Virus record (IMG/VR): IMGVR_UViG_3300031418_000007 | DNA from: a virus | Lineage: Duplodnaviria; Caudoviricetes | Strand: one strand, 5' to 3' | DNA length: 64,000 bases | In this document: positions 1-64,000 of the stretch, one piece after another | Numbering within the stretch: position 1 is the stretch's first letter | Layout: each line of letters opens with the position of its first letter | Program-made: the position numbers and the translations under genes | Notes under the pieces: generated by a model | Database searches by the model: none | Told to the model about the DNA's origin: nothing | Seen by the model: the letters and a program-made list of their open reading frames with translations, nothing else

Positions 1-2
1 CC

Positions 3-1211
3 GATGAAGAGATCTACAAAGGCTTAATAGAGGAAGAAGAAAAACAGTTTAAGCAAGAGAAGATCAACCGCAAGATCGAATCGTTTGAATACGAGATCTT
101 TGACACACCGGGTCAGGTGGTTGAGAACTGCGTAAAACGTTTCCATATGTGGAGTCCCGATCTCGTGGCTTCCTGGAACGCTACTTACGATATGGAGAAG
201 AACGAACAGGGGTTGATTGCAGATAACCTTCCTATGGAACGTATCTACTGTGATCCTGCTATTCCTGATGAGTTCACTCACTATCGTCTGGACCGTGGTC
301 GTACGCACAAGATCAAAGAGAACGGGGATAAGACGCCGCTAGAGCCGCAAGAGAAGTTCCCAACGATTCGCTGTATGGCGAAATGGCAGTGGTTGGACTT
401 CATGAGCTTCTACGCCATCAAGCGTGCACCAAGCGGCAAGTTGGATTCTTACTCGTTGAATGACTGTGCGAAGCGTGAAGGGGTTGATGGTAAGCTTTAC
501 AGTGAAGAGGGTAGTCACCTTATTGAAGGTAAAGCGGACTGGCACCGTTACATGCAGAAGAACCACAAGTTCATCTACTCCATGTACAACATCAAAGATA
601 ACTGGGTCATTGAAGACTTAAACGACAAGACACTGGATCTGTCCATGTCGTTCCCGTTATTGACCAAAGCGTCGGAATACTTTAACTACCCAAGCCAGCC
701 ACGTATTATCTCAGATGCACTTGCTTATATTGCGCGTGACAACGGGTATGTGTGGGGTTGTGCAGGTGGTGGTAAAAGTGAGTTCAACAACATGCTACCA
801 ACGTTGGGTGATTGGATTGCCTTGTTGGAAACCGAGAAGAACGCCAGTAAAGGTTATATTCTGTTTGATGGTTTGTATGACGTCTACAGTAATGGTCGTT
901 CAGCGGTATCGGACGTTGACGTAGCAGGAGCATATCCTTACGCAACGGTAACAGAGAACGTGTCGAACTACACCACACAGATTGAAGTGTGTCGTATCCA
1001 AGGCAAGGATCCGTTGAAGCAGCGTGAGATTGCGGTTAACTACGCCAGCAGTCCAGAAGCCAATGCGGTGATGTTGTGTGAAGAGCTGTTTGGTTTCCCA
1101 AGCTATGATACTGTGGTTGACAAGTTCGAAGAGATCTTGGTTGACAAAGAACTGATGGTGAAGTTCACGCAGTACTTAGAAGAAGAAGATGTAGAAGTAG
1201 AAATCGAATAA
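3..1211 (+). CDS. Family B DNA polymerase, exonuclease plus motif A half (phiKZ gp82-like); 5'-truncated by the window edge
   Basis: Frame is open from position 3. ExoII-like WNATYD, ExoIII-like YNIKD and PolB motif A DVDVAGAYP are present. Motifs B and C lie in the separate gene at 35020-37101. Confidence 0.85.
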   Translation, partial: DEEIYKGLIEEEEKQFKQEKINRKIESFEYEIFDTPGQVVENCVKRFHMWSPDLVASWNATYDMEKNEQGLIADNLPMERIYCDPAIPDEFTHYRLDRGRTHKIKENGDKTPLEPQEKFPTIRCMAKWQWLDFMSFYAIKRAPSGKLDSYSLNDCAKREGVDGKLYSEEGSHLIEGKADWHRYMQKNHKFIYSMYNIKDNWVIEDLNDKTLDLSMSFPLLTKASEYFNYPSQPRIISDALAYIARDNGYVWGCAGGGKSEFNNMLPTLGDWIALLETEKNASKGYILFDGLYDVYSNGRSAVSDVDVAGAYPYATVTENVSNYTTQIEVCRIQGKDPLKQREIAVNYASSPEANAVMLCEELFGFPSYDTVVDKFEEILVDKELMVKFTQYLEEEDVEVEIE

Positions 1212-1226
1212 AAAAGAAAGGCATAC

Positions 1227-1254
1227 TTACCTCTACCCTTGCGGGTAGAGGTAA
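1227..1254. terminator. Bidirectional intrinsic terminator
   Basis: Perfect hairpin ttacctctaccc-TTGC-gggtagaggtaa between convergent genes, with an A-run on the left. Confidence 0.8.
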
Positions 1255-1270
1255 GGTATATGTTTGTTGG

Positions 1271-1837
1271 TTACTGGATTGCGAAGTTAGCCATCTTGCG
1301 GACAAACAGGTTCAGGTTGTCTTTGGCTTCTTTACGCATACCCACGATCATGCTTTCGATATCCGTGCCTTTTGCCAGCTTAACACGCGTAGCCCAGCAA
1401 GAAGCAATACGGATACACCAGCTCAGCAGCATACGGTACTGTGTCAGTGCCGCATGGGAGTATTCGACCTCACAGCCTTCAATCAGGTGGAAGAAGCGAC
1501 CATTAGCGTGGGCTTTAGGGTTGTTACGCAGAGACTGGATCAGATACAGGATACAATCTTCGAACTCCGGGTAGTCATACGACAGCATGGTGCCGGTGCG
1601 CTGCATAAAGGCGATGTTCTCCTTGATGCGTTCTTTGTCGGTCTTGTAACCTTTCTTGCCAGTGGCGTAGACCATGTACTTGTCTACTTCACCGCGCCAG
1701 AAGCTTTCATTGCTGGTCTGCTCTACTTCCTGAGCAATGTCCATGACAACGATAGGTTTCTGTACGGTGTCAACCACAGGCGTTGAGTCACTTTGCAGTT
1801 CATCAATAACCGGTGCGTTGTAAGAGTCGTTCTTCAT
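1271..1837 (-). CDS. Hypothetical protein (188 aa)
   Basis: ATG start with GAGG upstream; ends at the terminator. Confidence 0.75.
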   Translation of the reverse strand: MKNDSYNAPVIDELQSDSTPVVDTVQKPIVVMDIAQEVEQTSNESFWRGEVDKYMVYATGKKGYKTDKERIKENIAFMQRTGTMLSYDYPEFEDCILYLIQSLRNNPKAHANGRFFHLIEGCEVEYSHAALTQYRMLLSWCIRIASCWATRVKLAKGTDIESMIVGMRKEAKDNLNLFVRKMANFAIQ

Positions 1838-1889
1838 ATAAACCTCGATAGGGGGAAACGTGACATAAAATCAACGAGAGCCGAAGCCC

Positions 1890-2309
1890 TCATTGATTGT
1901 TTGCGTTTTGTTCGTGGATATCGTTGAATCCCTGGGCGGCTTGTTCTTTACGTAACGCCTCAGCGCGAGCAGTTTCTGACGCAGCAAACTCTTCAAGCTT
2001 AACGCGCTCTTCATCCCCTATCATCATGCCCTGTAACAACATCTCGGCGTGACCAATAGGAAGATTCAGGTAAAGCTCCAGTGGCATGTGTTCTTTGATC
2101 TTTTTGATTTGATACTGTCGACCGATGGATTGAATCGACAGATCGTGATCATACAAATGCTCTTCGGGAGAAAAGGCAATAGATCTAAAAGCATTGGCCT
2201 TCTCGAGATCGATGTATCCCATACGCACCTGATACATCAGCCGCATGTTAAAGATCATCTTATCCCGAGAAACGTGGCGAGTACTCTTGCCCACCACGTT
2301 ACGGACCAT
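1890..2309 (-). CDS. Hypothetical protein (139 aa; start uncertain)
   Basis: Fills the gap in a minus-strand operon; protein-like composition. Confidence 0.65.
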   Translation of the reverse strand: MVRNVVGKSTRHVSRDKMIFNMRLMYQVRMGYIDLEKANAFRSIAFSPEEHLYDHDLSIQSIGRQYQIKKIKEHMPLELYLNLPIGHAEMLLQGMMIGDEERVKLEEFAASETARAEALRKEQAAQGFNDIHEQNANNQ

Positions 2310-2329
2310 TGCTCTATATTGATCGTTCT

Positions 2330-4048
2330 CTATCGAGAAATAGCCGAGAGGGCTTCTTGCCTTGCATTCTCGCCAACCTTCGACCGTCCAGTATACGTCA
2401 GGCTGGCCAGGGTAAAAAACGTCGACATGATGTTGATTGGGGTGTAGCCCAGATCATTAAACGCGTCAGACTCACCAGCACAGCTTTCGCACGCATAGTT
2501 AGCCAGACCCACAAAGGTTTTGCTCATGAACGGATAGTGCTGAATAACCGAGGACACCAGGTTCTTCGCCATCTCATCGTTTTCCATGATGATGTTCACA
2601 ATACCCTGGTTAAACTGAGCAGGATCTTGTTCACGGCGACGAATGATCATCGGTTCGCCATCAGTACCCGGTTCAGGCATGACGCGGTATTCGGCGATGT
2701 AGTGCAGGTAATCGGTACCGACCAGGCCGTTGAGGAACTCTTCACGATCCTGAAGGTACTGCTCTTCGGTCATGGACTCTTCGCGGATTTTGTCCAGCTG
2801 CTTACGCACCAGCTCAGAGAAGAACTGTTCAGCTTCAAAACTTTCGGTCAGAGACGGCACACCCAGGATAAAGCAGGCGCTGCGGTTTTCGTTCCACACC
2901 GGTTCGATTTCGTGTTTGAAGTCAGTGTCAGCAATAAACTGCAAAGACTCTTCACGCGAATACTTGCGGGAGAAGTTCATCATGTTGGCGTAAGCCGCTG
3001 ATTCTTCTGCCGTGTCCAACCATTTACGGTCAATGGTCAGCAGGCTTGGATCGATGATGTCAGCACGTGACCAGTTACAGCTTTTGTCAGCCAGACACTT
3101 CATGTGGAAGTTCACGCCGTTAGGGTAGAACAGTTCCAGCAGAGAACAGGCCATGACGTTGATATCGGTGATGCGGATCACGTCAGCCAGCTCATCAAAG
3201 TCAGAGGTGTCTTTGACGCTGCACAACATCATCTTGTCACGGATAAACTGCCACACCACGCGAATAGCCGCGATGTTGCTTAATGCCGGCAGGTTCTGCG
3301 ACACCGTACGAACGTGACCACGCACAACACGCGCAATGTTGTCAATCAACTCACCGGCTTCTAAACGGTTAGGTTTAGCATAGCGGATAGCGATAAACGA
3401 GTTACGCAAAAGCAGATCGTAGTTGTACGGATCTTTACTGACGCTCAGTGATGAGCGACGCATGTATTCGCTTAACGAGAACGTTCCGCGATTACGACCT
3501 GGGACCAAACCGTTTAAGTCACCGGTTGCGATTTCACTGGTACGCTGCATGACGTTGGTCAGACCAGGCTCACGCACTACCGGGTACTGCATCATCAGAG
3601 GATCTGCCAGGTTGGAGATAAAGGCATAGATAGTGCGCTGACGATCGTTGGCTTCTTTCAAGCCGAGGTCCGGCATGTTTTCCGCGACGTACTCTTCCCA
3701 GGCGGTGATCTGTGCCTGGACCTGACTCATGCTGATGCCTTCTTTATCACGCTGTTTGTCGGTCATGCGGGCAAACTGCTGTGCGGCAACATAGTTCTGC
3801 CACATTTCCTGCTCTTGACTTACACGAGCATAGGACTCTTTGTTCAAACCAATGAACCCGTTGAGATAGGTCAGGCTTTTATCATTGATGTCGAACTGAC
3901 CCTGAACCTGAGAGCGCGGCGGCAACGCGTCGTGTGCGACGGTATTTTCAGCGGTCTGTACGGTTTGATGAGTGACCACGGTTTTCTTAACCGGGACAGG
4001 CTGTTGGGTTTCCATTGCAGCCATCTGCTGTTCTAAGTTGTCAGACAT
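2330..4048 (-). CDS. Large hypothetical protein (572 aa), probably jumbo-phage core or virion
   Basis: Long ORF with typical codon usage; start overlaps the upstream stop. Confidence 0.75.
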   Translation of the reverse strand: MSDNLEQQMAAMETQQPVPVKKTVVTHQTVQTAENTVAHDALPPRSQVQGQFDINDKSLTYLNGFIGLNKESYARVSQEQEMWQNYVAAQQFARMTDKQRDKEGISMSQVQAQITAWEEYVAENMPDLGLKEANDRQRTIYAFISNLADPLMMQYPVVREPGLTNVMQRTSEIATGDLNGLVPGRNRGTFSLSEYMRRSSLSVSKDPYNYDLLLRNSFIAIRYAKPNRLEAGELIDNIARVVRGHVRTVSQNLPALSNIAAIRVVWQFIRDKMMLCSVKDTSDFDELADVIRITDINVMACSLLELFYPNGVNFHMKCLADKSCNWSRADIIDPSLLTIDRKWLDTAEESAAYANMMNFSRKYSREESLQFIADTDFKHEIEPVWNENRSACFILGVPSLTESFEAEQFFSELVRKQLDKIREESMTEEQYLQDREEFLNGLVGTDYLHYIAEYRVMPEPGTDGEPMIIRRREQDPAQFNQGIVNIIMENDEMAKNLVSSVIQHYPFMSKTFVGLANYACESCAGESDAFNDLGYTPINIMSTFFTLASLTYTGRSKVGENARQEALSAISR

Positions 4049-4755
4049 TATACTTCCTCGCGATTGTCGAGAGTATGATTGATATCACTGGCTTCGTGTT
4101 CGCAGGTGACTTCTTCGGCTACCGCAACAGTCGGCGTTGAATACTTCGGCGTGATACGCGCCAGACGGGTCATGGCTACGTTGAACATAACCTGACGGTA
4201 GTTGTGGTTCGGGTAATGCTCTTTCTGATAGGTATCAACCATTTCAGTATACGGCGTTGCCGCGGCCATGATAGCTGGACAGATCTGGGTAACCAGTGCA
4301 TCGGAACCAAAGCCGGCGTCCATCAGCAGTTCAGAGGGCAGCGTGCGCAGGTCTTTCTCGCCTTGCAGCACCATGTTAATGACTTCGGCGTTTTCGTTGA
4401 AGCGAACAACACCGGCGTCGAAGGTATCAATCAGCTCACGCAGCTCAGCAGAGATTTCGAGTTTGTGTTCGCGTTCCAGGATCTCAAGGGTTTCCACCAC
4501 TGACCCTACACCGGCGTTGACTTCGATGGTGTGGTTGATCATCGCCATCACCTGATCGATAGTGAGTTCACGACCGTTAATCACCTGACCACGTGCCAGC
4601 AGGTTTGCTACAGTGCCGTTGGTGTAACGTTCTAAACGCTCGCGACGCACACGGTCAGCACCTGATTCACGTTTCGGTGAAGAGCCCTTGGTGGCACGCT
4701 GACTGCGTTTCTTTAAATGTTTGGCCTGCATTTTGCTGCTTAATTTCTTGGTCAT
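4048..4755 (-). CDS. Hypothetical protein with a basic N-terminus (about 235 aa from MTKKLSSK)
   Basis: ORF track gives 4048..4812; the ATG at 4755 has AGAG upstream and avoids overlap with the divergent gene. Confidence 0.7.
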   Translation of the reverse strand: MTKKLSSKMQAKHLKKRSQRATKGSSPKRESGADRVRRERLERYTNGTVANLLARGQVINGRELTIDQVMAMINHTIEVNAGVGSVVETLEILEREHKLEISAELRELIDTFDAGVVRFNENAEVINMVLQGEKDLRTLPSELLMDAGFGSDALVTQICPAIMAAATPYTEMVDTYQKEHYPNHNYRQVMFNVAMTRLARITPKYSTPTVAVAEEVTCEHEASDINHTLDNREEV

Positions 4756-4789
4756 GTTATGACTCTCTTTAAATAAAAAGGTTAACTGT

Positions 4790-5698
4790 ATGACAGTGGT
4801 GAACAATACCATTCTGGTAAACAGAGAATTGGTTATCGATCATTGCGGTAATGTTTGGAACGAGTTCATGGAAACTATTCCCGACCCGCACGTGGTACTC
4901 TTTGAAAAAGGACTCGCTATTATCTTCCGTGCGTTTCCTGAATCTTTAGTCAGCACCCAAATCGTGGAACTGGTGGTTGACGAGCAGCTTGACGCGAATA
5001 TGCGCAGTATGGCGTTACGTAAAATTATTTACGACAACATAAGGGACATCATCAATAAGATGGGCGTGTCGTTAAATAATGATTATTTAGAAGTTGATCA
5101 TCTGGATCTGTTGTGTGATATCGCTGACTTCTTTTTCGTCGTTACATTAATAGAAGACAGTCTCCACACGATCTACCCTCAACTGATGGCCACTGAGCTT
5201 CACCCTAAGTATCGCTTCATTAATGCCTTTGGCAAAGCCATGTGTGACGAGGAAGAACCTGATCTTTCGGAACTGGAATGTATCTTGGATGATGTCAGTG
5301 AAGTGACTCTTAAGGAGATCTGTGATTCTCTGACGGGTGTAGAGAACCATGACGTCCCACCAGAGAACGTCATCAAGCGTGTAGTGGGTGCCAAAGCCAC
5401 AATGGATGGTTCATTGGGTTACCAGCACGTACGCAACGGTGGGGGACTGGGATCGCCTGTAGACAGCTACCTAAACTTCTTCTCGCCTGAGTTAGGCAAG
5501 CTGTTAGCCGAGAACACCCTCGATAGTTATATCGAGTACGGTCGCAACGTGATCTCTCTTCACCTTATCAGTGAAATCAATGATGACAAAATCAAAGAAA
5601 CACTGCTGCGTTATTTTGAAGGGCGTTTGGATGACCTCACAGCGTTGATTCGTATTGAGTCCATGATCAAGGGTCTTAACTTACCCAACGGGAGCTAA
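4790..5698 (+). CDS. Hypothetical protein (302 aa), probably virion-associated core gene
   Basis: Long ORF directly upstream of the virion RNAP subunit gene. Confidence 0.7.
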   Translation: MTVVNNTILVNRELVIDHCGNVWNEFMETIPDPHVVLFEKGLAIIFRAFPESLVSTQIVELVVDEQLDANMRSMALRKIIYDNIRDIINKMGVSLNNDYLEVDHLDLLCDIADFFFVVTLIEDSLHTIYPQLMATELHPKYRFINAFGKAMCDEEEPDLSELECILDDVSEVTLKEICDSLTGVENHDVPPENVIKRVVGAKATMDGSLGYQHVRNGGGLGSPVDSYLNFFSPELGKLLAENTLDSYIEYGRNVISLHLISEINDDKIKETLLRYFEGRLDDLTALIRIESMIKGLNLPNGS

Positions 5699-5700
5699 GC

Positions 5701-6999
5701 GTGAATAAGTTTGATTTCTTACGGGAAGCCTTTGCTCACCGTGCCTATAAACGAAAAGAGTGGCTGCTGTCTGTTTGCACCATTGGTTTCGACGACCCTG
5801 AATCCCGCGCTATTCTCTCCCCCTGGCCCTATGCCGTGTGGATCGAAGGTGATGCTTTTAAGTTCCATGACCACACGGGTGCTGTGCAAACGCTGGAAGG
5901 TGATGTCAACGAGCCGGTGTTCCACATGGCTGACTCCATTGACCTTGATGCGGGCTTTCACCCTGCTTTACAGGGACAGGCTTACAAATCAACGTTTGGT
6001 ATCTTCCTGTTCAACGTTGTGATGTTCTGGGAAGCTGTGGGTAGCGTTATTCCCTACCAGAACCGTGAGCTGACGCCAGGGCTGATTCGTGACTGGATCA
6101 GTGACATCATGGTGGATGATCCACCTGAAGGTGAAAATGTGCCGGAAGGTAAAGCGCCGGTGAGTGCTGTACTGAAGATCTCCAAGAATGCCAACTTCCT
6201 GGAAGGCATTCTCTACGCGATCGTGAAGTGTGGCTCTAAGGATTCACTTACCGTTTCCAAAGAGGTTATTGATCTCAAGAACAAGCTGCTGAAAGAACAC
6301 AAAGATCAGTTAGCTGATCCCCTGGTATTCAACGACATCGTAGAACAATGTGTTAACCTGGACTACGAGATCCAGATGAAAGGGGAGTCCGCTACTTTCT
6401 ATATAGACAAAAGCTACGTCAGCAACTGTCGTAAGCGTATGTTTATCATGTTTGGTATCGAGTTCAACTCTGAAACCAACACGTGGGTGCCGTTAGTTGA
6501 TCCATTGACCAAAGGCTGGGATCCTCGCCACATGGTTGATTACATCAACACCGCGATCGAAGGCGCATACAACCGCGGTAAGGCAACAGGGGAAGGTGGT
6601 GCAAGGGTTAAGGATATCCTGCGTATCATGGGTTCTAAGCGCGTCTCTGATGAAAACTGTGGCAGTAAGCAGGGTGAGGACGTCATGCTCTATGCTGTCA
6701 ACAAGAAGCTGTGGGTGGGTTGCTTCATTATCGTTAATAGTAAGGACGTTCAGTTAACTAACGATAACTGGAAACAGTATGAAAACAAGATCGTTACCAT
6801 GCGCACCATGCAGTTCTGTTTAACCAAAGAAGGTGACTACTGTAAGGTTTGTGCGGGTAAAGGCTTGGGCGCTACCGCCACGCGTCTCCCGTCTGCTATT
6901 TCCAAGACCGCTACCGTGTTCATGTTGTTGCGTATGAAGGCTTCCCATATCTCGGGTACAAGCAACAGCGCAGTAGCGTGGAAGCAAGCATTCCGTTAA
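5701..6999 (+). CDS. Virion RNA polymerase beta' subunit, C-terminal part (phiKZ gp80-like)
   Basis: beta'-type Zn-site cysteines (NCGS...QFCL...YCKVCAG), bridge-helix-like AIEGAYNRGKATGEGG and trigger-loop-like FMLLRMKASH. Confidence 0.75.
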   Translation: MNKFDFLREAFAHRAYKRKEWLLSVCTIGFDDPESRAILSPWPYAVWIEGDAFKFHDHTGAVQTLEGDVNEPVFHMADSIDLDAGFHPALQGQAYKSTFGIFLFNVVMFWEAVGSVIPYQNRELTPGLIRDWISDIMVDDPPEGENVPEGKAPVSAVLKISKNANFLEGILYAIVKCGSKDSLTVSKEVIDLKNKLLKEHKDQLADPLVFNDIVEQCVNLDYEIQMKGESATFYIDKSYVSNCRKRMFIMFGIEFNSETNTWVPLVDPLTKGWDPRHMVDYINTAIEGAYNRGKATGEGGARVKDILRIMGSKRVSDENCGSKQGEDVMLYAVNKKLWVGCFIIVNSKDVQLTNDNWKQYENKIVTMRTMQFCLTKEGDYCKVCAGKGLGATATRLPSAISKTATVFMLLRMKASHISGTSNSAVAWKQAFR

Positions 7000-7016
7000 C
7001 AAAAAAAAAAGAAATA

Positions 7017-7048
7017 TATAACCTCTACCCGCAAGGGTAGAGGTTATA
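7017..7048. terminator. Bidirectional intrinsic terminator (same family as 1227)
   Basis: tataacctctaccc-GCAA-gggtagaggttata with an A-run on the left. Confidence 0.85.
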
Positions 7049-7060
7049 GTTGTAGGATAA

Positions 7061-8446
7061 TTAGAACACTGTGGTTTGCGTTAAGATCAGGGTCTGCAAG
7101 TTAGCCGCTTCCAAGTCATCAGCAACGCGCTGGAACTCGTAGCCGTAAACCGCAATCCCTTTCTTCTTAGCCGCCTTGTTCACTAACTTGACGTCCCAGC
7201 CAAGCGCCTCGATATCCTGATCAGTACAGAGGAGGATAAGGTGTCCATCCACCACCCGCTTTCCCAGAATGAAATTCACCACAGGCGCCTCCTCAGGGAA
7301 AGTCTGCGTTCCCTGAAGATCAATCGCTACACGCACCTGTTGAAGCTCTTCTTCATCCACACGACGGAAAGTATAACCTTTATGGACATCCTTTTCACCG
7401 TTACAGCATTTCAACACCGTGCCGTAGTCGAGCCCCAGATGTTCGGTTTCCAGTGGATCGCCGTCAATGAGGATCATGTGTCCGTCAGCCACACGTGTAC
7501 CCAGGATGTTCAAACAATGTCCCGCGGCGTATTCCCGCAGTAGGGTACGAAGCTTAGCCGGCACACGGAAGGCACCATACTGAGCGATCTCGTCATTGGT
7601 AGCGTAACTCCACCGACAGCCATACGCAGTGAGGTTAAGGTTAGCGGCATGTTCTACTGCACGTGACAAACCAGGTCCCAGGAGATCATCCAGTTCCTTC
7701 GCTGTAGACCGAATCAGCTTAACGCCGAAGTAATCGCCCGGGATCATTACCTCAAGCAACACCGGCTTGATGTGGTATTGTTCTGGGTGACCGCCTTCGT
7801 TGCTTTTGACACTGTTAATAGAAAGCAGTGCCGAGGTTTTGCTTTCGCTCAGGGAGAGCTGGGTTTCTTCACGCACAGTTGGATTAACAGCGTCAGGAAC
7901 ATCCACCACGGTCTGATCGTTCTGATTACCCGCGAACCATTCCAGGTTACGGAAATCGTTATCGCCTTTACGATCATTTTTGTGTTTGACTTCCAGCGCG
8001 TAATAGCCATACGCCTTGAGGTCATTCGGCAACGGCACAAAGCTGGTTGCCACTGCACGGTTAACCGAGAAGTTCACGGTGCCGTCAGTGAGCTGGACCA
8101 CGCTCTGCTGATATTCCTCTTCGTCGTTGTTGACGTCAAGCTGCGGGGTTTTACGCAGATGATAGAGGTTACCCTTGTTGCTGATAAAGGCATACTTGGT
8201 GTAGAACTCCTTGACACCGGTTACAGTATTAAGCAGCAGGTACTTGAAGTAACGTACCGGAACCCACACTTCGTAGTCCGGGTCAGTTTCTAATTTAGCC
8301 AGCAGGGCGTCGTAGACGATCTGGACATTATCAGGAAAGTCGAGTTCGTGATAACGCTGCAAATCTTCCGCTGTGAGTAAATCAGAAAGCTGGTTATGGT
8401 TCTTAATGAATTTCTTAAATTCACTGTTATATTTTTTCGCATCCAT
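7061..8446 (-). CDS. HNH_3-type endonuclease-like protein with C-terminal NUMOD1/IENR1-like repeats (about 461 aa)
   Basis: VNRAVATSF...VKHKNDRKGDNDFRNLEW motif; repeats end in CCNGEKDVHKGYTF and KKKGIAVYGYEF. Start reassigned to the ATG after AGGAG. Confidence 0.75.
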   Translation of the reverse strand: MDAKKYNSEFKKFIKNHNQLSDLLTAEDLQRYHELDFPDNVQIVYDALLAKLETDPDYEVWVPVRYFKYLLLNTVTGVKEFYTKYAFISNKGNLYHLRKTPQLDVNNDEEEYQQSVVQLTDGTVNFSVNRAVATSFVPLPNDLKAYGYYALEVKHKNDRKGDNDFRNLEWFAGNQNDQTVVDVPDAVNPTVREETQLSLSESKTSALLSINSVKSNEGGHPEQYHIKPVLLEVMIPGDYFGVKLIRSTAKELDDLLGPGLSRAVEHAANLNLTAYGCRWSYATNDEIAQYGAFRVPAKLRTLLREYAAGHCLNILGTRVADGHMILIDGDPLETEHLGLDYGTVLKCCNGEKDVHKGYTFRRVDEEELQQVRVAIDLQGTQTFPEEAPVVNFILGKRVVDGHLILLCTDQDIEALGWDVKLVNKAAKKKGIAVYGYEFQRVADDLEAANLQTLILTQTTVF

Positions 8447-8525
8447 TATCATGACTCCTGGGTTGATAAACTGGGAAAGGTATCCCTGCTCCCCAGCGGG
8501 AGCAGGGAACACTTATCATCAGAAA

Positions 8526-9404
8526 CTACACGCGGATGGCGCCGGCAGAACGACCGGTGTTGACATCGCGATAAGATCTGAGCATTCTAACCAGCGAAGT
8601 AGGAATGACAGAAGCACCATAGACAATAACGTCAGAATCGGAGGCAGGCGTCCAGCGAACACCGTTTACTTCTTTCACCTTATTACGCAGGACTTCATCT
8701 ACGTCAACCAGGCCAGATGTTCCCAGCAGGTCTGTGATCTCACGATCGCCAGAGCGGATAAAACGTACACCGAAGTGTTCGCCGGGAACGATGACTTCAC
8801 CCATAATCGGACGGATGCCGTAATGGTCATGATGAATGGCAGATTGGACAACAGGAGATGGTAAGTCGGTTTCCTCTACAACCTTGGAATCCCACGCCAG
8901 GTTCAGGAAGTCGTTGTGGGCTTTATCAGTGTCTTTGTGCTTGACCTGAGCGTAGCCGTGACCAACGTGTTTAAACTTCTCTGGCAATGGAACGAAGCTG
9001 CAAGCAACTGCGCGGTGCAAGGAGAAGCGAACGGGACCATCGATTAAACGCACCAGTGAACTTTGGTGACCACTCTGTGTGGTATGGCCTTGCGGCGCCT
9101 TGGTTTTCTTACGGATGTGGTGGATATTGCCTTTGTTGCTAATGAAAGCGTACTTCGTATAGAAGGTCGAAACGCCTTTGGCCGTGTCCAGTACTAAATA
9201 TTTGTAGTAATGAATCGGTACCCATACTTCATACTCAGGATCCAGTGCTAATTTTTTCTTCAGCGCGGTATTCAGGATGGATACGTTGTCAGGATAACTC
9301 AATATCTGGTAACGAGCGTATTCAACCGGAGACAGCAGGTCACTCACTTGGTTGTGGGTTGACTGGAATTCTTTCAAAGCAGATTCATAATCTTTGTTAG
9401 GCAT
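8526..9404 (-). CDS. HNH_3-type endonuclease-like protein, paralog of 7061-8446 (292 aa)
   Basis: LHRAVACSF...VKHKDTDKAHNDFLNLAW. Collinear with its neighbour (HNQ.SDLL, YEVWVP, FYTKYAFISNKGN). Confidence 0.75.
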   Translation of the reverse strand: MPNKDYESALKEFQSTHNQVSDLLSPVEYARYQILSYPDNVSILNTALKKKLALDPEYEVWVPIHYYKYLVLDTAKGVSTFYTKYAFISNKGNIHHIRKKTKAPQGHTTQSGHQSSLVRLIDGPVRFSLHRAVACSFVPLPEKFKHVGHGYAQVKHKDTDKAHNDFLNLAWDSKVVEETDLPSPVVQSAIHHDHYGIRPIMGEVIVPGEHFGVRFIRSGDREITDLLGTSGLVDVDEVLRNKVKEVNGVRWTPASDSDVIVYGASVIPTSLVRMLRSYRDVNTGRSAGAIRV

Positions 9405-9858
9405 GGTCGTTGTTTCCTTTAGATGATTTGGATGGGGCTTATTTAAAAACTTCCATTTAAAGAACGATTGTGTGTAACTACCTAATGTAGGAAAAATGCT
9501 TAGCTTCTTAAGTTCTCAACTTACGATTCGCTAATGCTAGCGGATGCCGTACTCTATGTTACAGCTACCCATTATTATAATAATCCCAAAGAGGGTTTTC
9601 ATGCATGTGTCAATCTCCGGTATGCCTGGCTGCATTTCGATCTCAGCTCCGGCGGTTTATTAAAATCAGAATTGCGTGTTGTTATAAGAAAATTACTTCA
9701 CCGTTAAAAAATAATTATTATTTTGAATAGGTTAGAAAAAACCCTTATCACCTAGGTGTGTACCCATCACAAGTAAATGAAACAAAAACAAAGGAAACTA
9801 ACTACTATACCTGCCCAAAGGCAGGTATAGTAGTAGATTAGGTGTTAATAAACGAATT

Positions 9859-10242
9859 TTACCAAACGTAGTAAATACCGTCTTGGTCGCTCTTAACGGT
9901 CATGTCGCTAAACAATGCCAGTGAATGTAGCAGGAATTCGTTTTCAAAGTTGGTGCCGTCGAACGCAACCTGTGGGGTCACTTTAACACGACAACACACT
10001 TCTTCCATGCCGTGACGAGAACTGCGACCCACCCAAATAGTCAGGATGATCTTAGCGCCAGCCGCCATACCTTCAACAACCTGAACTTCTTTGGTTGCCA
10101 AGCAGGTAGGAAAGAAGTACTGCTTCTTAGCACGATGGTACATCTGCATCATCGTGTTCATTACTGTTTCGCTTAAAAAACCAGCTGGAGGTAAATCCTG
10201 TTGTCCGTCATTAAGCGGACTTGAAAGTTCGAGGCTTGACAT
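9859..10242 (-). CDS. Hypothetical protein (true start probably downstream)
   Basis: Last gene of a small-gene operon, followed by the hairpin at about 9801-9834. Confidence 0.55.
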   Translation of the reverse strand: MSSLELSSPLNDGQQDLPPAGFLSETVMNTMMQMYHRAKKQYFFPTCLATKEVQVVEGMAAGAKIILTIWVGRSSRHGMEEVCCRVKVTPQVAFDGTNFENEFLLHSLALFSDMTVKSDQDGIYYVW

Positions 10243-10592
10243 CGGGCTAAATCTCCCAGAGTAGAAAGGTAAGCAAGGTCATTCTCGACGTCACTGAACA
10301 TCCCGTCGATCAACATGGCTTCATTTTTGTAGAATCGGTCAACTCCGCCATGTTCCTCATCCCACCGGCTCGGGGTGATGTGTGCACGAACAAGAGCATC
10401 TATATCACGGTTAAAAGAATGGTCCGTAACTATAGAATCTATACGGTTAAGGACCAGGGTCTTTAGAACCTCATTTTGCTCTTCATTTATGTCAGGTGGA
10501 AAGTCATACTTTACTGTGAAAAGTTGCTGCTGCCCGAGGTGGCGGTGAGCTGCCCCACCTGTTCGGCGATCATTTTTATTTCTATTTTCCAT
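10173..10592 (-). CDS. Hypothetical protein (139 aa; start uncertain)
   Basis: ORF in the operon. Confidence 0.6.
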   Translation of the reverse strand: MENRNKNDRRTGGAAHRHLGQQQLFTVKYDFPPDINEEQNEVLKTLVLNRIDSIVTDHSFNRDIDALVRAHITPSRWDEEHGGVDRFYKNEAMLIDGMFSDVENDLAYLSTLGDLARCQASNFQVRLMTDNRIYLQLVF

Positions 10593-10939
10593 ACGTCACT
10601 CTTTTGACCTCTGACGACATGAAGTTGATTAAGTTTCAAGAAGTCCCCAATGAAGAACCGACACCCCTCTTCGAACACCTTTTCGTAGAAGGGCTCAATT
10701 TCTCGGTCTAACATATAAAGGTTGTTACCGAGATGCCATCGAGCGTTGTAGAGAATAACCTCTTCAGCCTTGGTGCTCAGGTGAGTTTCCAATAACTCAT
10801 AGAAGAAGTCATCATCGAACCCACCTGTGGTTTCACCGCGAGACATTGCCACCTCTAATATAGGTTGGCAGAAATCTCGGATGTCACGTGAATAACCGGT
10901 CGGTAGTTTAATCAGATCAATAGTCTGTTTCATACACAC
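10511..10939 (-). CDS. Hypothetical protein (about 140 aa)
   Basis: AGGAG upstream of GTG/ATG. Confidence 0.7.
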   Translation of the reverse strand: MCMKQTIDLIKLPTGYSRDIRDFCQPILEVAMSRGETTGGFDDDFFYELLETHLSTKAEEVILYNARWHLGNNLYMLDREIEPFYEKVFEEGCRFFIGDFLKLNQLHVVRGQKSDVWKIEIKMIAEQVGQLTATSGSSNFSQ

Positions 10940-10960
10940 TCCTAATAGACTACTGAATTG

Positions 10961-11395
10961 TCAGTCAAGTTTTATTTCACCGTCGATCACGAAAGTGGTG
11001 AGTCTGGCTTGTAACGCGTGGATGCGCGTGGTGTGGTTAAAACCAAAACGACGCTTGTGTTCCTTATAATCCAGGTTCACAAGATCAGTAAGCTCAGAAC
11101 GACGACGTGGAGAGCCCCAGAACATCGGCGCATCTTTCTTGAAGGTAATACGCAGACGGTAACCGTAAACCTTGTCACGGAGCTTACGCAGCTCTAAACG
11201 ATACCCACACGGGTTGTGATCGATCTCCAGATTCAGCATAGGGTAAGAGCGTGCCCAACCTTCAACGAGTTCACCTTTCTTCTCCATTGACGGCAGCGTA
11301 GGGGTAACAAGACTTACTACTGAAGCATTGATACCGGCCAGATCCAAATAATAGTTCTTGTAGCGATTCTTCAACAAACGACTTAAAGAAGACAT
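10961..11395 (-). CDS. Hypothetical basic protein (144 aa)
   Basis: GGAG upstream of ATG; first gene after the promoter motif at about 11431. Confidence 0.75.
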   Translation of the reverse strand: MSSLSRLLKNRYKNYYLDLAGINASVVSLVTPTLPSMEKKGELVEGWARSYPMLNLEIDHNPCGYRLELRKLRDKVYGYRLRITFKKDAPMFWGSPRRRSELTDLVNLDYKEHKRRFGFNHTTRIHALQARLTTFVIDGEIKLD

Positions 11396-11428
11396 AGTAA
11401 CTCCGTGATTAGTAGATGATGACTAGCT

Positions 11429-11448
11429 GGGTAATATAGATTCCAAAA
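11429..11448 (-). promoter_or_regulatory. Early-type phage promoter motif
   Basis: Minus strand reads TTTTGGAATCTATATTACCC, containing the phiKZ early consensus TATATTAC. Confidence 0.65.
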
Positions 11449-11493
11449 AGAATAACTGGAGAAAGGGTGGAACTTAATCCACCCCTTGACCTG

Positions 11494-12159
11494 TTACTCT
11501 AACGGGCTTTTGCTGGTCCAGCTTTTGCTGCGCATGTCGAGCAGCGTTGGTGTCCATGGCATTTTAATACCGTTACTATAATTGACGGTGAGCATGAGCA
11601 TTTTGTCTTCGCCCATTTTCGCCTCTTCCAATACCACCCAGGCCGTTGCGTTGTCCCACTCTTCGCAACGAATGGCCAGCGTGCCCGGCAGTGCTTCTAA
11701 TACCGCATCAATGGCCTGGCCAAAGCTTTGGTCATTGATCTCACTGCCTTTGTCGTTGGCTGGGGTGAAGGTCGCAGAATGGCTCTCAGTGCCTGTGGCG
11801 AGGTCAACCGTGGGCTGCGTTTTCTGCACGTGGTTGATGTTCTCTTCAGGCGGTAACACTTCCACCGTCCAGCGTGTCCCCACCATGTTGAACTCATCGT
11901 TCTCCCAGGCTTCAGGTGCTTTGTTTTCGGTTTTCACCATCCACACCACCACGGGTTCCTGGCCTTCTACTTCCAGTGGAGCACGGAAGATCCAGCGACT
12001 CTGGTCGTCCCAGCTCTCGTCACGGATGCGTGCTTCGCCGGCCGGTACTTGATCGATGATGTAATAGGCAACGTCAGCAGGCACGCCGGTTTTCAGGCCA
12101 CGTTCCGCAATGAAGTCACCGATACGCTCTAAAGTTACTTGATCAAAAATCTGAGACAT
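11494..12159 (-). CDS. Two-domain protein with a C-terminal DUF2829/Tad2-like domain
   Basis: SFGQAIDAVLE...IRCEEW...MPWTPTLLDMRSKSW fits the DUF2829 pattern FGxA...RxxW...PW.P...D....W (matched by eye). Confidence 0.6.
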   Translation of the reverse strand: MSQIFDQVTLERIGDFIAERGLKTGVPADVAYYIIDQVPAGEARIRDESWDDQSRWIFRAPLEVEGQEPVVVWMVKTENKAPEAWENDEFNMVGTRWTVEVLPPEENINHVQKTQPTVDLATGTESHSATFTPANDKGSEINDQSFGQAIDAVLEALPGTLAIRCEEWDNATAWVVLEEAKMGEDKMLMLTVNYSNGIKMPWTPTLLDMRSKSWTSKSPLE

Positions 12160-12212
12160 ACATACTCCTGTAAAGAGTAAGAGGTTTCCCCCTTACTCCG
12201 GTTGGTTAATAA

Positions 12213-13757
12213 CTACGCTAAGGTAAAGCCCGTATCAACACTCTGGTAACTCAAGGAAGATTCCTCAAAGAGTTCTTTACGGTACTTGTGGTACTCTTTG
12301 TGTTTCTTTTCGTTCAGGCACACGGTATAACCATAGATACGTTCCAGGTCTGGGTTCTCGCTCTGTTTAATAGGACGAATGCGCCCACGCATCTGATAGT
12401 TACGCTGCAATGACTTCACGTTGTGGAAGCTAATGCAGGTAATCAACCCTGGAATGTCTTTACCTGTACCACACGAACCCGGCGTTGAGAACACGACCTC
12501 GTGTTTACGGTACTCGTCTTTGGTATCCGCTTTACCTCCCTGCTCCCCGGTAAATGAAATCGCATCCAAATCTGGATAACGTTTCAACAGCGCCGCCACC
12601 ATGATCTTGCACGTCTCTACCTTGGTAAAGAAGAACAAACACTTGGTGTCAGGCCGACGACGATGATAGTAGTAGTCATCAAAGAACTTATACATCATTT
12701 CGATATACTGAGGACGAAGCTTGTGGTTATCCATAATAGAAGCTTCAAACACGGTATCGTTGTAAACACCACGCGCCATGGAACGAATCCGGTGCTTGCT
12801 GGTATCCACACGATAGAACAATGCCTTGACGTGCATGTGTGCTGAGTATTCCGTTTCTCTCAGTCGACACTCCTTGGGATACAGATAACCGTAGATCTTG
12901 TTGGTCATCGCGTCTTCTGCTTTAACCGTTGCGGTGTTGGCAATGGTCTTGCGGATGTTCCCAAACATCATAGACAGATACAGCTGATGAATCGATTCGT
13001 GCGCTTCGTCATACACGCGTAAGCCTGGACGATACTCACGATAGAAGTCATCTAAGTCAGGTGCCAGAGGATCAGCTTTGGACTTCTTGAGCATGATGTC
13101 GATCTTGGTTAAACTAATAACCACGATCTTGGGATTTATCGTCCCTTTCTTCAATGCTGCCAGGAAGTTATCTAATCCACCGACGTCTGTCTCAACATAG
13201 TCTTCGGGACCTATGTCTAACAGGTTGCCACACTCGACCTTCCAAATAGGCAAGAAGCGGGCGTTGGCGATAATCACAACGCGCTGCTGCAACTGCACAG
13301 CGGTCCAGATGGACATAAAGGTTTTCCCTACCCCTGTTGCAGCGTTGTTTAACTTAAGGGGACCCTCTTCCATGATGTACTTCAGCCAATCCAGCTGGTC
13401 ATCTTTCGGGGTACCTATTCCCGGCTTGAAATTAATCGTCACGGGCATAGGGATTATTTCAGGCTCGTTAACCTGAAGGATTCGTTTGGGTGCGTAACCT
13501 CGGGTGCCAATAAAAGTTTTAAGTTCTTCCAACAAACTGCTTGTAAATCGAATTTCCGACTGGTCGTGGTTAAACCGCATAAAGCGATGGGTAACCGCCA
13601 TGACCTGAAGACGGGGATTGTGCTTGGCTGGCACCATCCCCGTTTTAGACAAGTACATGCGACAAAACGGCTTTAATACTCGATCGACAAATTCCTCAGC
13701 GTAATCGTACACCCTGAGGTAGTTGTTGGCCACGGATATAACACACGTATGTCGCAT
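12213..13757 (-). CDS. Superfamily 2 helicase (phiKZ gp75-like)
   Basis: Walker A AATGVGKT, DEAH box (YDEAHE), TAT motif III, GTGKDIP and QMRGRIR motifs. Confidence 0.9.
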   Translation of the reverse strand: MRHTCVISVANNYLRVYDYAEEFVDRVLKPFCRMYLSKTGMVPAKHNPRLQVMAVTHRFMRFNHDQSEIRFTSSLLEELKTFIGTRGYAPKRILQVNEPEIIPMPVTINFKPGIGTPKDDQLDWLKYIMEEGPLKLNNAATGVGKTFMSIWTAVQLQQRVVIIANARFLPIWKVECGNLLDIGPEDYVETDVGGLDNFLAALKKGTINPKIVVISLTKIDIMLKKSKADPLAPDLDDFYREYRPGLRVYDEAHESIHQLYLSMMFGNIRKTIANTATVKAEDAMTNKIYGYLYPKECRLRETEYSAHMHVKALFYRVDTSKHRIRSMARGVYNDTVFEASIMDNHKLRPQYIEMMYKFFDDYYYHRRRPDTKCLFFFTKVETCKIMVAALLKRYPDLDAISFTGEQGGKADTKDEYRKHEVVFSTPGSCGTGKDIPGLITCISFHNVKSLQRNYQMRGRIRPIKQSENPDLERIYGYTVCLNEKKHKEYHKYRKELFEESSLSYQSVDTGFTLA

Positions 13758-13772
13758 GACTGCTCCTACGGA

Positions 13773-15782
13773 TTATTCTCTACGACCATAATGCCAATAA
13801 GCCTCGAAAGGTGATGGTTGACGCTCTTTGACTAAGAATGAACTGAAGTTGTTGAGTACGTTTTGCTGGTGATCATAGATCATCAGTGTACCAAAACCGC
13901 GGTTCCAAATGGCGTTCTGGAAGCTCACGAAATAACGTGGAGCGTGCCCGTTTACCAGTCCATAGTATCCGTGTTTCGGATTCTTAGCCATTACAGCGTA
14001 CAACAGCACTTCACAGTGCAGAATGTTGATGCCTTTGAATTTGTGGTTCAACATCTCCCACATTTCAACCAACACTTCACCAAACCGCGCTGGGGTGACT
14101 TCCTGTTCTTTCCACTGATTGTTACGCTTAGAGTGCGCCATAAAGCTTTCCACTTCACGACGATAGATATCCATATCTTCCTGGGTATACGGCAGTGTAA
14201 ACAGCGGCTGCTCGTGATGCCAGTTACTCAGATCAATGGCAATGAACTTCTTGTCAATAACTTCCCATCCGTTCTCAAAGATGAACTCCAACAGATCTTT
14301 TGACATGCGGGCGCTGCGACTTGGAATAGACGTTTTCACTGAACGCTGATACATGGTCTTGCCGCCGATCATGATGTCCTCAGTTGTGTACTGCAAACTG
14401 GCTTCATCAAAGTACGACAGCTTGTCCACGGTAACGTCATCGAGGTTATCCAACGAACGAATGTCGGTTAACTCTTTGGTTACAGCAGAACTCACGATCA
14501 GTTTGGTTCCGTCCATACAGAGTTCTTTCAGTAAGAAAATATCATCTCCGTTGGTGATGATAGCGTCTTTGTCTTGGCTTCGCACAACAAACGGTGTGGC
14601 TACGGTGTTTCTCAGGAAGTGCTTGATAGACAGCATTCCCTGGCCGATTGGACGACATACTGCGGTCGCGGAATAAATCCCGATATTACAATCCATTTGC
14701 ATCATGGTGTTGTACGGGTAAGCATGTTTCATCTGCCCCACACAACAACCACATGGCTTGCTCGGATCTTTTGACGTACAGTACGGAATAGAACGAATCA
14801 AAATCGTGTCACCGATCTCAACGCTTTTCGCATACTGCGCATCAATCAAGACCAAGCTACCGTCATCAGCTACTGCGTACTTACCAAAGCAAGCGTGCAG
14901 GAACTCTTTGGACTTGATCTTGAGCGGCACCGGTAAATCAGTGTTGCAATCCGAGAAGTGATCAATCTCACGCACAACGGCTGCGTGAAGCTGGTTCTTA
15001 CGGTGGAACCATTCGGCGCCTTGCAGGGCTTTACCTGAGGTGATCAGTGCTTTACCGGCACCGTTCTTCTCAGCCAGTGAGTCTGCTAGGTTAACGATAC
15101 CTTCCGCATATGAATCCATGATTGGGTTCGGGAAGATACTGTTATCCAGGTCAAACACTGCACCACGTACAACGATTGACTGGTACGCCTGGTTGTAGCT
15201 GGTACCACCGGTGCGACACAGCAGAGGAAGCATGGCGTTGTTCAGCGTTGGCGACGTTGACATATAGGTGATGAATTCTGTTTCACCTTCGTCAATGGTA
15301 ATCTTGCCGCTGAGTACACGCTGTTTGATATCAACGATACCTGGGTCTTCCATAACCTCAATCAGGTCATCAGACGTCACGGAGATTGCAAACCGTTCAG
15401 TCATGGCCGTTAAGAGGTTATTGATTTTGGCCTGCCAGATATGAATCATCATTTTGATGCTATCTGCTTCTACCGGGTCTTTCATGTCGCGCATCACAAT
15501 CGGTAAGAACTGGTTCAGTGGGCGTGCCAAGAGTTTATCTTCGCACACCTCCAGTTCCTGATCGCGGATCCACACTCGCGCCACTTCCTTAATAAGGTAG
15601 GGGAACGAGTTATAGTTGCGGTGGACAATCATACCCTGCCAGGTCAGCAACAGGGATTGTGTGTCGGTGAGCAAGGTATCGCCGTTGTCATCAGTGACTT
15701 CAACAGTTTTGTAATAACCCAGCCAGCGTAACACAGTGGTTTCCGGTAAATTAGCAAATTCACGTAAACCTATTTTGATCAT
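13773..15782 (-). CDS. Non-virion RNAP beta' subunit, C-terminal part (phiKZ gp74-like)
   Basis: Zn-site cysteines (SDCN...PYCTSKDPSKPCGCCVG), IGQGMLSIKH trigger-loop-like motif, and synteny. Confidence 0.8.
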   Translation of the reverse strand: MIKIGLREFANLPETTVLRWLGYYKTVEVTDDNGDTLLTDTQSLLLTWQGMIVHRNYNSFPYLIKEVARVWIRDQELEVCEDKLLARPLNQFLPIVMRDMKDPVEADSIKMMIHIWQAKINNLLTAMTERFAISVTSDDLIEVMEDPGIVDIKQRVLSGKITIDEGETEFITYMSTSPTLNNAMLPLLCRTGGTSYNQAYQSIVVRGAVFDLDNSIFPNPIMDSYAEGIVNLADSLAEKNGAGKALITSGKALQGAEWFHRKNQLHAAVVREIDHFSDCNTDLPVPLKIKSKEFLHACFGKYAVADDGSLVLIDAQYAKSVEIGDTILIRSIPYCTSKDPSKPCGCCVGQMKHAYPYNTMMQMDCNIGIYSATAVCRPIGQGMLSIKHFLRNTVATPFVVRSQDKDAIITNGDDIFLLKELCMDGTKLIVSSAVTKELTDIRSLDNLDDVTVDKLSYFDEASLQYTTEDIMIGGKTMYQRSVKTSIPSRSARMSKDLLEFIFENGWEVIDKKFIAIDLSNWHHEQPLFTLPYTQEDMDIYRREVESFMAHSKRNNQWKEQEVTPARFGEVLVEMWEMLNHKFKGINILHCEVLLYAVMAKNPKHGYYGLVNGHAPRYFVSFQNAIWNRGFGTLMIYDHQQNVLNNFSSFLVKERQPSPFEAYWHYGRRE

Positions 15783-17887
15783 AATTCAATGTCCCTGTCT
15801 TCAGGCTGTTCCGCACGCAAGATGTAACCCGAGTCACTCAGTAACTCAGAACCCATGATCACTGCACGGTTGGTAGCGATCTCGTCATCGGTGACGATAC
15901 AGTCGATGTCGAATGGATTATCGGCACGGATAATGCGTTTGATGGCGTTGTTACGCACGATGGAGCTGTTGGCCATTGCCAGCTGCTTGATGTTCTCTTT
16001 GGAACCGTTGTGGGCTGCTTCCCAACGAGTCTCTGACTCGCCCACGTTACGGCTGCCTTTGTCGATATACCAGTTGGTGTGTTTGTCACCCTGGCTATTC
16101 GATGCTGGCATACCAAAGGGGTTCTCTTTCGGGAACGCCTGAGAACTGTCATCAGCACCAAACTTATCCAACAACATATAGTACATGCTGGTCAGTAAGA
16201 TTGGATAATGAGACTCAACCATTTCACCAAATGCATCGCGGAACTTAACCTTCTGCGGTTTGTGTTTGAACACCTTACGAAGCTCACGGATAATGTTAAT
16301 ACCGTAAAGTTCTGAGTCCGAACGCAAATGCACAGAGATGTTGTTCTTACAGATGTAGTCGATATGCTCGTCGCGGTCTTCCTGCGTTTGCATAACGTTC
16401 TGCACCACTTCAGCGAACTCCGGGAAACCTGTAGAATAGAACAGGAACACACGGTCGTACGCTTCTTTGTACTTGCCTTCATTACGCAGCGCAATGATTT
16501 CTTTATGCACTTGCAGGTTAATGAAGTTGATCGTGGCTTCTGCCAGCATGGTCATGATCTGGCGACGGAATGCCGGCGTGTTGTTAATGATGATGTCTGC
16601 GTAGGTACCGTCCTCATAATGCGGTGCGTCTTCCCACGGAATCATATCAACCGCAACACCTTTGTCCCCGTTGGTACCCGCCATCTTGAACTTCACACGA
16701 CCCGCAACTTCTTCTTTCAAACGGATAGTGATCTTCCAATCTTTCTGACGGATGTTCTTGTAGGAGTAACCCAGGTTATTCAGCTGACCGTTACGGCGCG
16801 TGTGTTTGCCGTAAGAATCGCGAATAAAGCGATCCAGTTCAAAGCTCACTTCCGGTTCCTGGTTACCCATGCGAGTAATCAGACGCTCGTACCAGTTAAT
16901 CACTTCAACATAGAAGTTGTTCTGCATGGATTCGAATTCACGCATGGCTTCATTGTGTTGCTGTGGGATCTGGTCTGGGCTGCGGTTATGAGAACGATCT
17001 TTGATCTTCTCGCCCTCTACGATCACATCCATCATCACTGAAGAAGGTGGTGCGTGGAAGAGTTTGTCAAACAGGTAGTCAGGTTTCATCAACCCGGTCT
17101 TCGTGAGTGACACCAGTGGGTTACTGTTGTTACGGCGGCGGAAGCCCATGACAATACCGTCTTCACGGATTGATTCACCCGGACGTGCAAACGGGAGTGG
17201 GTTATCAGCGGTACCGTACAAGTTCAACGGAATCCAGTCGGCTTCGTTGTATTCAAAGCCACGTTCGTGTTTAAACATGCAGCGTAATTTATCACGCGCA
17301 TAGCGATCGGTAATACGGATGCCGTCCTCTTCTGTAGCATGACTTGACATCGCACAAACAATAGTTTCTGTCCCGAAGTTCCATTCATTACTGGCCCGCA
17401 CACGAGGTGAGCGTGCAAATTCTTCACCCTTGGAATACGTTGCACCACGTTTGAGTTTACGCATCATCTCCTTGTCGTAAACGTATTCAAACCCGACGTA
17501 AGTATTTTGTGTGTGGAAACGAGGTAACACTAACACATCGAAATAGTTTTTATCATCGTTCTTAAAGACCACGAAGATTTCTTTCCATCCGTCTGTGAGA
17601 ATGCCATCCCCGCGACTTGACTTGACGTAGAACACTTCTTCTACCGTCATGTCTGATGTACAGCGGATTGAACGCGCTGTGTTACCGTACTGTTTCTCAA
17701 ACCCCGTAGTAATTAAACGCTCACTGTTCCCAGATACGACTACCGACTTTGGCACCATGTTACCTTCCATATAAAGACGTGACGCTGAGTCTCCATACGG
17801 CATGATGTTCAAGTTGGTATTGACTCCGATTACATCAGGGTACATCTGATTAATCTTGGTCAACTTAATTGGATTAGGCTTCTTCAT
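15779..17887 (-). CDS. Non-virion RNAP beta subunit, C-terminal part (phiKZ gp71-73-like), uninterrupted
   Basis: beta motifs EEDGIRI, KMAGTNGDKGV, DIIINN and RNVGESE. Confidence 0.85.
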   Translation of the reverse strand: MKKPNPIKLTKINQMYPDVIGVNTNLNIMPYGDSASRLYMEGNMVPKSVVVSGNSERLITTGFEKQYGNTARSIRCTSDMTVEEVFYVKSSRGDGILTDGWKEIFVVFKNDDKNYFDVLVLPRFHTQNTYVGFEYVYDKEMMRKLKRGATYSKGEEFARSPRVRASNEWNFGTETIVCAMSSHATEEDGIRITDRYARDKLRCMFKHERGFEYNEADWIPLNLYGTADNPLPFARPGESIREDGIVMGFRRRNNSNPLVSLTKTGLMKPDYLFDKLFHAPPSSVMMDVIVEGEKIKDRSHNRSPDQIPQQHNEAMREFESMQNNFYVEVINWYERLITRMGNQEPEVSFELDRFIRDSYGKHTRRNGQLNNLGYSYKNIRQKDWKITIRLKEEVAGRVKFKMAGTNGDKGVAVDMIPWEDAPHYEDGTYADIIINNTPAFRRQIMTMLAEATINFINLQVHKEIIALRNEGKYKEAYDRVFLFYSTGFPEFAEVVQNVMQTQEDRDEHIDYICKNNISVHLRSDSELYGINIIRELRKVFKHKPQKVKFRDAFGEMVESHYPILLTSMYYMLLDKFGADDSSQAFPKENPFGMPASNSQGDKHTNWYIDKGSRNVGESETRWEAAHNGSKENIKQLAMANSSIVRNNAIKRIIRADNPFDIDCIVTDDEIATNRAVIMGSELLSDSGYILRAEQPEDRDIEL

Positions 17888-17917
17888 GCATGTCCTCTAC
17901 TGACGTTTAACAGTTTT

Positions 17918-18295
17918 GTGTATCACTACCTTGATAATATAGGTTCGAAAGAATATTGGAGCAGCACAATGCCCTTAACCACCAGCAACATTTCAGAAAG
18001 CGACATCTATTATACAGATGAATTCAAAACCCTCATCCGTAGTCATCGCGAATATCTTCTTGCAGCAACTGAGCCCAGCGTCGAACTCGATACATCCTTG
18101 CTGTATGCTTTTAAGAATGACTTCTTTGGTTACTTAAGAGCAAAGGGTGTAGAACCCAAGTTGTGGTGGGTGTGCGCTTATTTATCTGGTATCAAGACTC
18201 CGTTTCAAGATATCAGTCGTCTAGAGAAATGGTATCGACCAGATCAAGACGCCATCGACCGTATTATATCACGTAGTAATACCGTACGTAGTTAA
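17918..18295 (+). CDS. Small protein, possibly a LysM-like baseplate wedge (T4 gp53/P2 gpX-like)
   Basis: The pattern KNDFFGYLRAKG..LWWVCAYLSGIKTP resembles the gp53/gpX family; by eye only. Confidence 0.45.
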   Translation: MYHYLDNIGSKEYWSSTMPLTTSNISESDIYYTDEFKTLIRSHREYLLAATEPSVELDTSLLYAFKNDFFGYLRAKGVEPKLWWVCAYLSGIKTPFQDISRLEKWYRPDQDAIDRIISRSNTVRS

Positions 18296-18316
18296 ATAAA
18301 AAAAAAAGATATATAA

Positions 18317-18348
18317 TACTACTCCTACCCTCGCGGGTAGGAGTAGTA
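18317..18348. terminator. Bidirectional intrinsic terminator (same family)
   Basis: tactactcctaccc-TCGC-gggtaggagtagta between convergent genes. Confidence 0.85.
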
Positions 18349-18366
18349 ATGTTTACATATCAGTTA

Positions 18367-19794
18367 TTACCAGGCTGAATCGATAATGTCACCGCCGGTA
18401 GAACTCGCTGATGGTGCTGGCGCGTTGTACTGTGGTGCATACGGAGAAACCTGTTGTTGCTGAACGTTCACTGGACGACCCCACTGGTCAAACAGCTGCG
18501 GTGGCTGAACCTGAGCCTGACCATAACCGTACGGCTGTTGGTTGTAGCCCGGGTAACCGTTCTGGTTAGCGGTTTCACGATGCAGGAAGTTACCCAGACG
18601 TGAACACACGTAGATCACGTGCTGGTTGTTCATGTCCAGTGCATAGTGGTGAACACGCTGCTGCGCGCCGTTGAAGATAGGTTCAGAACGAATATAACGA
18701 TCGCCGTTCCACATGGTTGGGACCTTCATGTGGAATTCGATGCCGTTGATATTGCGAACTTCGTCACCACCAATCTGGCCTTGCTGCGGCGCGCCACCCT
18801 GAACGTGCTGCGTTTGGGTGCTGATGTTAAACAGGTTACCCATGTTGCCGCCGAGTGCGTTGTTCTGCTGCTCGCCTTCCTTATAGACGTTGTGGCTGTT
18901 GTAATCCAGTTCCGGCACCTGACGATAGAACTCTGGGATCTCTTCCAGGTGTTCTTCCCAGCTTACGTCGATGTTGTGAACAGACTTCTTGTCGAACTCA
19001 CCGCGGAACATGTTCTGCGCGCGGTTAAGCTGACCTGCAATATTGCCAAAGCAGTACATGAACGCAGTGAAGCGCGCCGCCACCGGAATGAGTGCATCGA
19101 ACTCATGCGCATCCGGGTTATTGGTTGCCGGCATAATTGAACGGAACAGATGAATGGCCAGTTCAATCGCTTCGCGGCTCATGGTGAAGTTGTTAACCGA
19201 TACCGTGGCGTTCTTAGGCTGACCTTCAGAACGCGCCAGTTCACGAACCAGCACATCATACAGTGGGAAACTCGGCTTGGCTTTGTAATACACGCGTTCG
19301 CCGTTTTCGCCTTTGCCGCCTTTGGTGATTTTGAAATGGATGAAACGATTGTCAATCGAATCTTCAATCTCAACGGTCAGACGCGCCAGCATGTTGTACA
19401 CTTCATCCTTGACGCTTTTCTTAACGGTGGTCAGCGGACTGATCACATCATAAACGGCCTGGTTCCAGCTCTTCTTTTCTTTCCTGGATGAGATCTCAAA
19501 CAGGATAGGAATCATAGAACGGAACACAGACAGCAAACGAATGCCGGCCAGACGACGACTCAGCTTAAAGACTTCCGTTTCTTTACTGATGATGCTTTCG
19601 CAGGTTGGGTGGAAGTACACTTTCTGGTCGCTGCCCGAGTTCAGCGCTTCAGAGATCGGCAGATGCAGATCTTTGGAGTCGATACGCAGCGGATACTCTT
19701 TACCCAGCATCAGGCAGGTAACTTTACCGTTCTGATCAATCTTACAACCCCACGCTTGCAGAATGGATTCGTACAGACGATTTAATTCGTTCAT
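18367..19794 (-). CDS. Core protein (phiKZ gp70 position) with a Q/P/Y/G-rich C-terminal tail
   Basis: 475-aa ORF syntenic between the PicA-like and nvRNAP beta genes. Confidence 0.7.
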   Translation of the reverse strand: MNELNRLYESILQAWGCKIDQNGKVTCLMLGKEYPLRIDSKDLHLPISEALNSGSDQKVYFHPTCESIISKETEVFKLSRRLAGIRLLSVFRSMIPILFEISSRKEKKSWNQAVYDVISPLTTVKKSVKDEVYNMLARLTVEIEDSIDNRFIHFKITKGGKGENGERVYYKAKPSFPLYDVLVRELARSEGQPKNATVSVNNFTMSREAIELAIHLFRSIMPATNNPDAHEFDALIPVAARFTAFMYCFGNIAGQLNRAQNMFRGEFDKKSVHNIDVSWEEHLEEIPEFYRQVPELDYNSHNVYKEGEQQNNALGGNMGNLFNISTQTQHVQGGAPQQGQIGGDEVRNINGIEFHMKVPTMWNGDRYIRSEPIFNGAQQRVHHYALDMNNQHVIYVCSRLGNFLHRETANQNGYPGYNQQPYGYGQAQVQPPQLFDQWGRPVNVQQQQVSPYAPQYNAPAPSASSTGGDIIDSAW

Positions 19795-19817
19795 GGTTAT
19801 TCCTGTTATTTGATAAT

Positions 19818-21242
19818 TTAGTTACTGACGAAATATTCTTTCAAGTTTGACACGTAGTTCTGTGCCATCTGTTCCTGGATTTCATCACTGGCCAGGTTGG
19901 AACTTGAACGGTTGATGGTGTACGCCGGGAATACCTTTTTACGTGCGTTGCTGTGATCGTTGTTGAGAACGATCTCAACCGAACACTCGCCGAAGATATT
20001 CATGGTGACATCTACTTCGATAGGTGTCGCATTGCCCAGCATGGTCATGGCGTATTTTTGGAAGAACGTTGTTTCAATGTAATCTTTGAAATTGTTGGTA
20101 CGCGCCTCCAGGTTAGGGTCGTTGGCGATAACGCCAGCCGGGATACCAGGACGGAAGTAGATACCACTACTTAACACATTGAGGTTGGACACGCTGTTAC
20201 TGGCAACGAATTGCAGGAACACCAGGCCAACGTCAATCATGGCGTGCATACTGATAAACGCCAGTTCGTTTGCGATCTTTTCAAACCAGTCTGCTGAGCC
20301 CAGTGGGTCGCTGTCCAGCTGATGGTTGTGTCCTTCCATGTTACGGTCACTAGGTGGTAACACCGCAGTATCAAAGCCCTGGAAGACCTGACGCAGTTCC
20401 TGGAAGGTAAAGCCGATAAAGCCCTGATAGCTCGGCATGCCCAGCGCAGACATCATCAGTGACAGGAACGGATGTTCAAAGATTTCCTGTTCGCTGATCC
20501 CACCCATGCTCATTGCCATGTTTTCACTCAGCATGTTGTGGGTCACCTGCTGGCGCGCCACGCGTGCTGCATGCGTCATCACTGTTTGAGCATTGACGAT
20601 TGGATCCAGGTTGGAACTCTTGGACACAATGACGCCGTTCTGGTCGAGGTCTGCGTTAGTGCTGCCGCCGTACTGAATGTTGCTGTCTTCTTCTTCCGCC
20701 GCCACTTGACCAAAGCCGTGGGTAATCACATCCACTGGACGGATAGTGCGAAGCTGACGCATCATTTCAGGATCTGCCATCAGGAACTGTGAGGTTTCAG
20801 TGATAGCACGTTTGGTGGTTGGCATGTACATCACGTCTTGTGTGGATGACGTGGTCATGGTCCAGCTACGAACAGGAATAAACAGAACGTCATCGGGAAC
20901 CGTAGAACCCATTGCCATTCCGCCACCCACCAGATAACCCAACACCGACATCTGCTGCTCTTGCAGTGCATTGTCCACCACGGTCATGCGCAGCATAGCT
21001 AAACCGCGACGTTGGTTCCAGCCACCTTCGACGTTGATTAGACCCGAGTGTTGAGTACTCAGGCTACCGCCGTGCACGCCCATCTGCGCGATGGTACTTG
21101 GACTGATGCCGCCGTTGAAACGTTCATGCGCTGCACGGTTTGCCAGGTCAGGAGTAATATCAATACGGTTGCTGCGATGGAACTGATCATGGACGTTGTT
21201 ACCGATACCGATGACCACTTGGTTTAGACGAATCTCACTCAT
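19818..21242 (-). CDS. picA: Probable phage-nucleus protein import factor PicA/Imp1 (phiKZ gp69 position)
   Basis: 474-aa ORF immediately downstream of the gp68-like gene; assigned by synteny only. Confidence 0.55.
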   Translation of the reverse strand: MSEIRLNQVVIGIGNNVHDQFHRSNRIDITPDLANRAAHERFNGGISPSTIAQMGVHGGSLSTQHSGLINVEGGWNQRRGLAMLRMTVVDNALQEQQMSVLGYLVGGGMAMGSTVPDDVLFIPVRSWTMTTSSTQDVMYMPTTKRAITETSQFLMADPEMMRQLRTIRPVDVITHGFGQVAAEEEDSNIQYGGSTNADLDQNGVIVSKSSNLDPIVNAQTVMTHAARVARQQVTHNMLSENMAMSMGGISEQEIFEHPFLSLMMSALGMPSYQGFIGFTFQELRQVFQGFDTAVLPPSDRNMEGHNHQLDSDPLGSADWFEKIANELAFISMHAMIDVGLVFLQFVASNSVSNLNVLSSGIYFRPGIPAGVIANDPNLEARTNNFKDYIETTFFQKYAMTMLGNATPIEVDVTMNIFGECSVEIVLNNDHSNARKKVFPAYTINRSSSNLASDEIQEQMAQNYVSNLKEYFVSN

Positions 21243-21260
21243 TTTTCACTGTCCCCTAGA

Positions 21261-22832
21261 CTATTCGTTAATTTCACTGATAAGGCGCATGAATTCCGCT
21301 TTGAGTTCTACCGTGATCTCAAGGTCGAACATGTTGCCTTTCTTGACTTTACTGTACAGCTCAGGATTCCCCAGGATCCCAAACTCCAGGTTGCTTTCCC
21401 ACTGGTTGCTTTCAAGTTCTTCGAAGAACTCTTTCACATACACAGCAGCAGCATTAAAACTTCCGCCTTCATTGTTCTTTTCCTGCACGTCGCACATCTG
21501 TGCCAACGTAGCACGGTCTTCGTTACTCAGACTCAGGAATGAGTTACCCGACGGCACTGCATCTTGCGCCAACTGCGCACACAGTAAAGAAGGCAGATAA
21601 ACATACCCACGTTCCGCCAACCGTACCTGCGCCAGACAGATCGCTGCGGTAAGTTGGAGATAATCACAGAAATCATAAATACGTTCTGAGATATCACCGG
21701 CGTAGGTTAACTGTAGCAGTGTCCGCATGGGCTTGGTTAACTGGAAATCCCAAACGCTAGGTAAACGGTCGTAAACCATTTCCACTAACTGTTCGTTCTT
21801 AATCCCCAGACCCAGGCACTGATATTTAAAGCGATCTTTGAAACGTTCCTGATCCTTTTCATCACGCAGACCAAACGAGAAGTATTCCGCCATCTGGGTA
21901 ATCTTAGCCATTGGCACTTCTTCGGTAATCTGGTGTTCGTCCAGGAAGGAACTGTTGTCGTCTTCGTCACCGTAGCTTTCTTTCTTACGGTAGCCGTTGT
22001 TGTTGTTTTCAAACTGTTTAACTTCCGAGGAAATCGCATTGATAATGGATTTGCCTTTTTCCGTTTCTGGAATGATTGCAACAGACAGACGATTGAAAAC
22101 AATGCGGTACAGAATCATCACCATGGTGTGTTCAGTTGAACCAACCTGGATAGATGCATCAGCCTGCGAGTTCTTCATGAATGAATGACTTACGTAGCTT
22201 TCCAGTCGCTTCCACGCCTTGGTGCCGGTGATCACAGCGCTTTTGCTTAACAGCCGACCACACAGCAGTTCTGCATAGCTTGAACCCGTAAAGGATTCCA
22301 TTCGATAAAGCAGTCCAAAGAAGATAGGGAATACAGTACGAATTAAAAAGGTTCCCTTCACGATCTCAACGTAGTCTTCCACAATGAATGTGGTTTCCCG
22401 CGGATAGTAACCGTGCCCCGTGGTGGTCTTCAGATCTTTTGGAATCACCATGTACTTCGAGGAGTGCTCGAAATAGTTCATGAGGTTAGCGGGTTTCACC
22501 AACGTCAGGATAGCATGGATAATCGGTTCGATACGCTGAAGTTCTTTCTCGTAAGAGACGAACTCACCGTTCTCAATGATTTCCGCGCCGGCACGATAAA
22601 GTTCGAAAAGTTCCTTATGCTGTTCAGGTGAAAGAGCCATTTCGAAGTAGCTGTTGAGTGGAGCGAATAACTCAACGTCTGCATCGTTGTCCACACTTTT
22701 AACTTCTGCTAACTTGATAGAACCTTTACCCATGAAGTGCAGAGAGCGCTTTTCTTCACCCACCTCTAGAACCACCGTGAGTCGGTCAAAGTTCTTTTTA
22801 GAGTTACGTACGGTAAAGACGTTTAAAGACAT
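21261..22832 (-). CDS. Probable sigma-like non-virion RNAP specificity subunit (phiKZ gp68 position)
   Basis: 523 aa, helical; size and position between chmC-like and picA-like genes fit. Confidence 0.6.
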   Translation of the reverse strand: MSLNVFTVRNSKKNFDRLTVVLEVGEEKRSLHFMGKGSIKLAEVKSVDNDADVELFAPLNSYFEMALSPEQHKELFELYRAGAEIIENGEFVSYEKELQRIEPIIHAILTLVKPANLMNYFEHSSKYMVIPKDLKTTTGHGYYPRETTFIVEDYVEIVKGTFLIRTVFPIFFGLLYRMESFTGSSYAELLCGRLLSKSAVITGTKAWKRLESYVSHSFMKNSQADASIQVGSTEHTMVMILYRIVFNRLSVAIIPETEKGKSIINAISSEVKQFENNNNGYRKKESYGDEDDNSSFLDEHQITEEVPMAKITQMAEYFSFGLRDEKDQERFKDRFKYQCLGLGIKNEQLVEMVYDRLPSVWDFQLTKPMRTLLQLTYAGDISERIYDFCDYLQLTAAICLAQVRLAERGYVYLPSLLCAQLAQDAVPSGNSFLSLSNEDRATLAQMCDVQEKNNEGGSFNAAAVYVKEFFEELESNQWESNLEFGILGNPELYSKVKKGNMFDLEITVELKAEFMRLISEINE

Positions 22833-22867
22833 AGTGCCTCACTTTCCATTATTTACGTTTATACTAG

Positions 22868-22890
22868 TTAGATAATGTAGGACTGAAAAT
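22868..22890 (-). promoter_or_regulatory. Early-type phage promoter motif
   Basis: Minus strand TTTTCAGTCCTACATTATCTAAC, similar to the chmA and phuZ upstream motifs. Confidence 0.6.
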
Positions 22891-22945
22891 AAATAGCTAG
22901 GCAGGGTTTCCCCCACCTAGTCTGCCTATTTAAAGGTTTTAATTC

Positions 22946-23704
22946 TTACCATTCGATATCGTCATCGAAAGATGCGGTTGTTGCTTCCATGGAACCGCCA
23001 CCGTTTCCGCCGCCATTACCGCCGCCGGAATTGTTGTTGCCGCCACGGTTCTGCCAGTTGCTCTGACCGCCGCCACTGTTAGCATTGGCGTTGTTGCCGC
23101 CTTTTGGTTTCCATGCTTTCCACTCCAGATCATTCAGGAGCTCTTCATGGAAGTTACACCAGGCACGTGCAGAAGAACGACTTGGCATGCCGTAGTCTTC
23201 AGTGGTGCTGCCGTCTGCGTTCTTAACGCGCATCGCCGGTACGTTCGCCATGCGGAACACAGTTTTGAAGCTGTAGTCGCCTTTCTGATAAGTCAGTGTA
23301 ACGCGGCCTTTCTCATCACGAGAGACAATGAAGTTACAGCTGTTTACTGGCTCATCAGTACGTTTGCTTTTGCCATCGCTGCCACGAACCCAGGCGTTCT
23401 GGTTGATCGGGAGCTGTGCAGAAGAGAACGGCGTGCTCATGTCTGCTGCCTGACGGATGGTGTCGAACAGAACACCACGCTCGTTGTAGTTCAGTGACAC
23501 TTCACGGGTAACACGCTTTTCCTGACTCCAGATACCGTCGAACACACGCAGGACGATATCGCCATTGATCTTTTGTTCGAAGCGCAGCGCGCCGTTGTGT
23601 TTCGCGCCTTGCAGCGGCTGTTCAGTTTCAGGGTGCGGTTGGGAGTAATCGTTCAGCATCGTTTTTGGGCGAGCTTGGTTTTGTGGGCGCTGGAAGTCTG
23701 ACAT
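22946..23704 (-). CDS. chmC: Probable ChmC nucleic-acid-binding protein (Whirly-like; phiKZ gp67 position)
   Basis: 252 aa with a G/N-rich disordered tail and SSB-like acidic end (FDDDIEW); synteny. Confidence 0.65.
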   Translation of the reverse strand: MSDFQRPQNQARPKTMLNDYSQPHPETEQPLQGAKHNGALRFEQKINGDIVLRVFDGIWSQEKRVTREVSLNYNERGVLFDTIRQAADMSTPFSSAQLPINQNAWVRGSDGKSKRTDEPVNSCNFIVSRDEKGRVTLTYQKGDYSFKTVFRMANVPAMRVKNADGSTTEDYGMPSRSSARAWCNFHEELLNDLEWKAWKPKGGNNANANSGGGQSNWQNRGGNNNSGGGNGGGNGGGSMEATTASFDDDIEW

Positions 23705-23767
23705 GATCTAATCCTTGTGATTTCTAAAATTCGGTTATAAGTCTACATATATAAAGGGTGTGCAGTT

Positions 23768-24556
23768 TTAAAGTAATAGCTTCAAGCCCGCTTTCGTAAT
23801 GCCAGATGGCAGCCCGTTGATATCTGAACGGACTTTGGTAAAACTGGTTCCCGCATTCCACTCTTTGGAGATGGCGAGATCTTCAACTAACTTCTTCAGC
23901 CCAGCTGATGATGAATAAAAGTTTGTGGCTTTATCACCAAAGACCTGGATCGAGAGTCGGTTAAACGGCATGTAATATAAATCCTTACCTCCGGTTAATT
24001 TGGTATACCACTTGGTGTAAGGCTTAGCCGTACCCGTGTGTGACTCTAAAAGTTTTAACCGCGTCACGGATGTTGTCATGGTGAGATCCACCACGTGATG
24101 CGTAATAATTAATCCCTTGCCGTCAAACTTAGGTAACTGGGTGTCGGTTTGGGTAATCTGTTTTGGAAACTCCAGGCAAAGACGTTTGCAAACTTTTTCA
24201 ATCAGGTCGTACTGTTGTCTTGCCTTTTCCCTTCTGGTGTCATTGGTAACTAACTCGGCTTTACTGTAAACCGAACGCAATGATTTATAAGAAGGGTAAT
24301 AAACTTTAAACACTAAACTCCGACGATTTACTGCGGCGGCAAGCCACTTAGCCAGCTCTGTGAGATCAGATTTAGTATCTTTTATCACAATATCTGCGTC
24401 AATAATATCGTCAGGGGCATAACTCTGGATAACATTGCGCACCAGTGTACGCAAGTTAACCAGGAAAGAGTTGGCAACAGTGATCTCGTCAATGGCATCT
24501 TTTTCCAACGCCATTGATGTTCCCACTGACATTTCAAACGCACCTAAGGTTCTCAT
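23768..24556 (-). CDS. Hypothetical core protein (262 aa)
   Basis: Overlaps the sbcD-like stop; protein-like ORF. Confidence 0.7.
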   Translation of the reverse strand: MRTLGAFEMSVGTSMALEKDAIDEITVANSFLVNLRTLVRNVIQSYAPDDIIDADIVIKDTKSDLTELAKWLAAAVNRRSLVFKVYYPSYKSLRSVYSKAELVTNDTRREKARQQYDLIEKVCKRLCLEFPKQITQTDTQLPKFDGKGLIITHHVVDLTMTTSVTRLKLLESHTGTAKPYTKWYTKLTGGKDLYYMPFNRLSIQVFGDKATNFYSSSAGLKKLVEDLAISKEWNAGTSFTKVRSDINGLPSGITKAGLKLLL

Positions 24557-25668
24557 AAGAATTCCTTTAAGACGTCTCGCACTTCATCACTGTTGATATC
24601 AGTGCCTGCCATTTTCGCCATCACATCGTTTTCGATATGCCCAAAGATATTCTCCTGCGTCACTGACACACCGGTATAATCTGAAGTCTGGTAGAGTTCT
24701 TCTTCCACCAACACCTCATCATTTTCAGAATCTTCAGCGAACCCGTAATCCGGGTATTCTTTTTGCAGAGAACTGATAATGGGTTTAACTACCGACTTGT
24801 GTCCACCCTGGATACGGAACTGTGAACCCACAGGAAACTTCTGGCTCTGTAGCAGATGCTTAACTGATAACACAATGGATTCCGGCAAGTCATCAATACT
24901 CACCCGAATACTGCGATAAGGCATAGCAAATTCATTTACCCAAAAGCGCGTGGTTTTGATTTCTTTCTGCTGATCAATGTCAACAATCCACGCACCTTTC
25001 GGATGCTCTTCACCATGACGAATACGGTCGAACGAACCGTTGCTATAAATGATGTCTTCCCAGGAACCCGGAATATGGATATGACCTGAAAAGATCCCGT
25101 ACTTCACAATGCTTTTCCAGCGGTCTTCCATGTGCGCATGCTTACGCGCTTTTTCTGGAAGCTGCCAGTAGAACCCACCGTGGAAGGCGATCAGATCAAC
25201 CTTGTCTAACTGTGCGGTTGTTAATACCTGTAACGCACGCTCCCAGATTTCATCCGGAGTTTTATCAGACATGTTGTCCGGTACGTACATGATCGTTAAG
25301 TTATTAAGTTCTTCTATGGTTTCAATGGTGATCTCATCAAAGTACTTAACGTTGGTACCCTCTTCCACCGAAAACATAATGTGGCGAGGCTGACCCCAAT
25401 CATGTAGAGTAGTGCCTTCAGTAAAGCGCACGATCACATTGTGTTCTTTACATTTAACAAAGAACTGTTTGAACCACTCCAGGGTTAACAAGAAGTCCGG
25501 GTTGTCATTGTCGACAAACCGATCAAACACATCTCCACTGATCAGAATCAAATCAACGTTGTTTAAATCTACATCCGTGTAGAAGAAACGAGACATGTTA
25601 CGCAAAATGTGAGCAGTGGGCGTGCGTCGGTGGCAAGTGTGTAAATCAGAACAAGACAGCAGACGCAT
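24553..25668 (-). CDS. sbcD: SbcD/Mre11-like metallophosphoesterase nuclease
   Basis: SDLH, SGDVFD, GTTLHD, FHG and SGHIH metallophosphoesterase motifs. Confidence 0.85.
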   Translation of the reverse strand: MRLLSCSDLHTCHRRTPTAHILRNMSRFFYTDVDLNNVDLILISGDVFDRFVDNDNPDFLLTLEWFKQFFVKCKEHNVIVRFTEGTTLHDWGQPRHIMFSVEEGTNVKYFDEITIETIEELNNLTIMYVPDNMSDKTPDEIWERALQVLTTAQLDKVDLIAFHGGFYWQLPEKARKHAHMEDRWKSIVKYGIFSGHIHIPGSWEDIIYSNGSFDRIRHGEEHPKGAWIVDIDQQKEIKTTRFWVNEFAMPYRSIRVSIDDLPESIVLSVKHLLQSQKFPVGSQFRIQGGHKSVVKPIISSLQKEYPDYGFAEDSENDEVLVEEELYQTSDYTGVSVTQENIFGHIENDVMAKMAGTDINSDEVRDVLKEFL

Positions 25669-25677
25669 CAGCGCTCC

Positions 25678-26484
25678 TTAACAAGACATGGGATCAATAA
25701 CTGTATTATTGTCACTGTCGTTATTTTTCATTTCCTTCTTGTCGCCGCGTTCTGCCAGCAGTTCTTCAGGAATTTCGAAGTGCGGCACCACTGATTGAAT
25801 GAACTCGTAATCTTCACGAGTTGCACAACCATCACGCTCTTCATTGCTGCGCGCTTCCAGGAAACGGTTAAAGGTTTCACGATCCATATTCCCGCTCAGG
25901 AATTCATCACGCACCCACACTGTTTCACGTAAAGCTTTTGGATACAGTTTGTGTTTGTGGTAAAACTCCAGTGGGATCAAATCGTGAATTGGGGTCTTGA
26001 GATCTTCAACGAAATACTGCTTCGCTGTTTCAACAATCTGGTTAGAAGAAAGCTGAGGCTCATGACCATCCAGTGTGCTTTGAATACTGGACTGTAATGC
26101 GGCAGCACTTTGACGCATGACCTCACGCTCCAGCGGAGTGAGTTCATAACTCGACAGCGGTTTAACAACGAACAGGCGTTTGCTGCTGTCATTATCATCG
26201 ACAACCAGCACGCACATGGTGTGCTGATTACTGAGTGTGCCCCACTTCGGAAAATCGAAGTAGTTAACTCTCGAAGCGGTGTTGTTAAGTGCAAACTGTA
26301 CCAGCCAGTCACGCACGAACTCGCTTTCAGTTAACTGCTTCAGCGCATTCAGCGGAATGCCGTCTTTGGTCAGGAAGTCAGTGCCGCCGATGTTCTGCAC
26401 ATCCAGCTCGTTTAAGAAGTCGAAGCTGCTGCGGATTTTCATCTGATGTTCGGGTGACATACCCAGGAATTCATTAGCGTCCAT
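25678..26484 (-). CDS. Hypothetical core protein (268 aa)
   Basis: Operonic ORF. Confidence 0.7.
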   Translation of the reverse strand: MDANEFLGMSPEHQMKIRSSFDFLNELDVQNIGGTDFLTKDGIPLNALKQLTESEFVRDWLVQFALNNTASRVNYFDFPKWGTLSNQHTMCVLVVDDNDSSKRLFVVKPLSSYELTPLEREVMRQSAAALQSSIQSTLDGHEPQLSSNQIVETAKQYFVEDLKTPIHDLIPLEFYHKHKLYPKALRETVWVRDEFLSGNMDRETFNRFLEARSNEERDGCATREDYEFIQSVVPHFEIPEELLAERGDKKEMKNNDSDNNTVIDPMSC

Positions 26485-26882
26485 TAGCCTAGCCTATGTT
26501 TATCGAGAAGTTCAAAGTTATCTGGACGGATAGCTACTACCTTCGCCAGACTGTATTTAATTCCTTCCACCGTGACCGTACAGGAAACCAACAGACGATA
26601 CATGGAAGTACTGCCGTCTACTGCTTCAGCATTCACCGTGACATTGACATCAGGGAATAATTCTTTCATGTAGGCGGTTAAGAAAGTTTGGGTGTTCGAG
26701 ATCATGTCGTTTTGTCTTTCCCCAAAATCTTTCCATAACTTATAGAAGCTAGGGACTTTCGAGATAATCCGACTCTGGTTCTCACGTGATACAAACCAAT
26801 AAAAGAAATGCCGGTTCATGGCATTGTCTACAGATTTGGTTTCCCATCCCGTATCACTGGACATTGTTGCAACACAAAACAT
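26484..26882 (-). CDS. Hypothetical protein, possibly gp25-like baseplate wedge fold
   Basis: 132 aa with a helix-then-beta layout; weak resemblance only. Confidence 0.5.
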   Translation of the reverse strand: MFCVATMSSDTGWETKSVDNAMNRHFFYWFVSRENQSRIISKVPSFYKLWKDFGERQNDMISNTQTFLTAYMKELFPDVNVTVNAEAVDGSTSMYRLLVSCTVTVEGIKYSLAKVVAIRPDNFELLDKHRLG

Positions 26883-26978
26883 AGTAATTGTCCTTGAGTT
26901 AATTGTTTACATAAAGTTGCCATAAGAAAACAAAAAAATAAAAGAAGTAAGTAAGGGAGCCGAAGCTCCCTTTACCAA

Positions 26979-27398
26979 TTAACGCTTGATGACGTAACCA
27001 ACCAGATTACCTTCAGTAACCAGATCTTTCAGACGGGCTGCTGTTGCAACGCCACCCACTGACCAACGACTCAGCACCAGATAGTCATCTTCCACAGACA
27101 GTGGATTCAAACAGGTAGGTGCGCTGTCATGGATAGGACAGATGTGGGTATATTTACCGCGCGTGTAGATCGCATAGTGAGTGTACGGATTAGGTACCTT
27201 GCCACCGCTGAGGTTGTGTTCGTCGATCATTGGAACGTCGTCTGCGATAGCTTGCAGAATTTCCACCTGCTTTTCATTGAGCTCAGCATACGGCTCAAGG
27301 TGAATCTCTAACAGATCACCAAAGCGATCTTCCAGAGTTGCGTGCAGTGGTTTGGTGACAGTCACGTTGATGCTGTTGATTGCGTTGTTCATGTTCAT
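26979..27398 (-). CDS. Hypothetical protein (139 aa)
   Basis: ORF followed by a hairpin at about 26955-26972. Confidence 0.65.
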   Translation of the reverse strand: MNMNNAINSINVTVTKPLHATLEDRFGDLLEIHLEPYAELNEKQVEILQAIADDVPMIDEHNLSGGKVPNPYTHYAIYTRGKYTHICPIHDSAPTCLNPLSVEDDYLVLSRWSVGGVATAARLKDLVTEGNLVGYVIKR

Positions 27399-27487
27399 TG
27401 TTCGGTAACCCCATTATTTATATTGTTTTTTAAAAGTTTAAGCTGTACCTATATTGATACAGCTTTGATCGTTGTTTGCTTTGTTTA

Positions 27488-27892
27488 TTACAGGTAGCTT
27501 TCAGTAGCGTCTTCGATTACGTACTGCGCCTGAACTTTAGAGCCCAGGTTAGTCAGCGCGTAGCCCAGATCAATACCGATGAACAGACCCATTGCTTTAC
27601 CCAGCGCATGATCTTCAACACCGATAGCTTCGCTCAGCCATTTGGTACCCAGGTAAGCAGTGCCCACGCCAGCGACTGCGCCAGCTACAGAACCGATGCT
27701 TACTTCGCGTTTGCCCAGCATGGTGACAGCAGCAGTACCCGCAGCGGCCAGTGCAGCAACAGATGCAGCATTGATCCACGGCTTTTCTTTCTCAACCATA
27801 GTCTGAATTTCACCGCCCAGTTTAACCTGAGTAGATTCAGCAGATACTTCAACAGTGGTTTCTTTGGTGGTGTTAGTGTTGATGTTTTCCAT
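27488..27892 (-). CDS. Glycine/alanine-zipper membrane protein
   Basis: Three hydrophobic GxxxG/AxxxA segments; AGGA RBS; promoter-like motif at about 27951-27968. Confidence 0.7.
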   Translation of the reverse strand: MENINTNTTKETTVEVSAESTQVKLGGEIQTMVEKEKPWINAASVAALAAAGTAAVTMLGKREVSIGSVAGAVAGVGTAYLGTKWLSEAIGVEDHALGKAMGLFIGIDLGYALTNLGSKVQAQYVIEDATESYL

Positions 27893-28079
27893 GATAAGTT
27901 CCTATTGTTTAAGATGTCAGAAAACATTATTGTTTTCTTATACACCCAAATCATATAGGTTTGAAACAAACTGTAATCTAAATTTAAACAAAAAAATAAA
28001 GGGATAATAAAGGTACCCTCGTAATGAGGGTACCTGAACTATTTGTTCGTAGGCGACTTAACGCTTTAAACTAAGCTAA

Positions 28080-28871
28080 CTATTTCGTTGGCTTAGTTGG
28101 GTCGGCGAACAATACATAACCCGTCTTGGTTTCCTTTTCGAAGTTGGTGTGTTCACCTTCGAAAACGCGGAAGCTGCCTAAGGCAGAGATCACGATATAT
28201 TCAATATGTTCTTTCCTTTCTTTATTAAAGAACGTCACGGTGCGTTTCACAATCAACCCCGAGTGTTTCATTTTCTCGATATGTTGATTAGTGGTTTCGC
28301 GAACAACTTCATAGGTGCTTTTACGCACGAGGCTGGCAATGTGGTAGGCGCCCTTTTCCAACATCTCCTTGATGTAACGTGGAGCAAGTAAAGGAACATC
28401 ACCGCTCACGTTAATACTGTTGCGGCTTTGGTAGGTATGGTGGATGCGGTGATTCATCACGTCCAGGTAGTTACCACCAAAGAACACGGATTCACAATGT
28501 CTGTCTTTGGGGAAACGACTGAACTCTTGTGTAAAGCTCACTCCGCCCAGATCCAGTTTAGCCGTGACGTTGTGGTCTTCACCGTGCTTGATTGAAATTT
28601 CCGGAACCAGCAGGTTGTCGGTAATGCCTTTTAGCATAGCAGAGGAGATAACCGCTTTACCCGCAAACCCTTTCTTATTACGATCCAGGGTGGTGCGAAT
28701 AACAGCGCGATTGATTCCGTCAATGCCAATCAGTTGTTTGACGTGTGCCGGGATTACCAGATCAATACCAAACGATTTGTTAACGCGCGGGAAATCGTGA
28801 TGGTAGGTAATGACCGTACTAATTTCTTTGTCCATCTTTCTTTTACTCCAGGTTAATGACCCCCTCATCAT
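28080..28871 (-). CDS. Hypothetical protein (about 250-263 aa)
   Basis: Long ORF; start uncertain. Confidence 0.65.
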   Translation of the reverse strand: MMRGSLTWSKRKMDKEISTVITYHHDFPRVNKSFGIDLVIPAHVKQLIGIDGINRAVIRTTLDRNKKGFAGKAVISSAMLKGITDNLLVPEISIKHGEDHNVTAKLDLGGVSFTQEFSRFPKDRHCESVFFGGNYLDVMNHRIHHTYQSRNSINVSGDVPLLAPRYIKEMLEKGAYHIASLVRKSTYEVVRETTNQHIEKMKHSGLIVKRTVTFFNKERKEHIEYIVISALGSFRVFEGEHTNFEKETKTGYVLFADPTKPTK

Positions 28872-28888
28872 GAAGGAGTCAAATTGAA

Positions 28889-29272
28889 TTAGTAACCCAA
28901 GGTCAGGGTAAAGTCAGGTTCTTCAACCCGCTCCCACCCATTACCGGTTTGACGTAACAGCTCAACATCACAGGTCAAGGTGTCGTTGTCTGTGTCGATG
29001 TAGCCGGTAACGTCAGCCTTGTAGCCTTTTAGCGGCATGCAGAACGTAAACTTGCGGTGAATAGAGAACTCGCCTTTTAAGCCGCCCTGTCCCGCAGAGA
29101 ACTGTAGCTCGCCGTGCTTACCGTCTTTACTGCCGTCACGCACCATCATGTGAGCGCGCTTCAGTGAGGTGTTCAATGAATGACGTAACATAGCGGCGGT
29201 GGTGGATTGCGAGAATTCGTATTCCGTCAGTTCAGTTGTTTCAGTGGTCATGTTAACTCCTGTAAAAACCAC
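28889..29272 (-). CDS. Hypothetical protein (about 120 aa)
   Basis: AGGAG precedes the internal ATG (MTTETTE). Confidence 0.65.
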   Translation of the reverse strand: MVFTGVNMTTETTELTEYEFSQSTTAAMLRHSLNTSLKRAHMMVRDGSKDGKHGELQFSAGQGGLKGEFSIHRKFTFCMPLKGYKADVTGYIDTDNDTLTCDVELLRQTGNGWERVEEPDFTLTLGY

Positions 29273-29299
29273 TGCCCCGGTGAGGAGGCAGGGGTTAAG

Positions 29300-29944
29300 T
29301 TACATTTCTTTGGTTTCGGTTTTGTGGTCTTTACGCGCTTCACCCATTGGACTGGTGATATCCAGATAGGTGGTTGCCAAGTGTTCGTTGACCGCATTCC
29401 ACGTTTTGTGGATGTTGACACGTTCACGGAAACTCAGCTTGTTGCCCGTTGAGTCATGGAAGTGAGTACGCAGCCATTGCTGTTCTTCACCTTCACCCTC
29501 TTGACGCAGCACACCATTATTAGCCTGACGGAAGAAGAAGTTGTCACGTCCAATTCCGCTACACAGTGGCGAGAACTTACCACCGTACCCGTCAATGATT
29601 TCATCTTGATAAAGTTTCATCACATTCGGGTTAGCCATGATGTAGTTTTGCATCAGACCTTCAGCGCTCTGTAAACCTTCAATGGTTCCCAGATAGCCGA
29701 TGTCAAACCGACCCACGTATTCGCCTTTGCCTTCACCCAGCAAGCGCGTAGAGTATTCCCACAAACGAGAGTTCACGAAACTGGTGAAGTTCTGTTGCAG
29801 GTTATCCACTTTGCTCTTTAGCCAGTCAGATACACCGGTGGGTTGAATGGCATTGGTTTGGTTAACGAAGTTTTGATATTGCCCAATCGATTGCTCGGTT
29901 TGAGCGCCCGCTACAGCAAATGCAAAAAGGTCAGAACTATTCAT
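29300..29944 (-). CDS. Hypothetical core protein (214 aa)
   Basis: Overlaps the stop of the nvRNAP beta' gene. Confidence 0.7.
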   Translation of the reverse strand: MNSSDLFAFAVAGAQTEQSIGQYQNFVNQTNAIQPTGVSDWLKSKVDNLQQNFTSFVNSRLWEYSTRLLGEGKGEYVGRFDIGYLGTIEGLQSAEGLMQNYIMANPNVMKLYQDEIIDGYGGKFSPLCSGIGRDNFFFRQANNGVLRQEGEGEEQQWLRTHFHDSTGNKLSFRERVNIHKTWNAVNEHLATTYLDITSPMGEARKDHKTETKEM

Positions 29945-31574
29945 TATCCAATTCCGGCTTAATCGCGTGCATCATCATGTTCAGGTTCATGAGGTGGGTT
30001 GCTGGCATGCCGGCTAATCCACTAACACGGAACGGAACATTTTTATCCAGGGTTTGGTGGTGGCCGAACGAACCGTAGGCTTTGGCCTTGGATTCATTAT
30101 CCAGACAGAAACGAATTGGCATTTGGTCGCCATCGAAGTCAGCGTTGTACGACGGGCACGCCAGAATCGAGATCTTCAGACTTTCGTCATCCAAGCTGCG
30201 GTTTACGGCTACCCAGAACGCTTTGATACTCAGATATTCGTTTGATGGATTTCGGTGAGACTTACCGAGGATCATGCGCTGTTCTTCCATACGACGCAGG
30301 AAGTCATCAACAACGTCATCCACTTTGTAGGCGGTGATATTGAGATGACGCATGGCTTTAAGCGGCGTGAAACCACGACGATAAAGTTCGTTGGTGATGT
30401 GGACTGCTAATGCAGACACCGCCAACTTCCACGGTACTAGGATCTTGTTAGGATCGATCAACCCTGTGATAGAGGTGATAACACGACGACCTGTTACAGG
30501 TAAGTTACCCGAACAGATATGTTTACGACTAATCGCTTTCTTGTGGAAGATGTTGCGTCGATTCAACTTCTTCATATACATATCTGTGAGCTCAATGATC
30601 TTGGCACCCACGATACCACAGTTGCGACGTTTATCTTGTTCAGTCAGTTCATAGAACTCACTGGATCTTTTACAACCAGCGATGGTGTAATAGATCTGTT
30701 TGGTTTCAGGCTGACCTTCGACACCCCAGGTACCACGCTCGTTGTGCTCCAGGATAGTGGAGAAGCGACTTGGTACTTTCAGATAGCTGAAGAAGGCTTT
30801 GTGCTTAAATCGGTTCCAGAATGTCCAGGCTTCGAGTGCTCGTTCTTTTAACCCCGTGTGTTTTGCTCCTGGTCCCGTTAAGAAATAGGCCATAAGCAAT
30901 TCACAATTGCGATAGAAACCGTTCATGCTGATATCGTCGATACCTAAATCCTTTAGGATGTTCAGTAACAGCATTTCCGTAACCGCGTGCTTCTTCTTGA
31001 TCTCACGGCGATAGGTCGGGTCCATGAAATACCGCGCAATGATAATGCGCTGGGAACCTTGCTTCACCACACAGATGGAAGAGAAGAACGTGTTATAGAA
31101 AGAATGACTTACAAACGCGTCAACGCCTTCAGGTGCTTTTACCCACAGGCCGACTTCGTGTTGCTTGTCATAATGAAGTTCTACCGTATTACCACAGTTA
31201 GGACAGCTAATACCGCTACCGACTAAGTAGTTGCCTTTCAGTGTCCCACACCCCGGACTGCATTGAGCGAGCTGCATAAACGTGTTGCCCTGAAACTCCA
31301 TGCGAGTCAGTTCAGCAAGACGTGTGCGGTCTTCTTCAATGTTGAGGTCATAATCATTGAGATAGATCGGTGTTGATTCCGACGTATCGTGCAGGTAATT
31401 ATAATCCTCGAAGTCAGGGTAATGCGGTGTAATAAATTTCAGATCATCGGGAAGACGATGTTCAACACCTTGGGCATACTCTTTGAACTTGGCAATAGGG
31501 TTCATGTCAACCAGATCCGGCGAGGTTAACTTAGCAATCATTCGTTCAAGTTCAGGAGATGGGGTTGGAAACAT
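29937..31574 (-). CDS. Non-virion RNAP beta' subunit, catalytic N-terminal part (phiKZ gp55-like), intron-less
   Basis: Catalytic YNADFDGD motif and N-terminal Zn finger (C..GC...CPNCG); adjacent to chmA. Confidence 0.92.
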   Translation of the reverse strand: MFPTPSPELERMIAKLTSPDLVDMNPIAKFKEYAQGVEHRLPDDLKFITPHYPDFEDYNYLHDTSESTPIYLNDYDLNIEEDRTRLAELTRMEFQGNTFMQLAQCSPGCGTLKGNYLVGSGISCPNCGNTVELHYDKQHEVGLWVKAPEGVDAFVSHSFYNTFFSSICVVKQGSQRIIIARYFMDPTYRREIKKKHAVTEMLLLNILKDLGIDDISMNGFYRNCELLMAYFLTGPGAKHTGLKERALEAWTFWNRFKHKAFFSYLKVPSRFSTILEHNERGTWGVEGQPETKQIYYTIAGCKRSSEFYELTEQDKRRNCGIVGAKIIELTDMYMKKLNRRNIFHKKAISRKHICSGNLPVTGRRVITSITGLIDPNKILVPWKLAVSALAVHITNELYRRGFTPLKAMRHLNITAYKVDDVVDDFLRRMEEQRMILGKSHRNPSNEYLSIKAFWVAVNRSLDDESLKISILACPSYNADFDGDQMPIRFCLDNESKAKAYGSFGHHQTLDKNVPFRVSGLAGMPATHLMNLNMMMHAIKPELDNE

Positions 31575-31661
31575 ATTTCACCATAAAAAATAAAGAAAGG
31601 GAAGAATGAGTTGGAGGTTTCCCCCCAACTCACCTGTCCTTGTGGTCAGCCGATCACGTTA

Positions 31662-33641
31662 TTAGATAACGTTGTAAGCATCCCAGTTACCACCGCCCTG
31701 CTGGTTGGTGTTCACGCCAGCAACGTAGTCAACGGCCAGTGAAGTACCTGGAGCGAAGATTGCGTCGTTGTTCATGAAGTTACCAGAGATAGAGCTGGTG
31801 TTCAGAGTACCGATGGTAGAGAACACGGTACCCAGCAGGTTCATGAAACCTGGATCCATTACTGCCACGCGACCGAAACCGTTGATTTCCAGATCGGTCA
31901 GGTTCATCGCTTCGGTCAGCATGATACGCAGACGCTGCTGACGCGCTTTGATGTTTTCACGGTCGTTCTGCTGGTACATGGTACGCAGGAAGACGTCAGC
32001 ATTAGCGCCGCCGCTTGGACCTGCGAAGTGATGCACAGACATCTCATCCAGTTCGCCCAGGTTGAACAGCTCGCCGTTGAAGCGCGCAGTACCGTCGACA
32101 ACCAGGATGTTTGACGCGTGATAGATCGGCTTGGTAGGGTTCCAACCTTTGCTTTCCACACCAGAGTTGGTTGCAGCAGCTTTGGAGAACGCACCACCAG
32201 AGATCGCATCAGCCGCAGTCATGATCGCTTTAACCGCATCCGCTTTCGTGGTTGGGTTATTGAGATCGATCAGCAGTTTGGTCAGTGCAGAGTTCGCGCC
32301 GGTAGGCAGGATTGGCACAGTGAAGATCGCCTGCTGCATGATGTGCTGCTGGATCCAACGGTTAACCAGCTCGATATCGATGATGGTTTTGCTGTCCAGC
32401 TTGGTGCTGTTCTGACCCACGATACGAGTGATATGGTTATCACCGAACAGTTTGTCCAGACGCGGTTCCAGGTTAACCAGGTTACCACGAACACCACACT
32501 TAGAACGACGCAGTACGTCAGCAAAGGCGTACTTGTTGTTCGCACACATCAGAACGTACAGACCCATCAGGAACGGAATGATACCGCCGTTGGAGTTCAT
32601 CTGCGGACCAGCCACTGCGTTGTTCAGGGCGATACACGGACGGAACGGACGGTAGCCATCATTCATCGGACCACCCAGACCCATTGGGTTGATGTTGGCA
32701 CGACGGATGTTGACCAGGTATTCCTGATGGTTTACCGGCAGCAGTGACACGTTGGCGTGAACACGCGCAACTTCACGCGGTGTTGCATCAGCGTTCGGGT
32801 TGTTCTGACCATACTGGTTCGGGTTAGTGGTAACCACAGCGACTTCCATGTTGGAAGGCAGCAGTACACCGTTTTCGCCCAGCACCGGAGAGGTGATCGC
32901 AGAGATACGCGCATCAGCGGTACCGTTGGCGCCGTATGGCTGACCAGAGAAGAACGGAGATGGCAGAGACGCACCCGGCGCATTTGCAGTCTGACGAACT
33001 ACTTCAATCAGGATACCAGTTTCCCACTCGCGATCCATGTAACCCTGGATACGATCGACGATACGCTTCTCTTCGTTGCGGATGTCGCCGTACTGCTCCA
33101 GGTTGATCACGCCAGCAGCGATCTGTACCACGTTGGTGGTCTGACCGTGGTTGGATTTGAACTTCTGAATCAGTTCGTGGTTCAGACGTTTGTCGATGTA
33201 GCCAGCCGGAGTTTTCGGCACGTTTACACGATGCTGATTGTTCGCGGTGTACATCATCACTTCTTCAACGTCGACGATCATGTTCTTGGTGTAGAACAGG
33301 AACGGTGCAACGTAGATGGTGTTTTCCTGTTTCAGCCACAGCACCAGGCCCGGCAGAATCGGAGACAGGTTCGGATCGATCACGTCGATTTCCGGAACGA
33401 TCTTAGACTTCAGCGTGTTCAGACGATCTTCTTTGCGCTGCTTGAAGACTTTCTGAAGCTCTTCCTGCACGGTGGTCATCTCTGGGATAACACGGCCGGT
33501 GAAGGTTGAAGAAGTCTGTGACAGCAGACCCAGCAGGCTCGTCAGCCCAGAAGTCTGTGTGTTACGGTTTTCGTTGGTACGGCTGTTGCTGCCGTTATCT
33601 TCCCACGAATTGTTGTTACCGTTGTTGTTATTAACGCCCAT
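31662..33641 (-). CDS. chmA: Chimallin, the major phage nuclear shell protein
   Basis: 659 aa with highly expressed codon bias, N-rich N-terminal arm and extended C-terminal segments; canonical position next to the gp55-like gene; own early promoter. Confidence 0.85.
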   Translation of the reverse strand: MGVNNNNGNNNSWEDNGSNSRTNENRNTQTSGLTSLLGLLSQTSSTFTGRVIPEMTTVQEELQKVFKQRKEDRLNTLKSKIVPEIDVIDPNLSPILPGLVLWLKQENTIYVAPFLFYTKNMIVDVEEVMMYTANNQHRVNVPKTPAGYIDKRLNHELIQKFKSNHGQTTNVVQIAAGVINLEQYGDIRNEEKRIVDRIQGYMDREWETGILIEVVRQTANAPGASLPSPFFSGQPYGANGTADARISAITSPVLGENGVLLPSNMEVAVVTTNPNQYGQNNPNADATPREVARVHANVSLLPVNHQEYLVNIRRANINPMGLGGPMNDGYRPFRPCIALNNAVAGPQMNSNGGIIPFLMGLYVLMCANNKYAFADVLRRSKCGVRGNLVNLEPRLDKLFGDNHITRIVGQNSTKLDSKTIIDIELVNRWIQQHIMQQAIFTVPILPTGANSALTKLLIDLNNPTTKADAVKAIMTAADAISGGAFSKAAATNSGVESKGWNPTKPIYHASNILVVDGTARFNGELFNLGELDEMSVHHFAGPSGGANADVFLRTMYQQNDRENIKARQQRLRIMLTEAMNLTDLEINGFGRVAVMDPGFMNLLGTVFSTIGTLNTSSISGNFMNNDAIFAPGTSLAVDYVAGVNTNQQGGGNWDAYNVI

Positions 33642-33744
33642 TGTACTTCTCCATTATTTACTTGTTTAAAGGTTTCTTGTTACATTCGAATGTAGAAACA
33701 CAATAAGATATCATCGCAATGAAATATCATTAAGGTTTATACAG

Positions 33745-33770
33745 CTTAGTAATGTAGACTTGAAATATTT
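33745..33770 (-). promoter_or_regulatory. Early-type promoter for chmA
   Basis: Minus strand AAATATTTCAAGTCTACATTACTAAG. Confidence 0.7.
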
Positions 33771-33878
33771 TTGGATCATGCAAAATGTTATGTGAATAAC
33801 GAAATATGCGTGGTGACCCCGAGTCCACACGGTTGCCCGCGTGTATGTACATATAATAGGTAATGCTGGTAAAAAATT

Positions 33879-34970
33879 ATGAAAACAATTCTTGTCGATA
33901 CTTCCGTGAGTTTACGACTCCCTGCTATGCGTTACCCCCAAATCAGTAACGTGCTGCGTAACAACAGCTACAACGTTAAACAAATGTGGAAACGCATCGG
34001 TGAAAAGAATCTCACCCTCTTTAACCAAAATGTCCTGGTGGGTTTGTTACAGACGCTTTCCATTGACCCAGACTGGACGCTCGAATACGTAGCCGCTTAT
34101 GCCAAACTGCGTAGCCGCTCCTTGTGTTCTGCCTTCGAGATTATCTCTCCACACAATCGCCAAGGCATTCATAAAGATACGCTTTTTTACGGCGGGTGTA
34201 CAGAATGCTTCTGTCTGTTAGAAAATAATCGTGACATCACTGAAGTCGATGCCATGAGTTTGCGGGAACTGGTGCCAATCTATTCCACGATTAATACCTG
34301 GAGCTACAACCCCAGCGCTGAAAGGGAACGTAAGTCCCAGTTTGACTACAGCAAAGACTTTGCCATGATTGGTGTTAACATCGTGGAGCTGGCAGTGGGT
34401 TGGTGGTTATATATGAAAGACCCTGCCAATGACGGTCACGGTATTCATCATTACCTGGCCACTATCGTTACGCCGAAGTTTGGTATCCTGCATAATGAGT
34501 TAGCCTACTTCAATTCCCTGTACCAACACATTGTTAACCGTGTGGGTTACAGCGAGTTGTTAGAAGGTGAAGGTCTTGACTTTAATATTGTCAAGATTCG
34601 TAACGATCTGCTGGATATGTTGACGTTCCAGGTCAAAAGCATGAAGTCCAGTTCATGGGACACTTCGCTGCTGCTGATGAGCTATCTGTCTACAGAGCTG
34701 ACCCCCAACCTCAAAGGTTTGTTTGACGCTAACAGCTACGCTTTGGAATACAACCCTAATGTCATCTGGGGCTTTGAACTCAACGCGGTGAAGTTCTATC
34801 AAATCTACCTGACGCTGTGTAATGAACTGAGCTATACACCGAGTTCTATTGCCGGTACGCTGAAACAGCACGCCCCGCTTGTGGCGAGTCGTTGGAAGTT
34901 AATAGAGGACCCTGCTTTTAAGGCGCATGCATTAGAACAGCTGAATAAACTTAACCTGATGAACGCATAG
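33879..34970 (+). CDS. Hypothetical core protein (363 aa)
   Basis: Divergent from chmA; ends at the hairpin at about 34974-35000. Confidence 0.75.
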   Translation: MKTILVDTSVSLRLPAMRYPQISNVLRNNSYNVKQMWKRIGEKNLTLFNQNVLVGLLQTLSIDPDWTLEYVAAYAKLRSRSLCSAFEIISPHNRQGIHKDTLFYGGCTECFCLLENNRDITEVDAMSLRELVPIYSTINTWSYNPSAERERKSQFDYSKDFAMIGVNIVELAVGWWLYMKDPANDGHGIHHYLATIVTPKFGILHNELAYFNSLYQHIVNRVGYSELLEGEGLDFNIVKIRNDLLDMLTFQVKSMKSSSWDTSLLLMSYLSTELTPNLKGLFDANSYALEYNPNVIWGFELNAVKFYQIYLTLCNELSYTPSSIAGTLKQHAPLVASRWKLIEDPAFKAHALEQLNKLNLMNA

Positions 34971-35019
34971 ATAATAGCTACTGGCATTGCCAGTAGCTAC
35001 ACATAGTATTATGTTTGTT

Positions 35020-37101
35020 TTAGTGTTCGTCTGACACCAGACGCGTGATGTTTTTGTTGGAGATATAAAGACCAGCTGACTCCAATACCGCATACACAGA
35101 TTTCAAGTTCTGCTTCACGATACGACGAGTATCTGTACCCTTAATGATCTCCTGAGGAATGGTGTGGATGGTCAACAGATTATCAACCGGTACATAGAAA
35201 GTTGTTAACTTGTCTTGACCACGTGCTTCTAAATACGCTTTCAACCGATGTTTGATTTCACAATCGCCCAACAGATCCAGGTATTCATTCAAACGTGACT
35301 TCGTGGTTAAATCGGTATTAACCTTGACACCCACATACGGAATCGGTGGTGCTGCTCCGTACTTGTCTGCAAACACGGCTTCCCACAATTCATGATACTG
35401 ATACACAGAAGCTTCAGGATCACTATACACTTCCTTGTCTTTGATGGTTGCCTTGCTCAACCAAACCCAATCCCCGCCGTTGATGCCGTCGATAACCATA
35501 CGCTCCAGTTCTGCTACGTTGTGCAGCAGGATGGTTGCATCCATCTTCTGTTTGTTATAAATCACATCCAGGATGTCACGCATGAGTTTGTGAGCGAAGT
35601 CTTTAATAACCTTGGCCACTTTAGACGAACGAAGATGAACACCCTTGATCTCCATTTTGATCTTGGAGTGCATTACGCCTTCTTGCATCAGCTGTGTCGC
35701 GTAATAGTGCTTGGACATCAGCGTGGTAACGTATGAACCGAACAGGTATTCGTTCTTCATGTTCAGGTTATACAAGTTACAGTCAGAAACGTTCATGTTC
35801 TTGCTGAGCTGTGCGTGCTGATGAATCGCCATCAAGCGAATGAAGTACGTCAACACACCGTTCAACATGATCATGACTTCTGGCGTTCCGCCGTACATAT
35901 TACAAACATCGTCAGCACTATAAATAGAGGAGTCGGTGTCTGAGGTCAGTACTGCTTCACGCACCATTTCAGTCACGGAGTAAACATCACTCACCGCTGT
36001 CTTGGTTTTAAAGAACACTTCAATAAAGTCAAACCATTTCTTCTCGAGTTCGAGGTGGTAGTGGTTTAACGCATTGATTTCAAGTTTGGATTTCTCCTGA
36101 CCAATCTTGGTAATGCACAGCGTGTAGTAGTCACCATCAGACGGCGGAGTAAAGTCGTCTTTGGTTTTCCCTTCTGGAATCTCTGGCACTTTCATCCAGT
36201 CATCCAGGTATTCGCGAATCACGCTGTAGTTAGTGGCAAACAACCCTTGCAGGTCACCAATACACAAGATCGCCGTACGCTCTTCGGGATTCAACATCTC
36301 CACGAAGTCACGCAGCTTGTCGTAGTTCTCTTTGTTGTTCCAATAATACTTGGTGCAACGGTAGATCATTTCCATGACTTGATCTACAGTGGCGTGAACC
36401 ATCTTCAACCGCTCCATTGTTGCAAGCAGTTTTGGGAAGTCCGTTGACCGCAGCACTGCCACCATATGCTGTAGCGTTTTCTTATAGTTAATGAAGAGAC
36501 GGTTACCGTTGAGCAAACGTTCATTCATTAAGTTAACGGTTGAGGTTACCGTACGGCAAGTAGAGGTCAAAGAAGTGTGACCTGACTTGTTACGAATAGG
36601 TGTACCGTTTGAAGACATCGCACCCGATTGGGCGTTGTTAAAGATCTTGAGGGCGTTCTGGATTTCGTTATACGTTTTGTACGCATAATCGTCTTTCTCC
36701 AGACTCGCCTTGCTACGCAGCTTTTTATACTTGCCACGATCTGCAATATACTTTTCCGTTCCCAGCGCATTGACCGACGGACATTCGTCGTAGTTGGTGT
36801 AGCCCACAAAAGAAGGACTTAAGTGCAGGTTCTTTTCTTCCACTGTTGCGAAGAATTCCCGCGCACCTTTTACCTTGACTTCACGATCGCCGTACTTGTT
36901 CTTCTCTAATACTTTAAATTTAACTTCATTAAAGCCGTTCTGATTAACCTTGAAGACATGCTTAACCCATTTCAACATCTTGGCCGATGAGGTCTTATAA
37001 TGATGTGAAAGGTAATAGGCTATCTGTTCATGGTAGAACTTAAGAAAATCTCGGTCTGCGGTATAGTTGGCATTTTTAAATGGATTAATAGTCGTTTCCA
37101 C
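35020..37101 (-). CDS. Family B DNA polymerase, motif B/C half (phiKZ gp50-like)
   Basis: Motif B-like ALKIFNNAQSG, motif C LTSDTDSS and KGVHL. Confidence 0.88.
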   Translation of the reverse strand: METTINPFKNANYTADRDFLKFYHEQIAYYLSHHYKTSSAKMLKWVKHVFKVNQNGFNEVKFKVLEKNKYGDREVKVKGAREFFATVEEKNLHLSPSFVGYTNYDECPSVNALGTEKYIADRGKYKKLRSKASLEKDDYAYKTYNEIQNALKIFNNAQSGAMSSNGTPIRNKSGHTSLTSTCRTVTSTVNLMNERLLNGNRLFINYKKTLQHMVAVLRSTDFPKLLATMERLKMVHATVDQVMEMIYRCTKYYWNNKENYDKLRDFVEMLNPEERTAILCIGDLQGLFATNYSVIREYLDDWMKVPEIPEGKTKDDFTPPSDGDYYTLCITKIGQEKSKLEINALNHYHLELEKKWFDFIEVFFKTKTAVSDVYSVTEMVREAVLTSDTDSSIYSADDVCNMYGGTPEVMIMLNGVLTYFIRLMAIHQHAQLSKNMNVSDCNLYNLNMKNEYLFGSYVTTLMSKHYYATQLMQEGVMHSKIKMEIKGVHLRSSKVAKVIKDFAHKLMRDILDVIYNKQKMDATILLHNVAELERMVIDGINGGDWVWLSKATIKDKEVYSDPEASVYQYHELWEAVFADKYGAAPPIPYVGVKVNTDLTTKSRLNEYLDLLGDCEIKHRLKAYLEARGQDKLTTFYVPVDNLLTIHTIPQEIIKGTDTRRIVKQNLKSVYAVLESAGLYISNKNITRLVSDEH

Positions 37102-37172
37102 AAATACCTCAGAGAAAAAAATAAAGTTAAACTGCTATTCCCTATGATGGGAATAGCAGTAATATATTACCT

Positions 37173-37589
37173 TTATTTCACGTCAGTGTTGTCAAGCGAT
37201 GTGAATTTCGCACCTAAGTTACGATACGTATTTTCAATCACTGAACGCCACTCTTCTTTGAAGTTGTGAATGACGTAAGTTACTTCACGTGTGGTAACAG
37301 GTGAGTAGGTACTGTCCATTACCCAAGGCACACCAATGACTTCCATCGTTCCGTTGGCGTTTTCCACCGCAAAGTATTTGTACTTCGCCGGGTCATCCAC
37401 GTTGTCGACTTTATCACGGAAGTAAGTAAACATGTTCTTGTGTTTACTATTTAAGTTGGGATCCAGCTTCACGGCCGCACTGTAGCTCATGGGAGGTGCA
37501 ACCACAGTAACACCTGTGCGCTTGCCTCCCAGAACAGTATCGGTCATTAAACTGAAGTCAACGATGTCACCTTCGTTTACGGTGATCAT
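37173..37589 (-). CDS. Hypothetical core protein (138 aa)
   Basis: GGAG RBS; beta-rich. Confidence 0.75.
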   Translation of the reverse strand: MITVNEGDIVDFSLMTDTVLGGKRTGVTVVAPPMSYSAAVKLDPNLNSKHKNMFTYFRDKVDNVDDPAKYKYFAVENANGTMEVIGVPWVMDSTYSPVTTREVTYVIHNFKEEWRSVIENTYRNLGAKFTSLDNTDVK

Positions 37590-37597
37590 TGATGCTC

Positions 37598-37933
37598 CTA
37601 TTTAATAATGAGGGTGATGGTATAACGAATGTAGGGGAAATTGATGATGTCTTCACCTACCTTCAGTGGATAGGAAAGATGCAAAGATAACGTAGGCTCT
37701 ACCAGTGCCGCACCACTTTCTGCCAGGTGTCTAACCGGCATGAGAATCGCCTCATACAGAGGGGATGATTCACCGTGGTGAGTTGCACGCTCAATGGCTG
37801 CATCGAGCTTCTGGTAAAACCAATCTTCCTTAACGGACTGAATGGGCATGTCCACTAAAATGTCGTCATCTTTAAGCAACTCCCACAGCTTCAGGTAACA
37901 AAGCCCGGTGTCGTTAAGGAGAGTATATTGCAT
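37598..37933 (-). CDS. Small hypothetical protein (111 aa)
   Basis: Member of the tight phuZ-to-polymerase operon. Confidence 0.7.
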   Translation of the reverse strand: MQYTLLNDTGLCYLKLWELLKDDDILVDMPIQSVKEDWFYQKLDAAIERATHHGESSPLYEAILMPVRHLAESGAALVEPTLSLHLSYPLKVGEDIINFPYIRYTITLIIK

Positions 37934-37936
37934 GGT

Positions 37937-38236
37937 TTATTTTCCGAGGATAAAACTGATTCGCACAGAATTGCCAGTTACCTTCATATCCGCGACTTCA
38001 ACATCACCGTACTCGTTCTTAAACTTCCAGAGCAGGTCATTCACCTTTTGGAAATCAAGCAACAGACGATCCTGCGCTTCCTTCACGCCATTGGTGAGTT
38101 TGTTATACGGACTGGTGCAGTTAGGCAGAGAATGCTTTACACCGTGCGCGTTAAACAGCGACAGGTAATGAAACACCATGTCTTCGAGATTGGTATTAAC
38201 AGGGAAAGCGATGGAGGTGTCTTTACGAACGGCCAT
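37937..38236 (-). CDS. Small hypothetical protein (99 aa)
   Basis: AGGAG RBS. Confidence 0.7.
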   Translation of the reverse strand: MAVRKDTSIAFPVNTNLEDMVFHYLSLFNAHGVKHSLPNCTSPYNKLTNGVKEAQDRLLLDFQKVNDLLWKFKNEYGDVEVADMKVTGNSVRISFILGK

Positions 38237-38540
38237 ACAACGTTGCTCCTAAATTGTTCACCGAATATGAGTTGATCGTGAAGTCACGTTTAATGTTGTT
38301 GATCTGCAATGCCAGTTTGTCCAGACGCGGATTCAACTCCATCAACAGCTTACGACGCACCCATTCAGTTTCGACCAGAGGAGCAAAGAATGCATCGTAA
38401 TCAACACTACGACTGTGCACCATTGCCCCGATCAGTTTGTTAGCTACTTCCTCCCCAATCTCTTCATCCAGCAGCATATTAAGATCGCGCACCAGATTAA
38501 GAACCGGGATTGATTTCTGTTTCATCATTTCAGTGTCCAA
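38223..38540 (-). CDS. Small hypothetical protein (105 aa)
   Basis: Operonic; C-terminal SYSVNNLGATLYG. Confidence 0.7.
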   Translation of the reverse strand: MDTEMMKQKSIPVLNLVRDLNMLLDEEIGEEVANKLIGAMVHSRSVDYDAFFAPLVETEWVRRKLLMELNPRLDKLALQINNIKRDFTINSYSVNNLGATLYGRS

Positions 38541-38835
38541 CGAAGATCACCCCGAGATGGTTCACATTGTAGTCAAAGAATTCTCCGCGGTTGGTTTCAA
38601 CAGCCAACTCAATCCGCTTGAAATCTCGTTCGTGTCCTTCCAGGATAATATCAGCAAAGTCAACACCAGCGATGCCTGCCAGTTTTTCGTGGTAGTTCGG
38701 TGTGGTTTTTCCCATGGCGCAATCCACAGCATAACCCACCATCCACTCACCCCAATCAGGTACGTCGTTTTTATCGTCGACGAATTGATTGATGGCACTG
38801 ATAAGTTCACCTACATACAAGTTTTTAGTCAGCAT
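38530..38835 (-). CDS. Small hypothetical protein (101 aa)
   Basis: TAATG coupling with the upstream gene; C-terminal DYNVNHLGVIFVG. Confidence 0.7.
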   Translation of the reverse strand: MLTKNLYVGELISAINQFVDDKNDVPDWGEWMVGYAVDCAMGKTTPNYHEKLAGIAGVDFADIILEGHERDFKRIELAVETNRGEFFDYNVNHLGVIFVGH

Positions 38836-39233
38836 TAAGATTTCTCTACGTAATCAATTAACCACTGGTTATGCGTAATGAATTGAATTCGCACACCGTA
38901 CGTTAAACGCGGAACACCCAACAACGCACACAAACGCATACTTAATTCACAACACAGTTCATCAATAATTTCATTTTGATCTTCATAGTCGTAAGCAGCA
39001 CGGAAAGCATGAGTGAGGTAACGCTCCTGCGCGTAGATCCTTCCTTTATAGTAAGCCAGCTCATTTGCCAGTCGCTGATAAAGAGCAGGCATGAAAGAAG
39101 CCGAGGTGGTTTCTCCCAGACGCATTGGAATGTGTTTGTTTAATTCTTTTTCGACAAAGCCATCAAACGTGCGCAGATCAAGCGTTTTTTGCAGCCTTTT
39201 TAGTTTCTTTGTTGAACCAATCATTGAGTTCAT
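38835..39233 (-). CDS. Small hypothetical protein (start uncertain)
   Basis: ORF track gives 38835..39281; an internal ATG is more plausible. Confidence 0.6.
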   Translation of the reverse strand: MNSMIGSTKKLKRLQKTLDLRTFDGFVEKELNKHIPMRLGETTSASFMPALYQRLANELAYYKGRIYAQERYLTHAFRAAYDYEDQNEIIDELCCELSMRLCALLGVPRLTYGVRIQFITHNQWLIDYVEKS

Positions 39234-39696
39234 CCACACTAGGGTTATCGACAATGTCCTTGTCGGTGAAGGCACTCTCATAAACTTCTACTTGTTCGTG
39301 CTCCTTCATTGCCTCGTGTGTGGCTTCCAGGTCCATGCTGTAGAACAAAGTTTGATAAGCTTGACCAATTCTGCGTTCAGTGACTTTAATCTTGACGCGA
39401 GGATCCCAACCATTACTAACCGCTTTCTCCCGAAGCTTGGAAATTTCGATCTCGACGTATTCGACTAAGTTACCGGCGAACCCCACTTCAGACATGACTG
39501 TAGATAGCCCGTCTAAGTGGAAACTATTCTCACTGTTAAATACTTCTTCGACAAATGCAAACGCACGTTCGACAAATGATTTTACAAACGTTTCGCTGAG
39601 TTCGTCGTCTCCTTTATCCTCATTAGCTTTTGAGTTAATGTGAACAAACATTCTTTTATAATAAAGAAGGTCAATAACGTGAATGGGATGTAGCAT
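39178..39696 (-). CDS. Hypothetical protein (172 aa)
   Basis: Operonic ORF. Confidence 0.7.
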   Translation of the reverse strand: MLHPIHVIDLLYYKRMFVHINSKANEDKGDDELSETFVKSFVERAFAFVEEVFNSENSFHLDGLSTVMSEVGFAGNLVEYVEIEISKLREKAVSNGWDPRVKIKVTERRIGQAYQTLFYSMDLEATHEAMKEHEQVEVYESAFTDKDIVDNPSVDELNDWFNKETKKAAKNA

Positions 39697-39711
39697 GTGC
39701 AGTGAAACCTC

Positions 39712-40005
39712 TTAAAATAAAAACGAGACCTTAAAGGTATTACCCAAAGGTGTTATGCGGACCAGCGCATCCGAAGGGACGCCTAGAGCTTTATCGGCAA
39801 GAACTTCCGCGAGGTTGTTTAGCGCCATCTCTTCGTTTGGCGTCAGTGTCCCCATAGAAACATTGCTTTCAATCGTAAAACCTAAATCTTCTAAACCCCG
39901 ACACAAAAGAAAACGACGTCTGTCACGTTCTAAGGGTTTATCTGATTGACTCATAGGATCACCTGGACCCAACCGAGATAATTCAACAAGGAACGATCTA
40001 GACAC
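39712..40005 (-). CDS. Small hypothetical protein (97 aa)
   Basis: GTG start with GAGG upstream. Confidence 0.65.
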   Translation of the reverse strand: MSRSFLVELSRLGPGDPMSQSDKPLERDRRRFLLCRGLEDLGFTIESNVSMGTLTPNEEMALNNLAEVLADKALGVPSDALVRITPLGNTFKVSFLF

Positions 40006-40085
40006 GTTAATGACCTCATTTGAATGAAAAAAATAATACTACTAGGGCTTCCCCTAGTAGTATATTCGTTTTAGTGTTTTTTTAC

Positions 40086-41066
40086 TTAGAAGTCAAAACC
40101 GTCTTCGCTGGCATTAGAAGAGAGATCTTCCTGCTTAACGAAAGTTGATTTGGCTTTCTGTTGAGCGCTTTCCAGCTCATCCAGTTCGCCCTTCAACTTC
40201 TGTACTGCTTCGCCGTGATCCAGCATCATTACAATGATGTTAGCATTAGGTGGATTGTTATCAGGATTGATAACGCCGGTTGCGCGATAAGCTGCATCTT
40301 TAAACAGTGGGCGCGCATTGTCGCGATGATCAAAGATAGAGCAGAAGGATACCGGCGGGTTACCGTTGTAGCTGGTTGCAGCATCATCAGTCAGGAAGTT
40401 GATCTCAGACAGCGCCGGCGGCAGGCCAGTGACTTTAGCGTATTGCAGGCTGTTGGCGATATCTTCAAAGTCCAGCTCTTCGTTCGACTCAGTCAGGAAC
40501 AGACTGGCGTAGTTGATGTTGAGGATCGCTTCGTCGTTGATTTCACGACGAGTACGCTCATCATTGACGATGCTGATGTGCGGGATGACTTTACCCAGGA
40601 AACGCTCTTGTACCTGGTTAGAGATCGACAGCATGATTTTCGCAGAGTTGCGACGCTCAACCAGAGAGGTGTTGTCTTTAACAAACACACCCACGGTTGG
40701 AATGTTGCGACTCAGCAGATAACGCATAACTGCAAAACCTTGACCCGAACCTGTACCGCCAGCGACCGACATGATCACAATACAGAACTTACCTGGCTTG
40801 TGAACTTTAAAAGACTCAGCGATAAACGGCGCGTGGTTCTCAAAGTTCAGCGTAACATCTTTACCAGAGCCCTGTGCTTTTTGACCCGGGTTCTTTGCCG
40901 AGTTCATGTGCAGCACTTCAAACTTTCCATCAGAACTGTTGCTTGCAGAACTGTCAAAGCCGAGGTACTTCGCTTCTTTCAGTACACGGGTGCCTGGGGC
41001 ATCAATGACATCTTTCATGATGTTGATACCAGTACCACCACAACCAATGACCATAAGTTCAGACAT
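40086..41066 (-). CDS. phuZ: PhuZ tubulin (phage spindle)
   Basis: VIGCGGTGINI and AGGTGSG tubulin/FtsZ GTPase motifs; acidic-aromatic C-tail (EDGFDF); 326 aa. Confidence 0.93.
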   Translation of the reverse strand: MSELMVIGCGGTGINIMKDVIDAPGTRVLKEAKYLGFDSSASNSSDGKFEVLHMNSAKNPGQKAQGSGKDVTLNFENHAPFIAESFKVHKPGKFCIVIMSVAGGTGSGQGFAVMRYLLSRNIPTVGVFVKDNTSLVERRNSAKIMLSISNQVQERFLGKVIPHISIVNDERTRREINDEAILNINYASLFLTESNEELDFEDIANSLQYAKVTGLPPALSEINFLTDDAATSYNGNPPVSFCSIFDHRDNARPLFKDAAYRATGVINPDNNPPNANIIVMMLDHGEAVQKLKGELDELESAQQKAKSTFVKQEDLSSNASEDGFDF

Positions 41067-41122
41067 GACACTACTCCGTTGTTAATAAAACTTTAAGTTA
41101 CGATTATTGTACTACATTCACA

Positions 41123-41146
41123 CAGGTAATATAGAACTGAAAAAAT
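41123..41146 (-). promoter_or_regulatory. Early-type promoter for phuZ
   Basis: Minus strand TTTTTCAGTTCTATATTACCTG. Confidence 0.7.
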
Positions 41147-41176
41147 AACGGTGATTTAAAGATTATTTAAAAAGAC

Positions 41177-41220
41177 AAAAAAATAAGGATTGTTGCCTGA
41201 CACGCCTTTGGCGGTCAGGC
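41177..41220 (-). terminator. Terminator ending the putative ncRNA-1 unit
   Basis: Minus strand GCCTGAC-CGCC-AAA-GGCG-T-GTCAGGC followed by a U-run. Confidence 0.65.
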
Positions 41221-41775
41221 TTAAATGTTATCCCCAGTCAGCACATCGATCGGAAACCCCAGATGGCAAGTTGCCACGCTATTCGGGATCTTCGCTTCGG
41301 TGCGAATGGCTGCGTCATAACTTCCGAGCCTGGGGAGTGCTCATGGGAAGGTTCTTTTACAATGTAACCTCTGATATAAGCTATCACGAGATTGAACACT
41401 GTTTGTTCCGTCAACTGGAATTTACCCAGTAAGGGTAAATAAGCTATGAAAAACATACTTACCCTTAATGAGTTGAGAAACATTGTGGAACATCCGTATT
41501 CCACTCTGTTATTACTTTGAGAGGTATAATGAACTTTCAATGAAGGTCCTGAGGTCGCCCTAACAGTTAGGGAGAACGTTCTCAACAGCAGCGCACAGCT
41601 GCAACGTTCTTCTACTCTTCCGCATATGCGATTCGCTCTCATTAGGCAATCGCACCCCCAGCTCAGGGATCGCTTAGTAGACCGGATCTGGCGGCGTGCC
41701 GCTCAGCAGTAGCCGCGCATTACCGAACCTCAGTTCGTCAAGGCGACCACAGGACTTCCATCAAAATCATGTGTT
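41221..41775 (-). ncRNA. Candidate large structured non-coding RNA 1 (about 550 nt)
   Basis: Bracketed by a promoter motif and a terminator; many nested helices; no convincing ORF. Confidence 0.5.
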
Positions 41776-41785
41776 CATTACACTC

Positions 41786-41808
41786 TAATAATACAGAGTT
41801 GAAATAAT
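41786..41808 (-). promoter_or_regulatory. Early-type promoter with no downstream protein gene
   Basis: Minus strand TATTTCAACTCTGTATTATTAG, close to the chmA promoter TATTTCAAGTCTACATTACTAA. Confidence 0.6.
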
Positions 41809-41819
41809 TTAGCGTGGTC

Positions 41820-41856
41820 AAAAACAGAGTGGGATAAAATCCGTATTATCCCATTC
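41820..41856 (-). terminator. Terminator ending the putative ncRNA-2 unit
   Basis: Minus strand GAATGGGATAA...TTATCCCACTC followed by TGTTTTT. Confidence 0.65.
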
Positions 41857-42270
41857 GATTTGGGGTAGTGAAATTTACACGCTGAAGCACCGCGGGACAG
41901 TGGTTCGGTAAGTATTTGGATTACTTAACGTACAGCTGTCCAACAATATCTTGGTAATGCAGTTAAAAATAATAGTGTCCGCTAGAGCCATGGGCGTGAA
42001 AGTTCCCATTCTCATATTCTGTCCTTGTTATTCCCACACGGACGATGGGCAAGGAATTTTCACTTCGGGAGAAGTAAAAGGGTTTGCGACAGCAGAGTAA
42101 CCTCATCAGTGACTGTGCGATAATATCGGCTAATAATCAAAAACTGTGAATCGTTAATCAACCGTCGCAAATAACAATAACCCGAACCCACTCAGAGAGC
42201 GTCAAGGGGTAGCCCGTACAAATTGCAGTGGCTTTAGCCAGTACGTGCTTTATCTTGAAATGAAGTGTTC
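41857..42270 (-). ncRNA. Candidate structured non-coding RNA 2 (about 410 nt)
   Basis: No ORF of 60 aa or more on either strand; several 6-10 bp helices and end-to-end pairing. Confidence 0.42.
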
Positions 42271-42285
42271 TAGAAATACATATTA

Positions 42286-42537
42286 TTACTCAGCTGGCTG
42301 TGCAGTGGCTTTCTGTACCAGCGGAACGAGATCAGTGTAACCACCGATGTGCGCGCCATCTACGAAGATCTGAGGAACAGTATCGATGGGTTTACCCACA
42401 ACTGCTTGCAGATCAGCTTTGGTCATGCCGGCTTCAACGAAGTCAATATAGTTGTGTTCAACACCTTTGGCTTGACACAGTTCTTTTGCACGCTTGCAGA
42501 AAGCGCAACCTTCTTTGCCGTAGATAGTGACTTTCAT
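42286..42537 (-). CDS. grx: Glutaredoxin
   Basis: CAFC active site, TVPQIFVDG and IGGYTDL motifs; 83 aa. Confidence 0.92.
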   Translation of the reverse strand: MKVTIYGKEGCAFCKRAKELCQAKGVEHNYIDFVEAGMTKADLQAVVGKPIDTVPQIFVDGAHIGGYTDLVPLVQKATAQPAE

Positions 42538-42558
42538 AATATCTCGTTATGTGAAAAG

Positions 42559-42648
42559 TGGCAGAGAGTGAGGGATTCGAACCCTCGGTGGAATTACTCC
42601 CACACTTCCTTAGCAGGGAAGCGACTTCGACCGCTCATCCAACTCTCT
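42559..42648 (-). tRNA. tRNA-Ser(GCT)
   Basis: Acceptor AGAGAGT/ACTCTCT+G+CCA, anticodon arm CTTCC-CTGCTAA-GGAAG, long variable arm, GGTTCGAATCC. Confidence 0.95.
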
Positions 42649-42660
42649 ATATAATCGGGC

Positions 42661-42714
42661 GGAGGTGTCGTGGCTCGATGTTACACCCTAAAGTGTGTTA
42701 CCACGACCCCCTCC
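42661..42714 (-). other. Long hairpin resembling a tRNA minihelix, between the two tRNAs
   Basis: GGAGG/CCTCC plus GTCGTGG/CCACGAC (12 bp), inner ACAC/GTGT stem, followed by GCC. Confidence 0.55.
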
Positions 42715-42720
42715 ATAATG

Positions 42721-42796
42721 TGGCTGCCCCAACTGGACTCGAACCAGTGACATACGCATTAACAGTGCGCCGTTCTACCAACTGAACTATGGGGCA
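42721..42796 (-). tRNA. tRNA-Asn(GTT)
   Basis: Acceptor TGCCCCA/TGGGGCA+G+CCA, anticodon arm GCGCA-CTGTTAA-TGCGT, GGTTCGAGTCC; 76 nt. Confidence 0.96.
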
Positions 42797-42944
42797 AGAG
42801 AAACATAATATACTACAAAGGTTACCCAATAAAAATAGGGTAGGGGAAATAGCAGTTATTGCTCCCCTACCCAACCATCTAAAAGGATGATCATACTAAA
42901 AGTAAATAATGGGCAGTGATTGTCGGCACGGTAAAGGGACTAAA

Positions 42945-43550
42945 TCACATATAATTAACTAAGTAATCTAGAATGGCAGGATACGGGAAAACCATGTTGG
43001 CTTGATCGCCGGGTTTCATGATCGAAACGGCGTTGCCTTCTTTAGCCAAAATCTCTTTCATGGGTTCAGACAAATCAGGGTAGCGCAAAGTTGGTTTAAG
43101 GAAACCGTAGCCACCTGTGTATGGTCTGGACACATAACGACCAATAAGGCGATCTGTGCTGAAGTTTCCTTTCTCAGGATGTACGCCAGAGACATGAACT
43201 TGGAAACCCACGTCTGTTAACTGTTTACGCTGTATGGAACAGAAGAACTGGACAACCATAAAGGTCTTAACGAAATGTGCTTCGTTGGGTTTCTTCTTGT
43301 GTGTTTTACAGCACTCGACATAGATATCATAAAAGCTGCGGTCAATTGTGAGTTCTTCAATAAAGACAGTCAGCCAAGCTCCGTCATTCAGTGGTGATTT
43401 AAACTCTGACAAGGCGTAGGTGATCATCCCTCGACTAATGGGTATCTTGCCGCGGTAAGGCATGTCAGGATGACCGTCTACTGGCTTCTTGGCTTTCTCT
43501 ATCGCCCTTTTAACGATACTCCGCACATCGTTGTTAAATTCCTCTTTCAT
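42945..43550 (-). CDS. Hypothetical protein (about 201 aa from MKEEFNND)
   Basis: The ORF track start at 43748 runs through a terminator and poly-U tract; the ATG at 43550 follows GAGG. Confidence 0.7.
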   Translation of the reverse strand: MKEEFNNDVRSIVKRAIEKAKKPVDGHPDMPYRGKIPISRGMITYALSEFKSPLNDGAWLTVFIEELTIDRSFYDIYVECCKTHKKKPNEAHFVKTFMVVQFFCSIQRKQLTDVGFQVHVSGVHPEKGNFSTDRLIGRYVSRPYTGGYGFLKPTLRYPDLSEPMKEILAKEGNAVSIMKPGDQANMVFPYPAILDYLVNYM

Positions 43551-43656
43551 TATCAATGCCTCATAAATAGTTATACCTAATAGCCATTCCAGTGAAAAAC
43601 AAAAAAAAAAGAAGCGTGTGCATAAGTGTTCCCTTGGCGGGGAACACTTATTTGAA

Positions 43657-44166
43657 TTAGGCCAGGATCGCTCTAGCGCGTTTGTAAGCGTGGTTGTATT
43701 TTTCTTCCAGTATGATAGGGGATACGGGAATGATTTGGTAACCTGCATTTTGATAGGTAATGAGTGTATTACGCACTCGTCCTTTCAAGACAGAAGTCGC
43801 ATAGGTCGTCAGCATGTGAAGTGCGTTCAACCACTCTGAATCAACAGTGCGGGTAGGCGCCATGCGGAAACCATAATAGTGATTCGTGTCTTTCAATTTC
43901 TGGATACATAGTATTTCATCAGAAAGACGCACCATCACCATGTCGTGCGCTTGGGTGATTTCATAGACGAAGTTTTCTTTGTCTTCATCAAAGGTTAAGA
44001 AAGTGTCGTCTTTAAAGTTAAACGGCTTTTCTTCTGTCAACGGAAACATCGCAGAAGGAATCGCACTTACAAATGCAGATTGGTTTTGTTCTAACGCCCC
44101 AAAGAACACGTTAAGGAAAGAACTGACTTTCTGGTTTAAGATTTGCTGTTGGTTGTAGTTAAGCAT
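43657..44166 (-). CDS. Hypothetical protein (169 aa)
   Basis: ORF followed by the hairpin at about 43620-43652. Confidence 0.7.
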   Translation of the reverse strand: MLNYNQQQILNQKVSSFLNVFFGALEQNQSAFVSAIPSAMFPLTEEKPFNFKDDTFLTFDEDKENFVYEITQAHDMVMVRLSDEILCIQKLKDTNHYYGFRMAPTRTVDSEWLNALHMLTTYATSVLKGRVRNTLITYQNAGYQIIPVSPIILEEKYNHAYKRARAILA

Positions 44167-44276
44167 TAGGCTGTACTCTGTTATAAAAACACAAGGGATG
44201 ATTGAGATAGTAAAAAATCATACATAAAACTACCTACCCTTTGGAGGGGTAGGTAGCGGTCGTATGACTTCTTTTG

Positions 44277-44909
44277 TTATGCTTTTGCCGAGGTACGGGC
44301 AATGATTTCGGCAGTTGCTTTTTCCAGCGCATCCGCACGGATAGCGTCGAGCTCACCAGCAACCTTGTTGATAAGGTCCTGTTGATCTTTGGTCGCTACC
44401 ACTGGCAGAACGTCAGCCGGCAGTACATCAGGGAAACGCCACACTTGCACATCACCACCTGTGAAGGCATCCAGCTTAGAGGTCAGTTTAATGACATCTT
44501 CAGCTTTCTTACCAATCGCCAGATAGGCCGTTGCGATTTCACCACCAGAACCGATAGCATACTTGGTATTTTCAGACAGGTTCACAAACAGCGCGTGTTT
44601 GCGATCGCCGAAAGTATCGAGGATGAAGATGGTTTTATCGTCAGCCACAGCGATACAGCTGATCCATGCGTCTTGTTTACCTTTGGTATCGAACATGATC
44701 CCGTTTTCGAGGTGGGACATCAGTTCGTAAATACCAGCAGCGTCGCCAGCCACACCCACTGCCAGGATACGTTTACCATTCAGAGTCCAACGCTTACCTT
44801 CAGCCGGCTCGTAGATCTTTTTCATATGAGTCGGAAGTTTAACGTTAAGGTTCTGAGTAACCTGGGAGTCGGAAGCCAGCACGCCATCAGCATAAACAAT
44901 TGTAGTCAT
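44277..44909 (-). CDS. Ntn-hydrolase of the proteasome beta/HslV-like family
   Basis: N-terminal (M)TTIV...ASDSQVT, KKI, AIGSGG and DAFTGG motifs; AAGGT RBS. Confidence 0.75.
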   Translation of the reverse strand: MTTIVYADGVLASDSQVTQNLNVKLPTHMKKIYEPAEGKRWTLNGKRILAVGVAGDAAGIYELMSHLENGIMFDTKGKQDAWISCIAVADDKTIFILDTFGDRKHALFVNLSENTKYAIGSGGEIATAYLAIGKKAEDVIKLTSKLDAFTGGDVQVWRFPDVLPADVLPVVATKDQQDLINKVAGELDAIRADALEKATAEIIARTSAKA

Positions 44910-44973
44910 GGGGATATTACCTTATTGAGTAAAAGAATTGATAAAAGTTACAAACGAGTATGGTGGGTTTTTC

Positions 44974-45636
44974 TTAAAGGTCTACACAGCCAACTGCGGC
45001 GTAACTGATAACTTCATCGTTTTCATTAACATCTAAACGGTATAAGATACCAGTCGCAGTCAGTAATCCAACATGGACGGAGCTTGGTGCTGCATTTTTC
45101 GATTTACGATGGATACAAACCAGTTTCCCCAACTTGGCGTATTCACCAAAAGTTTCACTTCTTGCACGCTCAGGATCCATAGATTCCATCGTCGTGCGTA
45201 CTTTTTTATTATCTCCAATGATAACAGAGGAGTAGTTAAGATCACCAGCGTGAAATAGGTACGCGAGATTTAAACGCTTACGTACATCCTCACTGTCCAG
45301 CAATGCATTTGCATCATCCACCAGTGTGGCATGGAAGAGCGTAGAACTGTAGCGACCGTCGAGTGCGGTTTCGCTAGGTCGTGTTACGATGTTACCAAAA
45401 CCTTCCGTGATCATCACGACCTTGTTATGGTTGCCAATAACGTTGTAGAACTGCACGGGAGGGGCCAGGAAGCGTTTGTTAACGGTAGGTAAGTACATTA
45501 CCTTGCCTGAGAATCCACCGTGAGTTTCCTGCCATACCAGGTCCACCGTAATGGCTTTGCTATGCAGGGTTGTCTTGGTGTCACGGTTTAAACGGTCAAC
45601 TTTGATCTCAGTCGCGGTTAACAGATTGATGCCCAT
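44974..45636 (-). CDS. Hypothetical protein (220 aa)
   Basis: AAGGA RBS. Confidence 0.7.
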   Translation of the reverse strand: MGINLLTATEIKVDRLNRDTKTTLHSKAITVDLVWQETHGGFSGKVMYLPTVNKRFLAPPVQFYNVIGNHNKVVMITEGFGNIVTRPSETALDGRYSSTLFHATLVDDANALLDSEDVRKRLNLAYLFHAGDLNYSSVIIGDNKKVRTTMESMDPERARSETFGEYAKLGKLVCIHRKSKNAAPSSVHVGLLTATGILYRLDVNENDEVISYAAVGCVDL

Positions 45637-45783
45637 TTGGAATCCTTAAAAATGCGGTTCAGTTACAGTAAGATAAGTTGTCAGTGAAAAAAGATTAAAT
45701 AGACTATGGAAAATCTACTTATGGCTGTCTTCTCATCACTTAAACGGTTAAAAGAACAGGGGAGTCGAAACTCCCCGTATAAT

Positions 45784-47058
45784 TTACTTCGAACCCACCA
45801 GGGTCGCTTCAGCGAAGTTTCCTGAGTTGAGTTCGATGTTGGATACCACCATACGACCCGCTAACAATACCGGACCTGTGATGGCGACGTTTTCAAACAC
45901 CCAGATATCCTGCACACCCTTCTCAAGGATTTCAGAGGAGAACTTGATGTGGTTTTCACCGGTGAGAATAAGTTCCACCAGACCGCTCAAACGCTCAAAC
46001 AGTTTGTCTTTCTCTTCTGCGTTGGCGTAATAAAGCGTCAGCGTACCGCCAAACGTTTTATCCGTGACCACTGAAGAGAAGTCGTTGAGGTGTTTGATAC
46101 CGAAGCCAGGTTTCTTCACAGTGCCGGCAGATTCATTCTCCGCCCTCCTTTCATCACTCCACTGTTGGATTTGGCGGAGAACAGAAGTAAGACTAGGCTT
46201 AGGCTCCTGAGCAGAACTGAACTGCGGGAACTGAAACAGTTGTGACATCGGATGTTGGTAGTGCTCGTTACCCATGCTGCCCAGCCAGTAAGGAGACTGA
46301 CCACGACCCGACAACATCGGACCAAGCCCTGATTCTAACGTAACCTGGATTTGGCGAAGATACAGGGATTCGATCTCTTTGACGGATTCGATGATATCGG
46401 CCAGCAGAGCAGGACGGTTTTCAGTGTTGATGTCTTCGTACTCCTTTAACATCGCGGTCAGCTTACTGCGCAGCTTTGCTTCGTTGTCGTCCTTGGGTTC
46501 ACTCTGTGTAGCGTTGTCGAGTGCTTCAGCAATAGCGGTGTTATCCCAGGTTGCCTTGCTACCCGCTTTAGCCGGCATACGAGTAAGTCCCAGCGTCATG
46601 GGTAAACGTACCTGCGGATGTTGTTCAGCGGTAAAGCCCACGTAAACAGGTTCAGGTAAACTATTACGAACGCTGATCCTGGTGGCAACGGACCGGCTCC
46701 GTGCATCAGCATCTCCTAATACTTCAAAGACCTGACTTTGAGAAGCCAACTTATAGAGGACACCCGTACCAATAATTTCGACCCCCCAACGACGCTCCAT
46801 TTTGTAAATGGCATAGGCAGAGTGGTTTACCGTTGCCAATAGCTGCACGATACCCGTGTTAATGAATTGTGTAACCAGATTGCTTAACAGCTTGGGTTGA
46901 CGGTGGGTTTGTAAGTACTGTGCGACAATCTCAATGACGCCTTGGTGCGACGCTGCGGACACCAGGCCGAAGTTATCTACCAGGAACACTGGACCCAAGT
47001 TAGGCAGGTTTACGTGGCGGATAGCGAGGTTATTCAGATTAAGGGTATTACCGATCAT
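45784..47058 (-). CDS. Hypothetical protein (about 424 aa from MIGNTLNL)
   Basis: ORF track gives 45784..47109; AAGGA precedes the internal ATG. Confidence 0.7.
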   Translation of the reverse strand: MIGNTLNLNNLAIRHVNLPNLGPVFLVDNFGLVSAASHQGVIEIVAQYLQTHRQPKLLSNLVTQFINTGIVQLLATVNHSAYAIYKMERRWGVEIIGTGVLYKLASQSQVFEVLGDADARSRSVATRISVRNSLPEPVYVGFTAEQHPQVRLPMTLGLTRMPAKAGSKATWDNTAIAEALDNATQSEPKDDNEAKLRSKLTAMLKEYEDINTENRPALLADIIESVKEIESLYLRQIQVTLESGLGPMLSGRGQSPYWLGSMGNEHYQHPMSQLFQFPQFSSAQEPKPSLTSVLRQIQQWSDERRAENESAGTVKKPGFGIKHLNDFSSVVTDKTFGGTLTLYYANAEEKDKLFERLSGLVELILTGENHIKFSSEILEKGVQDIWVFENVAITGPVLLAGRMVVSNIELNSGNFAEATLVGSK

Positions 47059-47075
47059 GGTGCTTGTCCTTTTGA

Positions 47076-47489
47076 TTAAATGGAGACGATGGTTAGTAAC
47101 TGCATACAACGGTTATCCCGCTGTATGGTTATTTGATTTAGCCAGCTGAGTTCAGTCTTAAATGCGTGCTTAACGATCTCTTTCTCAATGGGTGTGTCGG
47201 TAGGGACGTGTGTGCCTATTCGATTACACTCGTACACGCTGACGTGGGGTTCGCCCTGTTGGTGGGCGTATAACTCCAGCAAAGCGTTTATGTTTTCTAG
47301 ATAAAGTTCCTGTTCTTCCTTGCCCCAGTGTTGCTGGCGGTTTATATCCGTTAAAAGCACAAACGGTTTGTGAGTATAGGGGTGAATAAAACTCAACGTA
47401 CGCACCCCTAGATCCTCATTGTAACATTCCCCTACGGTGAGATAGGGGAGTGACTTAGCTTTACCGTGTTTATTACTATCCATTATCAC
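47076..47489 (-). CDS. Hypothetical protein (137 aa)
   Basis: Operonic ORF. Confidence 0.65.
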   Translation of the reverse strand: MIMDSNKHGKAKSLPYLTVGECYNEDLGVRTLSFIHPYTHKPFVLLTDINRQQHWGKEEQELYLENINALLELYAHQQGEPHVSVYECNRIGTHVPTDTPIEKEIVKHAFKTELSWLNQITIQRDNRCMQLLTIVSI

Positions 47490-47501
47490 TCTTTTATATT
47501 T

Positions 47502-47945
47502 TTACGCAAGAAGCCGAATACCGTTCATGATGATTGCCACACCAGCACACACCACGGTAGTAAAGATCAGTAAACACTTCATGCTTGGCCAATTCATGAT
47601 GGGTTGTAACCAGGACTCTTCCTGTTCTTCTTCTTCACAATCCGCTACCGTAACAACCTTATCCAGCTCCATGATAGTGGTAACGCGCTGGTAAGTCTGT
47701 CCTAACCAATCTCTAAAGCGATGGAACTCCACTTTGATTTGTTCTACGTCCAAGATCTTACCCTTGAACCGTTCGATGTTCTGTACTGCGGCTTTGCAGT
47801 CCATCAACACCCCGTGTAGTTTGGCCATGGTTTTTAAGCCAATGTCCTCCGTATTGCGGATATGATTAACCTTGTTAACCAATTCCTTAATGTCCCGCTT
47901 CACCACGTCAATCAACTGCTCAGTGGTAACGATAACCTCTTGCAT
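47502..47945 (-). CDS. Helical protein with a C-terminal transmembrane anchor
   Basis: C-terminal CLLIFTTVVCAGVAIIM; AGGA RBS; first gene after the promoter at about 48035. Confidence 0.7.
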   Translation of the reverse strand: MQEVIVTTEQLIDVVKRDIKELVNKVNHIRNTEDIGLKTMAKLHGVLMDCKAAVQNIERFKGKILDVEQIKVEFHRFRDWLGQTYQRVTTIMELDKVVTVADCEEEEQEESWLQPIMNWPSMKCLLIFTTVVCAGVAIIMNGIRLLA

Positions 47946-48031
47946 GAACCGTTTCCTCCATTCCTTGTTAAATTGATTATCTACCCTACTCTAAATAAGC
48001 AATAGAGTTATGTTTTATTACGCTTACTACA

Positions 48032-48055
48032 CCTTAGTAATATAGATCTATAATC
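48032..48055 (-). promoter_or_regulatory. Early-type promoter motif
   Basis: Minus strand ATTATAGATCTATATTACTAAGG. Confidence 0.65.
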
Positions 48056-48346
48056 TTTTTCGTTGTAGTGTTCCCTAACCCCTTTTACGGAGTTAGGGTT
48101 AGGTATAGTTAAGTTAATTCTTTTCTCTCTTCTTACTGGTTATCACTAACCCTACCCTGTTTTCCCTTTCTTCCTACCCACGTTACTTACCCAGTGTATA
48201 TAGTTATACTTATTATAAATATATAAAGTAACGTGCCAATCCCCTCCCCCTCAGTTCCCCTTACGAAACCATAAGATTAGATAACCCAATAAAAAAATAA
48301 TAAATATGATAACCTACTCCTCCTTACGGAAGAGTAGGATCACGTG

Positions 48347-48625
48347 TTATGATGGATCGATAGAGGCTAATGTTTCAGCAGACAGAGAGACGATATCAAC
48401 GATCTCCCCATTCTTTTCTTTATCGTAGTTGTATTTCAGTGACCAACCCACCGCATTATCAGGAACATCCATCGTTTCTGAATACATGGTGATGTGTGCG
48501 GCTACTTCCATAGCGTCAGCTTCAGTGAGGTCTTCTTCACTGGTTACTTCCACTAACCACGCCAGTTTGCTTTTAACTAGCAAGATGTTACCTTCTTTCC
48601 AAACTTCTAATAACTTCTTAGCCAT
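48347..48625 (-). CDS. Small acidic hypothetical protein (92 aa)
   Basis: TAATG coupling; followed by a hairpin. Confidence 0.65.
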   Translation of the reverse strand: MAKKLLEVWKEGNILLVKSKLAWLVEVTSEEDLTEADAMEVAAHITMYSETMDVPDNAVGWSLKYNYDKEKNGEIVDIVSLSAETLASIDPS

Positions 48626-49488
48626 TAGTCTGCTTTCCTGTTGTAGAGTGTGTCTTCGAATGACTTGATGGTTTTAGTATCGGCCGGATTCACCATTACC
48701 ATAGATCCTCTACCATCAGCGACGTGCTTGAAACAAACAGATAACTGACGTACCGCGTTAGAAGGCACCTGCTCGTCCTTACTCTCATGGAAACGCCCCG
48801 CGAGCTCCTGATAACAACGACCTGCGATTATCACCGCTGTGTTATCGTGGAACTTCTTCCCACCCACGTCGATGTAAAGCGTGAACTCAGGATACTCGGC
48901 CATGATGATATTGCGAACATGGCTGATCGTAATGACAGCAGGCCTAACTTTCTTCCCTCCCGCATTCAGTACTTTGCGCATGAGGGCGTTGGTTGCTTCC
49001 AACTGTAACAACGAGGCCTTGCTACAGTCATGGCGTTCGTCTGTGCTGCGGCTACGAAGAAGGTAATCTTCTTTGACGCGGTTATAAGTTTCCTCTAACT
49101 GGAACAGTTCAAGAACATCGGATACGGAGGTCGATGATAACAACATTGCCTTACGCGTTCTATCAAGTAGATCCAGCTGTTCGGCCAACGCATCCATGTA
49201 TTCCTGATGGTGTGCGATCAAACGCTTTCTCAGTGCTTTAGAGGAAGTTTTGGTTACTTCCAATAGCTCGTAGTTTCTGGTATGTCCGAATAACCCACCC
49301 GATTGCAGATAGTCATTCAGACGTTCAGTAACCGGCGTGACCTCCGGCAGGTCATGGACACCCCAGTCTGAGGCCGTTTGCAGGTCGAGCATGATGCTTT
49401 CCACCAACATGCTTTGTTCACCCTTAACTGATTTCCTAACAGTTTCCAGGTATTGCTTAAATTCTTCTTGTGATCCGATCATTACCAT
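48625..49488 (-). CDS. Hypothetical protein (287 aa)
   Basis: Operonic ORF. Confidence 0.7.
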   Translation of the reverse strand: MVMIGSQEEFKQYLETVRKSVKGEQSMLVESIMLDLQTASDWGVHDLPEVTPVTERLNDYLQSGGLFGHTRNYELLEVTKTSSKALRKRLIAHHQEYMDALAEQLDLLDRTRKAMLLSSTSVSDVLELFQLEETYNRVKEDYLLRSRSTDERHDCSKASLLQLEATNALMRKVLNAGGKKVRPAVITISHVRNIIMAEYPEFTLYIDVGGKKFHDNTAVIIAGRCYQELAGRFHESKDEQVPSNAVRQLSVCFKHVADGRGSMVMVNPADTKTIKSFEDTLYNRKAD

Positions 49489-50030
49489 TCTCCCGCGTAG
49501 AACTTGTTCATATCAATAGCTTCATTGATCATGGATTGTTTGAAGAAGAGATTTTCTCCCCCTACCCCTACATCAACCACAGAGATCTTACTGCGCACCG
49601 CATCCAACTCAATACGCAAACGTGGCACCGCCGACCAGTCGTTTGCGCGCGAGTCCAGTGCATAACGAAGCTTTCCACTTAACGTGCGTTCCTGAGCTTT
49701 CAGCGCGTTCAGGTAGTTGCAACGTTGCACCCACAGGGCTTGCTTCAGTTCACGGTTGCGATCAATCAACACATTGCGTTCGTAGCCGTTGTAAGGATTG
49801 CTCCCCTGTTGCTGTTGGATCTTCATGCTTTTCACCAACCCATCCAATTCAGGCAGGTCGACCATCTCTTTCTTCACCGCACTGCGGATTAAGCCGAAAG
49901 CTTCTTTTACAACATCTACCAGATTACCGTGCAGACCATCGACATATTGCTCGCTGTGTTGAACCCAGGTCAGGATGTCATTCAGTTTTTTGATTTGACT
50001 CATTTGTAAATTCCTCATTGAAACAAACAT
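49482..50030 (-). CDS. Hypothetical helical protein (start probably MSQIKK)
   Basis: GAGG upstream of the internal ATG. Confidence 0.65.
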   Translation of the reverse strand: MFVSMRNLQMSQIKKLNDILTWVQHSEQYVDGLHGNLVDVVKEAFGLIRSAVKKEMVDLPELDGLVKSMKIQQQQGSNPYNGYERNVLIDRNRELKQALWVQRCNYLNALKAQERTLSGKLRYALDSRANDWSAVPRLRIELDAVRSKISVVDVGVGGENLFFKQSMINEAIDMNKFYAGEW

Positions 50031-50084
50031 ACAAACACTACAGAGGTTTCCCCCTGTAGTGTCAGATTATTTTTTAACTAAATG

Positions 50085-50405
50085 TTATTTAAACATTTCC
50101 TGTCGAGCAAGAAACTTCTGGTAGAGCTGGCCGTGCGCGACACGATAGCGATCTTTATAAGAACGAAGTATCATATCCAGTCGCTGTGCTTTTACAATTT
50201 CTGATCTCAGAGTTCGCAGAATCTCTTTTGATCGGGCGCGACTTCCCAGCAAGATCAACTCATTACGACTCATCTTCTTAAGATGCTTGATCAACGCCCG
50301 TTGGTTATCGACACGTATCTTCAGCGCAATAATAGTTTGCTTAAGATCTTCACAAAGTGCATCGTGGGGGATCTTTGGTTTACGACGCTTAAACATGGTA
50401 CTCAT
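50085..50405 (-). CDS. Basic coiled-coil hypothetical protein (106 aa)
   Basis: GGAG RBS. Confidence 0.65.
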   Translation of the reverse strand: MSTMFKRRKPKIPHDALCEDLKQTIIALKIRVDNQRALIKHLKKMSRNELILLGSRARSKEILRTLRSEIVKAQRLDMILRSYKDRYRVAHGQLYQKFLARQEMFK

Positions 50406-50429
50406 CTATTTCTCCCGAATAGAAAACTA

Positions 50430-50816
50430 CTACACGTGCAGCACACGAATGGCGTGATAGTCATTCGCGTCATTGGTGTATTCAGAGCTGATACGGAATT
50501 CGTGCTCAATGGTTTCTTTGCCTGGCTTATAAGCCAGCACAGCACGCACCACAGCGTCACCTACCATGAGCTTAATGGTTTCGTCAGGCAACCCGTGACC
50601 AAAGTTATTAAAAGGCAGTACAAAACGATACAGAGAACTTCCCCGACGCACCACCGCAGTGATGTTGGATTCACGGTTGATCTCAATTGATTTACGGATG
50701 TCGTGGTCTTCCGCCCCAACTGCCCAGAGGGAATAGCCAAAGACAGCAACAAAGAACATTAACGCTGTAACGATTAAACCAATAATCATGGTGATTTCCT
50801 TTAGGGTGGAAACCAC
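50430..50816 (-). CDS. Protein with an N-terminal transmembrane helix
   Basis: MIIGLIVTALMFFVAVFGYSLW segment. Confidence 0.7.
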   Translation of the reverse strand: MVSTLKEITMIIGLIVTALMFFVAVFGYSLWAVGAEDHDIRKSIEINRESNITAVVRRGSSLYRFVLPFNNFGHGLPDETIKLMVGDAVVRAVLAYKPGKETIEHEFRISSEYTNDANDYHAIRVLHV

Positions 50817-50824
50817 CCTATTTA

Positions 50825-51034
50825 TTATTTTTCAGAACGGATTAGCGAGTACGACATCACTCGCGCTTTAAACGGCCAGTCATTACAATTATAAATGTAA
50901 ACGGTGGCGTCATTTTTCTTTTCAATGAACTGCCCCGTATAGTGACAGCTATGTTCAACCAGATAACCGTCACTCACACTGCGGTCACAACCTACTACTA
51001 AAAATACCCATAAAACAAGCAATAACTTTTTCAT
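50825..51034 (-). CDS. Small lipoprotein (69 aa)
   Basis: MKK + hydrophobic core + LVVG-C lipobox; two further Cys. Confidence 0.7.
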   Translation of the reverse strand: MKKLLLVLWVFLVVGCDRSVSDGYLVEHSCHYTGQFIEKKNDATVYIYNCNDWPFKARVMSYSLIRSEK

Positions 51035-51037
51035 TTA

Positions 51038-51667
51038 TTATTCCTCTGGAATGTTCAATTCGTCTAATAAGCCGTTGATATCCCACAGGATCTTTTTATT
51101 CGAGCCGTACACTGATAAGAATTCCGCAGCGTTAGTAATGTAGCCCGCTTCCAACACATCAGTAGAAACCCTGATAGGTGAAGCAAAACTCACAGAGACA
51201 AAATCAGCGGGTAAGATGGTATAGCCGAATATATGATTGTCCGTGAAGAAGCATACATCACGTCCGTCATAATCCCGGTGTATCATCACAACCACCAACC
51301 CCTTCTTGATGCGTTCATCAATTTCACTGCGGCTGAGAATACGTCCTTTTAATATTGACTTAGTGGGGTGCAATAGACGATGTCTAAAGACCTCACGTAG
51401 ATTGCTTGAGACGACCCCATAAGCGGCAAAGTTAAACTGCTCATCATATTGTGGTTTGCCCAGATTAAATGCCGCTGGTTTAAACACGTCCCCAGTTTGT
51501 TCAGCCGCAAAGCGATTGCACGACTCTGCATCTTTGAAGAAAACTGTTTTTAATTCACCGCCGCCTTCACGCTCTGGTAACTTACTCCAGTACGTTAAGG
51601 CAAAGCGACTGTCGGCCATCCGGTATACGGTGCCGTGGTACTCCTCCAGGGTATCTAGGATGCTCAT
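51038..51667 (-). CDS. Hypothetical protein (209 aa)
   Basis: Operonic ORF. Confidence 0.7.
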   Translation of the reverse strand: MSILDTLEEYHGTVYRMADSRFALTYWSKLPEREGGGELKTVFFKDAESCNRFAAEQTGDVFKPAAFNLGKPQYDEQFNFAAYGVVSSNLREVFRHRLLHPTKSILKGRILSRSEIDERIKKGLVVVMIHRDYDGRDVCFFTDNHIFGYTILPADFVSVSFASPIRVSTDVLEAGYITNAAEFLSVYGSNKKILWDINGLLDELNIPEE

Positions 51668-51672
51668 GCTTG

Positions 51673-52023
51673 TTATCTCCGGTTGCGGGTACGGTGAGAA
51701 ATGCTCGCGTATTTGTTGAATTTGTTTTGAATCAGCACCCAGCCAGCATCGAGTTCTTCGATTGGTGAGGTGCGGGTCAATCTATCGCCTACTTCATCCA
51801 TAGCGTAAAGTGCGTTATGGATTTCAGCCTTGGTGTGTCTCTTTAAGTGAGGGCGCTTTAACAAGATACGGTAAAGCGTTTTTGTGGTTTGTAAAAAATC
51901 AAGTACGTCTAAATAACGACGTTCTTGTGTAGACAGTTGTTTGGCTTCGGCAGGCAACGGAAAACCGTTCTGTAAAGCCAAATCCAACAAGACTTCGTTT
52001 AACTTATTCATAATAACTCCCAA
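51673..52023 (-). CDS. Hypothetical protein (about 112 aa)
   Basis: GGGAG precedes MNKL; promoter motif at about 52051-52070. Confidence 0.65.
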   Translation of the reverse strand: MGVIMNKLNEVLLDLALQNGFPLPAEAKQLSTQERRYLDVLDFLQTTKTLYRILLKRPHLKRHTKAEIHNALYAMDEVGDRLTRTSPIEELDAGWVLIQNKFNKYASISHRTRNRR

Positions 52024-52049
52024 CGATTAATTCAAATGTTTTATCACTA

Positions 52050-52070
52050 CTTAGATAATATAGATTTAAG
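52050..52070 (-). promoter_or_regulatory. Early-type promoter motif
   Basis: Minus strand CTTAAATCTATATTATCTAAG. Confidence 0.6.
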
Positions 52071-52120
52071 ATTAATTCTATTACAAATGCTATGACAGTC
52101 ATTACTGAGGATAAAAAAAC

Positions 52121-52963
52121 ATGAGTTGCGTTGAACACGCTATCAACATGGTTCAGAACTCGGATATCGACCAGTATTTGTTAGAGCTTGCCTTTGCTAA
52201 TCCCAACGGTAACTTTGCAGGCAACTGGTACGACTACGTAGATCAGACCACTGTTGAGCAAGGCATACGCGAAAAGGTTATTCATGCTTCTGTACTCCCT
52301 TCTTGCAAGATCAACGGTGGTAGAACCGAATTCATTGATCTTTACGGAAGTCGTGTGCGTGACATGGGTAACGGTTGCGTTGAAGTAAAGTGCCCGTTGG
52401 GCATCACAGGCGGACGTCATATCGTTAACGTGACCGAAGTCTATCTGGGTTCTCTGAATTCGGTCACAGGGACGCTGGGTTTAAATTCCTCTAGCTCGGC
52501 ATGCGGTCAGGGTGTGATGAACGAAATGTTGAGCGGGGTTCTGGATAGTTTGCAAAGCAGTCGCGCTATGCCAACCTCCTTTACCACCATCCACATGAAC
52601 GGCAACAACTCCTTTGTTATCGAGGGGATGACGAATCCACTGTTCTCCATGGTCGCGAAAATGATCCTGGAGTACGATGATTCACTGTCGGTAATTGATC
52701 CACGCTCGTGGGATATGTTTGGTGACCTTTGTATTCTGGCCACCAAGAACTATATCTTCCGTACCTGTAAGCGTCCTGCTGAAGAAGCGGTGCGTCGCAG
52801 TGGTGTGAGTTTGGATAACATCCGTGACGATATTTCTGAATACCGTGACGCGTGGCAGCAGTACCGCGAGCTGTTTAAAACGAGCTGGACCAAAGCCATG
52901 GGCTACTCTGATGTGCGTCGTGTCGCCAGTTCTATTGCCGCTATCGTACCAAGAAGAATGTAA
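52121..52963 (+). CDS. Core protein, probably virion structural (280 aa)
   Basis: GAGGA RBS; long ORF. Confidence 0.7.
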   Translation: MSCVEHAINMVQNSDIDQYLLELAFANPNGNFAGNWYDYVDQTTVEQGIREKVIHASVLPSCKINGGRTEFIDLYGSRVRDMGNGCVEVKCPLGITGGRHIVNVTEVYLGSLNSVTGTLGLNSSSSACGQGVMNEMLSGVLDSLQSSRAMPTSFTTIHMNGNNSFVIEGMTNPLFSMVAKMILEYDDSLSVIDPRSWDMFGDLCILATKNYIFRTCKRPAEEAVRRSGVSLDNIRDDISEYRDAWQQYRELFKTSWTKAMGYSDVRRVASSIAAIVPRRM

Positions 52964-53011
52964 ACGAAAAAGTAACTATCTGATTAGGGGGCTCGCCTCC
53001 TAGTCAGTTTT

Positions 53012-53896
53012 ATGTTACTAACTTTATCTGAGGCTACCATGCCAAACACAATCAAAAGTACTGTTGATCGTCTAATCGATGGGTTAGAAGATTACTGCTT
53101 GAACCGTGAAAGCTTTGATGCGCGTTATGTGTGCGGCCAACTCTTCCTCCATGGTCAAGCCTCCGCCTACGATATCGGCATGCCCGGTCGTTTTTATGGA
53201 GAAGACGCAACTCGTAAACAATACATTTTCAACTGGTTCACTGACCTCTGGACGAAAAACGTTCACCGTTATCATGAACTGGTTACACCTTATCTTACCT
53301 ACGATGCTTTTTTAAATGCCAACGTCATAAAACTCGCAAGGCTAACCCGACCTGTGAACGTGCGCGAATACGTCGCCAGCTTGACACGCTTAGTGGAAAG
53401 CCAAACCTTTGTGGATTTGCGAATAGAACGTTACCGCAATAACAGCAAGCGTTTAAACGAGCTTCTAGTCGACTCCCCAGACCTGCGCTACAAGACAGCG
53501 TCTGCTGCTTTACTAAACGCAGGAAATGATCTCGCTTTCGCTATTGAAAGATTGAAGAGAGATTACACTGGTGATTCTCTGTATCCCACAGCTACGTTGA
53601 CTTTCTGTAGCGTTGCCGATCAGCTTAACAACCAACTACATTCGTTTATTAATGTGTTGGGTCTACCCTCTATGGTTAGCTACGGGGAGGTCTGGCTAAG
53701 TGGATCCCCTGAGAATGCGTTGGTAGAAGCATTTCCTCAAACCACCTTGAAGACGTTGGTAGAAAGTCGAGCACATGAAGTACTGGTGCTGACATTAACT
53801 AATTTACAACTCATGGCTGAAGTTATCTTGTACGTCAACAATGCCGCACAAGAAATGGCCAAAGTCATTCACAACCTTACGAGTATAAATAAATGA
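53012..53896 (+). CDS. Hypothetical protein (about 285-294 aa)
   Basis: ORF; ATGA overlap with the next gene. Confidence 0.7.
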   Translation: MLLTLSEATMPNTIKSTVDRLIDGLEDYCLNRESFDARYVCGQLFLHGQASAYDIGMPGRFYGEDATRKQYIFNWFTDLWTKNVHRYHELVTPYLTYDAFLNANVIKLARLTRPVNVREYVASLTRLVESQTFVDLRIERYRNNSKRLNELLVDSPDLRYKTASAALLNAGNDLAFAIERLKRDYTGDSLYPTATLTFCSVADQLNNQLHSFINVLGLPSMVSYGEVWLSGSPENALVEAFPQTTLKTLVESRAHEVLVLTLTNLQLMAEVILYVNNAAQEMAKVIHNLTSINK

Positions 53897-55221
53897 AATA
53901 TTTTTCTCCTGAGTATTCCCTGTTCGAAGACCAGCAGAGTGGGCTTGAAGGTTTCTTACTTCAGTTCGCTGGATTAGAAGCATTCAACGTACCTGGCGCT
54001 GGAAAGATCTTCGACATCTATTTCCAACAGGATGCCGAGGAATATGATCTGAAGTGGGCACAACGCCTGCGTCGTTATGTCTACAGCTTTACTACCCGTA
54101 AACAAGGCATGACAGATTATACTGAATTCTTTGGTTCGCCGTACCTGGGTTTGCAAAAGATCGTGTTTACCACCGCTGATCGCAACCAGTGGTTCACCGA
54201 GATCTTTGATGCAGATGAAGATCAACTGTATGAAGCATTGATCGCCACCGGTATCGTCAAGAAAGAGTGGAACGTTGTTTCTGATGTTTGGAACATGTCT
54301 GTGCCGTACCTGTTGTGCCAGGCGTATAACTCCAAGAAGCTGGATGACAAAACCAAACACCAGGCAATGGTTGATATCATTTGTATGTACCACTACAAAT
54401 GTTTAACCAGTATCATTGCCAATGACTACAAGTTCTTGGCGCGTAAAGAAGTCGTCATTGAAACGTATAATCAGTTGTCGTTGAAATATGACATTAAGCG
54501 TTACGGTAGCTGGCGCGCACTGATTGAAGCCCGCGCAGAGTTTATTCTGGATCCACGCACCGGTATTCACTATGACGCCTTTACCACCATGAAGAACGAC
54601 GCTAAAATCGTTTATATGGTGGGTGACATCCAAGACCGTCTGCGCGGTGTTATTAATGATATCAACAAAGTCTTCCATGACGTTAAGACCAAAACCGATA
54701 TCTTCAGCATCGAAGGTAACACGGTGAACCTGGAAGATGGCATCACTATCAAAAACGTCAGTAAAGAAGTTCCGCAGTACAAGAACTATATAGAAAGTGT
54801 GCTGGTATCTGAACAGGCCTTCTATAAAGAAGAACTGATCCGCTTTGCCTGTAAGATCGCAGAGTTCGGCGGAACAGATAAACTTTCTTATGTCGTGAGA
54901 GCCTTCCCAGGTATTTACAACAGCAAGAAAGGTGCGGAACCTGCCCACAAATTCGTTGATGAATTAACGGTACATCTGTTCGAATACCTGCGTGTTAACA
55001 ATATTCTGAAGACGCATGTTGTTGACGTTGCTCGAAAAATGAAGGGAGCGTACAACTCACCGCGTTCTGTTAATGAGACAGTACTGTATCTGCGACAGTT
55101 CGGTGATGAACTGGTAACCTCTCAAACGGGCATCCGAACACCCAGTACTATAATTTCACTGAGAACGGCATTTCTTGTCTATATGTGTTTACGAATTATA
55201 ACAAGAGATAATTACCAATAA
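53893..55221 (+). CDS. Core protein, probably virion-associated (442 aa)
   Basis: Long ORF; the N-terminal LE.F motif resembles prohead-protease sites. Confidence 0.7.
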   Translation: MKYFSPEYSLFEDQQSGLEGFLLQFAGLEAFNVPGAGKIFDIYFQQDAEEYDLKWAQRLRRYVYSFTTRKQGMTDYTEFFGSPYLGLQKIVFTTADRNQWFTEIFDADEDQLYEALIATGIVKKEWNVVSDVWNMSVPYLLCQAYNSKKLDDKTKHQAMVDIICMYHYKCLTSIIANDYKFLARKEVVIETYNQLSLKYDIKRYGSWRALIEARAEFILDPRTGIHYDAFTTMKNDAKIVYMVGDIQDRLRGVINDINKVFHDVKTKTDIFSIEGNTVNLEDGITIKNVSKEVPQYKNYIESVLVSEQAFYKEELIRFACKIAEFGGTDKLSYVVRAFPGIYNSKKGAEPAHKFVDELTVHLFEYLRVNNILKTHVVDVARKMKGAYNSPRSVNETVLYLRQFGDELVTSQTGIRTPSTIISLRTAFLVYMCLRIITRDNYQ

Positions 55222-55231
55222 GGCGGGTTTT

Positions 55232-55864
55232 ATGATTGATCAGAATAGTGACCGGAAGAGTGACCTCACAGCGCTTCTGGCAGAGCAGTTAACTGGATAT
55301 ACCCCGGAGCAAGTCATTGAGATCCGGGAAGTGATGATGGGCAATATCGGCGCGATGGTAGATGCTCACCTTGAGAACCGTTCACTTCTGCGTCCTCCCA
55401 AGGACACGGCTGCTTTGTTCAACGGCATTCTAAACGGCACTATTGCTGAGATCCAGAACTTCACCGCAGATGGCGCGGGTCGCCGACTATTCACCAAAGC
55501 CATTCAGGGTGAAGATAAAGTCTATTATCAGCCTTACGTCCGCAACAAAGACGGCAAGGAAGAAGAATGGAATATTACCCTCAAGAACCTCAACAACGGC
55601 TTGTGGGCGGAAGTTCCTTCTGAAGAAGAACGAGTAGGCTTCGGTATCGCTTTAGATGCCTTGCTAAATGGTCAGGTTGACTTCATTCGCTGTGAAGACT
55701 GGCCAGATCATCGTCAATGTTTACGCCGCACGCTGGTGATTTGTGAAGACGGTAATTATTACGCCATCCGCAACACCGCCAATGGCGCACTGTTTTGTCC
55801 TTCTAGTTCGGTCATGGCGTCTAAGAACTGGATCATGTTCAAACTTTCTAAGGTAGCCGAATAA
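55232..55864 (+). CDS. Two-domain protein with a C-terminal DUF2829/Tad2-like domain
   Basis: GFGIALDALLNG...IRCEDW...FCPSSSVMASKNW. Confidence 0.55.
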   Translation: MIDQNSDRKSDLTALLAEQLTGYTPEQVIEIREVMMGNIGAMVDAHLENRSLLRPPKDTAALFNGILNGTIAEIQNFTADGAGRRLFTKAIQGEDKVYYQPYVRNKDGKEEEWNITLKNLNNGLWAEVPSEEERVGFGIALDALLNGQVDFIRCEDWPDHRQCLRRTLVICEDGNYYAIRNTANGALFCPSSSVMASKNWIMFKLSKVAE

Positions 55865-56013
55865 TGCCAACTAAACGTATTTCTAAAAACCGTGTTAAGC
55901 GTGTGGGTCGTAAGGGTCAGATCTTGAACCAATTCTTTCGCACTCTGGTGAAAAACAAAGCCGCTCCTGAAGCCGAGGTGAAAGATGATTCCGAACTTCA
56001 ACCCCAAGGGTAA
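55864..56013 (+). CDS. 49-aa basic peptide (below the ORF-track cutoff)
   Basis: TAATG coupling; MPTKRISKNRVKRVGRKGQILNQFFRTLVKNKAAPEAEVKDDSELQPQG*. Confidence 0.55.
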   Translation: MPTKRISKNRVKRVGRKGQILNQFFRTLVKNKAAPEAEVKDDSELQPQG

Positions 56014-56046
56014 ACGTAAGTTGCTTCCTAAATCAAGGAGCAAATT

Positions 56047-56598
56047 ATGTACGTTGTCGTAGAAGGTATGGATCTCGCAGGTAAATCATTATATATACAA
56101 AAACTGGTAAAGCTTTACGCGAAAACCGGGAAAGAGATCCTTACTGTCAGTGAACCATTTATGGGGCATCCCACTGGTCAAAAGATCCGTGACTTCTTGA
56201 AAGCGAAATCCACCAATAGCGACGAACTGTATCGCCTTTATAAAGAGAATCGTGAATATCTCTGGCGTGCAGTTATTCGTCCTGCTCTTGAGGCTGGCAA
56301 GATTGTCATCAGTGATCGAAACTTTGTTAGTTCCATGGTCTACCAGGAATCCATGGGCATGATGTCGGTGTTAGGTCACAACGATGCCAACCACCCTGAC
56401 GTCATCTACTGGTTAAGCACTTCACACGAAACCTATGTAAAGCGTTTAGCCCGTAAAAAGAACCTCGAGGTTATCGAGATTGAATTACAAGATCGTAACC
56501 TGTTCGAGAAAAAACTGCGTCGTTATCGCGAAGCCTGTTCTTTATTGCAACGCGTTAGCAACAAAACCATGGTTATTCCTGTAGGTGAACTTGCATGA
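56047..56598 (+). CDS. tmk: Thymidylate (dTMP) kinase
   Basis: VEGMDLAGKS P-loop, EP motif and ISDRNFVSSMVYQ. Confidence 0.9.
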   Translation: MYVVVEGMDLAGKSLYIQKLVKLYAKTGKEILTVSEPFMGHPTGQKIRDFLKAKSTNSDELYRLYKENREYLWRAVIRPALEAGKIVISDRNFVSSMVYQESMGMMSVLGHNDANHPDVIYWLSTSHETYVKRLARKKNLEVIEIELQDRNLFEKKLRRYREACSLLQRVSNKTMVIPVGELA

Positions 56599-57038
56599 CT
56601 ACACACTTAGACACAGCTAAATATAACGTTGATTTGCCGGTTTACTCCGCCATGACCATTAACCACCTGAAAGCCTGGTTCAGTCTCCAGACTATCGCTG
56701 CGTTCAACGGCCATGTCTTTAACCTGCCGCTTCAGCGCTGGGTTAAAGATCACGAAATCAGTATGAACGACATGACGTTTAAAAGCGAAGTCGTTCTTAA
56801 TGATCAGGGTGACGGTGTTGCACTGAAGTACAGCCTGACTTCCAAAGGCCTGGACTTTACCAAACTGGCGAGCATGGGGTTGAGCATGACCAGCCTGATC
56901 AACGGTTTCATGGATTCCCTGCTGGTAGAACAACACGTGGATCGCGGACTGATTATCGGCATGAATGTAAAGGTCGATGGTAACGTGATCCTGGTGACGG
57001 TACCGCTGGCCAAGCCGTTGAAATCTTTACTGCATTAA
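56595..57038 (+). CDS. Hypothetical protein (147 aa)
   Basis: ATGA overlap with tmk. Confidence 0.7.
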   Translation: MTTHLDTAKYNVDLPVYSAMTINHLKAWFSLQTIAAFNGHVFNLPLQRWVKDHEISMNDMTFKSEVVLNDQGDGVALKYSLTSKGLDFTKLASMGLSMTSLINGFMDSLLVEQHVDRGLIIGMNVKVDGNVILVTVPLAKPLKSLLH

Positions 57039-57049
57039 GTTAATAAACT

Positions 57050-57079
57050 AACTACTACTCCCTTGCGGGAGTAGTAGTT
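57050..57079. terminator. Bidirectional intrinsic terminator (same family)
   Basis: aactactactccc-TTGC-gggagtagtagtt between convergent genes. Confidence 0.85.
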
Positions 57080-57093
57080 ATTATTTATGTTTA

Positions 57094-58143
57094 TCAACGT
57101 GGAGCACGAACCAAATAGTCACCTTTATAGATGCGTTCTTTGATTCTTGCAAACGAATCGGATAACTCCAGCAGACAATAGCAATCGTAATCCCATTTAC
57201 CCATACGGAACAGTAATGCGGCAAATTGAGATTTATGCTTTTCGTCTACTTTATCAATACGCGTTTTAAAACGTTTCTCGATAAATTCTTTCTTTTCCAC
57301 ATCGTTGTTGTTGGCACGAGTGTCTGTAAAGATACGAACTTTATCCAGTGAGTTGTGAATTGCCTGGCAGAGTTCTGTAATATCACGTTCGGCAATTTGC
57401 ATGACTTTCTCGCGGGTCATGGATTCCTTTTCAGATTGAGAAGGGCTAAACTTTTTCAATTTATCCTTGATCGCATTGAAAGGGCGCATGATCTCCATGG
57501 GCTCCGGTGTATGAATGTTGTTCCACACATCCCCAGGTACGTCATCTTTTAAGGCATTTACCATGCCGTAAGTAATAACGTAAGAACCATTAAGACGAGT
57601 CAGTGCCATCTCTAAGTCACGACCCACAGTAGACAGGTTCTGGAATAAACCGTCCATGTTTGTGGGAACTTCAACCAACGTTACTTCTTTCTGGGGTTCA
57701 CTTGCCGCCTTATCCGACTGTGTACCGGAGTCATCGACCTTCATAACGACCTGGTCAGATTTCTTCTGTTCAGCAGTAGGGGCGTGTGCGTTGGGCGCCT
57801 TCTCAGATTTCTTCAGCTTGGATGCAGGAACTGAAGTCACTTTGATGGTTTCCTTGGTGGGCTTGGGTAAGTTGGTTTTCATACCCACCTCCTGGGTCAG
57901 CTCACCGGTACCTTTCTTCCCCGTAAACAAACTCGCCAGCCATTTACAGAACTGCTTGATCTTTTCCCAGACCGCACTCACCAACCCTTCATTGCCGCTT
58001 AAGTGGGAAAGCGAGACAACGTCATGCGAATACAGTTGACCCTGCATATAGCGCGAAGCGTAGCTCTCATTCCCAGCAAAGACATCAGCGATGCCCTGGT
58101 CAATTAACTCATCGTGTTCCATCATTTTCCTCTTTATAATCAC
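57094..58143 (-). CDS. Probable internal head protein (phiKZ-like cleaved head family)
   Basis: GNES and GNEG motifs followed by the amphipathic LVSAVWEKIKQFCKWLASLF. Confidence 0.55.
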   Translation of the reverse strand: MIIKRKMMEHDELIDQGIADVFAGNESYASRYMQGQLYSHDVVSLSHLSGNEGLVSAVWEKIKQFCKWLASLFTGKKGTGELTQEVGMKTNLPKPTKETIKVTSVPASKLKKSEKAPNAHAPTAEQKKSDQVVMKVDDSGTQSDKAASEPQKEVTLVEVPTNMDGLFQNLSTVGRDLEMALTRLNGSYVITYGMVNALKDDVPGDVWNNIHTPEPMEIMRPFNAIKDKLKKFSPSQSEKESMTREKVMQIAERDITELCQAIHNSLDKVRIFTDTRANNNDVEKKEFIEKRFKTRIDKVDEKHKSQFAALLFRMGKWDYDCYCLLELSDSFARIKERIYKGDYLVRAPR

Positions 58144-61100
58144 GCAGCGTGGCGATGTTTCATCAAGCGTTGGTTACGTTCTACCTTGGCTTGTTCAATC
58201 GTGGTATCAATTGTGGTAATACGTTTTGCTTCTTTTGGTAACAGCTTGGTGAGCTTGTTGATCTCGAACTCTAAGCGAGCAGCCAAGATATTGTCGTTGG
58301 TCTTGATGAACTCCTCGGTCAACTTAATAATGCGTTGACGGACTTGGTCGATCATGTCCAGGACTTTGGGATCTTCAAACACGCTCTTCTCACCGCCGTT
58401 TAACAGGTTCTTGGTGCGTGTCAACGCCAAGTGGTGATTAATGCCGTAGTAAGATTTACTGTTACCCACCTTGATAAACCAGTAACTCAACAACCACGCA
58501 ATAACCAAGTCATCGTGACCCTCGATTTCATGGTCGATACGATCGTTCTTGATTTTCAGCGCAATGATCTCGTCAATGAGTTTGTCGTAGTGCAGTCCTG
58601 CTCCGGTATTTGCTACCGCCTCTTGAATAAAGTCGTAGAGCTCTTTACGGGTAGACGCGGTAGTGTTAAAGCCAAAGAACTCCTTGAAGCGAAGATAGAA
58701 CTCTTTGGTGCGACCACCGGCACGGGTGCGTTTCACTTCTTCAAACTGCGAAGCGTACTTAACAGGATCGTTGTAGATGCGGTTAAACATCTTCTTAAAC
58801 GGATCCAGGCCTTTAGCTTGCAGCGTGATCAGCAGCTTATCAATGAAGTGGTGTGCATAGTTACGTTCAATGATCAGCATGCTGTTGTGAATCGATTCTA
58901 ACAGGTCAACCACAATGTCCGCCACATCGTCCAGGAACGCCAGGGGATAACGACCTACTCCGATGGTGTCACCGGTGACAAAGCTGCGCATCACCACGGT
59001 ACAGGCATCCTTGTTGATTGCAGACGAAGTATCCACACCGATGATAACGTGATCGTTGTGGTCAGGACTGCACATCTTCACCAACTCTTCCTTGGTGATA
59101 AAGAAGTCAACATAGAGGTTACTTTCCCGGTACTCTTTGCTCCACACCGCATCCCGCTTGTTATCACTTAACTTTTCACGGGTCACGTCATCAAACAGCC
59201 GGTCTTCACCGTCTTCCACCCACATCAACAGCAAGTCAATCTTGGCCTTGCTAAGCGTCAGCTTCAGTTGGTCAATGGTGCGTGTCACCCAGTCTTTGCT
59301 CTTCCCCAGCTTAAGGTAGTTGTAGATCATCGCCACCGAAGGAGAAGTGGTTTTGGTCGGACTGCGCTTAATGAGTTTGTGCACCAGGTGGCTTTCACTG
59401 AAACAGTCAAAGAACTTCTCACGCCACTCGGTGGAGTTCATGATGTTCTTGTACATGTAGGCGCCGCTTGGGTGTTTGATGGTGTTCGGTGTCGTGATAT
59501 AGTTGATTGCGTACGGCAAACCTTTTTCACGCATGTTCTCCATCTCTGTCAGAGCAGACGGAGTACAGCCGTTGACAATGGACTCGATGTAGTTGATATA
59601 ACCGGGTTCGTCAAAGTTAGTGGTGCCTACCGTAAGACCACGACCCAGGTCACCTGCCGCAGCTTCAGACTGCTGCGGAACCGAGATGGTCAAGACGTTG
59701 GCCTGCCCTTCACCAAAGCTACGGTACGTCAGGTAGTTACCGCTGTCCTTATCCTTGTAGGTGGGGTTAACCAGGTAGCTCGGCATCTGCGTACGGATGT
59801 TCTTGATGGCCTCAATGAACTGCGCACGGTTATCAGACTTCAGCGTCACCAGGTGCGTCTTGTAGCTACGACCCATGATGTAGGTTAACCAAAAGTCAAT
59901 GACCTGCACCGACACCGTGTTGTGTGTTACAATAAAGTCATCAGTGATATAAGTGGAATCATCGTTGTTGACCTCGATACAAACACAAGGACGATCACCC
60001 GAAAATGTCACCTTCTTGACAAACAGGCGGTTTTCATATTGGGGAACTGACTCTTTACGGAAACGGAAATAGGGAACAACATCCGGCAACGTAATGATCA
60101 ATTTCTCGATCTTCTTCTCGTAACGTGCAGTACCGCCCAGACTCCGCACCAGATACTGGAGTTGACGCATCCCCACCGTATCTTTGGATTTCAACAAGAT
60201 ACCGTCACGACCCACTTCACCCAGCGTATCCAGTACACCGTGCAGCAGCTCCTGGCGTGTTTCCAGATTGGAGTCCAACAGGTTAGTGGGCAAACCCAGA
60301 TCATTGTTGATTTCGAAGTTGACTCCATCAGTGCGGAAGATGTGAACAACACCGTCAGCCCACTTAACCTTGAAGCGATGGTCGGTATCCCGGTCTAACA
60401 GCGCCTGAATGTCCCCTACATGCTCTTCATTTACATTGGGTAATGGAATGCTTGCCACCGAACCCTCTGCGTTGAGAAACGCACCCATGAGGTATCCCAG
60501 GCGGTCACGCGCTTTGCGGCTGTTCTCTAGGTTTTCAATCAGGGGAATCTCAATAGGGTCCAGATCATACTGCTTGTTTTTCATCAGATCCAGGAAGTAG
60601 GCGGTAGTGGTTTCACTCCAGCTCTCTTCACCGCAATCTGCTTTGGTGCGGTAACGCCACACGTGGTCAGTAGCAGCACGGGTTTTACGGCCGTCACTCA
60701 TTTCCACTTCATAAGTACGGAGGTAGCCCTGTGGCCAAACACCATTAACCAGGGTTTCTTCACCATGGGGGTCAATGATGGTGTCACCGGTTTTAATGTC
60801 ACCCAGCTCTTTCCACACCGGGTCGGAATGCAACTCTTGCTTGACGCGGATCTTGCTCTTAACGTCCTGGGCTTTACCCTGCTGACGCGGCATGATGTTG
60901 TAGGTGGTGACGTGATTCAGGTAAGTCCAGATAAAGGAGACGTTACCACGGTTAGCCTTAAACGGCTGGTCAGCTTTTAACCACAACACTTCACGCAGAC
61001 AATACCAGAAGTTCTCTTTGCATTCGTTGTGAATCCAGACCTTTTGCTCATTGCTGAGATTAGCTTCATCACGGGGGTTGACACCGATCAGAGCGGGGTT

Positions 61101-61430
61101 GTTGATCTGGAGGATAAAGTAATAGTTCTTGATGCCCTGTAAGCGGAACAGGTCAGCAGTACGCCGGAAGCTTTCGTTCTTTGTTGAAATATCGGGCTGG
61201 GCTTTATAGTGAAAGAAATCTTTCAGAAAGCGAACAGTTTTAATGCCGTGCAAACTGTCTTCGCGAAAATGTTGCAATAATACATCGTCATCACTTTTCT
61301 TTTCAGTGTCAATCTCTTGACGCACATCGTCCACAAAGTACTTTGGGAGCTTTTCAATTCCCAGATACGCCTGCAAGTCTGCAGCCATCTCTAATTCTTT
61401 CATTTCTGTAGCAAACATATCTCTGTCCAT
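58140..61430 (-). CDS. terL: Terminase large subunit containing a 318-aa intein
   Basis: Walker A PRQQGK|T split by the intein, Walker B NFDEP, nuclease IGVDTS and HDDLVIA. Confidence 0.92.
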   Translation of the reverse strand: MDRDMFATEMKELEMAADLQAYLGIEKLPKYFVDDVRQEIDTEKKSDDDVLLQHFREDSLHGIKTVRFLKDFFHYKAQPDISTKNESFRRTADLFRLQGIKNYYFILQINNPALIGVNPRDEANLSNEQKVWIHNECKENFWYCLREVLWLKADQPFKANRGNVSFIWTYLNHVTTYNIMPRQQGKAQDVKSKIRVKQELHSDPVWKELGDIKTGDTIIDPHGEETLVNGVWPQGYLRTYEVEMSDGRKTRAATDHVWRYRTKADCGEESWSETTTAYFLDLMKNKQYDLDPIEIPLIENLENSRKARDRLGYLMGAFLNAEGSVASIPLPNVNEEHVGDIQALLDRDTDHRFKVKWADGVVHIFRTDGVNFEINNDLGLPTNLLDSNLETRQELLHGVLDTLGEVGRDGILLKSKDTVGMRQLQYLVRSLGGTARYEKKIEKLIITLPDVVPYFRFRKESVPQYENRLFVKKVTFSGDRPCVCIEVNNDDSTYITDDFIVTHNTVSVQVIDFWLTYIMGRSYKTHLVTLKSDNRAQFIEAIKNIRTQMPSYLVNPTYKDKDSGNYLTYRSFGEGQANVLTISVPQQSEAAAGDLGRGLTVGTTNFDEPGYINYIESIVNGCTPSALTEMENMREKGLPYAINYITTPNTIKHPSGAYMYKNIMNSTEWREKFFDCFSESHLVHKLIKRSPTKTTSPSVAMIYNYLKLGKSKDWVTRTIDQLKLTLSKAKIDLLLMWVEDGEDRLFDDVTREKLSDNKRDAVWSKEYRESNLYVDFFITKEELVKMCSPDHNDHVIIGVDTSSAINKDACTVVMRSFVTGDTIGVGRYPLAFLDDVADIVVDLLESIHNSMLIIERNYAHHFIDKLLITLQAKGLDPFKKMFNRIYNDPVKYASQFEEVKRTRAGGRTKEFYLRFKEFFGFNTTASTRKELYDFIQEAVANTGAGLHYDKLIDEIIALKIKNDRIDHEIEGHDDLVIAWLLSYWFIKVGNSKSYYGINHHLALTRTKNLLNGGEKSVFEDPKVLDMIDQVRQRIIKLTEEFIKTNDNILAARLEFEINKLTKLLPKEAKRITTIDTTIEQAKVERNQRLMKHRHAA
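59919..60872 (-). mobile_element. Class 3 (Ala-initiated) intein with a LAGLIDADG-type endonuclease domain
   Basis: Residues 187-504: starts AQDV; block B TDHVW, block F CVCIEV, block G VTHN|T; motifs GAFLNAEG and HGVLDTLG. Confidence 0.88.
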
Positions 61431-61470
61431 AAAAAGAATAAGGTTACGGCGTACGCCGTAACCTTAGAGT

Positions 61471-63195
61471 TTAGGAAGCGAGATCTACAGTAACACCCGT
61501 CATAGCCAACTGCTTTTCACTGCCGTTAGCGTCTTTCTGTGCCCAGCAAAGCAACAGAGTCTGTCCCTTGGCCTGTGCAGCACCAATGGTAAGATCTTTG
61601 TTCCAATCTGTCAGCGACAGCGGGAAGCGCTTACCGTCCTGCAACATCACGTACACGATGTTCGGGGTAGGTGCTTTCTCTTCGTTCCAAACATCATAGC
61701 TCGGCTGAACAGACCAGTACAGCGCCTGTAACCAGTCATCGAACTTGGTATAACCGTTGGTAAGGTTAACCTTGGTCGTTGCACCTGCGTTGGTGGTTTT
61801 GGCGAACAGTGCGTCATAGACAGGTTTGTCTTGTGAGTACTGAACGCCCCAGCGCTTGTCAGGACCGTTGACATCTTTATAGAGAACGATTGACGTGTCT
61901 TGTTTATAGATCGTCGCGTTATATTCAGGGCTGACATCTTTAAGGATTAAGTTAAAGGTCAGGTCCTGTAACGTGTTGTACGACTTAGGTTTGAACGGAG
62001 GTGAACTCTCATTCAAGGTCACCACGTCGGTGACTTCCACGTATGCCTTACGCAACAGGTCATACATGAAGTGGCGCAACATCCACTGGCTGGCTTTGCT
62101 ATCCCAGCACGGATAGGTGTAGATCTTCGGCGCATACGCACCTTCAACCGCACCGGCTACCAGCTGGTACACACGGGTCTTGCGACCGTCTTGTCCAGGT
62201 TGAGCCAGATAGAACTGCTCATCATCAGACAGCGTGTAAACCAGGCTCAGTTCAGCACTCTGCCCTGGTGCATGCGGACGGTATTCATCCACGCCCAGCA
62301 GTTTGAACTTGTTGCCGTTGACGGGCAGATCAACCACATCACCGTTGCTGTAGTGCGCCAACGCACGGAACTCGATACCGTTGAGCGGAGTCGTGATCGG
62401 GATGATCATTTTGTCCGGGTCATTGATATCGGTGAACCAGGCAGACACCAGCTCGATGTCCAGCAGATAACGAATACCCTTTTCACGGTTACGCAAGTAG
62501 GAACTGTGTTGCACCACAATGCGTTGTGTAGGGGTAATCACCATGTCGCCCTGGTCAAAGAACACCAGCGTACAACGTGAGCCGTTTGGTAAGCCGTCAG
62601 CGTTACGCGTAACACTGAAGCTGTCTGTGGTCATTACCGATTTGTTGGTGTAGTTGTTGATAGCCGCCAGCATGGTAGGGATTTGATTCGATACCATGTT
62701 AGCTGACTTATCATACACCGCAGAGATGATCACACCGCCATTATCGGGATCGATGTTGTCACCCAGGAACAGCAGTGCGTAAGCCGCACCCGGACGCATA
62801 ATGGTGGAGTCGATGCGCGCACGGTTTGGACGCACGGCGTAGTCCACGCCCATGATTCCCTCGCCGTTTAACGGACCGCCTTTCTCACCAAAGATCGCAT
62901 CCTGATCTTCTGTGGTTTCACCTTCATCACTGAAGACCGTGGCTCTGCGCAATTCAGACTTGTTCTGGTAAACCTTGTAAACAAAGTACCAGACCAGCAC
63001 CGTACCTTGCAGATCCCACACTAACCAACCTTCTTTAGGAACCACGTATTTGTCAAAGTCCGCGGCAGGCATGGTGTCTGGATCCCAGACGTTGCCAATC
63101 CAGAGGATGTTTTTACGCAATCCACTGGCAGCCTCAGAAATGTCAGTCGCTCCGGCAGCACGGTTGTTTTGAGTAATAGGAGTATTATCAAACAT
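61471..63195 (-). CDS. Virion structural protein (574 aa; tail/baseplate-type, beta-rich)
   Basis: GAGG RBS; composition; position next to the terminase. Confidence 0.65.
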   Translation of the reverse strand: MFDNTPITQNNRAAGATDISEAASGLRKNILWIGNVWDPDTMPAADFDKYVVPKEGWLVWDLQGTVLVWYFVYKVYQNKSELRRATVFSDEGETTEDQDAIFGEKGGPLNGEGIMGVDYAVRPNRARIDSTIMRPGAAYALLFLGDNIDPDNGGVIISAVYDKSANMVSNQIPTMLAAINNYTNKSVMTTDSFSVTRNADGLPNGSRCTLVFFDQGDMVITPTQRIVVQHSSYLRNREKGIRYLLDIELVSAWFTDINDPDKMIIPITTPLNGIEFRALAHYSNGDVVDLPVNGNKFKLLGVDEYRPHAPGQSAELSLVYTLSDDEQFYLAQPGQDGRKTRVYQLVAGAVEGAYAPKIYTYPCWDSKASQWMLRHFMYDLLRKAYVEVTDVVTLNESSPPFKPKSYNTLQDLTFNLILKDVSPEYNATIYKQDTSIVLYKDVNGPDKRWGVQYSQDKPVYDALFAKTTNAGATTKVNLTNGYTKFDDWLQALYWSVQPSYDVWNEEKAPTPNIVYVMLQDGKRFPLSLTDWNKDLTIGAAQAKGQTLLLCWAQKDANGSEKQLAMTGVTVDLAS

Positions 63196-64000
63196 TGTGA
63201 CTTACCTCGAAATAACCCTCAATGCTCAGCTCGCTGCGCAGGTAAAGGTCATTGACTTGTTTAAGGAACGTGAATTCATTGCTCTTCACGACCAGGGTTT
63301 CTTGATTCGCGTACGGCAAGATCCCAAAGTAACGACGATCGTAGTTCAGCACAATGGGGTCATAGGACAACCACCACTTGTAAATCCCCACGAGATCACT
63401 CACCACTTGATCACTGTAGAACTCTTGGTCCGCTGGCTTGTCCGGCACCACCAACACACCATTATTAATGGCATTGGCAACGACGTTCATAAACGGACTG
63501 TACAGCAACCATTTCTCTGGCATGTTGTAGTCCACGGAGATCGCGGGCTTTTCAGCATACTCAGTGAGGTAGTCGATGACGCGTTTGTCGGTTTCACGAC
63601 TGCGCTGGTACAGATAATGAAAGTCAAAGTCCTTGACGTTCTTCACCGGGGTATAGGTGTGTTTCACCATATACGGTAAACCGTTCAGCGGGTAGCTGTA
63701 GTCATCCGGTGTATCTGTTTCGGCTGTTTTAAGCTCGTCCAACAACATGAGTTTGCCACCCACCACGATACGCGTTGCGCGGTCCTCACGGATGTTGTAA
63801 CGTGCCTGGTTACCAATCACTCCCCCTTCTACATAACCCAGCTCTAGCTCCTGCTTAGGCTTTGTCATGTCAGCGTGTTGACCCACGCAGCGAACGATGA
63901 TCTTTTGCGGTCCCTTTACCAGGAACTGCTTGTTGTTGATAAAGATCAGACGACCACGGAACAGCCAGTCTACTTCATCAATCAACGGGTGATCGTTTAA
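63188..64000 (-). CDS. Virion structural protein, C-terminal part (5'-truncated by the window edge)
   Basis: Frame is open to position 64000; overlaps the next gene's start. Confidence 0.65.
   Translation of the reverse strand, partial: LNDHPLIDEVDWLFRGRLIFINNKQFLVKGPQKIIVRCVGQHADMTKPKQELELGYVEGGVIGNQARYNIREDRATRIVVGGKLMLLDELKTAETDTPDDYSYPLNGLPYMVKHTYTPVKNVKDFDFHYLYQRSRETDKRVIDYLTEYAEKPAISVDYNMPEKWLLYSPFMNVVANAINNGVLVVPDKPADQEFYSDQVVSDLVGIYKWWLSYDPIVLNYDRRYFGILPYANQETLVVKSNEFTFLKQVNDLYLRSELSIEGYFEVSHNV

What the first reader, a model, noticed from the sequence alone, without database searches (positions are those of the whole stretch)
41221..41775. Candidate new large structured ncRNA with its own early promoter, upstream of phuZ
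Seen on the minus strand: a promoter nearly matching the chmA promoter (41786-41808), then about 550 nt, then a hairpin and U-run (41177-41220). The 5' domain is closed by an 18-bp helix (41740-41758 with 41542-41561). It encloses CGAAC/GTTCG (41724-41737), TGCGATT/AATCGCA (41627-41654) and AGAACGTT/AACGTTCT with GCAGC/GCTGC (41573-41610). The 3' domain has GTGGAA/TTCCAC (41485-41504), AAGGGTAA/TTACCCTT (41431-41466), TTCGC/GCGAA (41291-41306), TGGCA/TGCCA (41264-41276) and TCGGAA/TTCCGA. A CCCCAG segment (41330-41335) has two alternative partners (41231-41237 and 41257-41262), suggesting a pseudoknot or switch. The only overlapping ORFs look non-protein-like. I do not recognise it as tmRNA, RNase P, 6S, SRP or an intron. 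Inference: an undescribed phage RNA, such as a scaffold or nanocage-type RNA (compare ROOL/GOLLD near phage tRNAs), an RNAP or ribosome decoy, or an anti-defence RNA.
Basis: partly seen in the sequence, partly recalled or inferred. Interest (0 to 1): 0.8.

Follow-up and report, generated by a model that had tools for sequence, protein, structure and literature searches.

The report
Folded RNA leader plus small gene
Upstream of the tubulin gene phuZ of an uncultured nucleus-forming giant phage lies one short transcription unit whose first ~255 bases are a new, conserved, strongly folded RNA and whose second half is not RNA structure but a conserved 72-residue protein gene with a locked ribosome-binding site.

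Summary
The sequence features are mostly real, but the reading as one 550-nt non-coding RNA is only half right.

**5' half (41527-41780, minus strand).** This is a genuine structured RNA.
- Folding z-score is about -6, the strongest in the window.
- It is closed by a ~31-bp helix in which 13 of 39 checked pairs show compensatory changes across three diverged lineages.
- G-U pairs far outnumber A-C mismatches, so selection acts on this RNA strand.
- It has no Rfam match.
- A covariance model built from it finds diverged copies at the same place in four metagenomic relatives.

**3' half.** This is a real protein gene (41238-41456, 72 aa).
- The frame is kept in eight lineages down to about 45% identity.
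- All indels are in frame, third codon positions change most, and dN/dS is about 0.25.
- Its predicted helices are not kept in distant relatives.
- The exceptions are a hairpin that buries the Shine-Dalgarno site and AUG, kept in all lineages, and a terminator-like hairpin just upstream.

**Relatives.** In one lineage a canonical terminator separates the RNA domain from the gene.

**Most likely reading.** A phage-promoter-driven structured leader or attenuator RNA that also yields a discrete 5'UTR-derived RNA and gates a small basic protein.

Function is unknown. This scan reached the same reading earlier on another genome.

The parts
41777..41808 (-). Phage promoter motif. Core TCTGTATTAT lies at 41788-41797, followed by GAGTGTAAT. 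The predicted transcription start is about 41780-41787.
   Evidence: The core motif YCTRYATTAY has 8 hits in the window against 1.5 expected. All are on the minus strand and upstream of genes. The same motif precedes the homologous RNA in L029, L033, L072 and L073. The start position is inferred from giant-phage early promoters, whose AT-rich motif lies about 10 bp upstream of the start (PMC11512511).
41527..41780 (-). Structured 5' RNA domain of 254 nt. An outer helix and a ~31-bp closing helix (41736-41766 with 41535-41565) enclose a junction with three branches.
   Evidence: z = -5.6 to -6.1, and -10 for the 300-nt window at 41501, the extreme of 42 windows. Close relatives show compensatory pairs. 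In the closing helix 13 of 39 pairs changed on both sides, with 4-7 G-U pairs per sequence; A-C mismatches are 0-1, except 4 in L029. Model R1 finds L029, L033, L072 and L073. No Rfam hit.
41475..41504 (-). Terminator-like hairpin GTGGAATACGGATGTTCCAC with a U-rich tail: a candidate attenuator between the RNA domain and the small gene.
   Evidence: Flagged as terminator-like. The same hairpin is present in L029 and L032, with a U-G to U-A change. At the same place L033, L072 and L073 carry a canonical GC-stem plus U7 terminator whose stems covary.
41431..41466 (-). Hairpin that buries the Shine-Dalgarno site (AAGGG, 41462-41466). The start codon (41454-41456) lies at the loop-proximal end of the 5' arm, paired in the predicted fold. 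The 3' arm TTTACCCTT is codons 6-9. An alternative partner, GGGTAAA, lies at 41421-41427.
   Evidence: Predicted in every lineage (win, L002, L030, L029, L032, L033, L034, L037), while the L038 fold takes the alternative pairing. L038 shows a G-C to A-U compensatory change that is synonymous in the protein.
41238..41456 (-). Small protein gene of 72 aa plus stop. The product is basic (net charge +2 to +7 across the family) with a moderately hydrophobic N-terminal half.
   Evidence: dN/dS is 0.24-0.36 in this frame, against 0.5-0.8 and above 2 in the other two. Homologues of 71-73 aa at 45-57% identity sit at the same place before phuZ. Pairwise differences at codon positions 1/2/3 are 0.33/0.28/0.47, and all indels are in frame. 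No Pfam, PHROG or PDB relative. AlphaFold2 pLDDT is 57.
41178..41220 (-). Terminal hairpin (41195-41220) and U-run (41178-41185) that end the unit. The phuZ promoter follows at 41126-41135.
   Evidence: The hairpin is kept in relatives, with one G-C to C-G change in L002.

Best explanation
This is one short phage transcription unit on the minus strand.

**Layout**
- A promoter of the phage's own recurrent type, probably the early virion-RNA-polymerase type, starts an RNA at about 41780-41787.
- The first ~255 nt fold into a closed domain: a long, nearly perfect helix that joins the 5' end to the 3' side, capped by a three-branched junction.
- A terminator-like hairpin follows. Then comes a hairpin that locks the ribosome-binding site and start codon, then a 72-codon gene for a small basic protein, then the final terminator.

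**Proposed mechanism**
- The folded domain is a cis-acting leader.
- Many transcripts stop, or are cut in the long helix, after the domain. This gives a discrete stable RNA of about 300 nt.
- Transcripts that read through carry the small gene. Its translation is shut by default by the ribosome-binding-site hairpin, which can swap its 3' arm to a downstream GGGUAAA.
- The small protein is therefore gated twice.

**Shown:** the fold and its covariation, the coding nature of the 3' half, the promoter motif, the conserved hairpins, and the terminator in relatives.

**Inferred:** the transcription start, timing, attenuation, the switch, and any signal that operates it.
For: **Promoter**
- The motif has 8 hits against 1.5 expected, all upstream of genes.
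- This leader is 332 nt long. The other instances have leaders of 36-108 nt, counting the 112-aa ORF behind the motif at 52055.

**5' domain**
- z is about -6.
- In close relatives 98% of cells are paired, against about 40% in slid controls, and 6 pairs are compensatory.
- In the closing helix 13 of 39 pairs are compensatory across win, L029 and L033.
- In the L033/L072/L073 trio 12 of 73 pairs are compensatory, including interior helices.
- Model R1 hits: L029 at 25.7 bits, L033 at 27.2, L072 at 21.0 and L073 at 18.4.

**Attenuator**
- The hairpin is flagged as terminator-like.
- L033, L072 and L073 have a canonical terminator between the domain and the ORF, with no promoter motif after it.

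**Translation lock**
- The ribosome-binding-site hairpin is kept in all lineages, with a compensatory change.

**Coding gene**
-.

**Precedent**
- In giant phage 201phi2-1, 8 of 11 small RNAs arise by premature termination in 5' UTRs (PMC11512511).

**Weak hint of transcription**
- In a metatranscriptome run one contig spans domain and ORF (41238-41716) at depth 284, against 681 on phuZ and 101 upstream. A DNA run is flat at about 1500.
Against: - No transcript ends are mapped. The contig data cannot show strand, start or end, and DNA may be present in the RNA library.
- The window's own attenuator has only a short U-tract (AAUGUUUCUC), so termination there is uncertain.
- L034/L037 have a helix-closed domain that R1 does not recognise and no terminator before the ORF. 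L038 has only a hairpin of about 100 nt. The large domain is therefore not indispensable for the gene.
- The interior varies from about 150 to 305 nt between lineages, with few invariant bases. That is unlike a small-molecule aptamer.
- No conserved antiterminator pairing was found.
Confidence: 0.6

Rival explanations
1. The 5' domain is chiefly a trans-acting RNA. Its job could be as a decoy, sponge or scaffold, or as the RNA part of a particle formed with the co-encoded small basic protein. The small gene merely rides on read-through transcripts.
For: - In L033, L072 and L073 the domain is bracketed by a promoter and a canonical terminator, like a stand-alone RNA gene.
- Sequence blocks are kept across lineages: UUGAUGG/UUCAUUGA with fixed G-U pairs at the base of the helix, and a GCGGAAG-type motif seen by eye. 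These look like binding sites.
- The RNA and the basic protein (net charge +2 to +7) are always adjacent.
Against: - No target or partner is known.
- The domain is replaced or reduced in L034 and L038 while the protein stays.
- It always sits directly before the same gene, as a cis element would.
- It is single-copy in the relatives' contigs.
Confidence: 0.22
2. The long 5' helix is only a processing or stability element. It could be an RNase III site or a protective 5' stem-loop, as in T7 early transcripts or the lambda N leader. On this view the branched cap is lineage-specific filler.
For: - The helix is about 31 bp with two mismatches. That length matches what I know of RNase III substrates (own knowledge, not tested here).
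- The cap varies greatly in size, and L038 has a plain hairpin.
Against: Interior helices covary within lineages. The three-branch plan and interior motifs are shared between win, L029 and L033, enough for a model to align them.
Confidence: 0.12
3. One reading: one ~550-nt non-coding RNA with two structured domains and no protein product.
For: The whole stretch folds with z = -8.0. The 3' half alone gives z of about -4.7.
Against: - The frame is conserved in eight lineages, with in-frame indels, a third-position excess and dN/dS of about 0.25.
- The 3'-half helices are not kept beyond background in distant lineages.
- A z of -4.7 is matched by other windows in this genome.
Confidence: 0.03
4. 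A type I toxin-antitoxin-like module. A small toxic peptide is kept silent by a structured leader and an antisense RNA.
For: A small ORF with a hydrophobic N-terminus, a long structured leader and a buried ribosome-binding site resemble hok, tisB and zorO mRNAs (own knowledge).
Against: - Hydropathy reaches the usual membrane-helix level (about 1.6, own knowledge) in only 1 of 6 family members.
- No promoter-motif hit lies on the plus strand.
- The gene is syntenic and conserved in a lytic phage clade.
Confidence: 0.03

Closest known systems
5'UTR-derived small RNAs of giant phages 201phi2-1 and phiKZ (ONT-cappable-seq; PMC11512511)
   Same: Both occur in nucleus-forming giant phages. A phage promoter is followed by a structured RNA and a terminator ahead of the coding sequence, and position is conserved relative to a homologous gene.
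   Different: The known RNAs are under 250 nt and lie before a tail-protein gene. They have no reported long closing helix or multi-branch junction. They were not compared with this RNA here, and no transcript data exist for this one.
Transcription-attenuating or translation-gating mRNA leaders (riboswitch-type architecture)
   Same: A conserved folded 5' domain is followed by a terminator hairpin and by a hairpin that sequesters the Shine-Dalgarno site, with an alternative partner.
   Different: No ligand or antiterminator was found. The interior is variable in size and sequence, the closing helix is unusually long and nearly perfect, and there is no Rfam family.
RNase III-processed leader hairpins of phage early transcripts (T7 R sites, lambda N leader)
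   Same: A long double-stranded stem lies at the 5' end of an early phage mRNA, upstream of a translation start (own knowledge of those systems).
   Different: This stem carries a 170-305-nt branched cap with its own covariation. Cleavage was not tested.
Large structured RNAs near phage tRNAs (ROOL, GOLLD)
   Same: It is a phage-borne structured RNA close to tRNA genes.
   Different: There is no match to either Rfam model even at E up to 10. This RNA is much smaller (255 nt) and is attached to a coding sequence.

Membership tests
Any Rfam 15 family (including 6S, tmRNA, RNase P, SRP, group I/II introns, ROOL, GOLLD, self-cleaving ribozymes) | Covariance-model score at or above the family's gathering threshold | tested here: not met
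   Only two tRNAs pass in the whole window. At E up to 10 on 40900-42400 there are two chance-level hits, on the other strand.
5'UTR-derived small RNA by premature termination (giant phages) | A promoter and transcription start followed by a terminator upstream of the coding sequence | tested here: inconclusive
   This is met by sequence in relatives L033, L072 and L073, which have a canonical terminator. In the window there is only a terminator-like hairpin with a short U-tract.
5'UTR-derived small RNA by premature termination (giant phages) | Enrichment of short primary transcripts that end at that site | not testable with these tools
   Only assembled contigs of a metatranscriptome were available.
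Riboswitch-type regulatory leader | A conserved sensor fold supported by covariation | tested here: met
Riboswitch-type regulatory leader | An expression platform with mutually exclusive pairings that overlap a terminator or ribosome-binding site | tested here: inconclusive
   The Shine-Dalgarno hairpin and an alternative downstream partner are conserved. No antiterminator was found.
Riboswitch-type regulatory leader | A specific ligand | not testable with these tools
   None.
6S-type RNA-polymerase-binding RNA | A rod of about 180 nt with a large central bubble that mimics an open promoter | tested here: not met
   No Rfam 6S hit. The fold is a long stem capped by a three-branch junction.
Type I toxin-antitoxin | A small membrane-helix toxin | tested here: not met
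   The maximum 19-residue hydropathy is 0.7-1.4 in 5 of 6 members.
Type I toxin-antitoxin | An antisense RNA gene | tested here: not met
   No promoter-motif hit on the plus strand.
Protein-coding gene (small ORF 41238-41456) | A frame conserved with in-frame indels, a third-position excess and dN/dS below 1 | tested here: met
   Eight lineages were compared.
DNA-level inverted repeat or miniature transposable element | Multiple copies, and strand-symmetric mismatches | tested here: not met
   It is single-copy in the window and in contigs of 96 and 126 kb. The helix has 4-7 G-U pairs per sequence; A-C mismatches are 0-1, except 4 in L029.

The most novel reading that the evidence does not exclude
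The folded 5' domain and the small basic protein encoded right behind it form a dedicated ribonucleoprotein of nucleus-forming phages. Alternatively, the RNA alone is a trans-acting decoy or scaffold. Either way it would act early in infection on host or phage machinery, for example RNA export, RNA-targeting defence or the polymerase. It would not merely regulate its own gene.
Probability: 0.15. Interest if true: 0.8.

Novelty: new variant of a known kind. Interest (0 to 1): 0.55.

Why it matters
Nucleus-forming giant phages separate transcription from translation, and almost nothing is known about their RNA-level regulation. This locus gives a concrete, testable case:
- a new RNA fold with strong comparative support;
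- it is fixed next to the spindle gene phuZ in a whole uncultured clade;
- it is coupled to a terminator, a locked ribosome-binding site and a conserved orphan small protein.

It also shows that a stretch taken for a large non-coding RNA hides a real small gene that annotation would miss or mis-size (134 aa against 72 aa).

Tried and rejected
- **DNA search of the phage collection:** blastn of the interval found no match.
- **Protein search of the phage collection:** tblastn of the small protein found only chance hits.
- **Exact-pattern scans of IMG/VR with two RNA segments:** only the four close relatives came back.
- **Scan with a C-terminal codon pattern:** 35 loci, none with the small ORF family beyond the known ones.
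- **Distant PhuZ-based loci (PhuZ 23-34% identical) and Shewanella phage FishSpeaker:** no R1 hit.
- **Origin of replication:** no GC-skew turn at window scale.
- **Small protein:** no Pfam, PHROG, PDB or Atlas lead. The AlphaFold2 model is low-confidence (pLDDT 57), so it was not used for a fold search.
- **MAFFT alignment of diverged 5' domains:** it misaligned the 3' arm, so the arms were aligned separately.
- **R1 alignment with both strands included (A6):** not used for pair counts.
- **Antisense promoter idea:** the plus-strand look-alike does not fit the core motif.
- **Long leader behind the motif at 52055:** it holds its own 112-aa ORF.
- **Sequencing runs:** only contigs could be laid. 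Parts without cover and contig ends carry no weight.

Full report
**Setting**

The stretch lies on the minus strand. It sits in a 1.2-kb gap between a glutaredoxin gene (42286-42537), preceded by tRNA-Asn and tRNA-Ser, and a 326-aa tubulin PhuZ gene (40086-41066). PhuZ is at best 40% identical to that of Shewanella phage FishSpeaker and 30-36% identical to other nucleus-forming giant phages. No DNA match exists in the phage collection.

Relatives came from several sources:
- Four IMG/VR contigs are close relatives: PhuZ is 87-90% identical, and the interval is 85-88% identical in DNA.
- Through the small protein described below I found further relatives in public assemblies: L029, L030-L038, L072 and L073.
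- Where the flanks are long enough, these show the same gene order: glutaredoxin or tRNAs, gap, small ORF, phuZ.

Mostly yes.

- *Folding.* The 604-nt stretch folds with z = -8.0. Split in two, the 5' half gives -5.6 to -6.1 and the 3' half -4.6 to -4.8. In 42 control windows of 300 nt the mean is -1.4 (sd about 2). The window at 41501-41800 is the extreme at -10. Values near -4.7 also occur elsewhere. So the 5' half is exceptional and the 3' half is not.
- *Promoter.* The core YCTRYATTAY occurs 8 times against 1.5 expected. Every hit is on the minus strand in front of a gene, phuZ included. In giant phages the AT-rich early motif lies about 10 bp upstream of the start (PMC11512511; PMC8244752). 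That places the start near 41780-41787. This step is inferred.
- *Leader length.* The leader to the first conserved start codon is 332 nt. The other motif instances have leaders of 36-108 nt.

**The 5' half is a conserved RNA fold**

- *Close relatives.* 98.3% of cells are paired, against about 40% when partners are slid. Six pairs are compensatory, for example AGAACGUU/AACGUUCU changing to AGAACACU/GGUGUUCU, and GCAGC/GCUGC changing to GCGGC/GCCGC.
- *Frame-breaking indels.* One- and two-base indels break the 134-aa frame upstream of codon 63 in every relative.
- *Diverged lineages.* The domain is 390 nt in L029 and about 230 nt in L033, with z of -5.8 and -5.5. It is closed by the same helix.
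- *Closing helix.* With the arms aligned separately, 13 of 39 pairs changed on both sides while staying paired. Each sequence has 4-7 G-U pairs; A-C mismatches are 0-1, except 4 in L029. The pairing is therefore selected in RNA of this strand, not in DNA.
- *Covariance model.* A model built from the close relatives (R1) aligns L029 (25.7 bits), L033 (27.2), L072 (21.0) and L073 (18.4) over its full length, with the same three-branch plan.
- *Interior helices.* Within the L033/L072/L073 lineage, 12 of 73 pairs are compensatory, interior helices included.
- *Copy number and limits.* The domain is single-copy in the window and in the relatives' 96- and 126-kb contigs, and it is absent from FishSpeaker. 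L034/L037 have a helix-closed domain that R1 does not recognise (z = -4.85), and L038 has only a hairpin of about 100 nt.
- *Database status.* Rfam 15 has nothing.

**The 3' half is a protein gene**

- The last 72 codons of the 134-aa ORF stay open in all relatives.
- In that frame dN/dS is 0.24-0.36. In the other two frames it is 0.5-0.8 and above 2 (the ORF frame is the one printed there as frame 2).
- Searches found proteins of 71-73 aa at 45-57% identity.
- The codon alignment of eight lineages shows only in-frame indels. Pairwise differences at codon positions 1/2/3 are 0.33/0.28/0.47, with runs of purely synonymous changes, for example K-F-Q-L between the window and L029.
- The window's predicted helices inside the ORF body are kept in 47-69% of cells in distant lineages, against 35-45% for slid controls. 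In L034 and L038 they are at background level.
- The CCCCAG 'switch' is Ser-Pro-Gly codons and is not conserved.
- The protein is basic (net charge +2 to +7). Its N-terminal half is moderately hydrophobic and reaches membrane-helix hydropathy in only one of six members. It has no known relatives and only a low-confidence two-helix model.

**Two RNA elements between domain and gene are conserved**

1. *A hairpin that pairs the Shine-Dalgarno region (AAGGGUAAG) with codons 6-9 (UUUACCCUU).* The AUG lies at the loop-proximal end of its 5' arm, paired in the predicted fold. The hairpin is predicted in all lineages but one: in L038 the predicted fold takes the alternative pairing, although the complementary sequences are kept. 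L038 keeps the pairing through a G-C to A-U change that is synonymous (CCC to CCU). A second copy of GG(G)UAAA or GGGUGAA just downstream (Gly11, Lys/Glu12) could take the same 3' arm.
2. *The hairpin at 41485-41504 with a U-rich tail.* It is scored as terminator-like and is shared with L029 and L032. At the same position L033, L072 and L073 carry textbook terminators (GC stem, U7) whose stems differ by compensatory changes. No promoter motif lies between terminator and ORF. In those phages the domain must be made as a discrete RNA, and the gene can be reached only by read-through.

**Mechanism proposed (confidence about 0.6)**

A phage promoter drives a structured leader. Termination, or cutting in the long helix, after the leader gives a stable RNA of about 300 nt. 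Read-through gives the mRNA of the small protein, whose translation start is closed by default. This matches the class of 5'UTR-derived small RNAs seen by transcript mapping in 201phi2-1 and phiKZ (8 of 11 small RNAs; PMC11512511).

The only expression data are contigs of a seed metatranscriptome. A relative's contig spans 41238-41716 at depth 284, against 681 on phuZ and 101 upstream, while a DNA run is flat. This is a weak hint.

Rivals are:
- a chiefly trans-acting RNA, possibly partnered with the small protein;
- a mere RNase III or stability stem;
- a type I toxin-like module;
- the original all-non-coding reading, which the comparative data contradict.

**Novelty**

The RNA fold and the protein family are both undescribed in the libraries searched. 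The way the unit is built resembles known leader and attenuator designs. My analysis was done before I saw it, and it agrees.

Noticed in passing
window 41826-42285 (minus strand): A second ORF-free stretch lies between the glutaredoxin stop and a terminator (41830-41853), with z = -2.8. Blocks such as GTACGTTAAGTAATCCAAATACTTACCGAACC and the CCCATCGTCCGTGTGGGAATAACAAGG region recur in distant relatives (L029, L033, L034). L037 and L038 carry a different element in part of it. This may be another conserved RNA.
   Followed up: partly
L003 about 2734-3096 (equivalent to window ~41970): One close relative has a 364-bp insertion inside the upstream ORF-free stretch. By eye it appears to carry a small ORF with its own ribosome-binding site. 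The interval therefore seems to be a hot spot for insertions.
   Followed up: no
window 41786-41808 versus 41495-41527: The inverted repeat that forms the closing helix continues into the promoter. The RNA just after the domain (GTAATAACAGAG) is complementary to the promoter core CTCTGTATTAT. This is not seen in L033. Its meaning is unknown: chance, duplication, or pairing in read-through transcripts.
   Followed up: partly
window 11431, 17934, 22872, 33749, 41126, 41788, 48037, 52055 (all minus strand): The recurrent promoter core YCTRYATTAY, usually followed by G(G/T)T(A/G), lies upstream of genes. It is useful for mapping this phage's probable early units.
   Followed up: yes
L034 3060-3300 and L038 3050-3400: By eye, distant relatives appear to carry extra tRNA-like sequences (T-arm-like motifs such as GGTTCGAATCC) and small inserted ORFs between glutaredoxin and the small gene. 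These were not run through a tRNA finder. The content of this interval differs from lineage to lineage.
   Followed up: no
window 41238-41642 (minus strand): A gene caller would probably report the 134-aa ORF in this genome, although only its last 72 codons are conserved. In L001/L004 and in L030/L031 the open frame starts 9 codons upstream (81 aa).
   Followed up: yes
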